NCBI GenBank assembly: GCA_002104905.1 | Contig: MCFE01000070.1 | Span: forward strand, 123,138 to 187,137 | DNA length: 64,000 nucleotides | Reading direction: 5' to 3' | From: Basidiobolus meristosporus CBS 931.73 | Lineage: Eukaryota > Fungi > Basidiobolomycota | In this document: positions 1 to 64,000 of the stretch, piece by piece | Position numbering within the stretch: position 1 is the first letter of the stretch | Layout of the letters: each line of letters begins with the position of its first letter | Made by a program: the position numbers and the translations under genes | Notes under the pieces: generated by a model | The model's database searches: none | Told to the model about the DNA's origin: nothing | What the model saw: only the letters and a program-made list of their open reading frames with translations

Positions 1-616
1 GGGATGCAAAGCTGGTTCACTTCTTACCTAGACTGGCTTGAAAATACGCCCTTCAGAAGTGAAGAACAAGGCTCGCTTAACAACCATGGTAAGAATCAGC
101 CTGATCCATCCACCACAAACTAAACTAACCATACTTGAAGGCACCTATTTTGACTACCAGTATATATCCATTGCCCTGTCTCTCGGAAGGAATGACCTTG
201 TGATTGCTACAGCCCAGAATGCGACCATTCGCAGGATAGCTGCACATATCACACCACAGGGGATTCAGCCCGAGGAGGTTAAGCGGCCAAATTCCTGGGG
301 CTATTCTGTCTTCAACATACATGGGCTGTGTCTATTGGCAAGAAGCGCAAAACTAGCCTCAGTAGATCTATGGAACTACTCAACCTCGGATGGGCGTTCC
401 ATACGTACGGGCCTAAATTATCTGATCCCATTTGCGCTGGGGAAAGCTAAATGGCCTTACAAGGATGTCCCCAAGAATGGGACACTCAACGAGTTTGTGG
501 AGATACTGGAGATAGCACGTGGAGCCTACACCGATCCAATCTATCTAAATGCGTATAACTTGTTGCACCAGAAATTTCCACCCAAAGTCAATTACAACCG
601 CTTAATGGTTTCTTAG
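1..616 (+). CDS. Alginate lyase family protein (PF05426-like), 5'-truncated by window edge; intron 89-140
   Basis: Splicing gtaag(89)...gaag(140) joins NNHG+TYFDYQ (NNH motif). Downstream I.PQG.QPEE..R..SWGYS.FN is typical of this family. Confidence 0.8.
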
Positions 617-822
617 AATCAATATATATTTGCTCCTGTATATATTATTACAGTTTATCCACCAAATACAACCATTCCCCTTTGCTTACTTCAACCTCAT
701 TCTGCCCAATGTCTATTGCAATCGTCTAATCGTTCCTTAGAAACAATGTATATTTGCTCCTTTCTGGAATTACAGTTTATTCGCTAAATATAACTATTCC
801 CCTTGGCTTAATTAACTTCAGC
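598..822. repeat. Diverged tandem duplication (period ~124 bp) between two convergent genes
   Basis: cttagaatcaatatatatttgctcct...ttacagtttat...attcccctt (from ~612) recurs as cttagaaacaatgtatatttgctcct...ttacagtttat...attcccctt (from ~736). Confidence 0.65.
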
Positions 823-1380
823 CTAAGAGGTTTCTATTCAAGATAAGGGAGGCGGGAAGGATTATTGGCATCAACCAGGGATACATTGTGGCACCATCGT
901 TAGGTTTGTTCGTCTTGGGGGCCGTATCACCCTCGGGTGGAGCATTAGAAGTGGATCCTGATGGAGCGTTGGATTTGATCTCGAAATAAGGGGTATATTT
1001 GACATTGGGTCCAGTGCCTGAGCGAATAGCGTACTGCTTGCCAGCAGGGAGATCTTGTGGGATTTGCCATTTATACTGACCCCCCTTCGCGTCCACACTT
1101 TGCTGGATGACATACAGCAATTGCATCTGGGTTGGAGGGCCTGTCATTAATGCCAACTCAATCGTGACCGGCGTGGGAGAACCACCTGTCTCAGTCCTAT
1201 GCGAAGAACCTGAGTTAAGATGGGTAGATGGTTGTGCAATGACCAGGAGGCTTACCAAGTAATCATTTTCTCACTCCCCGCTTCCCAGATCGCATTGATA
1301 GGGCTCGTGAGGGCGTAATCACCAGCCACCAATGAAGCCATTGCGAGCATACCAACACTAAAAAGAGAACTGAAATACAT
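818..1380 (-). CDS. Secreted Ser/Thr-rich, probably GPI-anchored cell-wall protein (Kre9/KNH N-terminal Ig-like family)
   Basis: Signal peptide MYFSSLFSVGMLAMASLVAG from ATG 1380, one intron, G.Y.W.IP.DL..G..Y.I motif, S/T/P linker and hydrophobic C-terminus. Confidence 0.7.
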
Positions 1381-2485
1381 GTTTTCCTAGGTATATGAAG
1401 TCGTGATAAGGCTTGGCTGCCATGCTCAAGAGGGTTTTATACATGGGGATAACTGCAAAGACACGAGTTTGACAGGTGGGGTGGCCGAGCCAAATGAGGA
1501 AAATAAAATGTCAACAGAATGTGCGCTGAGAATGTTTTCTGGCGTGGAAATTCGTGTTTGAATACAAGCCCAATTGACGAGTTTATTACACACTTCGATT
1601 AGATAGATTACACTGTGTGGCCGGCATGTAGTGATTCTGTCTTGATTCGTTCATCAGTTCCTGATGTCTTGTTGCTAGAGCGTGATGATATTCTAGCTCC
1701 TGATCAGATAATGAATTGTCACTAGGCCTTGTCTTCGGGCCTAAACTGAGATCATCCGAGCATGTCAGACATTCGGAACCATTGGGCACATCTGCGCGAG
1801 TCCCTGTATTTGATAGGTCAACTCTTTGTGACCATGGATTGTCAGGTATAGCAGATGTGCATTCGGCAGCTGGGTGTTGAGGAAGTCTCATTGTTATGCG
1901 GGTTTGAAGTTGGCCTTGTAGCGAATTTATATGATTTTAGCATGTGAATGAGCTGGACAGTATATTACATCATTGGCAACACCTGCTCGCTAAAGACCTA
2001 TATTACCAGCGATCATCCTACCAATTATTCAACTATGCATTCAGCGATGTATCCTTATTTTTGACACATCATTAGCCAATATTACCAGCATCGCTGTTGG
2101 CTCTGATCCGATACAGCGCTGACTGTATCACACAATGATGCAATGCCACTCAATCATTTTGTGCTGTGGCCACGGTAGAGAGAACATTACCAAGCTGCTA
2201 TATATAGGTAGCTGGAAATTGGTCAAAGCGTAGATTAGTCATTAGTAATCTAGTCCCCATTCAAGTGCAGATACCCACGAAGCAAGCCGTTATTTTTTAT
2301 TATGCTATTCTTCGCCGTGTGGTTGTGATACACGGTTGGATTTGGTTTAATCAAGCATCTCATCTTTTCCCTCTGAAAAATTATAAGGATTCACCAACTC
2401 GTTAACCTTAACTTCTTAAATATTACCTCCTATACTAATATACCTAGAAATCCTCTCTCCCACACACACGAACTCTTTGCACCTC

Positions 2486-4357
2486 ATGGCACACTCGCAC
2501 AAAAAAGAGAGTCCCATAGGAAGCTTTACCAACAGAACCGCTCTCTTAAGCACTACACCTGGGACATCCGATTATCGGAGTATTTCAGGAAAATCTGTTG
2601 CAGAAGAAAACGATGGCTTCCGGGTGGGTAGTTATGTAGGCGGCTCTTCCCAACATCATTCCTTTTTAGAAGGGGACATTGCGTCCAGTCCGGGCGCCTT
2701 CATTTCAAGAGACTTATACAAAGCCCACGATGACTATATAAATAACGGAAAGCTCGTAAGGTCTAGATCCATCGATGACTTACAGTCCTTAAAAACGGAA
2801 TCCGTGATGGAGGAGTTTAGAAGTCCCCTGGGCTTCCGACAGCATTTCATAAGGAATAGAGCTCAGTTATCCGGAAAGGCTCCGCCCAACCTTGTCACTC
2901 GCACTTGGATGGACTATCTAGATTTGTATGGCCATTTCGCCGGAGAAGAATTAGAGAGCGAAGACGAAGACGATTATTATACCCGAGTTGACTCCGACTT
3001 GGAAGATAACGAAAGCGGAGAGATTCACCCAGACGACAGCCAATATGGGCCAGGGGCGGAAGAACATGGCCACGAGCCGGGAAGCAATGTAGGAACCGCT
3101 TCAGTGGGAAAGTCGTTCTTTTTGCTGCTCAAATCGTTTATCGGCACTGGAGTGCTGTTTTTACCGAAGGCATTTTACAATGGCGGATTACTGTTCTCCA
3201 CGCTGTTTCTGATCTTCATCGCGGTCCTAACCTCCATCTGCATGCTACTGCTCATCAAGGTTCACGACAAAATCCCCGGCAGTTTCGGAGAGATAGGTGG
3301 AATCCTCTTTGGCAGCAAAATGCGAATTTCCGTATTGGTTTCAATCATTCTTTCTCAGGTAAGCCAGTCACCCACCAATATCAGTCGATGATGGCTAATC
3401 AACTTGCCTTTCTAATAGGTGGGCTTCGTCTGCGCTTATTTCATTTTTGTGGCCCAGAATATTCGGGATCTTCTGTTGGCCATATCCGACTGCGCTATTG
3501 ATATCCCACAGCATTATTTCATCGCACTGCAGCTCTTCATTTACATCCCGTTCGCGTGGATGCGTAAGATAAAGAGTCTATCATCGGCAGCATTGATAGC
3601 AAATATGCTAATTCTGTTCGGAATCGGCTACATCTATTATATTGATACAAACAGACTAGCAACTCTTGGACTGGCCAATGTCCAAATGTTCAATCCCAAG
3701 GATTTCCCATTATTCATTGGTACAGCATTGTTCACCTTTGAGGGGATTGGGCTGGTCATTCCGATTGTGAACGCTATGAAGGAGCCGGAGAAATTCCCAC
3801 GAATGATGATCACTGCCATGGCAGTCATGACGGTACTGTTTGTTTCCGTGGGGGCCCTTTCATACTCGGCCTTTGGCGACGAGATTCAAACGGTGGTGCT
3901 CCTTAACATGCCCTACAAGCACCCTGTTACTGAGTCGGTGCAAGTGTTCTATGTCACCGCCATTGTCCTGACAGTCCCCCTGATGCTCTTCCCCGTCACA
4001 CGTATCATAGAGCAATGGGTATTCGGTGCACGAACTGGCAAATATTCGTTCAAAGTTAAATGGCAAAAGAATCTCTCCAGATCGATCATTTGCATCATCT
4101 TGGCTCTGATCGCATGGGGCGGTGCTTCCAATCTGGATAATTTCGTGGCTTTGATTGGTGCCTTTGCTTGCATTCCACTAGTCTTTATTTATCCGGCCAT
4201 GTACCATCTCAAAGCGGTCGCTACACACAGGCTTGTACGTTTAGGAGATCTGCTGCTGATTGTCTTTGGTATCATTGTGATGTTCTACGTCACTTACACC
4301 ACCATCACTGGATGGACAACTGCCCATGAGATTGACCGTTGCCCTGGCAAGCATTAA
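2486..4357 (+). CDS. Vacuolar amino acid transporter, AVT3/AVT4-like (Aa_trans); intron ~3359-3418
   Basis: GFRRHFI / LDLYGHFAGEELE N-terminal motifs, KSFIGTGVLFLPKAF, FTFEGIGL, multiple TM segments. Confidence 0.9.
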
Positions 4358-4967
4358 CCGCTTCGCACAGCCCCTACATAACCCCGCTAAAATGAATACT
4401 CGTAGTATTAAATAATCCATTTACTCTCGGTCATGAATATTTTTTGCTCGGGAAGGTTAGATCATGGATATTCAATCGCCAACCTTAAGCATACCATCCC
4501 TCACCACGGCTAATCTAATCCAAATGAAGCCCTTCGGGTTACCAAGGCTCTAGCCTGAAAGCATCGCTCCCAACAGGATTCAAACATCAATAAACTTTTC
4601 GCATTTTACCATTGAACAGACCAGACCAGCATTGTATCGATCGGCAGCGAAATCTAAGACTTGATGGCTCTTATCTTGCCAATTCCGTATCATATCAGAT
4701 GGTGATTATCCTTTCTTGGAGCGTGTGGTTGGGTTTACCAAGGGAATTGGAAAATTCTGGCGGAACGCGGACCCTTATAAATACCCTTGGTTACACATCG
4801 CATCACACTCTTGTGAGCTTAATTTCTCTCTTGTGGTTTTTGGGTATAGGGACTCTCGTGTGCTTGACCTTACCCTGGTTTCCTCGTCATTTCTTCCATT
4901 CAATCTCGAAAAAACCAAGCGAAGCACATATTCCAATCGAAAGCAATTCTATCTTCTCAATAGGATC

Positions 4968-6523
4968 ATGTCTACTCTATCCATCGCCGCGTACACCACC
5001 AGCGTCATTGTCTGTGTCCTCTTCGGCGCCTTTGCTTTGTATCTAAGCAAGAAGCTCCAGCATCGAAATGCTGACACCGAGTTCTTCCTTACTGCCAGAA
5101 GTTCTTCTAACTGCACGAAGATTACTTGGAGTTTCTACGCGGCGTCCGTCGGTGCATGGTAAGTGTATTAAGTTTCCCACTCCTGAGCGCATTTTATTCA
5201 ATCCACACCGATAGGACTCTCTTCGGGCCACCTAGTTATGCCTTGACTGCGGGGATTATTGGGGTGGCTTCGTACGCAGTAGCCACCGGGATCCCCATCT
5301 TTATCGTGGCCTTCTTTGGTAACAAGATACAGGCCCGTTACCCGAACGTGGTCTCCCTCTCGGATTTCGTGCATTGGCGTTTTGGACCCACATTGCAATA
5401 CTTCGTGGCATTCATCATGCTGTTCAATATGGCGACTGCGCTCATTGCCGAGTACACATCCATTGGGGATCTCTTCGAGTCGATCATCGGGGCCAGCAGA
5501 ATCCCTTATGTAATCATGGTTGGGGTGATTACCATGGCCTACACAGCAACTGGTGGCCTCTATGTCTCGATCGTTACGGACCAAGGTCAAGCGGTCATGA
5601 GCATCCTGTTCGTTGTCATCATGATCATCTACATAGCTGTAACGTTCCGATTACCTTTGCGCACTCCATTACCGGAGGCGTTAGGTCCCAATTACTACGG
5701 CTGGGGATCCATCGCAACCATGCCGATCTCCCTATTCGCTGGTACTTGCTTTTCGGAAGCTATGTGGCAACGTGTTTGGGCCTCGGAAGATCCACGCGCG
5801 CTGAAGAAAGGCGCTCTTCTCGCCATGTTGATCACCACTTTGGTGATCTTCTTCCTTGGGTTCTGCGGCTTTTTGGCCGCTTGGGGTGGTCTGGACACTT
5901 CCAATGCGAACGTGGTCTTGTTTACGTTGTTGGGTCACGGTGGCGACGCACCGGTGTGGATCACTGTCATCGTAACTATGCTCGCCGTTTGCATGAACAC
6001 GTCTGCTGTGGATAGTATGCAGAACGCTTTGGTAGATAGTATCTCTTCGGTATTCCTGAAAACCCGACCGGTCTGGTGGTCCCGTGTATTGGTAGTGGTA
6101 GTGAACGTACCGTTGATTATCTTATCTTTGAAGGGATACCAGGTCATGAACCTCTTCTTGCTCTCAAACCTGGTTACTACCTGCTTCATCTTACCGGTCT
6201 TCATGGGGCTCTGGGAAGGACGTGGACGCCATATGGTGAACACGGCATCCGTGTTGATCGGATGCATGTCCGGATTTGGTTCAGTTATGGTTTACGGAAC
6301 TCTGGTCAAAGGCAACCTGCGGGATGGTATGTATTACACCTTCTTTGCTGGATATACCTATCCACCATTCTTGCTCGCACTGGGCTTTTCTGGTGTGGGA
6401 TTGGTGATCTCAGGCTTCCTTATCTCTCTTGTTTTCCCGGACTACGGCAAACGACCGAAGATTGTGGAGCATGCAGTAGAGACATCCAAATTATCCAAGA
6501 TTGACCAACAACTCTACGAATGA
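4968..6523 (+). CDS. Sodium:solute symporter family transporter (DUR3/DUR31-like); one intron from ~5159
   Basis: EFFLTAR, WSFYAASVGAW, YT..GGL..SIVTDQ.Q, WQRVWA motifs; many TM helices. Confidence 0.8.
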
Positions 6524-6695
6524 AGAGGTATTAACTATCGAAGAAAATGGGCGAAATAAACTGAGAATTTCGATATTTGCTATCTACATATATGTGCAAG
6601 CGGGAACATTTGGAACATTTATTTCATTTCGCTCATTGGGCAGGGGCTTGAAAGGTTACAAAGCTATGATATCATATCATATGGATTTCGAGGAA

Positions 6696-8560
6696 TCATG
6701 GTATCGTTCGGAGAAAGAATGGTTGGGCACTTGGCAAAAGGTGGATTAGCTTCGTGTGCATGGATTGGTTTTGTAGAAACTTACCTGGCAGCGTGAATTT
6801 CCTCTTCTTCAGTGGCGTGGCCAAATTCCGGTTGGGTGTTTTCAGCGTTGGTGTCTGTGAATGTTCAGCAGGATGTGACTTGTACTCGAAATCCTCTTTG
6901 TCCGACGTGTCTGTCCCATTAAATTCGGGCGAAATCGTATGATTGTTCTTGGGTCTTGATTTAGACTTCACCTTAGCTAATGGTGTGGTGGGCAACGAGG
7001 AGCCCAGCGAGCCAGTGGGTGAACTAGCTTTGGCTGGCTTAACGTCATCTGCGCTAATCGCAACATCCTGCAGTATCTTTCCAGTGCTTCCATTTAACCC
7101 CACAGGCATTACACAGCGTGCCAGCACCAGCCGGCCCACGCCTCCACATGGGTGTACTCTTACATCCACAATACGCGCACTTCTTGGCGTTCCCGTTGTT
7201 GGAGTTGTATGTATTGGAGTTTTTCCGGGACACCACTGCAGCGGGCTTGGACTTTTTCACTACATCGACAATCGCACGGTCAATTCTGGGAAACAATTCG
7301 GTGCTTGTTGGGTGGAGGTTTACCTTCAGAGGATCCAAGGGTTTTCGATTTTTTGGGATTACGTCGGGTTTCGGACTGAATGGTGATCATGCTGGTTAGC
7401 TACCTTTGAATTCGTGTGATGGCGATTGATGACTCACGCTAGAGACGGAGGGCCGGCGCTCGATCGCCTTCGATGGTGTTTTGATGTTGGACGTTTCTTT
7501 GTGGTTCGCATTGACTGATGTCGTTTTCTATCGATAAGATACCGATTAGATAGCTTCCGAGCTATTCATCTTTGTTTGGAAAACTTGCCTTGACCAAAGC
7601 TTCTGGCAATTCGCATGGTAAAGAATATTTCATGTGTAAACTATTAGGGAGAAACTTGATCTAAGAATTGCCAACGGGAGTGTGAGGAGCTGGCGTTGCT
7701 GCAAAATCTAGTGAACACCGAGTCTGGATTACCTTGTCGGTCATGTATCCGTATACGAAGGACACGTCCTTTGTAACTTGCTTTATTGACATCCAGAGTT
7801 CTTTGGATACTTTCGATAGATGTATCGTCATGACCGAGGTTGCTGGAACCGATAGAGGAGTTCCCGTTTCTCGGGATATCGCAGACACGTCGGCAAGGAT
7901 CTAATTATTCTTCGTTAAAAAAATAGAAACATCAAGATAGAACTACACAGTGTGCTCACCTCATACGGCTCATTGATACTTGTTGCCTCAACGACTGCTT
8001 CTTCGGGGAATAGCCAAGTTTCAGAGGGATCCTCTTGAAATTCAAATATGAGTTCACCAGGCACCAACGATTCGGGTAGGTCAGCTAAAGTATTCGTGGA
8101 TAGATCGCTGATGTGTAGAGACTTTCGAGACAATTGTGTAGCACTTTCCGGAGGGGTTTCCAACATCGGGTGTAACACACGATAAAATTTGGTGGAAGGA
8201 AACGAATGAGGGCCAATGAACAACGTGCAGGCTCCTATACATAGGTATTGCACACCTGATTCCAAGCTATTGGTATATCTTTGAAAGAGTGAAGTACAAG
8301 CTTTTCGAGTGTGAATCAAACTAGTAAGAAGCGTGCTCCTAAAAAGCATGAAAGATTTGAATCACTGCCAAGGAGAAGTTATTGATCTCACTCTCCTCGC
8401 ATGTCAAAGGAGAGTGCGGACCCAATCTACGTACATGTCTGTTTTCAACCTCTCATCATTCAAGTGATTCCTTGGACTTTCGATGACCGGGAATGGAGAG
8501 ATCGTCTTTCTTTCGGCACTAGATTCCATTCAGATTTTGTGTAGTAGCCACTGTTGGTAG
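6696..8560 (-). CDS. GATA-type zinc finger transcription factor, multi-exon; 5' end approximate
   Basis: [31 protein letters not shown] (C-x2-C-x18-C-x2-C). Upstream exons at 7915-8349 and ~8420-8560 are linked by GT-AG introns. Confidence 0.75.
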
Positions 8561-8931
8561 GTTGGTGAACGATGAAGGCAGAGATGAAGTATATTATTCA
8601 CAGTTACTTCAGACTTTAGCCGCAATCTAGTATGTTTGAGAAGTGTGTTTGAGAGGAAACTTTTCGTGTGCCCTAATCCAGCATTCAAAATGACTGCAAT
8701 AGACACATGGTCAGAATTGAAATCATCCGTCCATGATGGAAGTCACATCAAGGTTCACCATCTCTAAGCCCTACTTAATTTAACCAAAATCTACACAACT
8801 TTTCGCTTCTCGCTTAAACATGAAAAATATCCAGCTCCATGATTGTTTATTTACATTACTGACGAAGTACGATACAGTCATAGTTTCTGCTTGTTTCATG
8901 CCTAGTGGTAGACCCACATCTGAAAACGAAC

Positions 8932-9611
8932 ATGGACAAGTTTGTGATAAGAAAGCGTTACCCCCTACAAGAAAAGACTACCAAGACCCTCTCCACGGAA
9001 AACGTATCTAAACCGAGCATAAAAGAGCTTTTAAATGTTGGGCCGTGCAAAGATACACTTTACAAATCCAACTCCACAGGTCATCAAACCAATGAGTCCC
9101 AAAGAAGAACCCATCACTACTGGGAATATAGACATAAAAAGCTACAGCAACAGAAGCCCGAGATAGTACGTTCCTCACTTCGGATTACCAGCGTCCTGTT
9201 TTTGACCATACTCTTGTCTGCAACCAGGTGTCGAGAGTTTTGAAGGGAGTGGTTGTTTATGTGGATGGCTACCTAAATTTGACTATGTCTGATTTGGAAT
9301 TCAAGAAGTTGATACAGAAGCATGGTGGCGAAGTAAGGTAACTGCGTAGTATACACCTTTATAAACGGGGGTGCCAAGTCTGACCTAGTTTAATGTTTAC
9401 TAGCTATACTCTGGCAAGACGGAAAGTAACCCATGTGATATGTCGCAATTTAAGTGCCTCAAAGGCCCACAACCAGCTTCAAACTCAAACCAAGGTGAAA
9501 GTGGTGACTCCGGACTGGATAGTAGAAAGTATAGGCAAAGGAAAACTACTTCCGGAGTATTCCTTCTTCGCCTTAAAAGATCAAACGTATCGAGTACTAA
9601 AGGCCAATTAA
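8932..9611 (+). CDS. Small stand-alone BRCT-domain protein (REV1 N-terminal BRCT-like); two introns
   Basis: Spliced product ...LKGVVVYVDGY...KLIQKHGGEVR/YTLARRKVTHVIC...VVTPDWIVESIGKGKLLP ends at TAA 9611. Confidence 0.75.
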
Positions 9612-10365
9612 TGCTATGTGATGCATCTATATGTATATACTAATCTCTTTTTGGTCTCTTGTGCGCAAATAAATCATCATACGAGGTCAGTCTGATGATA
9701 TGAACAAATGCAAACCAAGTTATAGGAAATGATGGGATCAGTAACTGATTCTACTTGAGATATTTGTATTAGAGAATCTAGTGCACATCTTTTTTTAAAT
9801 CTAGGTTCTTTAGGGTTGACCGTTGGGTGAGACACTGTACTCGGGATTGATTGGCGAATGAATATTAATAATACTGAATGGTTTAATACCTGCATCTCCA
9901 GTATATATTCTAATGGAAGCACCCTAGGTAACAGGTTACGTGGCTCACAATGCCATGAGGCTCGGTACCCCGATCAGAACCGGCACCTCAACCAGAACTG
10001 TGAAATGATAATGACGTTAATTACGTACCACACTAATCACCAGCCAACTAGCCCCATCGAGTGCCAAATTTGTAACTAAAAACCCCTGAATTACCGTCGG
10101 CTCTTCTAAAGAAAAATTAATTTAAATACACATAGACTCGGCAAATCAAAACCCACCGTCGCTTGTCGGAAATGGCAAGATGGTTCCTGAATTCACCTTT
10201 TCCGTAATCCCATGAAACTGTCAAACGAAAATGGAGTGTTATGCTTCGAAAAATTTATTATTGCTTGGAATCGGTGTGAGTGGTGAATGTATATTGAAGA
10301 GCGGGTGGGTAGGTGATGGAATACTGCTATTATATGTATGCTAGGCGTAGAATGACTTCCCTATA

Positions 10366-11661
10366 TTACACTTGTTTGTCTTTCTCGATATTGTTAATAA
10401 GGGAAATGATGGCATCCTTAGCACCAAGTACACATCCCAATAGACCGATGGCCACCACAATCAAGCACCACAAGAGCTCCAACTTACTGACACTTCTCCA
10501 TCCAAAGAGCTTGAAGTAGAGAACGATTGGCGCGACGAACACAATAATGCAGTTGGATAGAGCGCCAATCAACGACATAAGGTCAGGGACGTATGGTAGA
10601 AACAAAGCAATAACTGTGAGCACCACAATAACAACGCTACGCAGAGAAGCGCGAAGGAAGAACTCCTTGGGTGCGCTGTGATATTTTCTGTCAATCTTGA
10701 AAATCATCTCCATCTCGTTGGCGAAGCTCGTGAGTAGAATAGGTGCGGCAAAAATAACGTGGATGGTAATCAGAATCACCGAGATGTAGTAACCAGCATT
10801 TTGTGGAAGGTTGAGATAAATGGGAGATTCTGTCATATTCCCGTACACGTAATAGCCGCAAATACTGATCAACAAGTACATGCCAGTAATCGTGCCAATG
10901 GCCGCAGCCAATACCTTGGGCCAGGATTTAGGATGGCGCATCCCTTCCTCTACATGTGGGTAGATAACGTTGCCACCGTAGGAGAAACTAATGGATGCGA
11001 GAGCAATGGGCAGACCGGATCCATGTACAAATACGTGACTATTGTCGAAGCCCGGTGGGAGCTTTGGCAGTTGAATAAAGCCTTCGATTACCACTGTAAG
11101 CACAACGACCAATGTCGCAACGGCCCCAAAAGCTGCCAAGATTGCAACCTCTTTGAGGGTCTTCAGCGCGATGTAAGGAATGCAGACAACAACCGCGGCA
11201 ACGATAATGCAGACTTTCTCACTTGCATTGACGCCCCAAGATTGTAGGAGACCTCTAGCATTTTGACCAGCAAGCAGAATGTAAATACAGGAAGCGCCGA
11301 GTTGAATCGAGTAATAGAAGACTCGAACAAAGAACTTCCCGGGCTTTCCGAAGGCTGCCTGTCCGATTGATGGGTAATCGGGTAGACGGGAAACACCATC
11401 GTAATAAAGGCACTTGATGAGGAGTTGACCAGTATAGACAGCAATACAAGCTGAGAGCACGATCATTATTAGAGATATCCAGCCACCTTGGTGGAGCGAG
11501 AGTGGAAGCTGCAAGGTACCAGTTCCAGCAATCACACAAACGATATTGAAATAGGCACCAAAACTTGAGCCAGTTCTGTGTTGGTTTGCGCCATCATCGA
11601 ATTCGAGTTGATGGACTTCTTTGTCGGAGGAAAATTCGTTGGTAGCAATTTTTTCTGTCAT
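10366..11661 (-). CDS. Amino acid transporter (Aa_trans, AVT1-like), intronless
   Basis: 431 aa ORF with AYFNIVCVIAGTGTLQLP, FSYGGNVIYPHVE and ~11 TM segments. Confidence 0.9.
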   Translation of the reverse strand: MTEKIATNEFSSDKEVHQLEFDDGANQHRTGSSFGAYFNIVCVIAGTGTLQLPLSLHQGGWISLIMIVLSACIAVYTGQLLIKCLYYDGVSRLPDYPSIGQAAFGKPGKFFVRVFYYSIQLGASCIYILLAGQNARGLLQSWGVNASEKVCIIVAAVVVCIPYIALKTLKEVAILAAFGAVATLVVVLTVVIEGFIQLPKLPPGFDNSHVFVHGSGLPIALASISFSYGGNVIYPHVEEGMRHPKSWPKVLAAAIGTITGMYLLISICGYYVYGNMTESPIYLNLPQNAGYYISVILITIHVIFAAPILLTSFANEMEMIFKIDRKYHSAPKEFFLRASLRSVVIVVLTVIALFLPYVPDLMSLIGALSNCIIVFVAPIVLYFKLFGWRSVSKLELLWCLIVVAIGLLGCVLGAKDAIISLINNIEKDKQV

Positions 11662-13022
11662 CCTGGCAGATGGAGTCGTAAACCAAGAGAGTGAGCGAAA
11701 CTAGTCAAGTACGAAAAGGTGAACTGGTCGTTCAACGATTTCTAGATGGCGTGGTTGTAAGGTTAACTTACAACGAGGGACGTTAGTGTAGGAGCGGATT
11801 GATAGAGCTGGTTGGGACTGATGTGAAGGGGACTCCGGGACAGGCTTTTATATTGGTGGGCGGTCTAAACATGTCTCGTAGTTCTGGAAACCGTTATACC
11901 TAATCCAGTAAGTGACCAAAAGAATACTGTGCTCATGACTCTTCATTGATTTGTCTAAATTCGATGGTTTCGTACCACTTGATTGGCCACCATCCCACTG
12001 ATCAAGAGACCACTTGGCAACCAGAGTTGAAAGATATCGCAGCCTGTAGAATGCCACACTATATTTGAGAGGGTCAATAATGTAAGGAACGTGGTACATT
12101 ACACGATTCAATCTAACCCGTGATTAGACATTTAGGTTTCTCCTCGGTGGGGAAATGTTTTCTAATTGGCAAACGCTAGATCCCGACTATTTTACGTAAC
12201 ACTCGAAGCGTGTGGTGAGCCGCGAATAGTTGGTCGAGTGAGATATAGAGTGGGGAATGTGAATAGCGGTTTGGGTGGGAAGATTCTGAGGTGCTACCTC
12301 ATTTGATTGAAGTATTGACTGAAGATTGGCCAAACGTTCATTAAACAATCCGGTTCCTAGCAAGAATGTGGGCGCCGACCACAATCAACCCAACATCACT
12401 TTCTAAATGCAGATTTTGCTTTTTAAGCTATGACCGAGCCACTTCTAAAACCGATTTCGAGCGCTAACTGGCAGGCGCCTTATATGCCAGACAACATGGG
12501 CTGCTTGCCTCCCTCTATTTTGGAAAAATTCCACGGTGGTTTAGGATACTCTAATCGGATGCGCGGGTGGGAACCATTCTTTGACTCATGGGAATTTTTC
12601 TTGTTGCAAGTCAAACCATTTCGCAGGATCTTGATTTCCCTCACGAACACAGGTAACCTGATGATCGATCCTGGGGTGATGGTCACCACCCGATCGCATC
12701 CGGTTGTGGTCATTGATCTCCAGTTGTGATTTTCGATGGAAACGTCTTATCACGTCAGGTATATGACGATGTAAATTACCTCGCGGAAGATTACTCATTC
12801 CGATCCCCTTGCTTTGGCATGCCAAATTGAGAGTTCCTGATTCCGCAAAGCAGAAAGTTAGTTAAAGTGCATAAATCAAAGGCAAGTTGGTCTACCAGTT
12901 TACCGGGTGTTTACTACAGCTTTGGAACTGTTATCCCAGCTATATAAATACTGGCTTTATCCTATTCGAGACTTCTGTGATACACAAGCGCTTCTGATTT
13001 CTTGCTTGATTGACTTATTATA

Positions 13023-14789
13023 ATGAGCGGTGAAAAGAACGAGGAGGAAGCAACTATAGCACTGCGAAACAAGCTTCTAGTCAAATACTTTCGCCCCCTT
13101 TTCTTTATATGGGTCGTTTCTCATGCTTGGAAGATCATTAAATATTTTTTCTTTACTCCAACTCCTTATCCCGATTTAGACGTTCTCTCTTCCATCAACA
13201 AGAATTCTTACCTCGTAAGTTGACGTTACTGGTACACGTATTCCGCACAAAAACAAGGACTAATCCTTTTACTCTAGCCTGTAGGCTTGATTGAGGGAAC
13301 CTCTTGTGATTTTGAAGCCATTAGAAATCTCAACGAGAAGCTTTCTCCCGAGCTTCATAACCTGGTGCAAACCCCATTCTTCCGGTATTATAAGGTGGTT
13401 TTTATGTCACATGTAAATGTAAGCTAGGTTTTCACTGACGCCTTTGATCCGATTCCAGTTAAACCTCTACAAACAATGCCCTTTTTGGCCCGACAACTAC
13501 TTGTGTAACCGGGAGGATTGCAACGTTGAAGTGATGGACGAAGTATGTATTCTCGCCGATCATGCATCTGTTTAACCTGAGAATAACATCATCGTAGGTG
13601 GATGTTCCGGAGGCGTTGAAGAACAAACTCAGTGCCATTGATTTCTCGCCAGCTGGTTTGGTAAGTGTCGAAACAAGATTCATGTCAGGCGGCAGGTTTA
13701 CTAACATCGCTACCAGAGTTTCCAGCCCTTCAAAAAATGCGAATTTACCAACAAAGATTTCTGTGTGCTTGAGGATGAGGCATCTCAAGGTACCGCTGAT
13801 CACATGAACGGATTTTGGCGCGAATGAGCCTGACCTGTATTTGCTTCAGATGGGATATTCGTAGATCTCATTAAAAACCCGGAACGCTTTACTGGATTCG
13901 CAGGCCCGCCTGCGCGAAAGATTTGGCAAGCAGTTTACGAGGAAAATTGCTTCTCTCCTATCAAATTGATCTCGGATGCGAATGATCACGTAGTGCCAAT
14001 GACAAATGCGTTCATGGATAGTGTAAAGGAGGAGGACAAGACATGCTTGGAAGAGCGGGTGTTTTATCGCCTCATATCAGGTACACATCTTCCCAGAAAT
14101 TCGCCCCCAGACTGTGAATTCCAACACTGGCATGTTTTTAGGGCTTCACACTTCGGTTTCCGTTCATATTTGCGACGAATACTTTGATCAGGCAACTGGT
14201 CAATGGGGGACCAACCTCGAGTGTTTCCACGAACGTGTCGGAAGATACCCTGAGCGTATAGAGAACATGTATTTCAATTATGCTATTATCCTCCGTGCTT
14301 TGAACAAAATGTCCACTTATCTCCAGAGATACGATTATTGCAGCGGAGATCCCAAGGAAGATCATAACGTGAAGGTAAATGCCTGAGCACTATTGGTGCA
14401 TAACTTCCTGACTCGACTCGACCTCACTCAACTTGCAGGTGATATTAGATACAATTCTGGCCTTGAGCAAATCGTTACCCTCGACATTTAATGAGAAGGT
14501 ATTGTTCAGTGATCCCACAGCGGCCTTGCTGAAGGAGGAATTCAAAGATCATTTCCGAAATGTCACCCGCATCATGGATTGTGTGGGTTGTGAGAAATGC
14601 CGATTGTGGGGCAAAATCCAAACCTCTGGCTTGGGAACCGCGCTCAAAGTGCTCTTTTCCTATGACGAGCACAAGTTTGGCCCTCGAGCAAGCCCAAGTT
14701 TACTACAGCGTAGCGAGCTCGTAGCTTTGCTCAACACCTTCAACCGATTTTCCGAGAGTATAGCTGCGTTGCAGCGCCTTAAGAAATAG
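13023..14789 (+). CDS. ERO1: Endoplasmic reticulum oxidoreductin 1, multi-exon
   Basis: FFRYYK, CPFW, NPERFTG, CLEERVFYRLISG, HTSVSVHIC and RIMDCVGCEKCRLWGKIQTSGLGTALKVLF (CxxCxxC active site). Confidence 0.95.
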
Positions 14790-15505
14790 TAGATGTTTAC
14801 TATAGATCCTTCTACTTCTACACTTGCAATTAAACTAGATTAAAGACGCAAACACCAACAATGTTGTGGTGGTCATCTTCCATGCTGTATGAAAAACCCT
14901 TATGCAATGCATGAATGGCATGCATATATGACGGCTAAATCATTCAGACATTACACAAGGATAATTGTGGCCAATTGACAAATTAGTGCTTGACCTATAG
15001 AGACTGGCAAAGGGCCTGGCCGCGGGTTAATGTTTCATTCGACTATGTTAATTATTTATCCATCATTTTTCCTAAAGATGCGTTCACTTGAACAAAACAA
15101 GCCGAGTAGAACAAACCAGTCAGAATAATAGAATCTGTTTCATTTCATATATATGTTCAACGAAGAGCGTATGGGATAATGGAGCCCAGCAGGCCTTTGG
15201 ACGACTTTATTTCCGAGAACATTGAGCAGAATGATACATCAATCACATCATTACATTGAGCCTCATTGCTATATATCTAACCGGATTTGATTCGACATAC
15301 ATTGAACTTCTCGCCCCCTTATAGTCCCAGCCTACTTTCCTAGCTTGGTCCCTCTTCCCTGGACTGGTTTTATTAATTGTCCAAATTTTGGCTATTCTTA
15401 TCTCTATAAGATAGCGAGTTGTTTAATTTAATATTCTCATAAAGCCTCTACTCGTATTAACTCGAATAACAGAAACATTAAAGTTAACCTCAACAAGGGT
15501 TTGTA

Positions 15506-18500
15506 ATGCGGAACTCTTTGCAAAATTTACTGGAGCTAGACGACCAGCAGTTGGTTGAGAAATTCCGTAAGTTTCTCTATTTCCTTTAGCACGTCACGCA
15601 AACCAAAAAACAAACCCTCGTGGCTATTTTCGAACCGCTTGACGGTTTCAGGGGCCTTTACCTCACCAATTCTGGCCGCCGGTTCAGCAGCTTCACAAGA
15701 TAAGCCAGTAGCCTCTACCTTAAATCCCGCTTGTTGTTGCGGTAGCGAGGATTGCACTGGACATCTCAAAAGGAACCAACAGATTCAGGAAAAGACTACG
15801 CAACTTACACTGCTAGCAGGTTAGGCTTGGTCAGCAAAGTGAAGTTTTCCTATTTTCTCATCTTTTCCACAATTTAGAACTGAGTAATGCAATACTACTG
15901 AAACATGAGGCACATATTCAAGATTCAGCTTTTGCACTTGAAACAGCTCAACAAGAGGTGATCTCCGTGCTCTAGTTATACATCGGCGAGTTCTAATCCT
16001 TTGAGAAATCCAGTGCGAGCAGAAAGAGATCGAACTACGGGAGATACTCCTCATGGCGCAACAAATGAGAAATGATATGGAAGCTATTGAGGAATCTCGG
16101 GATAATCTTTACGTTTCTACGCTAAAAACGGAAAAGGTTGGCATTCGATATGGTTTTGTAAGGTTGACTTCGTTAATAATCATATGTTTTGCGCAGACGT
16201 TGGCGGCAGTTACAAAGGATCTAGAAGAAGCTAATTTTCGCGTACGCGAGCTCAATCTCGAACTTGAGGAGCAAATTCAGTCAAATGAGAAACTTCGGTC
16301 CGAGACAATAAGAGCCCGTCGATCAACTGCTAAAGTAGATGAGTGGAAAGAAAAGGTACACAGTCCGGCCATGCTTTCACACATCCCAGCCTCAGTCTTT
16401 TACCCTTATCAATTCGATAGGTCGTCAATCTACAGTGTGAACTCGAGAAATATCGTCAATCTGAGGCATCTTATCTTGCCAAGATTCGAACCCTGAGAGA
16501 ATCTTATGGTAAATATTGGTCGATGGCACTGGTGATACTCGTTTGGTTAAGTTTAGTGATTTTCGTAGACGAACTGGAGAGAGAGCATGACCATCTTCTA
16601 ACTGAGTATCAAGAACAATCCTGCGAACGCGAAAATCACGAGACACTCTCTTGGTTACGGGATTCTAATGAAAAGCTTCGGGAGTATATTTCATATGTAT
16701 GGCTTTGCTGCACTCAATGCTATGCCAACTACCATTGCTAACTTAACCATTGAAGCTTGAAATCAAGACGCCAAGTCAAGTTCACAACGCAGGCCAAGAC
16801 AATGACGCTGTAATCTCCATCCTCAAGGAAATATCAGACGAAAATGTCAGACTGAAGTCTGAGATGGCAGAATACTATGAGCTCTTGACTGAGTCGCGGA
16901 ATGAAGTAGCATCACTAAAGGCCAAGTTGGAGGATCTTACGTTTGGGAGCTTCTCTATTGATGCTTTCGATAGTATGTATGCCAACATAGATAATGGCTA
17001 CAGCAAAGTGAATGCCCCGTTCTGTTATCCCAAGGAGGACTGTTCGAAATTTCACGAATTGCAGCTCCATAGCGCTTCCGCACCTTCCATCGCCCCGTGT
17101 TGGGATGAGCTTCAAGATCGACCAGTCAGATCATTGACGGTTCCAGCTACCCCTGAAGGGACGTATGCTGCAAGGGACACAATGTTTGGAGAGCTAGAGA
17201 AATATATTCGAAGGAAAAGACGGCAGAGAAGAAGTTTCAGAGACTCTCACTACGAGAGAGGCCGAGGTTCAGAGTATTCAGAATCGGCCAGCAACGACTC
17301 TTGCACTGATACTTCAGACACTCAGAGCCTTTATTCTGATGAAAACTTGAGTGAGGTGATACACGAATATAAGCCCTTGATCAATGATGGCGCGCCCTCA
17401 CTAACAGCCATTTATATAGTCTCTTACATCGAACAATACGTCTACCAAAGCAGATTACCCTAGTGGTGGACTATCAGGCAATCACCCAGCTTGCAAATTA
17501 TCCGAAGAGTTGGCAATTGGTGAGCAACCCAAAGTTGTACCAAAGGTGGGTCTATCAGCACTGGATACGGACACAGAGATCGACAGATTGAACCATTCGG
17601 AAGGAGAGAGAATAGGTATGGTACCATATGGAAGGTATCACAACTGATCACGTATACTCAGACTCGCTCTAAAACCCCCTAGTTCAAGAAACCCGTCTTA
17701 CTTCATGCCCCGATAGCCTCACTCAAGCCACTGAGGTTGGTACACTTTCAACTTGCGAACAAGCCAGAGCTTATAGCAATGCGGACATTGAGAGAGTATC
17801 TAGTCAATGGTCCACTTCTTCGAACGAGTCTACAGAAGTTATGGCAAAGTTGCAGAGTGGACATATCAACACTCAGCCGAAGTCAAGTAACTTGTCAACC
17901 CAACTTGGTATTCTACAGAAGAAGCAAGACGCTGAGGCCAGTCCCAACAACCCGGTTGTCCTGAGCAGAAATGAATTTGGGGGAAGCATACCACTACCAG
18001 TAATAGATAATCCTTCGGAGGCGGTGCAGAGGGTATATTTGCTTCACCAGAAGAGAAACGCAGTTGAACCAAGAATGACAAGAAGGCAGGAGCACCTGTC
18101 AAACCAGTTGGACGCCGATATGAGTAGCTTTGCTGGCCGATACAATTGTGAGTTATCTACTTCAATTGAAGGCAAGTTTATGAGTAGAACTAGAGATTTG
18201 TTCACAAAGCTTACATATATGCGCACACGTTTACAGGCCATACCAAGAGGTCAACTACAATGCCCCAAACCCAGCTACCCGCTGCAACAAAAGCGTCCGA
18301 CCATACCTATCAGAGACTGTTTGTCTATCTTTCAGTGATGTTTGAGCGCATTCGTGCTACTGAGATGGCCAATATTAATCGACCTCTTCGCAAAGCATTC
18401 GATATAGATGCATTATCAGAAGTCAGCAACTCGATGCTAAGTAGCATATTAGATGAACTAACTGACATGGATAAACACCTCGGGTCAAACGACCGATCAA

Positions 18501-18949
18501 GAGATATCGAACTAAAACTACTGATCGAACTGTTGCAACAAATTCTGAGAGATCTGGCAATGTTGCGTATGACCTCCAATGAATATAGTGTAGCTTATTG
18601 CCGTCTAATCAAGCAGAAGGAGCAGGAATCTTTGCTAAACAGATCACCTGTGTTACCTGTGGCTGTATCGGCACCGGCACCAGCACCAGCACCAGTATCC
18701 TGGAACGAAGTTCAACCTGAGCCGCTTGTGGCCACAGACAGAACACCGATATCTGCCACATTAACATCCCCTATCTCACGAACTCTAGATAAATGGCACA
18801 CGTGCGCATCACACCTCACCACCTTGATGGACAATTCTCGAAAGGAAGTCACATCTAGACTGTGGTATGATCCATTCGGGATCCATCGGCCGATCGGATA
18901 CCGAAGTTCTGGGCAAACTTGGTGCCCCAACTCCCATCTGAACTTCTGA
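15506..18949 (+). CDS. Multi-exon coiled-coil protein of unknown function
   Basis: Chain of E/Q/K/L-rich ORF segments (16053-16496, 16750-17463, 17841-18338, 18260-18949) bounded by canonical splice sites; no family recognised. Confidence 0.55.
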
Positions 18950-19532
18950 CAGAAGCTCAGTGTACATACTTGGTTTTGATTAATTAGAGTCCACTTCTAA
19001 CCCATGTTTAATCCATAATATAGTCTAGTTTGATTAGAACCCACGCTTAAATATATCTAATCCATTCACCATACCCATATCCACGCACCCCCCCCCCAGA
19101 AATAAAGTTACGAATGAGGCCGGTTGTGCCAATTATCATGCAAGATAGACTATCGATGGCTATCGTTGGTTCAGTATCTGGACTGCCCTAAGGTTCCAAA
19201 TCGGGAAATATTGTTTCCAATCAGGAGAATTTCCAAGTCATTTTCGGCCTCTCCGTAGTGTTTGACGGAAGTGTTTCGTGGAAACCAGCGGTGGATTAGC
19301 GGTGGATTAGGGGATCGATAGAATAGTGAATTCATGGAATCATAAGGCATCATTCAGGTTTCATGAGATTTTCTCGATTTGTCAGGGAAACACAAATTTT
19401 TGAAGGATCTTCGTTGTTTTGATTTTTTTTCCAATCCCCTCTCCTTATTTAGTTATCTTCCGTGGTGAACAGTACTAAATTGCTTCTCAGCAAGACTTCT
19501 TTCCCATACCTGCCGAGTGTCTTTATTAAAAA

Positions 19533-21295
19533 ATGCAACCAGGTACACCAGAGACTCCCTTACCGAAGGCCCAGTTCTTCGTCCTTTCGTGCGTGCTGCT
19601 GGCTGAGCCAGTGGTGCTGACCGTCATCTTCCCGTTCATGTATTATGTAGGCTTGGTTTTCCGACTTTATCTTATTTGCCTGTAAGTACTAACGTCCTTA
19701 TCTTCTAGATGGTAGAGTGGCTGTCTGTACTCTGTGGCCCGTTCGCAGCGGTGTTAATCCTCCCCTCCCTTTTAGGTGCGCGATTTTGGTATTGCAAAGG
19801 AAGAGAAGGAAATCGGTTTTTATGTTGGCTTGTTGGCCGCCGTATTCTCCATTGCCGAGATGATTTCCGGGTTGTTTTGGGGCGTCGTATCCGATAAGAT
19901 TGGTCGCCGCCCAGTTATTCTTATGGGCCTAATTGGCAGCTTCCTCGGTTGTACCATGTTTGGTCTTAGTAAATCATATGGATGGGCCATATTTGCACGC
20001 TGTGTCAGCGGATTGCTGAATGGCAATGTGGGAGTTGTCAAGAGTGTCATCGGCGAGCTGACCGATAGAACTAATCAAGGTAGGATTTTATTTCTCAAGG
20101 GCTTAGTTGCTTTTTCGGAAAGTGACCCTTTTTCTATTCGTAGCCAAGGGCTTCAGCCTTGTCTCCTTGATGTGGGGTGCCGGTATCGTCAGTAAGTATC
20201 TTGCTTTTATTTATTTGGCTAGCCGTCTCTGACTCGGGTTTCCTTTCGAAGTTGGTCCTACTATTGCTGGTTTGCTCTCCAATCCCGTCGAGCAGTTCCC
20301 CTTTTTGTTTGGGTCGTCGGAGTTTCTTAAAGAATATCCTTACTTCCTTCCATGTATCACCGCCGCATCCATCACAATCCCTGGATTTTTCATGGGCTTT
20401 TTCGTCTTGGAAGAGACTTTAGAGTCCAAGAAATCCAGGAGCACCGATGCTGCACCTACAGAAAACTCCCCTCTCCTGGCCGAACGAACCGATTCCGTAT
20501 CTAGCAGCAGCACTCAAGTTGAGCCAAGTGCCTCTGGTCCTTTTGCGTTTCCAGTTCTTATGGCTATCCTCGGATATGGATTGTTGGCATTCCAGACTAC
20601 CTTGTGTGACGAGCTTTTCCCCGTATGGGCATCCTCACCTATTCCTTTCGGCGGTCTCTCATTTACCGTGTCCAAAGTTGGTCTCGCGCTGTCGATATGC
20701 GGTGCGTTCATCGTCATCGGACAGCTAGCCTTTTATCCACCATGCCAGCGTAAATTAGGAACCTTGCCTTTCTACCGCTGGAGCTTGTTCGCTTACATGG
20801 TCACCTACGCAACATTCCAACTTGGATCGGTGGTCGCGAAGAAAGTCGAATATGAAGGCTGGCACGAGGGCTGGGTGTGGGCCATCGTGATTTTCGATCT
20901 GGCCGCAAAAACCCTTTGTGGCGCCGGTGCATATACTAACATCTTTATCTTGGTAAGTGACGGGAAAATTGGTGCCTACAGCCTTTCCTACCTTTGCTGA
21001 CCTGTTTCTTTGCCACTAGTTGAACAATGCTGCCCCCAACGAGAAATACCTGGGAACTATCAATGGTGCCTCACAATGCGTAGCCGCCTTTACTCGAGCC
21101 ATTTCACCAGCTTTGGGTGGAATCACGTGGAGCTGGTCTCTCAAAGCAGGATTACCCTATCCGTTCAATCACCAGTTCGCATGGATCTTGTTGACTCTGT
21201 GCAGTGGCATCTCATTGATTCAAAGTTTCTGGATCACCGATGAGAAAACCAGCCAGAAAGAGGAAACGGTTGTTCCAGTCGAACAAAGCGCATGA
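19533..21295 (+). CDS. MFS transporter (DHA1 / YCR023C-ZIFL-like), multi-exon
   Basis: TPLPKAQFFVL, GFYVGLL, WG.VSDKIGRRPVILMGL, GLLNGNVGVVKSVIGELTD, LGTINGASQ motifs. Confidence 0.9.
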
Positions 21296-21647
21296 GCCTT
21301 ACATTTCCTTGCAAGCAGCTAGGAGGATTTCGATTTAATTAGACAGCATTTTGTATTGATCTAGAATTCACCCATCAAACTTGTCCATATTATCGTCGCA
21401 TACTTGAGCATTGTTCTCAATAAATAATACTAGTGGTGACTGGTGATGTTGGCGATTTTATATATCAGTGGTTGCAGAAGCATTCAGCTAAGAGGGGTGA
21501 TGAAAATTCACATGGATAATGACAATTGTACAATTGAACCATTTTCACAAGAAAAGGTGGGGATTTCTATAAAGCAAGGGGAATTTCCGCAAAAAGGCCG
21601 GTATGGCAGAAAATTCGATGAAATGGGGAGAAATGTACGAAGTGTGT

Positions 21648-24600
21648 TCATAGGTCAAGTCGATGGTTAATCAACTCGGTCCATTGTTTTAGCTGGAATA
21701 AACAGATTTGAGTGAACTACCAAGAGTATGGCGCATCAGAGGCAACATACCGTTTCCGATGATCCAGTGAAGTACAGGATGGTTTGATTGTCGACCAGGC
21801 GCATGGCTTCAATGAAGAGAATGGTTATTATTCGTCATATGTAATGGCTGGCCGTGTAAACGAACGTACTGTTATTGTCAATCATCGTGGCTGGTTTGGA
21901 CCTTGAGGAAAGCTGAAGGATTCGCAGCTTTCTGTACTCCTTATTCGAAGGCTTGCACTGGTGATAAAGAAGAGAGTAAGTTACATGTCACCGCTTACCG
22001 AATGTAGCGGTGGCTCGACGCTTACCTTGATCATAATATCGTTGAACAGATAAAACATGAAATCCGAGTCGATGACCATTTCGTGTAGATAGGGACAATC
22101 CCTGGTTTTCTGGGTTTTTGGATCTTTCACTTGGGCGTTGAAAGTCCGAACAATTTTGTGCAAATGCAGTGTTCCCTCGTGGATGTAACGACGATGAGGC
22201 TGGACCAAAGGAATCTCGCATGCTCCCTTGATTTTGGCCTGGATGGCGATCACTCGATGTTTACGTTCGTGTTCTCGCTTGCGCTCATTGATCTCCTGAG
22301 CACGTATCGTAATTTCCTCCAATGCCAATCTTAAATCTTGGATATCCGGATGATCTGGAAGCGTATTGGCAAGCAAATCCTATGTTGCGAAATTGTCATG
22401 TGAGTGTTGTGCGCTAATCGATGCGCATGCCAAAACAATGAGCATCCCATACCTGAAGCAACATCTTGTATCGAGGAATCCGTTGAACTGGCAATAGAAG
22501 GTATCCTTGTAAATTCAACTGATTGTGGTTGGGGTGCTGTAGAGCAGACTTGAAGGAAAATCGGTTAGCAAGCCGATTACGAAACATTCTCTCCCAATAT
22601 TCACCTTCAAGTAAGTGCTCGTGCGCTTAGGATGCTTGGCAATCAATGACTGTAATTCGGATAATGCATAGTCAAAATTGTTGATGTAGACGGAGTACAT
22701 TTTGATGTATGGATTCTATTCAATCCCATTGTAAGTAAAGGATTTTAGAGAAAGCGAACAATGAACCAACATACGTGTTTTGCAAAAACCCGGCCAATAC
22801 ATTGGTTTTCCTCCTTCAAACATGACTTGAGAGCAGGCAAGAGGTGCTCTCGATGGAAGAGTAGAATACTTTCTACGTTGGAGAAGATCGCTTTGCTCTT
22901 TCTCGGGCTCATCACTTTATTCGATTCGGCAGGCAGCAGGTAAATCTGGAAAATGTGAGGTTAAAAGCAGCCCGGTGCAACCAATATCCCTCGTAGACTT
23001 ACTTGGATCAGGTTTTCGAGAGAAGCAACATAGGTTTCTTCAGTAGCAATGATTTCGCTGATGATATTGTTCCGCTGGTCCATTATCCCGTACATCGACA
23101 AGTGAACTAAAGAACGAAAACATTATTAAGAGTCTTTCCATTATAGAGCGCTGGTTCTGAGAGATTCTTACCCGCTTTACGATAAGTTTGCTCAGTCTCA
23201 GGCCCGTGGACATCCGACGCTGCGGTGTTCCCACGCTTTTGAACGCCAACTTTAAGTAGATCACGTTCGTTTGTCTCCGGGTCCAAATCGTACAAATCAC
23301 GTAGTTTATCTAGGAATGGGCCAACGGCAGGAGATGAAGTGGACCCAATGTTCCCAGAATCCCAGCTACCAGGTCGCGAAAAGGACGTAGAATTGGAGTA
23401 TGTTGAATAGGCCGAGCTACCCAATACACCATATCCAGCAGAGCCATTGAGATTCCAGTCTGAGGTGTTTTGATAGTCTACACTATTGCGCCGGGCGTCG
23501 GGATACTCGCCGTTTAAATCAAACGAGCCACGCTTCGCCCTTTGGAGCAGGTTTGGGGATGAGAAGCGGGGTCGAAGGGTCCGGTTTAGAAGTGCTTTGA
23601 ACTGAGGGCCTTTGGAAGGGTTTGCACCCGCATGTGGATCCTCGTCACCCTCTTTGAATATTTGATCAACCGAAACTCTGGATTCATTCGAATCAGCACC
23701 ACGTCGGCTTTTGAAAGGGTTCAAAGTGCTGAACTTGGATCCTTTTGTGGTAGAAACCTTGGCTTCCTGGTTATTTGGGATGTTGACCTTGGAGGAAGGG
23801 TTGAGTGGCTGCGGCTGCGACAGCCCCATGCTTATCTCCTCACTTAATGTGGTATCGAAGGGGAGTTGATTGTGGTGCTGCTGGGCAAAGTTACTCCAGA
23901 GATGGGCCAGTGGAGGGCTGATTTTTCTTTCCTTACGCCTCATGCCATCATTGTCCAGTAAGGTGACCACGGCAGGTTTACGGTTCAACCCCAATCGGCC
24001 TAGCGAGAAAGTTTTGTACATTGGGTCATCGCCATATCCGTAGCCAGCCAACCCACCGCTCTTGCCTATGGACTGGCTCTTGTCGCGCTGCGTATTGGAA
24101 ACCTTGATGAAGCTCCGCTTGCCGCGGAACGGCATGGATAGGATTGGCACAACCAGCTCGCTGAATGGATAGATAAACGGGTTTCCGTCAACCAGAAACG
24201 AGGTGAGATTCGCGGAGAGAAGCCCCAGAGAAAATGGAACGTCGATGAGCTGGTTGTTCCGGACATCTAGATGACAAAGGGAAACCAATCTACATACAGA
24301 TGCATCTGTGCTCTATATCAGCGTCATGTCAAATGAAGCAACCATCTAACATGCCACCTACCCAATTTCTGAATGCGATTTTCTGAAACATCTAAAACCT
24401 CCAGATTCTCCAAGTTGTACAATGTTTGTGGTAGGGCCTCGATGTGATTGTTCCTGAGATAAAGCTCCTTCAACGTCTTGACCTGACCAATGTCTGGTGG
24501 AAGCTCAACTATTTGATTGAATGACAGGTCCAGGACAACCAACTGGGGCAGATTCCAGAAAGCACACAGGGGAAATCTGTTGATGCTATTTTGTGTGAGG

Positions 24601-25092
24601 ATCAAGTGAGTGACATCTAAGAATGGATGGATTAGTATCGGGAGTGCTCACGCCTGCTTGCAGTCCAATAACCATACCGTTCTGTGTTTCCGGGAATTTC
24701 TCCAGCCCCTTAAAGGAAAGGTCCAGGAAAACGGTTGCCGGAGTGTCGTACTGGCTTGAATCGTCGTCTGACAGAGTAAGCGAGATGGCTGAGCTCAGGG
24801 AAGATTCCGAGCTCTTGTGCGCAAGCATCGGGCTCGTCTGAAGCTTCTGTTTGATGAATTGGGATATCCGATTGATAGGGTATTTTGGCACATGAAGGGC
24901 ATGGTATCTCGATATTCTTCTTCCAAAAGAGTTTCTATTTGGCTCTAATACGTTGTCTAATTCTAAAACCGACTCCTCTTTTTCGCTTTTTTCGGTAGCA
25001 GCCAAGTACTCATAACTTGGTGGCAGTTGATTGGACTCTAAAGGCCTCGGTATTTTCAGAGGACTTTGATTCGACTTTAGAAGGACTGTCAT
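21648..25092 (-). CDS. Leucine-rich-repeat plus RhoGEF (DH-PH) protein, multi-exon
   Basis: LRRs (LDLSFNQIVELP, LYLRNNHIEALP). DH start RNNIISEIIATEETYVASLE, KMYSVYINNFD, HPDIQDLRLALEEI. PH start LVQPHRRYIHEGTL. Confidence 0.85.
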
Positions 25093-26459
25093 TCGAGGCT
25101 ATGGCTGAAAAGAACGGAGTGGTATACTGTCTCAAAAAAGAAAGTAGGAAATATGGCAGAGTATCAGGTGAACAGGGCAAAACAACGTCTAGTTGTTGGA
25201 GAGGAATGTAACAAGGTAAGTGGATAGTATTTAGAATGGAATAAAGCTAGAAGGATAATGGGAAATGAGGTAGAGATAAATAAGAAAATCGAGTCTGTCC
25301 TTTTGTTACCGAACGCAAAAACAGGTTTGTTGATTGACAAGTTTACGACATTCCAAGCTCCAAAATACCACCTCAGACACTTAAAAACCCGTTCGACCAA
25401 TCTTCAATCTGAGTTTAAATTTGCCTTTAAATATACTATAAGCGGCACCAACATCATTACAAAGCCTCTTTTTGATGAAACAGAAATATTATCGCCCACT
25501 ATGATTGGGCCATCTACTGTATCTACCCATAAAAATACCATGGCAAACCGGAATTTACCATTCCATCACCACTAGCCATAAATCGGCAACTTACCAGCAT
25601 TGAAGATCATCCTTCACTCGTGAATATGCATTCGGTCAAGCACCCCTATGACATTTCCAACTGCTTTCACCCCATTAAATATGTCATGGAACCTGAACGG
25701 ATCCGGTAGCTCCATATCTCGAGTAACAGGCGTTTTCCCGCAATTTAAGTCGTCACGAAGCCTTTGTTCACCTTGCTTAGCCATGTATGGGATGTATAAA
25801 GGTGGTGCTGAATGTGCCTTGCTTGTCCCAATCCTCCTCAAAGAAGGCTACTGTTGATAGGCAGATTTGCCTGGTGATTTTGCCATTCTATGGGTATGTG
25901 GGATGATTATTCCAGGTACCCAGATCACCTATTCAGGCGCCAGCTGTTTTCCAGCCAATGACTCTTCGTCATACAGTCAGGCACGTCGATAGAGCAAATA
26001 TTCTAATCAGTACGAGATCGAGATGATCCCCAAGGGTGATCCTTAAATTCCATTTCATGGTTTCACCTCGACAATCAATCCAATGTGCCTCGATTTTCCC
26101 AAGCTAAATGAAAATTTGTTTAATCAGAACGCTGTTTAGACCCTTGCTTAAAGATGAGAAAAGTTGCTTAAACTAGCCAAAAATGATTGAAACCTAGCAT
26201 AATGACTCAGCCATAATCATTCCATCACAAACAGTTGCTTATCATAACTTTTCGTGAATAAAGAAGGATATGTAACCATATGGGCGGTGCTGCGGACACT
26301 GTCTAATGATTTGCAGTTTCGAATGGATATACTCGGAAAAATATCCAACTGAATGAAAAAAACCAATGAGAGATGACTGTGAATGGACTGATTATTCTAA
26401 TTTATAGGCTCCAAGGTGGTGTTTGCAACCTGTATCTTTATTTTAGATAGTTGTTTGCC

Positions 26460-28271
26460 ATGTCTTCGAACAACATATCTTCCAGAGCTGCTGATACGCC
26501 TACGCCTCTGCCAAAGCGTCAGCTGTTTATCATATGTGTAGCTAGAGCCGGGGAACCCATTTCCATGACAATTCTCTTTCCGTTCATCTATTATGTATGT
26601 ATTATTTTGCTCCGAAGAATCCAGGACCGGCTTTCTTAACAACTTTTGTTGTCCTTTAGATGGTTAGTTCGTGACGTGTCTAAAGTTTGACAACGCCTTG
26701 GTTGACCGGCCGTAAATCTACTCTAGGTGAGGGATTTCAACTTTGTCAAGGACGAAAGCGAAGTTGGTTACTACGCGGGGTATATTGCCTCGAGCTTTGC
26801 AGTGGCACAGGTTCTCACTGGTAATAGTTGCAGTCCACTGGAAATTGAACCATAAGGCCTTGACTAATACGTGACAAAAGGTATTCCCTGGGGTATACTA
26901 TCAGATCGAATCGGACGTCGGCCGGTCATTTTGATGGGTTTTTTCGGGACTTTTATGGGAACTTTTCTGTTCGGATTTAGCAAAAGTTTGACTTGGGCGA
27001 TCGTGACGCGCTCTATGTGTGGGTTGCTAAACGGGAACGTGGGAGTAATTAAAAGCATGGTTGCTGAAATCACGGATCTGACTAATCAAAGTACGTATTC
27101 CACGGTACACAAGATATCTACTCTGTACTGATGTTAGTTTAGGTGTCGCATTCAGTCTTCTACCATTGGTGTGGGGTGTCGGAAGCATTGGTAAGCTCAC
27201 TTCCTCTCGCGATGAAACATGATTAAGGGTTAACCAGCAATCGTATGCAGTTGGGCCGATCTTGGGTGGCTTGTTATCTCAGCCTGCTGAGCAATATCCA
27301 AGCTTGTTTGGGCAGTACGAGTTCTTCCATACTTACCCGTACTTCCTGCCCTGCTTCGTCTCTTCCATGATTAGTCTTATGGGCTTGATATTGGCATTTT
27401 TCTACTTGGAAGAGTCATTAGACGCCAAAGCTCGTAATCCCGGCCTTTCGGAAAGAACACCACTGTTGACCGAAACCGGAGCATCTCAAGATTCGGAAGC
27501 ATCCGCAAGCAATGGGCTGTTGAGCGCTTTTACAAGAAACACAGTGCCAGTGATCATCGGATACATGTTGTTGGCGCTTCAGAGCATTATAACCGACGAG
27601 ATCATCCCAATCTGGGCCGCCACAACAATCGTCAAGGGTGGCCTTCACTTCACCACAAAGCAAACCGGATTATTTCTATCATTTTGTGGGCTCATCACGC
27701 CGCCGCTCCAATGGTTCCTATATCCGAAATTTCATAAAATCTTCGGCCCACGGAGACTCTACCAGCTTTCGATGCTCCTACTTGCCCCAGTGTACTTCAC
27801 GATACCATTTGTCTCGAATCTCGCCAGAGACGAAAGCGACAATGGTAGTCGTCTAGTGTGGGCGGCTTTGCTTTCTTTGATCGGTCTGCGTGCCGCCTGT
27901 AATGTGTTCTCATTTACGAACTGCAACATCTTGGTGAGTATCCTTGATTTTTAATGGGGCAGGGCGTGCTTTATTTACTCACACCATACTTATGATAGGT
28001 TGCTAATTCCGCGCCATCAAGAAGAGTTCTTGGATCATTAAACGGCATTAACCAAGTTGCTTGCTCAATAATGCGAGCAATTGGTCCGACATTGGGCGGT
28101 ACTCTCTGGAGTTGGTCTCTGTCACATGATTATAGCTTCCCCTTTGATTTCCATTTCATTTTCAACTTTCTGTCTTTGATAGCTCTTGCCACTGCTTTAG
28201 AAACCTTGTTGATGAAAGATAGTTATGTTGACGACGCGGATGAAGTGGTATCACAAGAATCCAGTGATTGA
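26460..28271 (+). CDS. MFS transporter, paralog of 19533-21295, multi-exon
   Basis: TPLPKRQLFII, WGILSDRIGRRPVILMG, GLLNGNVGVIKSMVAEITD, YPYFLPC, LGSLNGINQ. Confidence 0.9.
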
Positions 28272-28632
28272 GGCCATTTCCAAGTACAACTAATTGAGGC
28301 AATTTTTACTGATTTCGGAGTTAAACATATTCATATCAATCACCACTACTTTTAGAGTTAAACCTATTCATGCTAGCCATCACTGATCCAGTAAACCTTG
28401 ATTTTCAACCATCTCCAATGGTGTAGAGTCGTGCGAGTGTACGAGGTGGGTACGAATCGTACAAGCCACCAAAAGCTCGTCTTATCTTGAAATCTGTTGC
28501 AATCCTTAATCTCTGCATAATATTTCCATTCTGACATCCGTTGTGGCTTAGATCATGGCTGATCGTCCAGGTGTTCGCACTGCTATATAATCTGGGTGTT
28601 GAGGGTAGAAGTAGTCACTCCAATCGAGACTA

Positions 28633-29831
28633 CCATCCTTCAGAGTATCAATATGTCTGTAGCTGACAACAACACGACTGGTTTGAACGAACAAGTTGTC
28701 CATGAGCAGGAGACTATCAAGCAGACACGTTCATACGGAAAATCAAATAGCATAGCGGAGATCTTGAGTCGGGACGGGCGCTTTTCCAAGCTTTTGAAGA
28801 TATTCTCTTCATCAAATGGAAGCTTACAAAATGATCTTGCAGACCCACGCAACCAAGTAAGTGGTCAAAAACCGCTACTGCAGTGTCTACATGATGTGAG
28901 ATACTGACTATTCTGGCCTTAGGTGACCATCTTTGCCCCAACCGACAAGGCCTTCGAAGAGTTTAATCAACGTCGTAACGCTTCACATGAAGAATTGGAA
29001 AAGATCCTGGATTACCACATTATTTCAGACATCATTGACGAAGAGGACGTTTACAAAAGTGATGCTCTGGTGACCAACTACATTGCACCGGAGCTCTTGA
29101 ACGAACCCCAACGCATCTTGATTGAGCGTAAAACGGGTGGGCTTTATTTGAACTACGGAACCGAAATTAGCGAAGCCAATATCGAGGCCAGAAACGGAAT
29201 CATCCATATCATCGATCAGGTCCTTGAGCTACCGAAAAGCATTCCAGAGCAGTTGGGAGAGTTTTCGCAGTTCTCCATCTTCCTCAAAGCGTTGGAGAAG
29301 TCTGGCCTCGAGAAAGAATTCAACGAACCAGGATTGACCGTTTTCGCGCCTAGTAATTTTGCTTTCAAGAGCCTGGGACCTGCTGCGGTGGACTACTTAC
29401 TCTCTACTGAGGGCCGAGAGGATCTGCGCTACATTCTCCGGAACCATATATCTCCTGAACTGATCTATGCCGGTGATCTGAAGCTCCCTGTTGACGGAAG
29501 AGACGCAAGAGCTAACAAGGCAGAGTCCAGGGGGGAAAGCTTCTCGGACGATAACGATGATGAGTACCTAACCCGACCAAGGGCCCAAATCCAAGGCAGA
29601 GGCATAGATACTTATCGAGTAAAATATCCATCGTGGATTCGTGGGGAGGAAATCAGACTTTACGTTGTAACCGATTACAGGAATAACATCGATGTCACTG
29701 TCAATGGCCAAGCGCGTATCGTGTTAGCAGACGGTGTTGCAAAGAACGGGGTAATTCATGTAATTGATCGTGTATTGCTTCCGGTTGACGTTCAACTCCC
29801 CAAACTTCAATGGCATGAGCTAAATGAATAA
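28633..29831 (+). CDS. Fasciclin (FAS1) two-domain protein; N-terminus/signal peptide uncertain
   Basis: TIFAPTDKAF...ILDYHI...NGIIHIIDQVL, and a second domain TVFAPSNFAF...NGVIHVIDRVL; intron ~28857-28922. Confidence 0.9.
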
Positions 29832-29955
29832 ATTGCATGCTAATGAATCGACTGCACATGATCTGGGAGTTTTGATAAATGATTGCTGATGATTGGGAAG
29901 ATTCCGTGAATAAAAATCATGTCATTCTCCGGCGCTGGTCTGGTAAACAAGCCTA

Positions 29956-30405
29956 ATGGAATACTTGCTTCTAATCGGAAAAGATATTGACTCGCCTGAA
30001 GTTCAGCAGTACCTTGACAAATTCCCTTACGAGCCTGAAAGGGTTTCTTTCCGTGACTGCTTCTATCTGAATCTCCGAAAAGATGGGGTTTCCATATGCT
30101 TTGATCAGCCCTCAACCGAGGTGAAATCTCCGTCGAATGCTGAAGTAGGGGCATTTCATTTTTACAATCAGGGTGTGGATGACTACCTCGGTTTTTGCGG
30201 AACCTTGCCGGAGGAGCTTTCGATGAACATGAAGGCTTGGGAGATTGTCGAAAAGCTCGGCGAGCCGAGCAAAAAGGGCGGCGGGATCAAAGGAGTTCCG
30301 GTGTGGATACTCTACGAACCCAAGGGCTTACAGATCAACTTTGTTGGCACTTCTTGGGATGACAAAGACAACGCCATTGCTTTCGTTACCCTTTACAAAG
30401 CCTAA
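29956..30405 (+). CDS. Intronless hypothetical protein, 149 aa
   Basis: Clean ATG-to-TAA ORF with globular composition (LPEELSMNMKAWEIVEKLGEPSKKGGG) between two bona fide genes. Confidence 0.7.
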   Translation: MEYLLLIGKDIDSPEVQQYLDKFPYEPERVSFRDCFYLNLRKDGVSICFDQPSTEVKSPSNAEVGAFHFYNQGVDDYLGFCGTLPEELSMNMKAWEIVEKLGEPSKKGGGIKGVPVWILYEPKGLQINFVGTSWDDKDNAIAFVTLYKA

Positions 30406-30966
30406 GATAGGCGGCAATAAAATAGAAAAGGTGGTCCTTGCAATATATGATTTGTTTGTGGGTGGAGGCTAATGCAGATAGGCAGCGGAACACAGAGTAA
30501 CATGAGATCTCCTCAAAGACTGATCCAGCCTTTCCATGCAATGATCCGAATTAGTTAGTAGTGGGATTAATCAAGATCATGCCCCGCTTGGCTTGGGATA
30601 TTTGTTTCAATTTTAGATTCCTTCCACCTGTCTATTAAGTATTGGCTGGCTCTTCTACCCATTTGATGCGGTTCGGCATATTCAATCTGCCAACCCACCG
30701 GCTTCGTGACCCCTCGCCGAATTCTGGATTCTAATCGTGCAAAGCAAATGGTCTTCCGTTGTGCCAAATTTAGGAAATCTGATAGAGACCTTCGTTTAAA
30801 CCGATATTGCTTCGTCCGAACTCGACCAATACCGCCCAAGTGTGGTTGGATATTGGATGATGGCTTCAGTGCTCCAATGTTATCATTGAATCTTGATTTT
30901 TTTGCGTGGAGCAGGTTAATGATGTTAAAAGCACGGCGCGGAGCAAATATCGCACACTTCATTGAA

Positions 30967-32201
30967 ATGGTGAGCTCTACGAATCTCAAGCAGAGAGTCG
31001 GTGACGGTGTAAAGCCGCGCAAGGCCACTGCTCCCAAGTCATTCCAACCACCAAACTTTACCATCAAGGAGCTACGCGATGCTGTACCAGCACATTGCTT
31101 TGAGAGAGATACATTCAGATCCTTCACATATGTGGTGGTGGATGTATCAATAGTTATGCTCCTTTTCTATGCTGCAACGTTTATCGATACGCTTCCAGTG
31201 GCTCTCCGCTATATTGCTTGGCCCGTCTACTGGTTTGTGCAAGGTATCGTCGGTACTGGTGTCTGGGTTCTCGCTCATGAATGGTTAGTTAACATACAGA
31301 ATGTTGTTTTGCCTGCATTAGCTTATTGACCACGCCATTCCTTATCAGCGGCCATCAAGCCTTTTCTCCTTCCAAAGCCATCAACAACACCGTTGGTTTT
31401 ATTCTTCATTCCGCACTCCTTGTTCCTTACCATTCTTGGAGAATTAGCCATTCCAAGCACCACAAGGCAACCGGGCATATGACTAGAGACCAAGTGTTTA
31501 TTCCAGCAACCCGCAGTCAAATGGGCTTGGGTACCAGAAGTAACGAGGAGGAGGAAGAATATGAGGAGTCAGCTATAATGGCTGCTCCTTTGGTTGACTT
31601 ATGGTGGATCATTGTAATGCTCACCTTTGGTTGGCCGGCTTATCTCCTATGGAATGCCTCGGGACAGGATTATGGAAGGTGGACCTCCCACTTCCATCAT
31701 TGGTCACCCATCTTTGATCCCAAAGATAAGTGGCAGATCATTGCTTCAGTCGCTGGTGTCTTTGGTACCCTGGGTGGTTTGGCCTACGCTACACATGTAT
31801 TTGGATTTATGGCAATTGTCAAATTTTACCTTGTTCCATATTTATGGGTCAACTTCTGGTTGGTCCTGATCACCTATTTGCAGCACACCGACCCACAACT
31901 TCCACATTACCGCAACAAAGAATGGAACTTTGTTCGTGGGGCCTTGGCGACTATTGATCGGGATTATGGATTCATCCTTAACACAGCATTCCATCACATC
32001 GCCGACACCCACATCGCCCACCACCTCTTTTCACAATTGCCTCATTACCATGCTCAGGAAGCCACGGAGGCGATCAAGAAGGTCCTCGGGGAGGAGTACT
32101 ATTACTTTGACAACAGACCGCTCGTAGCCGCGGTCTGGAATAGTTGGACAAAATGCCGCTTTGTTGAAGATGAGGGGGAAGTGTTGATGTTCAAGAATTA
32201 G
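30967..32201 (+). CDS. FAD2: Delta-12 (omega-6) fatty acid desaturase; one intron ~31282-31348
   Basis: FTIKELRDAVPAHCFER; His boxes HECGH (split by the intron), HSKHH and HIAHH; ITYLQHTDP. Confidence 0.95.
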
Positions 32202-32233
32202 TCAATTGCCATCTTTTGCTGTTCCAAACTTAG

Positions 32234-32297
32234 TCATCTGTTGACGCTCAAAAATTAGTCTGATTCATCTGTTGACGCTCAAAAATTAGTCTGATTC
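32234..32297. repeat. Perfect 31-bp tandem duplication downstream of FAD2
   Basis: tcatctgttgacgctcaaaaattagtctgat x2. Confidence 0.9.
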
Positions 32298-33779
32298 CTC
32301 TCCTAATAAACCTCACATATCGATCTCGCCTTATTGCTCACCAACCCCACATGTCTGCCTCACCTTAGTTTCCATGCTCACGTGTTGTTTGTGATCTACC
32401 AGATGGAGATTTAGGGGGCTCGCTCCAATCTGGCCATTCAGCGTAGATGATGCATAAAGATGCAAGGATATGCAACCATAGCTTATCTACACATACCCTG
32501 ACTGCCGTTCTGATCTAGCATTCTTCAGTGAAGCTTAATCGGTGTCAATGTGTGGGTAATGCTGGTTTCACCTCAGCTGCTAGATTCGAAGAACACCCCA
32601 ACAGTAGAAATCACTGGCAGATTTGAGGAACACCTCACCACCCTTCCTGCGTTTGGCTTTATTCCTAGACGCAAACCAGACTCCTCTTCATCCTCTAATC
32701 ATGAGACGTAAAGGAGTGCATATTTCTCCAGGCTTGTCTTTTCCAAGAGTCACAGTTGGCTCATAACTGGCTATTGCACTTACCAATTCAGAACAGAACT
32801 TGCCAGCTATTCAATTTAAGCGCGGGATCATTTATGCTAGCAAGAATTGATTGCTAGACTCCTATTCTGGCTAAAGGACTGTCCTCCCTAGTCTAGTATT
32901 TTCAATATCAAATGTTCCTATTTGGCCGGGGAGTTGAATGTACAGGATATTCCGTAGTCATCCCCAGTGACGAACCAACGTTGCGAATTCAACAGGTTCA
33001 TCAGTAGTCATGGGTGTTGCCCAGCTCAGCACATACCAATGGGTTCAAGATCCACCACCTAACATACAGATAAGACACATATCATGGAGAAACCTGATTT
33101 TGATATCGCGGTCGATATTTTAGGAAACCGACGTGATGCAATCTTCCATCGTGAGGGGAGGTTTTAGTCACAGCAGGATTCAGTGGAAAAAGGAGTGTTT
33201 TCTACCAGAATGGTAAGAGGCGTTCGATTCAGATCCAACTGACTTCCGAGATTTCAAGATGGCGTCTGCATTTCTCCATGCATGGCATCTCAACGGGCAC
33301 GATGCTTTCTGGCTTTAACCAATTTGGTAGAGATATTTGCTAAGAGCCAGGGGCTGGAGGTACTTTGTGATTTGCATGGCACCTATACCAACCAGCCGGT
33401 ATTGAGCACTTTTCAAGTCAGAAGACAGCCATATCCAGTACCATGCCATGATAATATCAATCTTGGCTACTCACACCAATATCATCAATCTTGGATTCGA
33501 TTCGGATGCTATTCTATGCAACTGGATTCATTTAAGTCCAGTAAGAAAGGAGTGAAAGTTCTTCAGAGACGATCACGATACAGATAATTGTCTCACCTGC
33601 TAGAGTATAAGTATGGGGCCAGCCGGCACCAACGTCAGATATCAACTTCCTCCACCTCCACCAACCTTCTACCATTCACGTATCTCAAAATGAGCACCCT
33701 GGGATTCTCGACAACTAATACCACTGGAGCCACTTTCGAGGATTCAGAGTATGTCTCCTGGCTCTGAGCTCAACCTTCC

Positions 33780-35924
33780 CCGTCTAATGTTTGAATTTCA
33801 GCTCTCCCAACATCACCATCAGTGTCAGGGATTTGACCCGCGCAAAAATCGCCCATCTGAAGATCCCACAAGGGACGGTTATTCGAAAGGTGGTCGAATT
33901 GGTTGGTTGGTTTTGATAGCTTGAGTGGCCCTGCAACGCCACTAAACTTTAGACCTCTCTTAGTGCTGTGACCATTTTGAATACTGGGACGAATGGAATT
34001 ACGCAATGTATGTCGCATCTGAGCCATTTGCTTGCCCTCTCAAGACTAACTAGATTATACAGATACTGCCAGACGCTAAATAGCTGGCTGAATGACGCTT
34101 ACTCTATCGAATCGTATCCCCCAGAGACCAGGGTATATCCGTTATTCTGGTTTTGTCCGCTGTAGCAAAACCACTGACATCCTGTTCTTAGAAATCCCTC
34201 ATGTTAATCAGCAAGAAGCCAGACTATTTCGAACTAATGGCCTCCAAATTGGTACATTTGCTTCACATGGATGTTTCACCATGGACGGTTTGACTGACAC
34301 TCTCCACCAGCCCATCCTCTCCAGGGATCCTGATGAGATTATGAGGTCGCTACCTCCCAAGCACAACTCCTTTTCGAATATATTTGGGAAATCCTACACC
34401 TCGTTGAAAACCAAGCTTCGCCGGGATTCCCTTTTCTTGGGGGCGTTGGTGTTTCGTAGCGATCACAAAGTGCTCCAAACCAGCAACGGTCTGCTGCCCA
34501 CTGTTTTGGTCGCCGATTCCTTCTCATCGATCAAGGGCGATAGAGAGTTCGATGAAAAAAGCGACGACTTCGTATGGATTCTGAAGGCTTCCATGGATTG
34601 GGAAAACTCCAATACCTCCAACACCTACAATCCTCTTCTGCATAAGCAAACAAAACACCACGACTCTAATGTCGACTTGCGTCTAGCTTATTGTGAGGCG
34701 GCAGATAGCTTGATGAGAATCACCCCGCTACCAAAGCTGGGCATGCTCTACGAACACCCATTGGACCTGGTCCAACTTTCATCCAAGATGCTATTGTCGC
34801 TACAGTACGTCAATGATGATTCGCTTCCGTCGATTGCCACCGAGTCTATCAAGAACGGGACACTGAAGTGGCGATCCATCGAATCGCTGGACGTAGAAGT
34901 ATACGCATCCTGTTGCACCATGTTTTCGCAAGCCTGGTACCTCTTCAACGCAAGATACAGCCGGCCATCTCCCGGACTATACATCAGCCTGGTTCATTTG
35001 CAGGCTGTCCCCTCGGGATTAAATATCCTGATCCCCAAAGATCGCAAACATACAACGCCCATGATCAAAATTCGAGACGACTCAACATTGAGCAAGGAGG
35101 AATGGGAGACTATCTTGTCCTCGCGGGATGAGGACGTCGATGAGAATCTGAAGGATGATATACAGTACACCTTGCAGCATTCGAAAAATCTAACCCCGGC
35201 TGCTCAGTTTCGTTTGCAGTTCCTTCAAGGATTCATCCGGCTCCAACAAATGGCGAGGCTCCAGCTGAGCCTGAAAGATCTGTATGATGTGGAAACGATT
35301 GAACTTGAGTTACCTAGGGAGCCGCCATCCCCCAACTCCCCCACCATCCCGAAACGTCCGCCATTTTACCCGGAGACAGCAAGGATTATCTTGATTGTAA
35401 AACCCATACGCTTGCTGGAGAATAACAACATACTGGAATCTTATGCCCACCACCCTAGACTAACCATGCACTCATTCAAGCATTTTGAGGCCTTGCACCA
35501 TCATCTGTACAACCCGAAATACGAACCTTACCGGCGATCCATGCTAGGCTATCTGAACCACCTGAATGATGCTAGAAAAGGCCTCTTATCCTCAGTGAAG
35601 CAACTAGGGCTCAACGACGGGCAACCGGGCCCAATGACTAAGGAGAGGGTTATATCAACTCTCAAGCAGAAAATACAGGAACTAAATGGCACATGGTCTT
35701 CGATCTCATGGAGTGTCCGTATTCTAGAATGGGACCGCAACCGACACTGGGAACAGAAGATGGGTCAGCACTATTACGACAATCTCGGAGGCATTCCACA
35801 CATGACAAAAGGTCACTCCGAGCATCATCGGGATGAGTCTCGAAACTCTACAAAAACCACGTATATCCCACGTGGGATGGTAGAGGATCGGTCTACATAT
35901 CCAGCAGATATATTGTACAGCTAA
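33780..35924 (+). CDS. Large multi-exon hypothetical protein; long last exon, further 5' exons probably back to ~32.5 kb
   Basis: 610 aa open frame 34092-35924, preceded by short exons with GT..CTAAC/CTGAC..AG introns (~33900-33950, 34008-34053, ~34131-34190); no family recognised. Confidence 0.55.
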
Positions 35925-36192
35925 AGAGTTCCATGTCTTAGAAATAGTTATCGCCAATACCTCTTGTTTGACATTTTGATATTTATCGCCCCCACTCTTG
36001 GTCTCCCCCCCCCACTATATAGCTCTATATCTTGAAAATCAATAAACAATCTTACGTAGTCACACGGGGTCAATGTTTAAAAATTCTATTTCGAAGTCTA
36101 AATTGGTGCAGGTAGCAAAAATGAATGCGCGCTGGAGTTGGCTCTCTAAGTCTCCAGATATTCCAAGGTATCGATGATGTATCTTGGCTTCT

Positions 36193-37158
36193 TTAGTTCT
36201 CAAGCCATCCGTCACCCAACAACCACTTGAAATCGAATCCAGTCTGGCTGGCGATGCTCGAGCTAGGCTCGGTTTGAGGGCTTTCTTGATAGTGAACCGC
36301 ACTGGGGTACATCAGACCTCCCTCGCTAGGATTCGTGAATGGATACTGGTTCTTCTCGCCAACTCCAGAGTAGTATTTGGAACGCTCGATAGAGGGTAAC
36401 TCCACATTGACAGGATTGTAACTCGACATGTTCACTCCGTGACTGTGGCTGTCACTGGATACGGGATACACTGATAAAACGTCGGGATTCATGAGATAGT
36501 CGTGAGCTTTACGCCCGGCGTTCAATGGATTCTCATCCTGGTTCATCCGCTTCAACGGGCTCTCCCGCAAGTCTTCCGAGTAGGTATCCCACTCGCTAGT
36601 CAGCTGTGGGGACTTCTTGCGTTTGTTCTTTGATCTGTTTGGAGTGTACTTGTAATCGGGATACTTTGCCTGATGATCTAACTTGATCTTCTCGGCCATC
36701 CATTGGTACCTCCTCTTCTCTTCAACAGAGATGCTTTTCCACATCTTCCCTATGATCCTGGACACCTCCATGTTTGTGATCCCCGGATTGGTGGCAAAGA
36801 TCTCCGCTTGCTTGTCCTTGCGAAACAGAAAAAAGCAGTTCGCAGGCCTCGGGATCTTCTGCTGAGGGGGGCTTTTCTCTCTCAGCTCTGCCAGATGCTG
36901 CACTTCGCTTGAATCCGAGCTGGCTTCATAGATGTGTTCTGATTCCTCATTGAATTTCTCCTCTCTGTAGGAACTTTGATGGGAGGGAGTGGTGGTGGCG
37001 GCATTGGGAAAAGAGGAGGCCATTGGGTAAATGGGATTTCCTGATGAAAGAAAATGGGAATCCAAGTTGTATGACATGGGGAACAGATTGAACCCAACGC
37101 CTTCATGTAGCGTCTGGAACGGGATGCTATTACTTCCTATTACTTGAGTGTTCTTCAT
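36193..37158 (-). CDS. MATA-HMG-box transcription factor, intronless; start codon uncertain
   Basis: KIPRPANCFFLFRKD...NMEVSRIIGKMWKS...EKRRY..MAEKIKLDHQAKYPDYKYTP is a canonical MATA/SOX-type HMG box. Confidence 0.9.
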   Translation of the reverse strand: MKNTQVIGSNSIPFQTLHEGVGFNLFPMSYNLDSHFLSSGNPIYPMASSFPNAATTTPSHQSSYREEKFNEESEHIYEASSDSSEVQHLAELREKSPPQQKIPRPANCFFLFRKDKQAEIFATNPGITNMEVSRIIGKMWKSISVEEKRRYQWMAEKIKLDHQAKYPDYKYTPNRSKNKRKKSPQLTSEWDTYSEDLRESPLKRMNQDENPLNAGRKAHDYLMNPDVLSVYPVSSDSHSHGVNMSSYNPVNVELPSIERSKYYSGVGEKNQYPFTNPSEGGLMYPSAVHYQESPQTEPSSSIASQTGFDFKWLLGDGWLEN

Positions 37159-37264
37159 GCCTTTGGTGGAGTAATTTGTGTTCGGGAAGATGGAATGTCC
37201 GATATTTTTCATTATAGACAGAAGTCACCAGCAGGAATGGCGTGTAGAGTTCTATGAAGCAAGT

Positions 37265-37540
37265 ATGAATCTGATCAACAAAGATCTACTATTTATAGTT
37301 CTCGTCGGGCTTATGACCCAACCAAGCCTAGCAGCGGAGAAGAATGATGTTGGAAATTTGCCGAGCACCGCATACGACATGATAAAATGGGTGGATTGTC
37401 CCACTGACATCCTTCTGCGTATACTGGACAAGCCCCTCTTCCCCAGCTGTGTAGATGGTGAAATGGGAGATGGCTGTGTGCTATTCCGTGCGCAAGGAGC
37501 TGACAAGCAAAGGCACACTTACAGCATGCTTTCAGGCTAG
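37265..37540 (+). CDS. Possible small secreted protein (91 aa)
   Basis: MNLINKDLLFIVLVGLMTQPSLA-AE resembles a signal peptide; 3 Cys; no homology recognised. Confidence 0.3.
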   Translation: MNLINKDLLFIVLVGLMTQPSLAAEKNDVGNLPSTAYDMIKWVDCPTDILLRILDKPLFPSCVDGEMGDGCVLFRAQGADKQRHTYSMLSG

Positions 37541-38077
37541 TGAGGGTGCTATAGTCTCTTCTCCAGTAAGGGACAAATACCAACAGACGTAACATAACTT
37601 TCACTATGGGATAGGGCGGATTCTGATGTAAGATCTGCATTTGATATGCTCTACATAGGAGAATTCGAAATCATCTCCAGACGGATGAGATCGTACGCCT
37701 CTGCATTGTATTGATATGCTGAGACATGCCATGCGTCTTCACTTTATTTTCCACTATATCATTGGCTTAGAACGTGTCTACACTTGACTACTGTTCCTGT
37801 GAAGATCACGAAGAAAGCTTGGGCCATACCACGATTGACCTGAAATACGACTAATTTTAGTCTGATTACGCGCTAATATATATATTGCGAATCTCAGTGG
37901 TTTAAAATTTTAATCACTTGATATCCGTCTCATCACCACTCCTTTCTCACCATATCGTTCAGCCAAGCAGAGTGCCTTTCCTTTTCAGACTGAACTATGC
38001 CATTGAATACGTATTTCTTTCTCTAGACTCCAACTGTTCTCACCTTACCTTCGTTTCTATCTTTTTCAGCAAGTCTC

Positions 38078-38808
38078 ATGCCCGCCCCAGAAGACAAGCT
38101 TGGGCCAAAACGATATGCTGCCATAAAATCCGCTTCAGGTACACCAAATTTCCTCTCAGAGCTCGTTAAATTCTAGACATACCTTACCGTTGTTATTGTC
38201 AATAACCACGCAACACAACACGCCGCCTTCCAACCAACAGAATGGTATGTTGTCTTGCTGTAGCTTCGTATATACATATATAATGCACCCAACTTGATAC
38301 GGCTCCCTCTTATCGAATTCACCGTGTTTCGAGGGTTCTTCTGTCATGGTGTTTACGAGATACATACTGAGTGTGCAACTATAGGAATAAATTATTGTTG
38401 TGGGCTAGAAAGGCCAGAGGACCATTTTACGACCCGTCCACGCGCATGCATCAGGTGAACAAGGGCTCTGGGTTGTACTTTTCTGGAGTCAAGCCTGAGG
38501 ATCTAAACCGGTGAGGATCAACTATCTAACACCGTGGATAATATCACTACACAGGCTAACCCTTACCCGGTTTTTATGTGGGACCTAGCGATCCAGGCTC
38601 ACCACCTACTACGAACCATGATCTATCGGACATCAAATCCAGCGGACACCAACTCCCGCCTGGGATTGGTAACAAGAGTTTGTCGAAGGCCCCGAGCGCC
38701 AGCCCAGCCAAAGCAAGCAATCGAGGGAGACCCAAGAGAATCCATCTTGATAGCAATGCTAGCTCAGCTACAAATACACCTGGCTCGGTATCCTCAGTGC
38801 TCAATTGA
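38078..38808 (+). CDS. Possible small multi-exon hypothetical protein
   Basis: Several GT-AG introns with branch points; a last exon DPGSPPTT...RGRPKRIH can be joined in frame to GPFYDPSTRMHQVNKGSG; full structure not resolved. Confidence 0.3.
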
Positions 38809-39063
38809 TGCCATGAGTGGCTTATGATGATTTCAAGCATTAGCAATAATCGTAATAATAATAAATCTCGTCTACATCAGTCTCTATCTTGTTCACGGCT
38901 TCGACGGAGCAAAAATCAATTCATGGATGGTGAAAAAAAATGTGGCCACACCCCTGTCATATGACAAGATAAATTAGCAAGAACCAGCCAGGTGGACTCC
39001 ACTTTTCACGTCCAGAGGCGAAAGCAACCGAGTAAGTATCTTCGAGAATTTTCCCGTTGACAA

Positions 39064-39272
39064 ACACCCCACCGTTAAGTCAGAGCATTAGTTTTACCCC
39101 ATAACTTCTGTCTTGTTACAACAGTGGGAAATGAAAGCCGCCCGCCACGAGTAAAACTTGTTTTAAGTTCGCTCAAATTAGGGTGTTGCTCAACGTATCT
39201 TGAGAGTTGGTGCGTTCTATCATGGTTTACCATGGAATCAAGAGCGGACCTTAGTGATAGAAACATACATGC
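39064..39272 (+). ncRNA. SNORA74: H/ACA snoRNA, U19/snR191 (SNORA74) family, copy 1
   Basis: 5' hairpin pocket AGTCA/GTTAC and 3' pocket GAGAGT/TAGT are complementary to LSU H69 GUAAC-U-A-U-GACUCUC. H box AAATGA lies 14 nt after GTTAC starts; ACA (39267) lies 15 nt after TAGT starts. Confidence 0.85.
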
Positions 39273-39417
39273 AACCCACAGCCCACAACCCACACTGGTT
39301 TACTGCGTCCAGAGACTAACCCAATATCTTCATAGATCGCATCTGGCTGTTTCTGGAGGATCCGATTATTGGTAAGTGTTTCCAGCATTGGTTTCCAGCA
39401 TTCGTTTCCCCTACCCA

Positions 39418-39628
39418 AGACCCCATATTTAAGTCAGAGCAAATCTTTGACTTCGTGTCAATATACACCGTAAGATTTGACTTGTTACAAATGTGGGAAA
39501 TTGAGATCGCCCGTCATGGTGCCGACTTGTTTTAAGTTGGCCCATAAATTGGGTTCGATATCCGTTTCGCGAGAGTTGAGAATTTGTCAATGCCCACCAG
39601 ATTCCCTTAGTACTTGAAACACACACCA
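39418..39628 (+). ncRNA. SNORA74: H/ACA snoRNA, U19/snR191 (SNORA74) family, copy 2
   Basis: Same four guide segments conserved; stems differ but still pair (CAAATCTT/AAGATTTG, GCCGACTT/AAGTTGGC, GTTTC/GAAAC). ACA at 39623 is 15 nt after TAGT; H box is the variant AAATTG. Confidence 0.8.
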
Positions 39629-39799
39629 CACCATCTACGTTTCCACCAAACATTGGCTTGTTCTGAGCTAACATCTTCTCTTTAGCATCCTTCCGAATGT
39701 ACATATTGTGTAAATAAATGATTGAAACCATGATTTCTGAAATACTTGGTAACATTGATATCCTTTGGGATGGGCCAATTGGTTTATTAAATGCCGTAA

Positions 39800-40184
39800 T
39801 TAAACGCGGGAAGGATACATCATGACACGAACACTGGCACCAAAGGAGTGAGGGGGCAAGTTGGATCTGAACTTGGCCTTGACAACACCGGAGTTGCCGT
39901 GGGGGCGGGTGACACGACCCCAGATGACACGGACCTTGGAGCCGTTGATTTCACGCTTGGCACGGTAAACATAAGCAACACGCTTGCCGAGGTAGAATTG
40001 GGTGTCTTCCTTGGTGGCAACGTTTTCGAGTTGGACCAATGAGGTGTTGGTTCTTTGGTTACGCTTGGCACGCTTGAAGCCCAAAACACGGCCCTTGGAG
40101 TAAAGACTAGATCGAAAGGAGGGGTTACATGAGTGCTCCGTGGATGGATGGCTCCCGAATGACTTACCGAACTGGCTGACTCAT
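39800..40184 (-). CDS. RPL35A: 60S ribosomal protein eL33 (L35a / yeast L33); one intron
   Basis: [23 protein letters not shown]...[14 protein letters not shown]...[23 protein letters not shown]. Confidence 0.97.
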
Positions 40185-40466
40185 GGCGCTCAAGGAAATG
40201 GAAGAGAAAGAAGGAAACCCGGCCTGGGTCGTCTGCACTTAGACACACACCCAACCCGATCCGCTTAGCGAAAACATTTGACAGGGGTCACGGGATCAGC
40301 GGGGAAATTGATCGTTGAACCTCTTCGTCGAGGAGAAAAATCTTCCTCGAAAAAAATCACGTGAGAGGGCGGGTGAATCGCATCAAATATCCAAAGAAAC
40401 GATCATTGGAGGCCTTCTCTTTCAAACATACTACCAAATCTCGTGTAGTTTTTCTACGGGCTCAAG
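40185..40466. promoter_or_regulatory. Bidirectional promoter shared by RPL35A and RPL26; palindromic E-box TCACGTGA at 40357-40364
   Basis: 282 bp gap between divergent ATGs; A-tract plus TCACGTGA; binding factor not determinable. Confidence 0.5.
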
Positions 40467-41049
40467 ATGAAGTTCAGCAAAGGTAACAATCTAAACTATC
40501 AATTGAACACATCCATCCGGGTTCGGGAGTAATGACATATATGTGGATTTGTGGATGGAGTAGTGGACACGATGCTTACCTGACTTTTTCCCTCGATAGA
40601 CGTCACCTCCTCCCGCCGCAAGAGCCGCAAGGCCCACTTCGCCGCTCCCTCCAGCATCCGTAGAAAGATTATGTCTGCTTCTCTTTCCAAGGAATTGAGA
40701 GAGAAATACCACGTTAGTACCATCGATGCGTTGCATGCTTTCTCGACCCAGATCACTAAACGTCGACTCCTATTAGGCTCGCTCCATTCCTGTCCGCAAG
40801 GATGATGAAGTCTTGGTCGTTCGCGGTACTTACAAGGGTCGTGAGGGCAAGATTGTCCAGGTCTACCGTAAGAAGTGGGTCATCCACATCGAACGCCTTA
40901 CCCGCGAGAAGGTTAACGGTGCTACCACCGCCATCGGTGTCCACCCCTCCAAGGTCGTTGTCACCAACCTCAAGTTGGACAAGGACCGCAAGGCTCTTCT
41001 CGCCCGCAAGGATCGCTCTGCCAAGTCCGCTGATGCCATGGAACAATAA
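40467..41049 (+). CDS. RPL26: 60S ribosomal protein uL24 (L26); two introns
   Basis: [42 protein letters not shown].../[39 protein letters not shown]. Confidence 0.97.
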
Positions 41050-41148
41050 GTCAATCTATTCGTAGTTTGGTATAAGTCGTAGTGTTGCTGGTGTCGAAAG
41101 ACCTTCGTTTTATTAATAAACACAAACTGGGAAAATATCATCGCCAGA

Positions 41149-42646
41149 TTATGCACATTGTGGATGACTAGCACAAGGCATGGCTTCATCGTAAGATCGT
41201 AGGGTTGGCGGCAGCAACTTGAAGTATTGCGAGTCTAGATAGAGATGCTTGTGGCATCGATGGCAAACAGCCGAGTATAGGTCATGGTATGAGGCAAGCC
41301 AGTCCTGTTGGTAGCAAGGAGTATTTCTTAGCCATTAGCGCTTGTATCAGAGTCAGAACCAAATCAAACCAGCAAGTATTCCAGTGAGTCTTCGCCCTTC
41401 GTACGCTTGATGAAATCTACTGCACCGATGGCTAGTTGAGATATCCTCTGGAATACCAAATAGCTAGAGTCTTCCCAGGCGTTTTTCTGAATTGAAACAA
41501 TGTGAATATAGCTCAGGTTGTTACACCCATGCCAAGTGCTCTTACATCCTCGTCGATGCCGAACATAACAATTCTTTGTATCTCGTCTGTGGTCTCGCCA
41601 GGCTTGACGATCATTTTCACATTCATAATGTTCGATATGGTCACCTGCATCGAGTATGAAATGAGTAAAATGGAAATGGTGGATAGCGACCCAGTCACAT
41701 ACGGTTAAGATGAGTGTTGCGTTTTGGGTTTGCTCCGGCACCGTGACCAGAACAGGGAAGGGAAAGGCTTTGGCTTTTTCTGTCCACGAGTCTACCAAAG
41801 CCTGGATTGATCTACAGGCATGAAGTCGAACTTGTAAATCCTTATTGATGTGTGTTGGCTTCGGCCCGATCTGCTTACCTTTTCGTCGCACCCTTCTGTT
41901 TCTTCAATTTGTAGGTGTCTTCACTCGTATCCAAGCCACGAAAGTTTTTTTTCAGCTCATCAAGGAACGTACTGCGTGTTGGATGGTAAGTTTCAAGGCG
42001 CGACATCAAAATTGGTGGCGTTGTATGGAATACCTGTGAGCACGCTTTGCGTGGGTAGAGAGAGTAGCGCATTTCTCTATAGCGCTCTCCTGAATCTCAC
42101 CGTTGGTTTCTACGTCTTCAGTCGCCCTAGTGATAACAAAACACCATCAATAAATGGATGGCTGCTGGCGTTCCAAACCAAAATGCGAGTATTACTTTTG
42201 AGAGCGCTGTTGTAATAGTTGTGTGATATTGACGGTTTCAAAGTGATTGTATATCTCTGAGAAAAAAACAGTATTGATACGGTTTTATCTTTTTGAGGGT
42301 TCACTCGAGTCTAACCTTCGATTCCCGGCTGCAGGGCTGATAATTTGTCTATTAAGTTGAAAGAATGTTGTGCATTCTGTTTGAAATCCGCGATCACAGA
42401 TTCAGCTATCAACCGAGTTTAGTGCGAGGGCGGGAGAGAAAATCTCACGTAGAAAACCAGCTACCTTTCTCTGCAGCATTCAGGGTTGTTAGATTCGTGA
42501 ATACATTGGAGACGGTAGCTCTCAGTTCGAGCAACTAAACAAAGTCAGGTCACATATTCGGACGGCTATGTATAAAGTACATCACTAACTGTTTCAGTCA
42601 TTTCATCCAACAATTCTAATCTAGAGGCGGAATTTGGCTCCGTCAT
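41149..42646 (-). CDS. MED27: Mediator complex subunit 27, many short exons
   Basis: Last exon DWLASYHDLYSAVCHRCHKHL...LLPPTLRSYD...HPQCA matches the MED27 C-terminal Zn motif (W.SY..L..C.RC...LPPT.R...H..C). First exons MTEPNS...LLELRATVSNVF. Confidence 0.75.
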
Positions 42647-43338
42647 AACTGGCGTTTTTCTTCTAAATAATACACAAAGACAAGTGCAGAATACCACATG
42701 CTATCGAATTTACAATATTGAGCAATTTTCAACTCGTTTCACGATCTATTTCAAAAGAGGTGTGGATCATCAGATCTTTTACTAGGAATCTTGGTTAAAA
42801 ATTTGAGCCAATTTAATCACTTGGATGAAGTATTCTCAGAGTCGCTTGAGGCTAAATGGTGGGAAAAATGCTCAATAAACGCTTGGTGGATTGAGAGTTG
42901 CCTGTTTTCCTGAGCCTTCTGTGGAACCTACTGAAGTGATGTTTTATACTTGAACGGAGGCGTGGAAAAATTCTTATTTATACCTCGATAACTGCTAGTC
43001 GACCGCCACCACTAACAACATGGAAAGCGTGAGTGATGCAAAGACAACTGACAAAAAGATATGCCATTACTTATCTGAGCTCCCCCATTGGTGTATTCGT
43101 GGGAAGAAATCATCTTTTACTCCCATGATTGGTTGTATATGTAATACCACTTGACTTTTGTTTTACCAAAAATGAAGTCATCTGAGTACGTTGTGTATCT
43201 ACTTGGGATTTTGATGAAGCTTCCCACGGTGGATATAGCCCCTTTTCATATGCTTATTATTGAAGCTTTTGTCCTGTTCTATCCTTACATAACGTTTCAC
43301 TCTCTCACTTCTCCACACACCCTACCCTTGTTGAGATA

Positions 43339-46300
43339 ATGGCCAACGTATATACCAAAGCCACCGCCTTGCCGCTTCTTCGGTTGCGCCTTAACCCCGC
43401 ACAAACCTCTAGATACTTTGGTTCAACCGCCGCTGCTTTTTCTGCCAGTAAGCATTCTACCACAGGAATATTGTTTTCTATGGATTTCATTTACAAACTT
43501 GCTTTTAGCACGCAAGCCTCTTTTCGATAAGATTCTTATTGCCAATCGGTACTGTGCTAATTCTCCACTCTGCTTCAGTTGATGCTGACTAAATCGTTTG
43601 TTTAGTGGAGAGATCGCGTGTCGTGTTGTTAGAACCGCTCGTAAGCTGGGTATTAAGACTGTGGCTGTTTATAGCGATGCAGACAAATACGCCTCTCACG
43701 TCAAAATGGTACTACTTTTTGGGAATAGCTGGCTAAGATCGAACAATTAATCCTTATCGAATTCACACAGGCTGATGAAGCGTACCTTATCGGCCCTGCT
43801 GCCTCTTCTGAGAGTTACCTAAGAATGGACAAGATTGTGGATGTTGCCAAGAGAAGTGGTTCTCAAGTAGGTTCTAGTAGGTGAACTTCTGTATAAACGT
43901 GCTATTCACTAGTTTTATCATCTCTGCAGGCCATTCACCCTGGTTATGGTTTCCTTTCGGAGAACGCATCTTTTGCTGAACTTTTGGACAAAGAAAACAT
44001 CACATTTATTGGTCCTCCCGCATCCGCTATGATCTCTATGGGTTCAAAGAGGTATACCTTGACCAGCCTGCTCGTCAACACCCCAGCAAATATTTAACGC
44101 ATTTGTCAACCATCAGTGAATCAAAGGAGATTATGGAAGCAGCTAAAGTACCAGTCGTTCCCGGTTACCACGGACCTAACCAGGAACTCAACTTCTTGAA
44201 AGAGGAGGCCGAGAAGATTGGGTAACTAGAAATAAGATCCAATCACTCGCCGTGTAACTGTGACTTACCCCCATATCAATAGTTATCCCGTTTTAATCAA
44301 GGCCATCAAAGGAGGAGGTGGAAAGGTACTTCTTGACTTCCCTTCGCTCCTATGTAGCATCGCAACTCACCAAATATAGGGTATGCGTATTGTTGAATCA
44401 CCAGCCGACTTTGAGGAGATGTTGAACTCTGCTAAAAACGAGGCCCGCAAATCTTTTGGTGATGACCAAGTGTATGGGCCCAATAGTTTTTGACCCATTG
44501 TAATACAGTTATGCTCATCACTTTCATTCATATCTAGCCTCATTGAGAAATATCTTGTTACTCCAAGGTAAGAAAGCAGTTGATTAATGGGATTTGCTGT
44601 ATCAGGGTCTAATCAAGTTCCCTAGACACGTCGAAGTTCAAGTTTTCGCTGATAAGCACGGAAATGCCGTACATCTGTTCGAGCGTGACTGCAGTGTACA
44701 AAGAAGACATCAAAAGATTCTTGAGGAGGCACCTGCTGTAAGTGGGCATATTGTTGCAGATTGCTGAATGCCTGCCTGAACTGTTCTTCGTTGATCAGCC
44801 AAACCTTTCCGAGGAGGTTCGTGCACTTCTTGGTGCCAAGGCCGTTGCTGCTGCCAAAGCTGTGGATTACGTGGGTGCTGGTACCGTGGAGTTCATCATG
44901 GACAACACCGATCAGAAGTTCTACTTCATGGAGATGAACACCCGTCTTCAGGTATTATATAAGGAACAAAGCTATATGTTGGGTCCGTTGCTTATTAATA
45001 TGCCATCATTAGGTTGAGCACCCCGTTACTGAGATGGTCACCGGAACCGATCTTGTTCACTGGCAATTGGAGGTGGCTGCTGGCAACAAACTCCCCAAGA
45101 CGCAGGAGGAACTCAAATTGAGAGGGCACGCATTCGAGGCACGTATCTATGCCGAAAACCCAGCAAAGTAAGCCACATAGGATAAGGATCTCTCTGAACG
45201 TTTCTAATGGGGTTTTCAACTCGTAGGGGATTCGTTCCTGACACTGGCAAACTTCTTCACGTGCGTATTCCAGAGCCCTCTGACAGTGTCCGTGTGGAGA
45301 CCGGTGTCGGACAAGGTGACTCCGTTTCGGTTCACTACGATCCTATGATTGCCAAGTTGGTTGTGAGGGGAGATGATCGTACTGGTGCTCTGAGGGTGTT
45401 GAGAAAGGCTCTTGGGGAATATGAGGTAAGCAGAGACCTCCACTTGGTCCAATTCGATGAACCTTGCTTACAATTACCCCCGCTAGATTGTCGGCTTGAA
45501 CACAAACATCGACTTCCTCAAAGACGTCATTAGCCACCCTGCTTTCATCGAAGGTGACGTGGAAACCGGGTTTATCAAGGTAGGCATTCATTAGGAATAC
45601 TCAGTGAGTGGCTTTTTTGGGGTTCTCTTATTAAGCAGCATCCGCAAACAGAAATATGAAAACGAACTCTTCAAGGAGGTACCCGCTGTCGCACACGATG
45701 TATTGGCCCAGGCCGCACTTTCGCTTGTTCTTAGGGACCAACAGCAGGTTTCCTCGCGTACTAACAACTCCAACGATCCTTACTCTCCTTGGAGCTCGTT
45801 GGCCGGCACTCGTTTGAACGAGTTGGGCTCTCGTAAGATCACCCTTTTGAGTGGGGAAAATCAGGTCACTGTGGATGTAGCCTTCAACCAGAATGGTACT
45901 TACCAATTGAAGGTCAACAACGGTGAAACAACCAAGGAATATGACCAGGTTGAGGTGGCTAAAAACGCGGACTATGAAAATCAATTGAGCACCTTCATTG
46001 GAGATCGTAAATACTGCTCAAACGTTATCCTCAAGGGAGAGCAACTTCACGTCTTTGGAGAGGTAGGAGGGCGCACCAACATTCACCTAGCTGATGTACA
46101 ACGCTAAGCAAACATTTCCTGAATTTAGAATGGCAGATCGACCTTCAGCCTTGAAGTCCCTGCGTACCTCAGTGCTGAAAAGTCGGATGTAGCAGGCTCC
46201 GTGAAGACTCCTATGCCCTGCAAGATTTCACAGGTGCTTGTTCAACCAGGAGAATCGGTTAAGAAGGGAACTCCATTGGTGATTTTGGAGGCCATGAAGA

Positions 46301-46425
46301 TGGAGCATGTTATCAAGGCACCATTCGACGGTGTCATTTCCAAGGTTCATTTCAACGTTGGGGATCTCGCTGAGGAGAACAAGTCTCTAGTGGCGTTCGA
46401 GCAACAGGAAGAAGCTAAAGCCTAA
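43339..46425 (+). CDS. MCCC1: Methylcrotonyl-CoA carboxylase alpha (biotin-containing) subunit, mitochondrial; many introns
   Basis: [68 protein letters not shown], biotinyl motif EAMKME; presequence-like N-terminus. Confidence 0.88.
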
Positions 46426-46591
46426 TTCATAGAAATCCATCATTCACGCACCTCATGTTCATTATTATCATGTTTAATTTCCTACTCCACAAAAGCAATG
46501 AAATTAAATGATTTGTAAAAAAGCACGGGGCTTGTGAAATCTATATTTATTGAAAGTAACAAAGAAAGGGAATGTCTGGTTTACACACTGC

Positions 46592-47771
46592 CTACAGCTC
46601 CATCGCTGTGGCCTCCCCAGTTTTCCACTCTTCGTGAGCGTCTAAATCGCCAACAGAGTTGACCGATACCACTCCTTTATGAACATTACGACGGGTTTCT
46701 GTCAATAAAACGGATGGATTAGCATGTGCGTCTCAACACTAGCTGATTGTTGTTATTACCTGAGTGATATATCACGCTACGGCAGTTGATAGTTAGGCAA
46801 TCTCTGGCTGCTGCTTGATTGAGACCGAACAGAGAACATCTGTGAATCATGACTGGTCAGTTGTGGTTTGAAAGGCTATGACATGGAAGAACAACATTAC
46901 AGGTTGATGATATCGTATGGTCCTCGCAGCTCCATAGCTCTTTGGGCTTCGCTAGTAACAATGATGTTTTTTCCGCGTGTTACACGAATTAAATTAATGG
47001 CATTGCTAATCAAATGTCTGCGCGCGGTGCTGTCTTGAGAAATACAAGCCGGGTTAGTCCGAGGAGACGTGGAAGCGTAAAGCGCAATGTTGCAATACCT
47101 TTGATGCAAGCGCTATACGAGATCTCGAAGTGGATTCCTCGTTCAATGGCCAATCCCACGGTGGAGTGTTTCAAGTAAAACGGCAATCTTGTAGAGAGTT
47201 CCAGTGAGATGATATCTACCTCAAATGTGCCGCACGCTGCTTGGAATAGCTTCTCGGTGGTTGGCTGGACTGCCACGATATCGTACGAGGACACAACAGG
47301 ATTGTTGGCGTTCTACAAGTAGCAGCTCAGTAAAAGAGAAGGGGAATACACCCGTGATTCACCGCCTACCAATTCATAGTTCTGCGAGATATCTTCAACC
47401 ACTACTGATAATCTGGAAAGAACACGGAAGTTCTTTCGGAAGCCTTTACCAGAGACATCAGGGATGTCCATCTTCCGGAATGGGTTGACCTAGGAGGGTA
47501 GTCATATTAGTATATCGAGAGCCTCCCGGCACCCATCCTAGTAGAGCCTACATTGTTTTGGCCAATTTTCCCGACCACTGTGTTGTTTAAAGCCACGACT
47601 TCATATCCTACTGATACGACAATATAAAGGTAAATTCTTTGGCAGGTCAACAATGTATCAAAAAGGACACATACACTCGGAGCACAACTCCAGACGCTTC
47701 CGCAGAGAATCTAGCTGCGTCTCTCCAGCTTTAAGCTTTGAATCATTCGAAATGTTAAGATCATGAAACAT
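46592..47771 (-). CDS. RPP30: RNase P/MRP subunit p30 (Rpp1), multi-exon
   Basis: MFHDLNI start; YDIVAVQPTTEKLFQAAC..EVDIISL; AIERGIHFEISYS; GKNIIVTSEA...LRGPYDIINL. Confidence 0.92.
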
Positions 47772-48012
47772 CCCAACAACCCCTTCCTTTGCAGCAATAG
47801 TTTACAGTGATAGAAGTGGATATCTTTCCAGGAACAGTTTACAAAAGTGGATTTCTTTCCAGCAGATACTTGCTGATCCAGATTGGAAATTGGCTTATTA
47901 CCGAATCGTACGATTGAATTTTTTTCATATTCTTTTTTTTGGATTAGGGTGTCGAAGTACAATGTTGGTCAAAAAACAAATAGACTGAGTTTGGTTGGAC
48001 TTGTTCCTCGAT

Positions 48013-49147
48013 ATGTCTTCCTTATTAATCTCTCCTGCTGAACGCGATTACATCACCAAGGGCGTCGATGTGGACATTCGTGCCGACGGTAGAACTCGTT
48101 TAGATTATCGTGACATTGTTCTTGAGACGGGGTTGATTTCGCAAGCCAGTGGAAGTGCCAGATGTCGAATCGAGGGAACTGACGTGTTGGTGGGAGTCAA
48201 GGTCGAGATTGGCATGGTCGACGGTGAGAAAAGTAACCTTGGAAAAGTAGTCTGCAACGTCGAATGGTACTAGATCTGCTTTCTCTTTGATGGTTCAGAA
48301 ACTGACTCGATTTGCCACTTAGTGCCCCTAGTGCCTCGCAACAATTTGAAGGCCGTGGCGCTGATGAGCTTAACATTGAGCTCACTCAGCTTTTGGCCAA
48401 AGTATTGGACGGTCCCCAAGGCGGAATAAATTTGGAAAAGCTGTGTATCATTCCTGGCGCACAGTGCTGGGTCATATATATTGATGCAACGGTAAGCCCT
48501 TAATTCTTGGAGACCGAGTCCACAAGCTAATGCCAAGATGCGCAGATTCTCGACTATTCTGGAAATATTCTGGATGCGCTGTTTATTGCCACCCGAGCTG
48601 CCCTCTTCAACACTCGTGTCCCCATGACGGAGGTTCAAGATGTTGGCGAAGGCCAGCAAGAGTTTGAAATCGTTGATGATGTGGAAGCTGCCGAGCGTCT
48701 CGAGGGGTGGGAGCAGATCCCCATTGCCGTAACACTCAACAAGGTTTGTCTGCGATCCTTGATATTGCCACTCAAGGCAGGAAGACCTAATTGATTTTAT
48801 AGATAGGATCCCGTTACATTGTAGATGCTTCTCCACTAGAGGAGCTTTGTACCGATGCACGTCTGACTGTTGCTGTGAACCAGAGTGGCAATCTTTGTGG
48901 TGTTCAAAAAAGTGGAGAAGGGTCTATCGAGCCTAGTTTGTTGCTTGAGATGGTTCAGGTAAGTGTCTGGTTCATGTACTAATTCGTGCTGGCTCAGTGG
49001 ACTAACGGTTGCTTTTAGACCGGAAAAACCGTAGGCCAGTCGATGATTCAACAGCTCAACAAGAAATTAGAAAGGGAGGAAGAAGATATCCTTGCCAAAG
49101 AGTCGAGGGGAGAGATAGTCAAGAAGCTTGGCTTTTTTGCTATGTAG
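48013..49147 (+). CDS. RRP42: Exosome complex component RRP42 (EXOSC7), multi-exon
   Basis: ISPAERDYITKGV..DIRADGRTRLDYR; GSARCRIEGTDVLVGVKVEIG; LCIIPGAQCWVIYIDA; GNILDALFIATRAAL. Confidence 0.92.
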
Positions 49148-49307
49148 ACAAGGACCACAGCCACACTACTTCAATGTAAATATTGTCCGTAATAAATGAT
49201 GGGCTAATTTCATTTAATCAATTTTGCTAACAGTGCAAGGGCCATCCTGAGGATGTGCTCGGTGGTGAAATACATGGGTTTAGTTACATGCCAGATGTGT
49301 TCGCTCT

Positions 49308-50063
49308 TCATGCTGTAGTGAGAGTTAGCGAGTGCAAGATTTAAAGACTGGCAAAGTGGTTACCATCGATGCTCATATTCTTGTTGTATTCTGGAAAGTT
49401 ATCCGTACCAGAAGGTAGTGAGTAGTGTGAATTGTCACTGCTCGGTATAGGCAGGTGCGTAGTGTTGCTTGACGTATAATGTTAGAGTCAACCGCACGGT
49501 CAAAAGTCCTTGGTAGTATTTCTTTACCTTGCTTTGATATATTCTATCACGCACTGACCCAAGCTGAGGGATAAAACCTTGATTGTTGTCACGTACGAAT
49601 TAGTATTGGCAACTGAATCGTTGCGGTAGTTAGGTAACCAACCGTTATGATGAATATTCCCGAATGGTAGCTCATAATTAGTAGCATAATTAAATAGCGA
49701 AGTATAGTGGCAAGAAGGTAGCCGCTCGATTTTATGAGAACATCCCGTATACGAAAGGATGCACTTTGGATTGTTCAGTTATGTGCTATTTTCAAGTATA
49801 TCATAATCAAGAGGCTCTACCTGTACTGATAGGTTTCGAGGAAGTACGAGCAACTTCTCTCTCCAAAGCACATCAGTGCTGTGCAGGCGTAAGCTATTAC
49901 AAGTCCACTTGCGGAGGTAAGCTTAAAGCTAGGGAAAAAGAAGTATATCGTAGTATAATCTGGATACAATAAGTACGAGATATATTAATAGCCGCGAGCT
50001 CAAGTAGAATAGAAAGGAATTACCTCCATGAAAGTACTGGTATCCTGTCATTACATTGTCCAT
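49308..50063 (-). CDS. Ctr-family copper transporter (~5 short exons; absent from the ORF track)
   Basis: Spliced MDNVMTGYQYFHG/DYTTIYFFFPSFKL...MCFGERSCSYFL.../...ATILRYLIMLLIMSYHSGIFIIT/VLSLSLGQ contains the Ctr MxxxM motif; canonical splice sites. Confidence 0.75.
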
Positions 50064-52245
50064 GCTGAAAACTAGCTTTTGTGAAGGGAGGAAGAGCTTA
50101 ATTCAAACTTGGCCAAACTGAACTATATTTAGCAAATTATTACCAAAAAAATCGGATTGTAACCACCTATTACGCAGTGAAAGCTTTATTGGTGATTGGT
50201 CAACTCATGCACAGCCTCATCTCAAATGGGCCTTGAGGTAGCTTGAGTTCAGGGAGAAAGGGGTTGCTACTGACGTAGTGTGTAATAAGCAATCAAAGGG
50301 TGAAAGGGTTAATGATTCGCTATAGCGGTTAGTTAGCAAGAACACGCACAAAGTCACCTTAAAATTTCATTACCCGCAATGCGTGTTGTGTCAAATTCGA
50401 AAACACAAGATATCAGTTGATGTGCGTGATGTCAAACTCAAACGCCCATCAATGCGTATAATATCTAACTGTATATGCAGCCAAAGATGACATGGGTTGT
50501 GGTACTATGATCCTGTGAGCAGACCATGTGTGAAGGGCTTTAATTTCAACAAAAAGGAGCCATACATAATTAAGGATCTGCTTGAAGAGGAACTCTGCCT
50601 AACCAAGTGTACACAGATATTACTAAGTTAAAGCTGTATCATTAAACATACTGAGATGTCTTAATATGCTGCCATGGGTTATATTGTTGAAACCTGCATT
50701 GCCTAGTATGGTGCACTAAGATGGTTCTTAAAGAGTTGGCGTTGACAGTACTTAGCTAAGCTGATCCTACTCACCATGCATATCTCTTTTGCTAAGTACC
50801 ATAATGCTGTAACATAGATACGCTTTAGTTGACCACTACCACTACAACTGAGCTACGCCTGATGGTAGCATTTGGTAGGAACTAATATTTATTGATATAG
50901 TGTTGTAGTGTGGTTTTGACTTCTAAACAGTCAGATGGGCAAATCCCGGCGCCTGCCATCACAACTACACTTGTTTGCACATTTGGGATGTGTATTCAGT
51001 GCTATATGTTCCTTGTTTGGGGCATTTGCATCTAAGCAGCTCAGCTGGATGACAAGGCCTGTGGTTTTCCTTCCCCCATCGTGTTGGTGAACGTACACCC
51101 ATTCTGATTGCCTAGTAGAATCAGATTTGCCAGAGGTTGATAATCAATAACCAGCACCAATATCCCATCCTGCTAATGACTTATCCTTGCAATGACTTCC
51201 CATTTAAAAGGAAGTTTCCCTTTATAGCATAAATGCGTTGCGCAGCCCTTATTTTTCCAGTGCGTCTTGCCCAAGGATATCATCGGTCAACGTACCCAAA
51301 GCACACTTGTACCTAAATACAAAAGTTCGTAAGCCTATACTTATCCATGCTATGATATGCTGGGTAGACCTTCAGACCATTGTTTTATTAGCCATGGAAG
51401 AGAGGAGTGGAATTCCTTTGCCATCAAATACTAGAATATATCTTCTTTCTCTATATGTATTGCAAACACTTGATAAACCATTGCCAGATCTCAGGATAGA
51501 TTAGTAGAGAAATGTTCAATATGTCAGTTGCATCAATGGGGCGATAAGGATTGTGGTATGAGAGCCGTCAGAGTCTAATAACCTTATATATGCTCGCTAG
51601 TCGTGCGAGTTCAAGTAAGGAGTCTATAGTTTATTGTGCATTAGAGAATACAAACGATGGGAAAGTTCTGAGATAATTACTGGGGTGTTATAAGGCTTGA
51701 GCAAGAGTAGCACGGACTACAATGATATCGGTATTCCTTAACATCACACAAAAAACCGCTCTGCATCAGCGGTGGCCTTTCCCATACCCTTGTGGTGATG
51801 GTGACTATTCTTGGGTTGGGGCATGTTACCTCAAGTAGTTGTTGACTTTAGGTGAGCATCAATTCTTGAAGGCGGGAGTGTAGAGTAAGTCTACTGGGTT
51901 AAGTAAACAATGACAAGGAAAGCTAGGATGGGACCGCAATGCTGGAAAATAATGCCGTCATTAGGAAGAAAGGCTAGCCAACAGTGGTAAATAAGGAGGC
52001 TACACATATGACCGATATAACCATGGCCGGTGTTGACATTCTTCAGATAAGTTTGGGGCGTTAGGATTAGGGTTAATAAGTCAACATGGTTTGCAGGCGA
52101 AAATATAGTGATGCTTGAATTCTGGCTTAGGGTTAGATGCTGGCTAGTCCACCTCTTTTTACCATCCAATGATATTTGCACTCATGCCATGTTGACTTGG
52201 AAGCTACTAGTAACAATCTATATTCGACCTGGATATAGTCAAAGA

Positions 52246-52283
52246 GCGGGCGACAGTTAGGGGCTTAGGCGGGCGACAGTCAA
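52246..52283. repeat. Old telomere-junction motif: GCGGGCGACAG-TTAGGGG-CTTAG-GCGGGCGACAGTCA
   Basis: Resembles TTAGGGGCGGGAGACAGTCA at 61491-61510; first copy is cut after GACAG and followed by TTAGGG. Confidence 0.55.
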
Positions 52284-52353
52284 ATATATACTCATCAAAT
52301 CAGTCTAGTTGTGGTTATTCTAGCTAATTCTGTTTCATTATTGCTGCCTTGCA

Positions 52354-53001
52354 ATGGAAAAGCTAGAATGCCCTGATTGCCGGAAGAATTTATCCAGTAC
52401 AAGTGCCCTTTATCAGCACATACGGAGGGTACACAAAAAACCTGTGATTGTCCGCAGAGGTCGACTGCCAAAATATTCTTCAAAAGAGGAGCAGCGGGAG
52501 GCTGCCAAGAGACGGCGCCAATCTCGCATGTCACAACCACCAGTAAAGGAATACGAAAGCTTAATAATTATAGTAAGGAAGGCAATGGAAGCCTATCACA
52601 AAGATGCAATCTGCAGATTGGCCATCCCAGCAGTCCTCTACGCTTGCATGGATTCAAAAGTGTCTGATTTAGCTGATATGTCGGAATATTGCAAAGTCAA
52701 AGTAAATACGCGAACACAACTAGAACAGGCAGCTACGGAGTATCTAAACAAGAAATATCCTGGAATAATTTTGGGTTTTCAATTCATTCTGCTTAATCGC
52801 TATGCTTCAGAATTCTCCTGCCTGTTGAATAACATTCTTAATACTCACTTGAAAGAGACCACCGCAGATTGTAGAGAAGGAACACCAGCGAGCACAAAGC
52901 ATAATGCGGAGGATAAGCAAACGTCTGGTGCCCACAACGGAGGTAGCACTAGCAGAATACGCTCAGCACTACAGCAATTTTTTGATGTATTGTCGCTCTG
53001 A
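52354..53001 (+). CDS. Intronless C2H2 zinc-finger protein with AT-hook-like basic motif, probably mobile-element cargo
   Basis: CPDCRKNLSSTSALYQHIRRVH, then RRGRLPKYSSKEEQREAAKRRR; lies in the repeat-rich subtelomere. Confidence 0.65.
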   Translation: MEKLECPDCRKNLSSTSALYQHIRRVHKKPVIVRRGRLPKYSSKEEQREAAKRRRQSRMSQPPVKEYESLIIIVRKAMEAYHKDAICRLAIPAVLYACMDSKVSDLADMSEYCKVKVNTRTQLEQAATEYLNKKYPGIILGFQFILLNRYASEFSCLLNNILNTHLKETTADCREGTPASTKHNAEDKQTSGAHNGGSTSRIRSALQQFFDVLSL

Positions 53002-53838
53002 TATACAATCATCACTTGCTCATTGAGTACTCATGGCTTGTCTCGACTGATATTCTGCTAACTAGTTGATCTGAACCTTTGCCATCCCTGCTATTGGCCA
53101 CTTTCTCAGTTTTTCCTCCTACCTGTTATATCCCAAGAACTCAATATATCACTGATTGGGGATACTAAACTCTTTTTGACAATTGAGCTATACTAATACA
53201 GAGGGATAAGAGGCTCCACTTGGCATTTCACTTAGTATGGGTGCTAAGCTGACTGTTTTAACCATTGCGTTCCCACTGTAGCCAGTCACCTCATTCCCAT
53301 ATCAATGAAAATTGGTGCCTATGCACTCATGGTGAAATAAAGTCACATTGTCAGTAGGTTAATTTTAATTGTTGGTATTAGTATCCACCTTTTGACAATC
53401 ATGACACCACTAACATCAGCTTCCACTTTATTTTGACAACATCAAGCAGACTCCATTGCTTTGCAGCCACTGGCAGGTGGCCACATCATGGATGCAGCCT
53501 TGTTGCCATGGTGAAATATCTTTGCTTAGGACAGTTACAGTTGCCAGCTGGAAGAATCACTCTTCAATAGACTTGAGTACAGAGGTCATATGCTATATCA
53601 GAAGCTCTTTGAAAAAAACTGAGCAGGATCATTTTGTGAAAGCCAGTAGGAGAGCTTATTAATCTCAGATATGGCAAGAAAAGAGCAAAATGGAACTAAT
53701 TGTGCAGTTGTTGTGGCAATGGTTGAGAAAGGCTAGAGACAAAAGAGATTAGTTGTAAAAGCATCACCTTGTGGGTGAATGCTTTGAAAACGGAGCTAAG
53801 TATTTCTGCATGACCAAATAGCCTATGGGAGTGAGTGC

Positions 53839-54187
53839 TGTTGTAACAATTCAGAATTTCACCCAAATATTCAGCTGCCTTGGTCACTTAGATCATTACC
53901 TTCTCACTCTAGAGAATAATGGCCAGCTTCCTTGTTGGGATCTACTTGGAATATTTTCACCAGAATATCAGGTACCCAAAACATGAAAATTAGGTAAGTT
54001 GTACAAGCAGCTTCAAACTTTGCACACATTTTTTTGGGACCTTCCTTAACCTATTCTATGGTCTTGCTATGCCAAGACTATGTAAAAGTACAAATACTAC
54101 TTTTACATTCAATAAATCATTAAGTAAAAACCACTTAATCTGCTTGTTCTCCCAATCACTTCCAATATCTCCAAAACTCATACTACA
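53839..54187 (+). mobile_element. Degenerate solo LTR related to the downstream Copia LTR
   Basis: TGTTG start, CA end; long co-linear similarity to 54349-54679 (gtcacttagatcatt...gggaccttccttaacctatt...aataaatcattaagt...tcacttccaatatctccaa). Confidence 0.7.
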
Positions 54188-54348
54188 GTTGCAGCAAGTT
54201 GTAAAGTCTCAGAAATAGTGTGAAACAGTAACAAAGCATCTCAGGATTGAACATTCCTTATCTTAAATGATGCTGGCTCATGCTGCACTTGTAGACTTAA
54301 ATTAACTCCGTATTAAGCTTGCATACAGCTATTTTGATATGTTTTAGC

Positions 54349-55450
54349 TGTTGTAAGAGTTTGTATTTCCACCTAAATATTCACCTAACTTAGTCACTTA
54401 GATCATTCCTTCATATCCTAGAGAATACTGACCAAATTCCTTGTTGGGATTTACTTAGAATATTTACCCAGAACATGAAAATTCTCAAAGTTGTCCAAAC
54501 AGCCCCAAACTTTGCACACATGTTCTTGGGACCTTCCTTAACCTATTATACGTGTTTGTAATGCCAAGACCAGGTAAAAGTATAAATACTGCTTTCACAT
54601 TAATAAATCATTAAGTGAAAACCATGTAAACTACTTGTTGTCCCAAATCACTTCCAATATCTCCAAGACTCTTGCAACAGGTTATAAGCCCCAAGCTGTC
54701 ACTCTCTGCAATGTCTACTACTGCTATTACTGGAACTTTCCCCTCTGCTGAAAAGTTGGATGGATCTAACAACCAAGTGTAGAAGGTGAAGATGAAGATG
54801 CTGCTACAAGAAAGAGACCTTTGGGATATTGTCATGGGAGATGAATGCCCTCCTAAGCACATGGGAGAGGAAGCCTTGAAGTACCAGAAAATAGAACAGA
54901 GTACCTTTAACTGCATTTGCCTTAATGTCAAGACAAGTTGCCAATTCAATGCTCAAGAGCAAAAAAGGCAAAGAATGCCTGGAAGGCATTAGAAGACACC
55001 TACCAGTTGTGTTCAGCTGCTAAGAAAATGTATCTGAGACAAATACTCCCTACTACAAAGATGCTGCCAGGAGAAGAAATGAAAAATCTAATTAACAGAA
55101 TTACCCTGCTGGTAGATGTGATGGAATCTGTGGGCATACCAACTACTGATCAGGATGTGATAGTTACCATCCTGAAAAGCCTGACAGACAAGTTTCAGGG
55201 CCTTGTATTATCCCTAGAGTCAAGAACTGAAGATTTGACCTTAAATTATGCATATGGAAGGCTCCTGGTTGAAGAATTAAGAAAATCAAGTGCAAATAAG
55301 AAGGAAGAAGAATATGCTTTAATAAGCAATGATAACCAACAAAGGAGGTACCCAAGACCCTTCAAAGGCAACAGCAACCTATTTTGTAACTACTGCAAAA
55401 GGAAAGGACACACATCAAATCAGTGTCTCAAAAAGAAAGATAATCAGTAA
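54349..55450 (+). mobile_element. Truncated Ty1/Copia retrotransposon: 5' LTR 54349-54679, PBS 54680-54692, decayed gag
   Basis: LTR inverted ends TGTTGTAAGAGT/ACTCTTGCAACA; PBS GGTTATAAGCCC (copia-type GGTTATGRGCCC). Gag KLDGSN..*KVKMKMLL..RDLWDIV has a stop and a frameshift and ends in the CCHC knuckle CNYCKRKGHTSNQC; no pol. Confidence 0.9.
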
Positions 55451-55518
55451 AAGAAGCCTGAATATGGAAATGCTTAGGGTGTAGGTGTTATAGTAAGGGC
55501 TAGGAAAAGGTTAGAAGA

Positions 55519-55588
55519 GCAGGGGGTCTGGGGGACGCAGTCCCCTAGAGAATAAAATAGCAGGGGGTTTGGGGGATGCAATCCCCCA
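55519..55588. repeat. Two copies of a G-tract plus GC hairpin motif
   Basis: GCAGGGGGTCTGGGGGACGCAGTCCCC and GCAGGGGGTTTGGGGGATGCAATCCCCC; stems GGGGAC/GTCCCC and GGGGGA/TCCCCC. Confidence 0.75.
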
Positions 55589-55601
55589 TACTGCTCCCAT
55601 A

Positions 55602-57203
55602 TGTTGTGCATCAACATTGAAAACTTAGCCAATTTTACTCCATTTGAAAATCTAGTACCCTAACTGATTTTCCCTAACCCAAACATAACAAATCCCAGTT
55701 ACAGTTTATTTTATCCCACCTCAGAATCTATTTTTAGCTATCACACCTGATCTATTTTCAAATGGTCATTATGTTATCAACCTATCTGCCAAGCCTTCCC
55801 AGGTGATTTGTCATCTGAGATCTATCCAACCACTGTGCAGTTGCCAAGACATCAATTGATTGATGATGTAATTTTCATCTTATGCACCTACGAGCACCCA
55901 AATTGATTTCAATCTATCCAGTCCCTTGGCGCTTACTAATTCAACTTGATTAGAAAAGTATAAATAAAGTTTACTGAACCTTTTGGTTTAGTGTGTGTCT
56001 CAACAAAATTAAGATTCTGTCTCAGCAAAAATAAGAGTCCAACAATTCAGTTCTAGTTTCTATCCAAGCCTAGTATATCTAGCACTCCAAAGAACACCAA
56101 GCCTAGCCTGCCTAGCAAACAAATATCATTGTCTTTATAGCCAACCCAGCTATATCCAAGACCAATATTAGATCAGAATCTCTCTGCTAATATTTCCACC
56201 ACTCTCTGACAATTCCAAGATTCTGCACTTAATTGTCCCTTTGGTTCAGTTAAACCATTCAAGAGTTTTATTACACTTTCTCTTGGATACAACATTTTTT
56301 TGTTGAATTCCATTACATTCAGCCAATTAGAAAATGTCCTCAGTAGCAAGCAATCCAAACCTTTCCATGTTGGAAGAAGCCAGAAGAAATCAGGAAGAAC
56401 TTACTGAACAGCTTGAAAACATCATGCTTGAAAGAAATACCATGATGCTTGAGCACTCAAAGCTTGCCAAAACAAGATCTGATAATCACTATAGAGATGA
56501 ACTCCTTGAAGTTATATCCGGTTACTAAGATGAAATTGGAATAATTAAAGAAGCACTGGAGGATATTGTCATAGTAATTGACAGCATTGAAAATCCGCCA
56601 AGCCGTGCTCTGCATCAGCCACCAAGAAGCCATGCCTTTGAATCCTCCAGATCTACATCTCCTTCTAGACCTGCCCCGGTGGTTGTCCCAAGATCCTTGC
56701 TTGTTTATGCTGAAGGCACCAATGCCATCAAGAGTCCAACTGAGTTTCTTTACAAGTTTAGTCATGTCTTAGATGCACACCAGCTAGACTCTGACACCAA
56801 CTGGGCTAGACTTCTGCCTCTCTGTCTCACAATGCAAGATGCTGACTGGGTTGAAGTGAACATTCCTTCCAATAGTATGTGGAAAATTGCCCAAAACCTC
56901 TTTTGCAGCCATTTTGAAGATCCTCTCAAGAAAGCACATCTGAACTGCAACTTATGGAAAACTAAAATGCAAAAAGGTGAATCTGTGCAACACTTCTGTG
57001 ATAGATTTCAAAGACAAATGAGATTAGCTGGAGTTAGTGATGATAATCCATCGCTTACTGCTCATTTTCTTTCAAACTTTTCACACCAGCTACAGAGCAA
57101 TATTGCTATTCTCAAAGCATGCAACCCTGCACGTACCTATGACCAGATCTCAGAGATATGTACACTGGCAATCACCTTGACTGCAGCTGTTAGCCAGATT
57201 TAG
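55602..57203 (+). mobile_element. Truncated Ty3/Gypsy relic: possible LTR 55602-56005 and gag pseudogene 56334-57203 (one internal TAA)
   Basis: ORFs 56334-56528 and 56679-57203 are in one frame; NWARLLPLCL...W...F...F...LWKTKMQKGESVQHFCDRF is retrotransposon gag-like. TGTTG...CAACA with TATAAATAAA suggests an LTR (less certain). Confidence 0.75.
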
Positions 57204-57222
57204 GGTTAGGGTTAGGGTTAGG
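57200..57222 (+). repeat. Interstitial telomeric repeat (TTAGGG)3 TTAGG
   Basis: Directly visible; separates the Gypsy gag from the AT-rich island. Confidence 0.97.
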
Positions 57223-57670
57223 CGAGTTTATGGCATGAAGTATTATTATTCTCTGCAATTGGTTTGTTGGATGATAAATTAGTTTTGTCAGCACACCTAT
57301 CATCCAACAACCTTTCTTCTTGCAAATTTTTTTGTAAATTTTGATAATTTGTATTAATAACAGATTGCAATTCTTCTTCTGTGTATAGGTAATGTTCCAT
57401 TAATGCAACGTAAGTCAGTGCAACCTTTGATATATGATACCCGCAATATTCTGAATCTTGTTTGACTTTGTGGCCGCATTTAGAACCTTTATTATGTCCA
57501 GTGGTTATTATAGCAATACATTTACAACTTTTTGCAGATTTGTCTGGATTATATTCTTGGTTAGCTAATATGGCATTTCTTGCATTGCAAATATGCAGTA
57601 TACATTGGTTAAGCCTTTTGGTTATATTGCTTTCAAGTTGGGCAAATAACTTCTGAATTTCAAATTCCAT
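57218..57670 (-). CDS. Zinc-ribbon protein with giant-virus-type C-x-A-x4-G-x2-K-G-x2-C...C-x2-H motif (DUF5763-like)
   Basis: CIAIITTGHNKGSKCGHKVKQDSEYCGYH; its TAA stop overlaps the last telomeric unit. Confidence 0.6.
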   Translation of the reverse strand: MEFEIQKLFAQLESNITKRLNQCILHICNARNAILANQEYNPDKSAKSCKCIAIITTGHNKGSKCGHKVKQDSEYCGYHISKVALTYVALMEHYLYTEEELQSVINTNYQNLQKNLQEERLLDDRCADKTNLSSNKPIAENNNTSCHKLA

Positions 57671-58030
57671 AGTTAGTTAACTTGCAAGTTAATCCAATAG
57701 TTGATTTAAAATCAGATGATAATAGAGAATATATATATAACATAAATTGTACAGATAATAGAAGCTAATATTACAAATAACAAATGATTGAGTTACGTGT
57801 GTAGGCCCAGAGTATCATTGACCAATCAATAAATAAAAAATTTTTTGTCAAACATTTTTTTTGCAAATTTATTTTTTGTGAATCCAGTTTGTTATATTAT
57901 CCACATTTTGTAAAAACCCATTTTTAATTCATAATTTTGTTAAACCTTGAATAACCCCATCTAAACTTAAAAAGTTTTTACAAACCCTAAATAATCTGAT
58001 CTCAACAACAAATTTTTTATTATCTTAAAC

Positions 58031-58460
58031 CCAAATTAATATCTTTGCATCAAGATTTAAACTTTAATCATCACGCCAAACTTTTTTAAATTATAAACGT
58101 TAAACTCGGATTAATATCTTTGCATCAAGATTTAAACTTTAATCATTACGCCAAACTTTTTTTAATTATAAATGTTAAACTCAAATTAATATTTTTGCAT
58201 CAAAATTTAAATTTGGATCATCACGCCAAACTGTTTTAAATTATAAATGTCCAACTAGGATTAAAATCTTGTCTTCAAAATCTAATTTTGGTTGTCCCAA
58301 AACTTTTTTAACAAACTTCTAAACGTCATACTAGAATTCAAATTTTGTCTTCAAGATTTGAGTTTGGTCGTTTTAAAACTTTTTTAACAAACTTCTAAAC
58401 GTCCGACTCAAATTAGTTTTTTGTTTTTAAAAATTTAGCTTTATCACCCCGCAAACTTTT
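58031..58460. repeat. Array 1 of ~75-bp degenerate tandem repeats with palindromic core
   Basis: Unit starts at 58041, 58116, 58191, 58266, 58342; core such as AATTCAAATTTTG-TCTT-CAAGATTTGAGTT. Confidence 0.9.
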
Positions 58461-58645
58461 TTTAACTCCAAAAATTATTTAACACAACAAAATCTTAACA
58501 ATCACACCAGTTTTAAATCTTTTACATTACTTGTTCAACAAATAAAAATTCATCCAGACTTTTTGTCCAAACCTCTTTTTTTAATCTATGTTTTTAATCT
58601 ACGTTTTTATTGTAAGTATTTTTTTGTTAAACTTGTTAATACCAC

Positions 58646-59062
58646 TTAAATCATAACGCCAATTAACATTAATAACATAATAAACAAACCGTTTATAGTT
58701 ATTTTAGAACTGTTGGACCCCATTGGAAATACACAATTTCTACCTGGGGTTGTAATATTAGTATACATCCTTGTATTTCTGAAGTTGATATGATCACATT
58801 GGACAGAACAATACGTAAAACCATTTGTTGAACACAAATTAATTGCTTCTGAAGTCTTGTTTTGCAAAATATCTAAATTTGTATTATTGTTGTAGTTTAA
58901 ATAAACCCAATAATTAAATCCTTTGCATGTTCCATTAGTAACAACACCATTAGTAGACAAAGTTATCATATTAAAAAGATCCTTGTTTAAAAACATAAAT
59001 GCATTTAAAGTAAGAACTGTATTTATTTCTGCAACTTGGATGTATGTAAGAATGCAATACAT
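58646..59062 (-). CDS. Small Cys/Asn-rich protein with C-terminal hydrophobic anchor (glycoprotein-like)
   Basis: Several NxT/S sequons, six Cys, C-terminal ITINGLFIMLLMLIGVMI. Confidence 0.55.
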   Translation of the reverse strand: MYCILTYIQVAEINTVLTLNAFMFLNKDLFNMITLSTNGVVTNGTCKGFNYWVYLNYNNNTNLDILQNKTSEAINLCSTNGFTYCSVQCDHINFRNTRMYTNITTPGRNCVFPMGSNSSKITINGLFIMLLMLIGVMI

Positions 59063-59209
59063 AATTTAAAGTTTGTAAAAACTTGTTTATTTTTGTATAT
59101 AACAATCAAACAATATTATTACTTAAACCCTTAAAGAAAAATAAAAACAAATTTCTAAACGCTTAATTAGAAACTTTTTAACATTTAACATAATTGTTCC
59201 AGAAATTTT

Positions 59210-59785
59210 TTATGATTTAATCTGCAATAACAATGCATTATGTTTAACAGAAAAATATTTTGATTTTTGTTTTTGTTCCCATTTTAAATTCATAAGTTGT
59301 TGTTGTATTTCTTTTAATTTGACGCCATAAGTTTTACGTTCTTGATCTAGCTTTTTTATTTTTAAGTTTAATTTTGTTAATTTTTGTTCTATGCTTGGAT
59401 TACACTCTTGTTGAATCTTTTGTTCCGTCCAACTAATTTCTTGTTGAACTTGCTCTGTTTCTTGATTTATATGCTTTCATCTTTGTTCTATTTGGGATAT
59501 CTCATGTGCAACTTGTTTTAATTGTTGGTCAACTCCATCTTGAAAACTTTGCTGCTCTGGTTTAAGTTCACTTGCTAATTTGCTAATATTTTGGATTTTT
59601 ATTTCCAATGCTGATTTTCTTGGTTTGTATACATTATATACGTTGAAAACCATGTGTATAATATATATTATACATATTACATAATAAATTAATTTTTGCT
59701 TTTTTGACGAATCTGAAATAATGTGCATAATAATAGTTTTGTACATTTGTGTCAACAAATTTTTAACTTTACAATCAATATCCAC
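59210..59785 (-). pseudogene. TM plus coiled-coil ORF interrupted by a single in-frame TGA (59477-59479)
   Basis: The frame continues 88 codons past the TGA (KHINQETEQVQQEIS...) to TAA 59210; TM segment LIYYVICIIYIIHMVF. Confidence 0.7.
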
Positions 59786-59814
59786 AGTTTATCTATAATC
59801 CAAGCTTAATTGCT

Positions 59815-60440
59815 TATAAACTTTTTTAAAACATCTAAATGTCATACTAAAATTAGTATTTTGTCTTTAAAACCTGAGTTTGGTTGTTTTAAAACTTTTT
59901 TAAAAAATTATAAACGTTAAACTAAAATTAATATCTTTGCATCAAGATTCAAACTTTAATCATCACGCCAAACTTTTTAAAAAAATATAAACATTAAACT
60001 TGAATTAATATCTTTGCATCAAGATTTAAACTTTAATCATCACGCCAAATTTTTTAAATTATAAACATTAAACTTGGATTAATATTTTTACATCAAGATT
60101 TAAACTTGGATCATCACGCCAAACTTTTTTAAAATATAAACGTTAAACTTGGATTATTATTTCATATTCAAACTTAACTGAGACAAAATTCTTTACAAGT
60201 AGTTAGTTGTTTCAAGATCTAAACTTTGTCAAAAAACTTTTTTAAAACCAAATTTTTTAAACATCAAACCCAAATTGTTATTTTTTGTTTCAAGACTTGG
60301 ACTTAGTCTCAACAAAAAAATTATTTCAAGATCTAAACTTGGTCAAGACAAAACTTTTTAAAAAATTTTTACACGTATAACTTGAATTAATATTTGTTTC
60401 AAGACTTGAACTTGGATCATCCCGCAAGACTTTTTTAAAT
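59815..60440. repeat. Array 2 of the same ~75-bp repeat family
   Basis: Unit starts at 59858, 59933, 60010, 60084 (atctttgcatcaagatttaaactttaatcatcacgccaaac); degenerate units continue to ~60440. Confidence 0.9.
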
Positions 60441-60547
60441 CAGATAAAAAAAATATTTTGCGCAAATAATTTTAATATATATATTAATTATAAAACAAAT
60501 ATAATGCCATTTTGCTCAATCAATATTAAACCAATTTTTGCAAAGGT

Positions 60548-61300
60548 TTAAAAAGATGTTTGTATCATGTAAGTTAAATATCTTACTAATGGTGCAAGTT
60601 GTTGTTTCCACAAATCTGGGTCTTTATTAATATAGATTTCTACTGGGTCAAATTTGGCTTTGTGTTCCCACCTTAATTTAGACCTAATCTCATCCAAATC
60701 GTTGTTATCAAAAATGTCTTCTCTGTTTGGTCCAACACACCAAATAATTTCCCACATATATCCTGAAGTTATAGCTCCATAAACCGTATGATCCATTCAA
60801 TGACCACATTTTATATTTTGCATATAAGCGTTATATAATTGCATAAGATTTTGGGCTTGACCTTGGTTCCACCCTTCTTGTTTTGCCTCAACAATAATTA
60901 CAAACTGTTTTTTATTTACAATCACAAATTCAACCGTACCCTTTACAGCATCACCTATAAGATTAAATTCTTGTTCAAGTTTAACCTCTTTATCGTAATA
61001 TAAAGCAACAATATTATATAATATTGTCAATACAAAATCACCTTGGGTAGTTTCTCCTTTGTCATCAACAACGCCCTTGGCTTTTGTAAGATTAATAAGA
61101 GACTTGACTATATGATTTAATGTATCTTCATCAACATCTGCTCCTTCAAGTTTAGAATCCATTGCCAAAAATTCTCTATATTTGATACCAAGAAACTCCA
61201 AAACTTTTTTGTAACTGATATTTGAATACCCGCCTTTATTTTCAGATTTATATTTATCTGATGTTGTAGATAAATTGACTATTCTTTTTTTGGTTGCCAT
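60548..61300 (-). pseudogene. PD-(D/E)xK restriction-endonuclease-fold protein interrupted by an in-frame TGA (60797-60799)
   Basis: GTVEFVI...IIVEAKQE...GQAQNLMQL...*..VYGAITSG..W; ORFs 60797-61300 and 60548-60796 abut in one frame. Confidence 0.7.
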
Positions 61301-61443
61301 GAAAAAATATTACAAATAAGTTGTTCAATGATAAAACATAAATGCAAAATAATAAATTTCAAATAAATGTAATATTATTATGTTAATTGGATTTTTTGCA
61401 TTTATCATCCAATATATACCATTTTTAATTCTCAGATGCAAAC

Positions 61444-61532
61444 TTAGGGTTAGGGGGGAGACAGTCACCAACAGGTGAAATCTTTAGGGTTTAGGGGCGG
61501 GAGACAGTCACCAACAGGTGAAATCTTAGGGT
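61444..61532 (-). mobile_element. Two ~30-bp stubs of the conserved element 3' tail, each flanked by telomeric repeats
   Basis: TTAGGG..GAGACAGTCACCAACAGGTGAAATCTT-TAGGG at 61458 and 61501. Confidence 0.75.
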
Positions 61533-62059
61533 AGGGGGGGAGGAAAGTCACCAAGTGGTGAAATCTTTATTTACTTATGACAAGTATCTAAAGAAGCCAA
61601 GTTAATCTGAAGTAATTCCTAGAAAGCTAGGTCTGAGAGATATCTTCCTGGTAAGCCAGGTCTGAGAGTTGAGAAGCTGAGTGGTACTATATTTCCTAGT
61701 TAGCTAGGTCTGAGAGAGGTTTCCTGGAAAGCCAGGCCTGAGAAGTGAGAATCTGAATATATCTGAGCTAAGTTATACTGGTTTGCGGTAGCTGAATTGT
61801 GGCCGGAATGGCCAGTAGACTGGGGGAACTGAGAGGAATTTCTGGGCGATCACTGGCCAAATTTACTAGGCAAATCTGGCCAATTAGCATTTCAAGGATT
61901 TCAGCCAATCAGAGCCTTTACTTTGCCCGATGGTTGATCAAGCCATCTCCCAATGAGCACACATCAATTTATTAATCAAATTTTGCTGGATCCAGGATTT
62001 GAACCCACAACCATGGGTATGGAAGGGTTAGGGATAACCACAAGGCTAAGTGTTCTTGG
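61533..62059 (-). mobile_element. tRNA-headed SINE-like telomeric element, copy 1 (527 bp)
   Basis: Minus strand A box TAGCCTTGTGG (62038-62048) and B box GGTTCAAATCC (61995-62005) at tRNA spacing; 3' end carries the shared tail. Confidence 0.7.
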
Positions 62060-62586
62060 TTAGGGGGAGGAAAGTCACCAAGTGGTGAAATCTTTATTTA
62101 CTTATGACAAGTATCTAAAGAAGCCAAGTTAATCTGAAGTTGTTCCTAGAAAGCTAGGTCTGAGAGATATCTTCCTGGTAAGCCAGGTCTGAGAGTTGAG
62201 AAGCTGAGTGGTACTATATTTCCTAGTTAGCTAGGTCTGAGAGAGGTTTCCTGGAAAGCCAGGCCTGAGAAGTGAGAATCTGAATATATCTGAACTAAGT
62301 TATACTGGTTTGCGGTAGCTGAATTGTGGCCGGAATGGCCAGTAGACTGGGGGAACTGAGAGGAATTTCTGGGCGATCACTGGCCAAATTTACTAGGCAA
62401 ATCTGGCCAATTAGCATTTCAAGGATTTCAGCCAATCAGAGCCTTTACTTTGCCCGATGGTTGATCAAGCCATCTCCCAATGAGCACACATCAATTTGTT
62501 AATCAAATTTTGCTGGATCCAGGATTTGAACCCACAACCATGGGTATGGAAGGGTTAGGGATAACCACAAGGCTAAGTGTTCTTGG
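62060..62586 (-). mobile_element. tRNA-headed SINE-like telomeric element, copy 2
   Basis: About 99% identical tandem copy (four base differences seen); A box 62565-62575, B box 62522-62532. Confidence 0.7.
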
Positions 62587-62610
62587 TTAGGGTTAGGGTT
62601 AGGGTTAGGG
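62587..62610 (+). repeat. Interstitial telomeric repeat (TTAGGG)4
   Basis: Directly visible. Confidence 0.97.
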
Positions 62611-63842
62611 GATGATCATCACCAAAGGGTGAAATCTTTATTTAAATAATAAATAAAGAAGCCAAGTTTGCATATGAATATCTGAGATGCAGGAAGCCTA
62701 CAAGATAAACTTGGACTTTGCTGTATCCCAAATATCCTCAATATCAAAGTCTAGAGGAGAGTGTAGCAAGACTGCTTGTTCACTGTAGTATTTCTTGAGG
62801 AAGTTTGTGACTTGAAGGGAAGGAGAGTTTTTCAACAAGCTGGTAAATCTTTTGAGGAGTTCTTTTTCCAGAGAGAATGGCACAAAGAGTGGAATGTCCA
62901 AATGATGTCTGAATATATGCTCTGAGAGCTCCCAATCCAGCATATTTTTGACTTCTTCTGTAAAATCTTCAACAATATCTTTGTCAAGAATAACTTCCAA
63001 GAGATCCCTGGCAATGTACTGAATGTTAATAATCTTAGGCATATGAATACCTAGGTCCTTGAGGTAGTTTCTTTGTTCTGATATTGGGAGATATCCTGCA
63101 TTTCTGAAATAGCAAACTGCCCAGTTGGCAGTAGGAGGAGTATCAGGGCTGACAGGGAATCTTCTTCTGGCTTTAGAGTGCACTGGCTTAGGAGACTGTC
63201 TTGATGGAAGGGCAGCTGGTTTTGGATGAGCTTGAACTGCTTGGGAGTAGGTCTGAGTACAAGTAGTAGAAGTTCCTGGTTGCTGAGAATTTTCAGATTG
63301 ACTGGATGAAGAGCTAATTGAGGGGTTGCAAGGTAAGGAAGAAGCTGAAAGAGAAGTGGAGAGGGCTGGGTGAAGTTCAGAAAGAGTTTTGAAAAGAATT
63401 TGGATCTGAGATTTCAACATTGAGTTTTCAGCTTCAAGAAGAGAAACTCTTTGTTCAAGGTAAGAAGTCTGTAAAGAGTGAAAGTTGGGTAAAGACATGG
63501 AAGTAGTAAATAAGAAGAAAGGAGTAGTTGGGGTGGGAGGGTGGGAAAATAGGTAAGAAGAAAAGAGAGGAAAGATCTGAAATTGAAAATCTCAGAATTT
63601 ATAGATGGATGGACAAGGGTAGAGGATTGATTAATCCAGGGTTAGGGAAAAATAGGTAAGAAGAAAAGAGAGGGTAGTAAATAAGAAGAAAGGAGTAGTT
63701 GGGGTGGGAGGGTGGGAAAATAGGTAAGAAGAAAAGAGAGGAAAGATCTGAAATTGAAAATCTCAGAATTTATAGATGGATGGACAAGGGTAGAGGATTG
63801 ATTAATCCAGGGTTAGGGAAAAATAGGTAAGAAGAAAAGAGA
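62611..63842 (-). mobile_element. Terminal non-autonomous telomere-associated element carrying one ORF
   Basis: Bounded by TTAGGG tracts; 3' tail TCACCAAAGGGTGAAATCTTTATTT...AAAGAAGCCAAG is shared with the SINE-like units. Confidence 0.7.
62698..63498 (-). CDS. ORF1/gag-like protein of a non-LTR or Penelope-like retroelement (266 aa, intact)
   Basis: N-terminal coiled coil (LEQRVSLLEAENSMLKSQI), S/P-rich linker with TYSQAV, then an RRM-like VCYFRN...LKDLGI..PKIINIQYI..LLEVIL segment. Confidence 0.55.
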   Translation of the reverse strand: MSLPNFHSLQTSYLEQRVSLLEAENSMLKSQIQILFKTLSELHPALSTSLSASSLPCNPSISSSSSQSENSQQPGTSTTCTQTYSQAVQAHPKPAALPSRQSPKPVHSKARRRFPVSPDTPPTANWAVCYFRNAGYLPISEQRNYLKDLGIHMPKIINIQYIARDLLEVILDKDIVEDFTEEVKNMLDWELSEHIFRHHLDIPLFVPFSLEKELLKRFTSLLKNSPSLQVTNFLKKYYSEQAVLLHSPLDFDIEDIWDTAKSKFIL

Positions 63843-63844
63843 GG
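63503..63844. repeat. 171-bp direct tandem duplication in the element 5' region
   Basis: gtagtaaataagaagaaagg...aataggtaagaagaaaagagaggg starts at 63503 and 63674; each copy contains one GGGTTAGGG. Confidence 0.95.
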
Positions 63845-64000
63845 GTTAGGGTTAGGGTTAGGGTTAGGGTTAGGGTTAGGGTTAGGGTTAGGGTTAGGGT
63901 TAGGGTTAGGGTTAGGGTTAGGGTTAGGGTTAGGGTTAGGGTTAGGGTTAGGGTTAGGGTTAGGGTTAGGGTTAGGGTTAGGGTTAGGGTTAGGTTAGGG
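63843..64000 (+). repeat. Telomere, (TTAGGG)n ~26 units, G-rich strand pointing to the chromosome end
   Basis: Directly visible; one TTAGG variant near the end. Confidence 0.99.

What the first reader, a model, noticed from the sequence alone, without database searches (positions are those of the whole stretch)
57218..61443. AT-rich virus-like island captured between two telomeric junctions
Seen: 4.2 kb far more AT-rich than the host genes, with four intronless head-to-tail ORFs. They encode a zinc ribbon CIAIITTGHNKGSKC...CGYH, a glycoprotein-like membrane protein, a TM/coiled-coil protein and a PD-(D/E)xK nuclease. Known: the CxAxxxxGxxKGxxC...CxxH motif is common in nucleocytoplasmic large DNA virus proteins, and endogenous giant-virus fragments occur in early-diverging fungi. 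Terminons also carry co-oriented restriction-like nuclease, coiled-coil and TM ORFs. Inference: either a relic of an undescribed fungal large DNA virus fixed at a chromosome end or cargo of a giant telomeric retroelement. No hallmark viral gene (MCP, PolB, A32) is in the window.
Basis: partly seen in the sequence, partly recalled or inferred. Interest (0 to 1): 0.8.

Follow-up and report, generated by a model that had tools for sequence, protein, structure and literature searches.

The report
Virus-like DNA scrap at fungal telomere
A 4.2-kb AT-rich, partly broken block of four genes, likely a scrap of a foreign multi-copy DNA element (a giant-virus relative is the best guess, unproven), sits near a fungal chromosome end, likely patched in during telomere repair, an ordinary route for such relics.

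Summary
The island is real: 57223-61443, GC 0.26 against 0.45 for the host part, four co-oriented intronless ORFs, and two arrays of a 75-bp repeat. Corrections: two ORFs carry an in-frame stop, ORF A's stop comes from the telomere repeat (the gene is likely cut), only 51% is coding, and the right 'junction' is the end of a high-copy telomere-type element. The nuclease-fold gene D has relatives named only from Basidiobolus, Cunninghamella and Rhizopus, mostly on short contigs, and none in the viral or prokaryotic collections. ORF A resembles giant-virus clusters only weakly and misses Pfam DUF5763. One public sample holds exact island pieces at low depth and 90-96% identical relatives of A, B and D, so the block belongs to a family; no listed contig bridges either junction. 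Best reading: a decaying fragment of a foreign AT-rich element, likely giant-virus-derived (such relics are published for Basidiobolus), end-joined onto a freshly healed chromosome break and then capped by telomeric retroelements. Terminon cargo is not supported. No viral hallmark gene was found, so viral origin stays at about even odds.

The parts
56529..57198 (+). Left flank: Ty3/gypsy-like gag remnant, broken at 57198
   Evidence: Retrotrans_gag E 1.4e-4, below cut-off; related copies stop matching at 57198 (records 21 and 28) and one goes on in non-telomeric letters (table 7)
57200..57222 (+). Short telomere tract (3.8 TTAGGG), likely added de novo on the broken gag; supplies the stop codons of both gag and ORF A
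57218..57670 (-). ORF A, 150 aa, zinc-ribbon-like C/C/C/H motif; likely cut at the junction
   Evidence: No homologue, no Pfam DUF5763 hit, Atlas neighbours viral at 0.89-0.92 with low recognition 1756; 91-92% identical relatives in the same sample
58025..58470 (+). First array of the 75-bp AT-rich direct repeat (3 good and about 3 decayed units), not palindromic
58646..59062 (-). ORF B, 138 aa, Asn/Cys-rich with a C-terminal hydrophobic segment; predicted small membrane glycoprotein; no credible homologue
   Evidence: diverged relatives in the same sample
59210..59746 (-). ORF C, membrane anchor plus predicted coiled coil, interrupted by an in-frame TGA at 59477-59479
59810..60445 (+). Second array of the 75-bp repeat, 87% identical to the first over 257 bases
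60548..61300 (-). ORF D, restriction-endonuclease-fold (PD-(D/E)xK-type) gene, interrupted by an in-frame TGA at 60797-60799
   Evidence: 73% to Basidiobolus ranarum K7432_000347; family of 15 hits; model of relative P0007, pLDDT 87.7, Z 12.5 to BpuSI
61444..62584 (-). Right flank: 3' ends (three 40-bp hairpin units) and two 527-bp copies of a high-copy non-coding element ending in hairpin plus CCCTAA; A- and B-box-like motifs at the head suggest a SINE-like element
62585..63840 (-). 5'-truncated telomere-type element with a 266-aa coiled-coil ORF and a related 3' end; no reverse transcriptase
63842..64000 (+). Terminal telomere array, 26.7 copies

Best explanation
The island is a partly broken four-gene fragment of a multi-copy AT-rich DNA family, likely foreign and probably derived from a giant-virus relative, that was likely end-joined onto a freshly healed chromosome break and then likely capped by telomeric retroelements and telomerase. 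Steps: (1) the chromosome broke inside a Ty3-like gag gene and gained about four telomere repeats (sequence shown; order inferred); (2) that short, unprotected end joined a 4.2-kb piece whose break falls inside ORF A (inferred from the stop codon lying in the repeat); (3) the new free end received several copies of the genome's own telomere-type elements and a full telomere (structure shown; mechanism inferred by analogy with MoTeR ends in the blast fungus); (4) the piece is now a relic, with stops in two of four genes (shown). In the source element D would be a DNA endonuclease, B and C membrane proteins and A a zinc-binding protein (predicted only).
For: Composition far outside the host range with no TpA excess (0.75, as in the host), so AT richness looks native, not mutational decay. 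Exact island pieces with 0 differences are in public contigs, and so are relatives of A, B and D at 90-96% identity. D's named relatives are confined to three genera of two phyla and lie mostly on contigs of 1-24 kb; window D pairs with the B. ranarum protein at 100/99 support. Endogenous pithovirus-related elements are reported in B. meristosporus, B. heterosporus and Cunninghamella elegans (PMC7017919). ORF A's Atlas neighbours are 100% viral, three of the four shown Nucleocytoviricota. Related gag copies stop matching exactly at 57198. The right-hand element has many different left neighbours (table 7). Capture of internal DNA at broken ends by end-joining or break-induced replication is described for Magnaporthe (10.1101/845669, PMC8381367).
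Against: No viral hallmark in the frames scanned. No relative of A, B, C or D in IMG/VR, none in PHROGs at E under 0.001. A misses DUF5763 and its Atlas recognition is below the level of trust. D's Atlas neighbours at 0.96 are eukaryotic clusters (Mucoromycota, Ascomycota, Oomycota), and its viral fold matches are generic, TM under 0.35. 51% coding is low for a giant virus; Mycodnaviridae contigs are described as gene-dense, and no capsid gene was found in non-zoosporic fungi except Dimargaris (PMC13533422). Rhizopus is not among the published hosts. Neither junction is bridged by a listed contig, and exact pieces have depth 4-56 against 176 for the nearest left-hand contig. Differences between copies are synonymous in only 12 of 32 listed sites against about 27% expected at random, weak support for selection.
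Confidence: 0.5

Rival explanations
1. The block is a piece of a non-viral fungal mobile element or linear plasmid (for example a nuclease-carrying DNA transposon or an AT-rich cytoplasmic plasmid), captured at the telomere by the same repair route.
For: D's family is eukaryotic by Atlas, multi-copy in Cunninghamella echinulata (6 of 15 hits) and absent from viral collections. Stand-alone restriction-fold nucleases are common in early-diverging fungi (recalled, Crinkler-type domains; not tested).
Against: No transposase, protein-primed polymerase or terminal inverted repeat was seen. ORF A's neighbours are viral (weak). Long repeat-filled spacers are unlike compact plasmids (recalled).
Confidence: 0.27
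2. The block is cargo of a giant Terminon-like retroelement, copied from RNA onto the telomere overhang.
For: All four ORFs run in the same direction as the neighbouring telomere-type elements, with CCCTAA at their 3' side; Terminons carry coiled-coil and membrane ORFs and capture genes between elements (PMC6431247). A strong hairpin lies 22-90 bases inside the left end (z -4.2, 1 of 119 windows below -3).
Against: No hammerhead and none of the five shared 3' hairpins lies in the island or at its left end. GC 0.26 and CpG o/e 0.57 against 0.42 and 0.10 in the distal elements. No reverse transcriptase. ORF A is cut by the repeat. Read by eye, three of the four listed stem differences of a diverged copy break the hairpin.
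Confidence: 0.1
3. The join is an assembly chimera, and the AT-rich piece comes from a contaminant, symbiont or free low-copy replicon in the culture.
For: Exact pieces have low depth, 60800-61383 has no cover at 90% identity, and no listed contig bridges a junction. Both flanks are high-copy repeats.
Against: No relative in 185,579 prokaryote genomes by pattern search. In-frame stops suit a relic, not a live replicon; code 4 is not supported (all 8 other Trp codons in B, C and D are TGG; no Trp in that column in any of 14 relatives). Relatives reach depth 137-221 in the same sample, and the B. ranarum gene is on a 61-kb contig. The tables list only 16 of 1523 records, so a missing bridge proves nothing.
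Confidence: 0.13

Closest known systems
Fundsalphavirus endogenous elements (pithovirus-related NCLDV relics in early-diverging fungi; PMC7017919)
   Same: Reported in Basidiobolus and Cunninghamella, with premature stops and among LTR retrotransposons, as here.
   Different: Defined by PolB, with D5, helicase, methyltransferase and RNA polymerase genes; none is in the island. None of the four ORFs or the 75-bp repeat is tied to them by any search, and telomeres are not mentioned in the main text.
Mycodnaviridae (PMC13533422)
   Same: Intron-poor, compositionally distinct viral DNA integrated in fungal chromosomes.
   Different: Defined by a major capsid gene, in zoosporic fungi and Dimargaris; large and gene-dense, with long inverted terminal repeats; Basidiobolus is not mentioned in the main text.
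MoTeR-driven capture at blast-fungus telomeres (10.1101/845669, PMC8381367)
   Same: Short interstitial telomere tracts, de novo telomere addition, truncated retroelement arrays and capture of internal DNA at chromosome ends.
   Different: There the captured DNA is host sequence and the elements are MoTeRs; here the DNA is compositionally foreign and the elements are unclassified.
Terminons and endonuclease-less Penelope-like elements (PMC6431247, PMC8557442)
   Same: Co-oriented ORFs, reverse telomere repeats at 3' ends and 5' truncation; fits the right-hand flank better than the island.
   Different: No reverse transcriptase or hammerhead found; the island lacks the shared 3' end.
Pithovirus M1/M2 intergenic repeats (PMC10664404)
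   Same: Arrays of short repeats fill about a quarter of the sequence, as in pithoviruses (21-24%).
   Different: M1/M2 are palindromes with 47-54-bp terminal inverted repeats; the 75-bp unit is a direct repeat that folds no better than shuffles (z -0.16, -0.28, -1.63).

Membership tests
Endogenous Nucleocytoviricota element | Hallmark gene (capsid, PolB, A32, D5, RNA polymerase) inside the island or window | tested here: not met
   Pfam scans of the island and flank frames and of 38 frames of 1-49 kb show none; shorter frames were not scanned
Endogenous Nucleocytoviricota element | Hallmark genes linked to other copies of the same family | not testable with these tools
   No genome held; contigs of the named relatives could not be fetched
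Endogenous Nucleocytoviricota element | Composition distinct from host, no introns | tested here: met
   D aligns without intron-sized gaps to its relatives; no RNA data
Endogenous Nucleocytoviricota element | High gene density | tested here: not met
   51% coding
Pfam DUF5763 (PF19067) | ORF A scores against the profile | tested here: not met
   No hit at E up to 1; an Atlas cluster with DUF5763 in 39% of members ranks 7th at 0.89, a lead only
Fundsalphavirus | PolB in the fundsalphavirus clade | not testable with these tools
   No PolB in the window; host genus overlap only
Terminon / endonuclease-less Penelope-like element | Reverse transcriptase gene | tested here: not met
Terminon / endonuclease-less Penelope-like element | 3' hammerhead ribozyme next to reverse telomere repeats | tested here: not met
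   No hammerhead by Rfam or core-motif scan; reverse repeats are present
Terminon / endonuclease-less Penelope-like element | Co-oriented ORFs incl. coiled-coil and membrane proteins | tested here: met
Pithovirus M1/M2 repeats | Palindromic unit with terminal inverted repeats | tested here: not met
PD-(D/E)xK restriction-endonuclease-like fold (ORF D) | Fold and conserved acidic/ExK/Q motifs | tested here: met
   Model of relative P0007 (48% identical): Z 12.5, rmsd 3.4, 153 aligned to BpuSI; Z 11.1, rmsd 2.8, 137 aligned to DrdV; top rows are mitoribosome chains at Z 15.1 and 14.9; E138, K140, Q150, Q154 nearly invariant. Activity untested
Organelle or Mollicute DNA (TGA read as Trp) | TGA at conserved Trp positions | tested here: not met

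The most novel reading that the evidence does not exclude
The island is an accessory-gene block of a capsid-less, pithovirus-related DNA element that still persists at low copy in Basidiobolus and Mucorales and is being deposited at chromosome ends during telomere repair; ORF D and the 75-bp repeat would be markers for recovering its whole genome.
Probability: 0.17. Interest if true: 0.75.

Novelty: new member of a known kind. Interest (0 to 1): 0.42.

Why it matters
Giant-virus relics in non-flagellated early fungi are known almost only from polymerase fragments. If this block belongs to them it gives the first accessory genes and a repeat marker to walk out to the rest of the element, and it shows one concrete way such DNA enters a chromosome, through telomere repair. 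If it is not viral it still marks a small, patchily distributed nuclease family in Basidiobolus, Cunninghamella and Rhizopus. As it stands it is a broken 4-kb relic with no hallmark gene.

Tried and rejected
No whole genome is held, so other segments with the 75-bp repeat could not be read. ORF A: no homologue among 3 candidates, none in IMG/VR; a search of viral contigs for its zinc motif alone was not run, so how often viruses carry that spacing is open. ORF B: the one hit among 1.84 billion representatives (P0004, E 1.6e-6) is a bacterial-type PPC-repeat protein whose score is summed over four repeats, best stretch 33.5 bits; treated as chance. B's single-sequence model is unusable (pLDDT 38) and was not fold-searched. 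ORF C: only low-complexity coiled-coil matches, nothing in IMG/VR. ORF D family: nothing in IMG/VR, JGI metagenomes, prokaryote genomes or PDB sequences; these pattern searches reach close relatives only. A 32-base piece of the repeat has no exact match in viral or prokaryote contigs. Distal ORF: nothing in metagenomes. Genetic code 4 rejected. Hairpin-rule terminators (Pithovirus obeys the rule, PMC4402537): only one strong hairpin, inside ORF A, with a 15-base loop; none comparable after B, C or D. No tRNA, no Rfam family at threshold. No RNA holder listed. Earlier findings: five look-ups, nothing. Joints that skip the island (table 5) have only 20-21 letters of TTAGGG on the short side and are not taken as empty sites.
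Full report
What is there. The window is a fungal chromosome end: ordinary host genes fill 1-49 kb (amino-acid transporters, ERO1, fatty-acid desaturase, ribosomal L35Ae; 16 of 38 frames with a Pfam hit, none viral or retroelement), LTR-retrotransposon remnants follow (copia gag E 3.6e-14 at 55028, Ty3-like gag E 1.4e-4 at 56529), and a 26.7-copy TTAGGG array ends it. The host is inferred to be Basidiobolus-like only from ORF D's closest named relative; no host gene was used to check this. The island 57223-61443 has GC 0.261; no window of that length to its left is below 0.391. GC3 is 0.18-0.28 against 0.51-0.61 in five host frames (two more host rows were read on the wrong strand and dropped). 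TpA o/e is 0.75, as in the host, so the AT richness does not look like mutational decay.

The four ORFs. All lie on the minus strand. A (150 aa) has the zinc-ribbon-like motif, but its stop codon is formed by the telomere repeat, so it is likely cut. It has no homologue and no DUF5763 hit. Its Atlas neighbours are viral clusters at 0.89-0.92, three of the four shown Nucleocytoviricota, but recognition is 1756, below the 2300 that the tool trusts. B (138 aa) looks like a small membrane glycoprotein and has no credible homologue among 1.84 billion representatives. C (membrane anchor, predicted coiled coil) and D each hold one in-frame TGA. This is not code 4: the 8 other Trp codons in B, C and D are TGG, and none of 14 relatives has Trp in that column of D. 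D has a real family: 15 hits among 2898 candidates, of which one is the window's own truncated product, one B. ranarum (73%), six Cunninghamella echinulata and seven unnamed; one unnamed cluster holds two Rhizopus delemar proteins. Apart from the window's own, the longest contigs are 1-24 kb for 12 of 14, 61 kb and 156 kb for the other two. Window D pairs with the B. ranarum protein (100/99). A model of relative P0007 (pLDDT 87.7) matches type IIG restriction endonucleases (Z 12.5 BpuSI, 11.1 DrdV), below two mitoribosome chains at Z 15; viral fold matches are generic. Its Atlas neighbours at 0.96 are eukaryotic, which counts against a specifically viral gene.

The spacers. Coding sequence is 51% of the island; about 26% is two arrays of a 75-bp direct repeat, found nowhere else in the window. 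Unlike the palindromic pithovirus repeats (PMC10664404, passages) it does not fold.

The junctions. Left: related gag copies stop matching at exactly 57198 and one continues in non-telomeric letters, so the chromosome broke there and gained 3.8 telomere repeats. Right: the two repeats at 61444 belong to the end of a high-copy element; loose ends show at least four groups of contigs (6-18 each) with unlike left neighbours. Five element ends between 61465 and 62632 share a TCACC-N4-GGTGA hairpin before CCCTAA on the minus strand; the island has none. No hammerhead was found. The island is therefore not built like the genome's own telomeric elements, whose GC (0.42) and CpG o/e (0.10) also differ from its 0.26 and 0.57.

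Public reads. Four runs hold the stretch, all one sample and study, possibly the source of the window, and kept as contigs only; they are not independent. Exact pieces cover most of 57353-60217 at depth 14-56 and 60599-60750 at depth 4; 60800-61383 has no cover at 90%, though 60668-61061 is covered at 85%. Relatives exist: A at 14 differences in 158 bases (depth 179) and 22 in 275 (depth 5), B at 14 in 141 (depth 52-54) with others up to depth 221, D's 3' end at 7 in 187 (depth 66). So the block belongs to a family in this genome or culture. The low depth of the exact pieces against 176 for the left-hand contig hints that only part of the nuclei carry this end, but the tool warns that contig depth is no copy number. 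No listed contig bridges a junction; only 16 of 1523 records were shown. Of 32 listed coding differences 12 are synonymous and none is a stop, against about 27% synonymous at random: weak.

Mechanism. Most likely a break in the gag remnant was healed by a short telomere, the unprotected end joined a foreign fragment broken inside ORF A, and the new end was capped by telomeric elements and telomerase. Each step has a counterpart at blast-fungus telomeres (10.1101/845669 and PMC8381367, passages). The order is inferred. For the source, the best lead is the fundsalphaviruses: pithovirus-related PolB elements listed for B. meristosporus (3 loci), B. heterosporus (2) and C. elegans (3), with premature stops and retrotransposon neighbours (PMC7017919: results section, supplement parts 1-2 of 7). 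The overlap with D's named hosts is two genera of three and is circumstantial. Mycodnaviridae fit less well (PMC13533422: section 6 and passages; its supplements were not read). Terminon features are from PMC6431247 and PMC8557442 (passages). The likeness of D to Crinkler-type nuclease domains and the compactness of linear plasmids are recalled, not tested.

In print. Searches for Basidiobolus with giant virus or Pithovirus terms, and for fundsalphavirus, each returned only PMC7017919; it does not mention telomeres in its main text. The library lacks most subscription papers, so this is no proof of absence.

Verdict. A real, decaying, foreign-looking island captured at a chromosome end. Viral origin about even odds; best explanation 0.5, non-viral mobile element 0.27, chimera 0.13, Terminon cargo 0.10. 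New member of a known kind; interest 0.42.

Noticed in passing
window 61536-62584 (minus strand; boxes at 62532 and 62005): Two 99%-identical 527-bp non-coding units start with A-box- and B-box-like motifs 43 bases apart, with a CCCTAACCC between them, and end in the same hairpin plus CCCTAA as the ORF-bearing element: likely a telomere-attaching SINE-like element. Only one other B-box match exists in the window, without an A box. ARAGORN and Rfam see no tRNA. Very high copy in public contigs.
   Followed up: partly
window 62698-63498 (minus): 266-aa ORF with an N-terminal coiled coil, preceded by an exact 171-bp tandem duplication; resembles ORF1 of telomeric Penelope-like elements (recalled), but no reverse transcriptase follows and no relative was found.
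   Followed up: partly
window 61428-61444: By eye, the last 15 or so bases before the right TTAGGG match, with an 8-base gap, the 3' untranslated part of the distal ORF element in the opposite orientation (output); possibly a templated filler at the junction, possibly chance.
   Followed up: no
window 57244-57313 (minus): Strongest hairpin of the island (z -4.2) lies inside the end of ORF A; codons 108-134 differ mostly non-synonymously between copies (8 of 10), so the true protein may have ended earlier.
   Followed up: partly
window 59068-59082: A related copy at depth 45-49 differs by three small indels just upstream of ORF B's ATG, so B's N-terminus may differ between copies.
   Followed up: no
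window 52061-57199: CpG o/e falls to 0.21 beyond a degenerate telomere motif at 52061 (0.67-0.80 to the left), which suggests methylation-driven CpG loss in the subtelomeric repeats; a roughly 500-bp tandem duplication lies at 53837-54680.
   Followed up: no
window 52001-53910: The only long public contig here differs from the window at 24 of 1911 bases, whereas island contigs are exact; the window's end may be a minority haplotype or paralogue.
   Followed up: no
window 32-616: Alginate-lyase-domain gene (E 2.4e-20) in a fungal host; possibly of bacterial origin.
   Followed up: no
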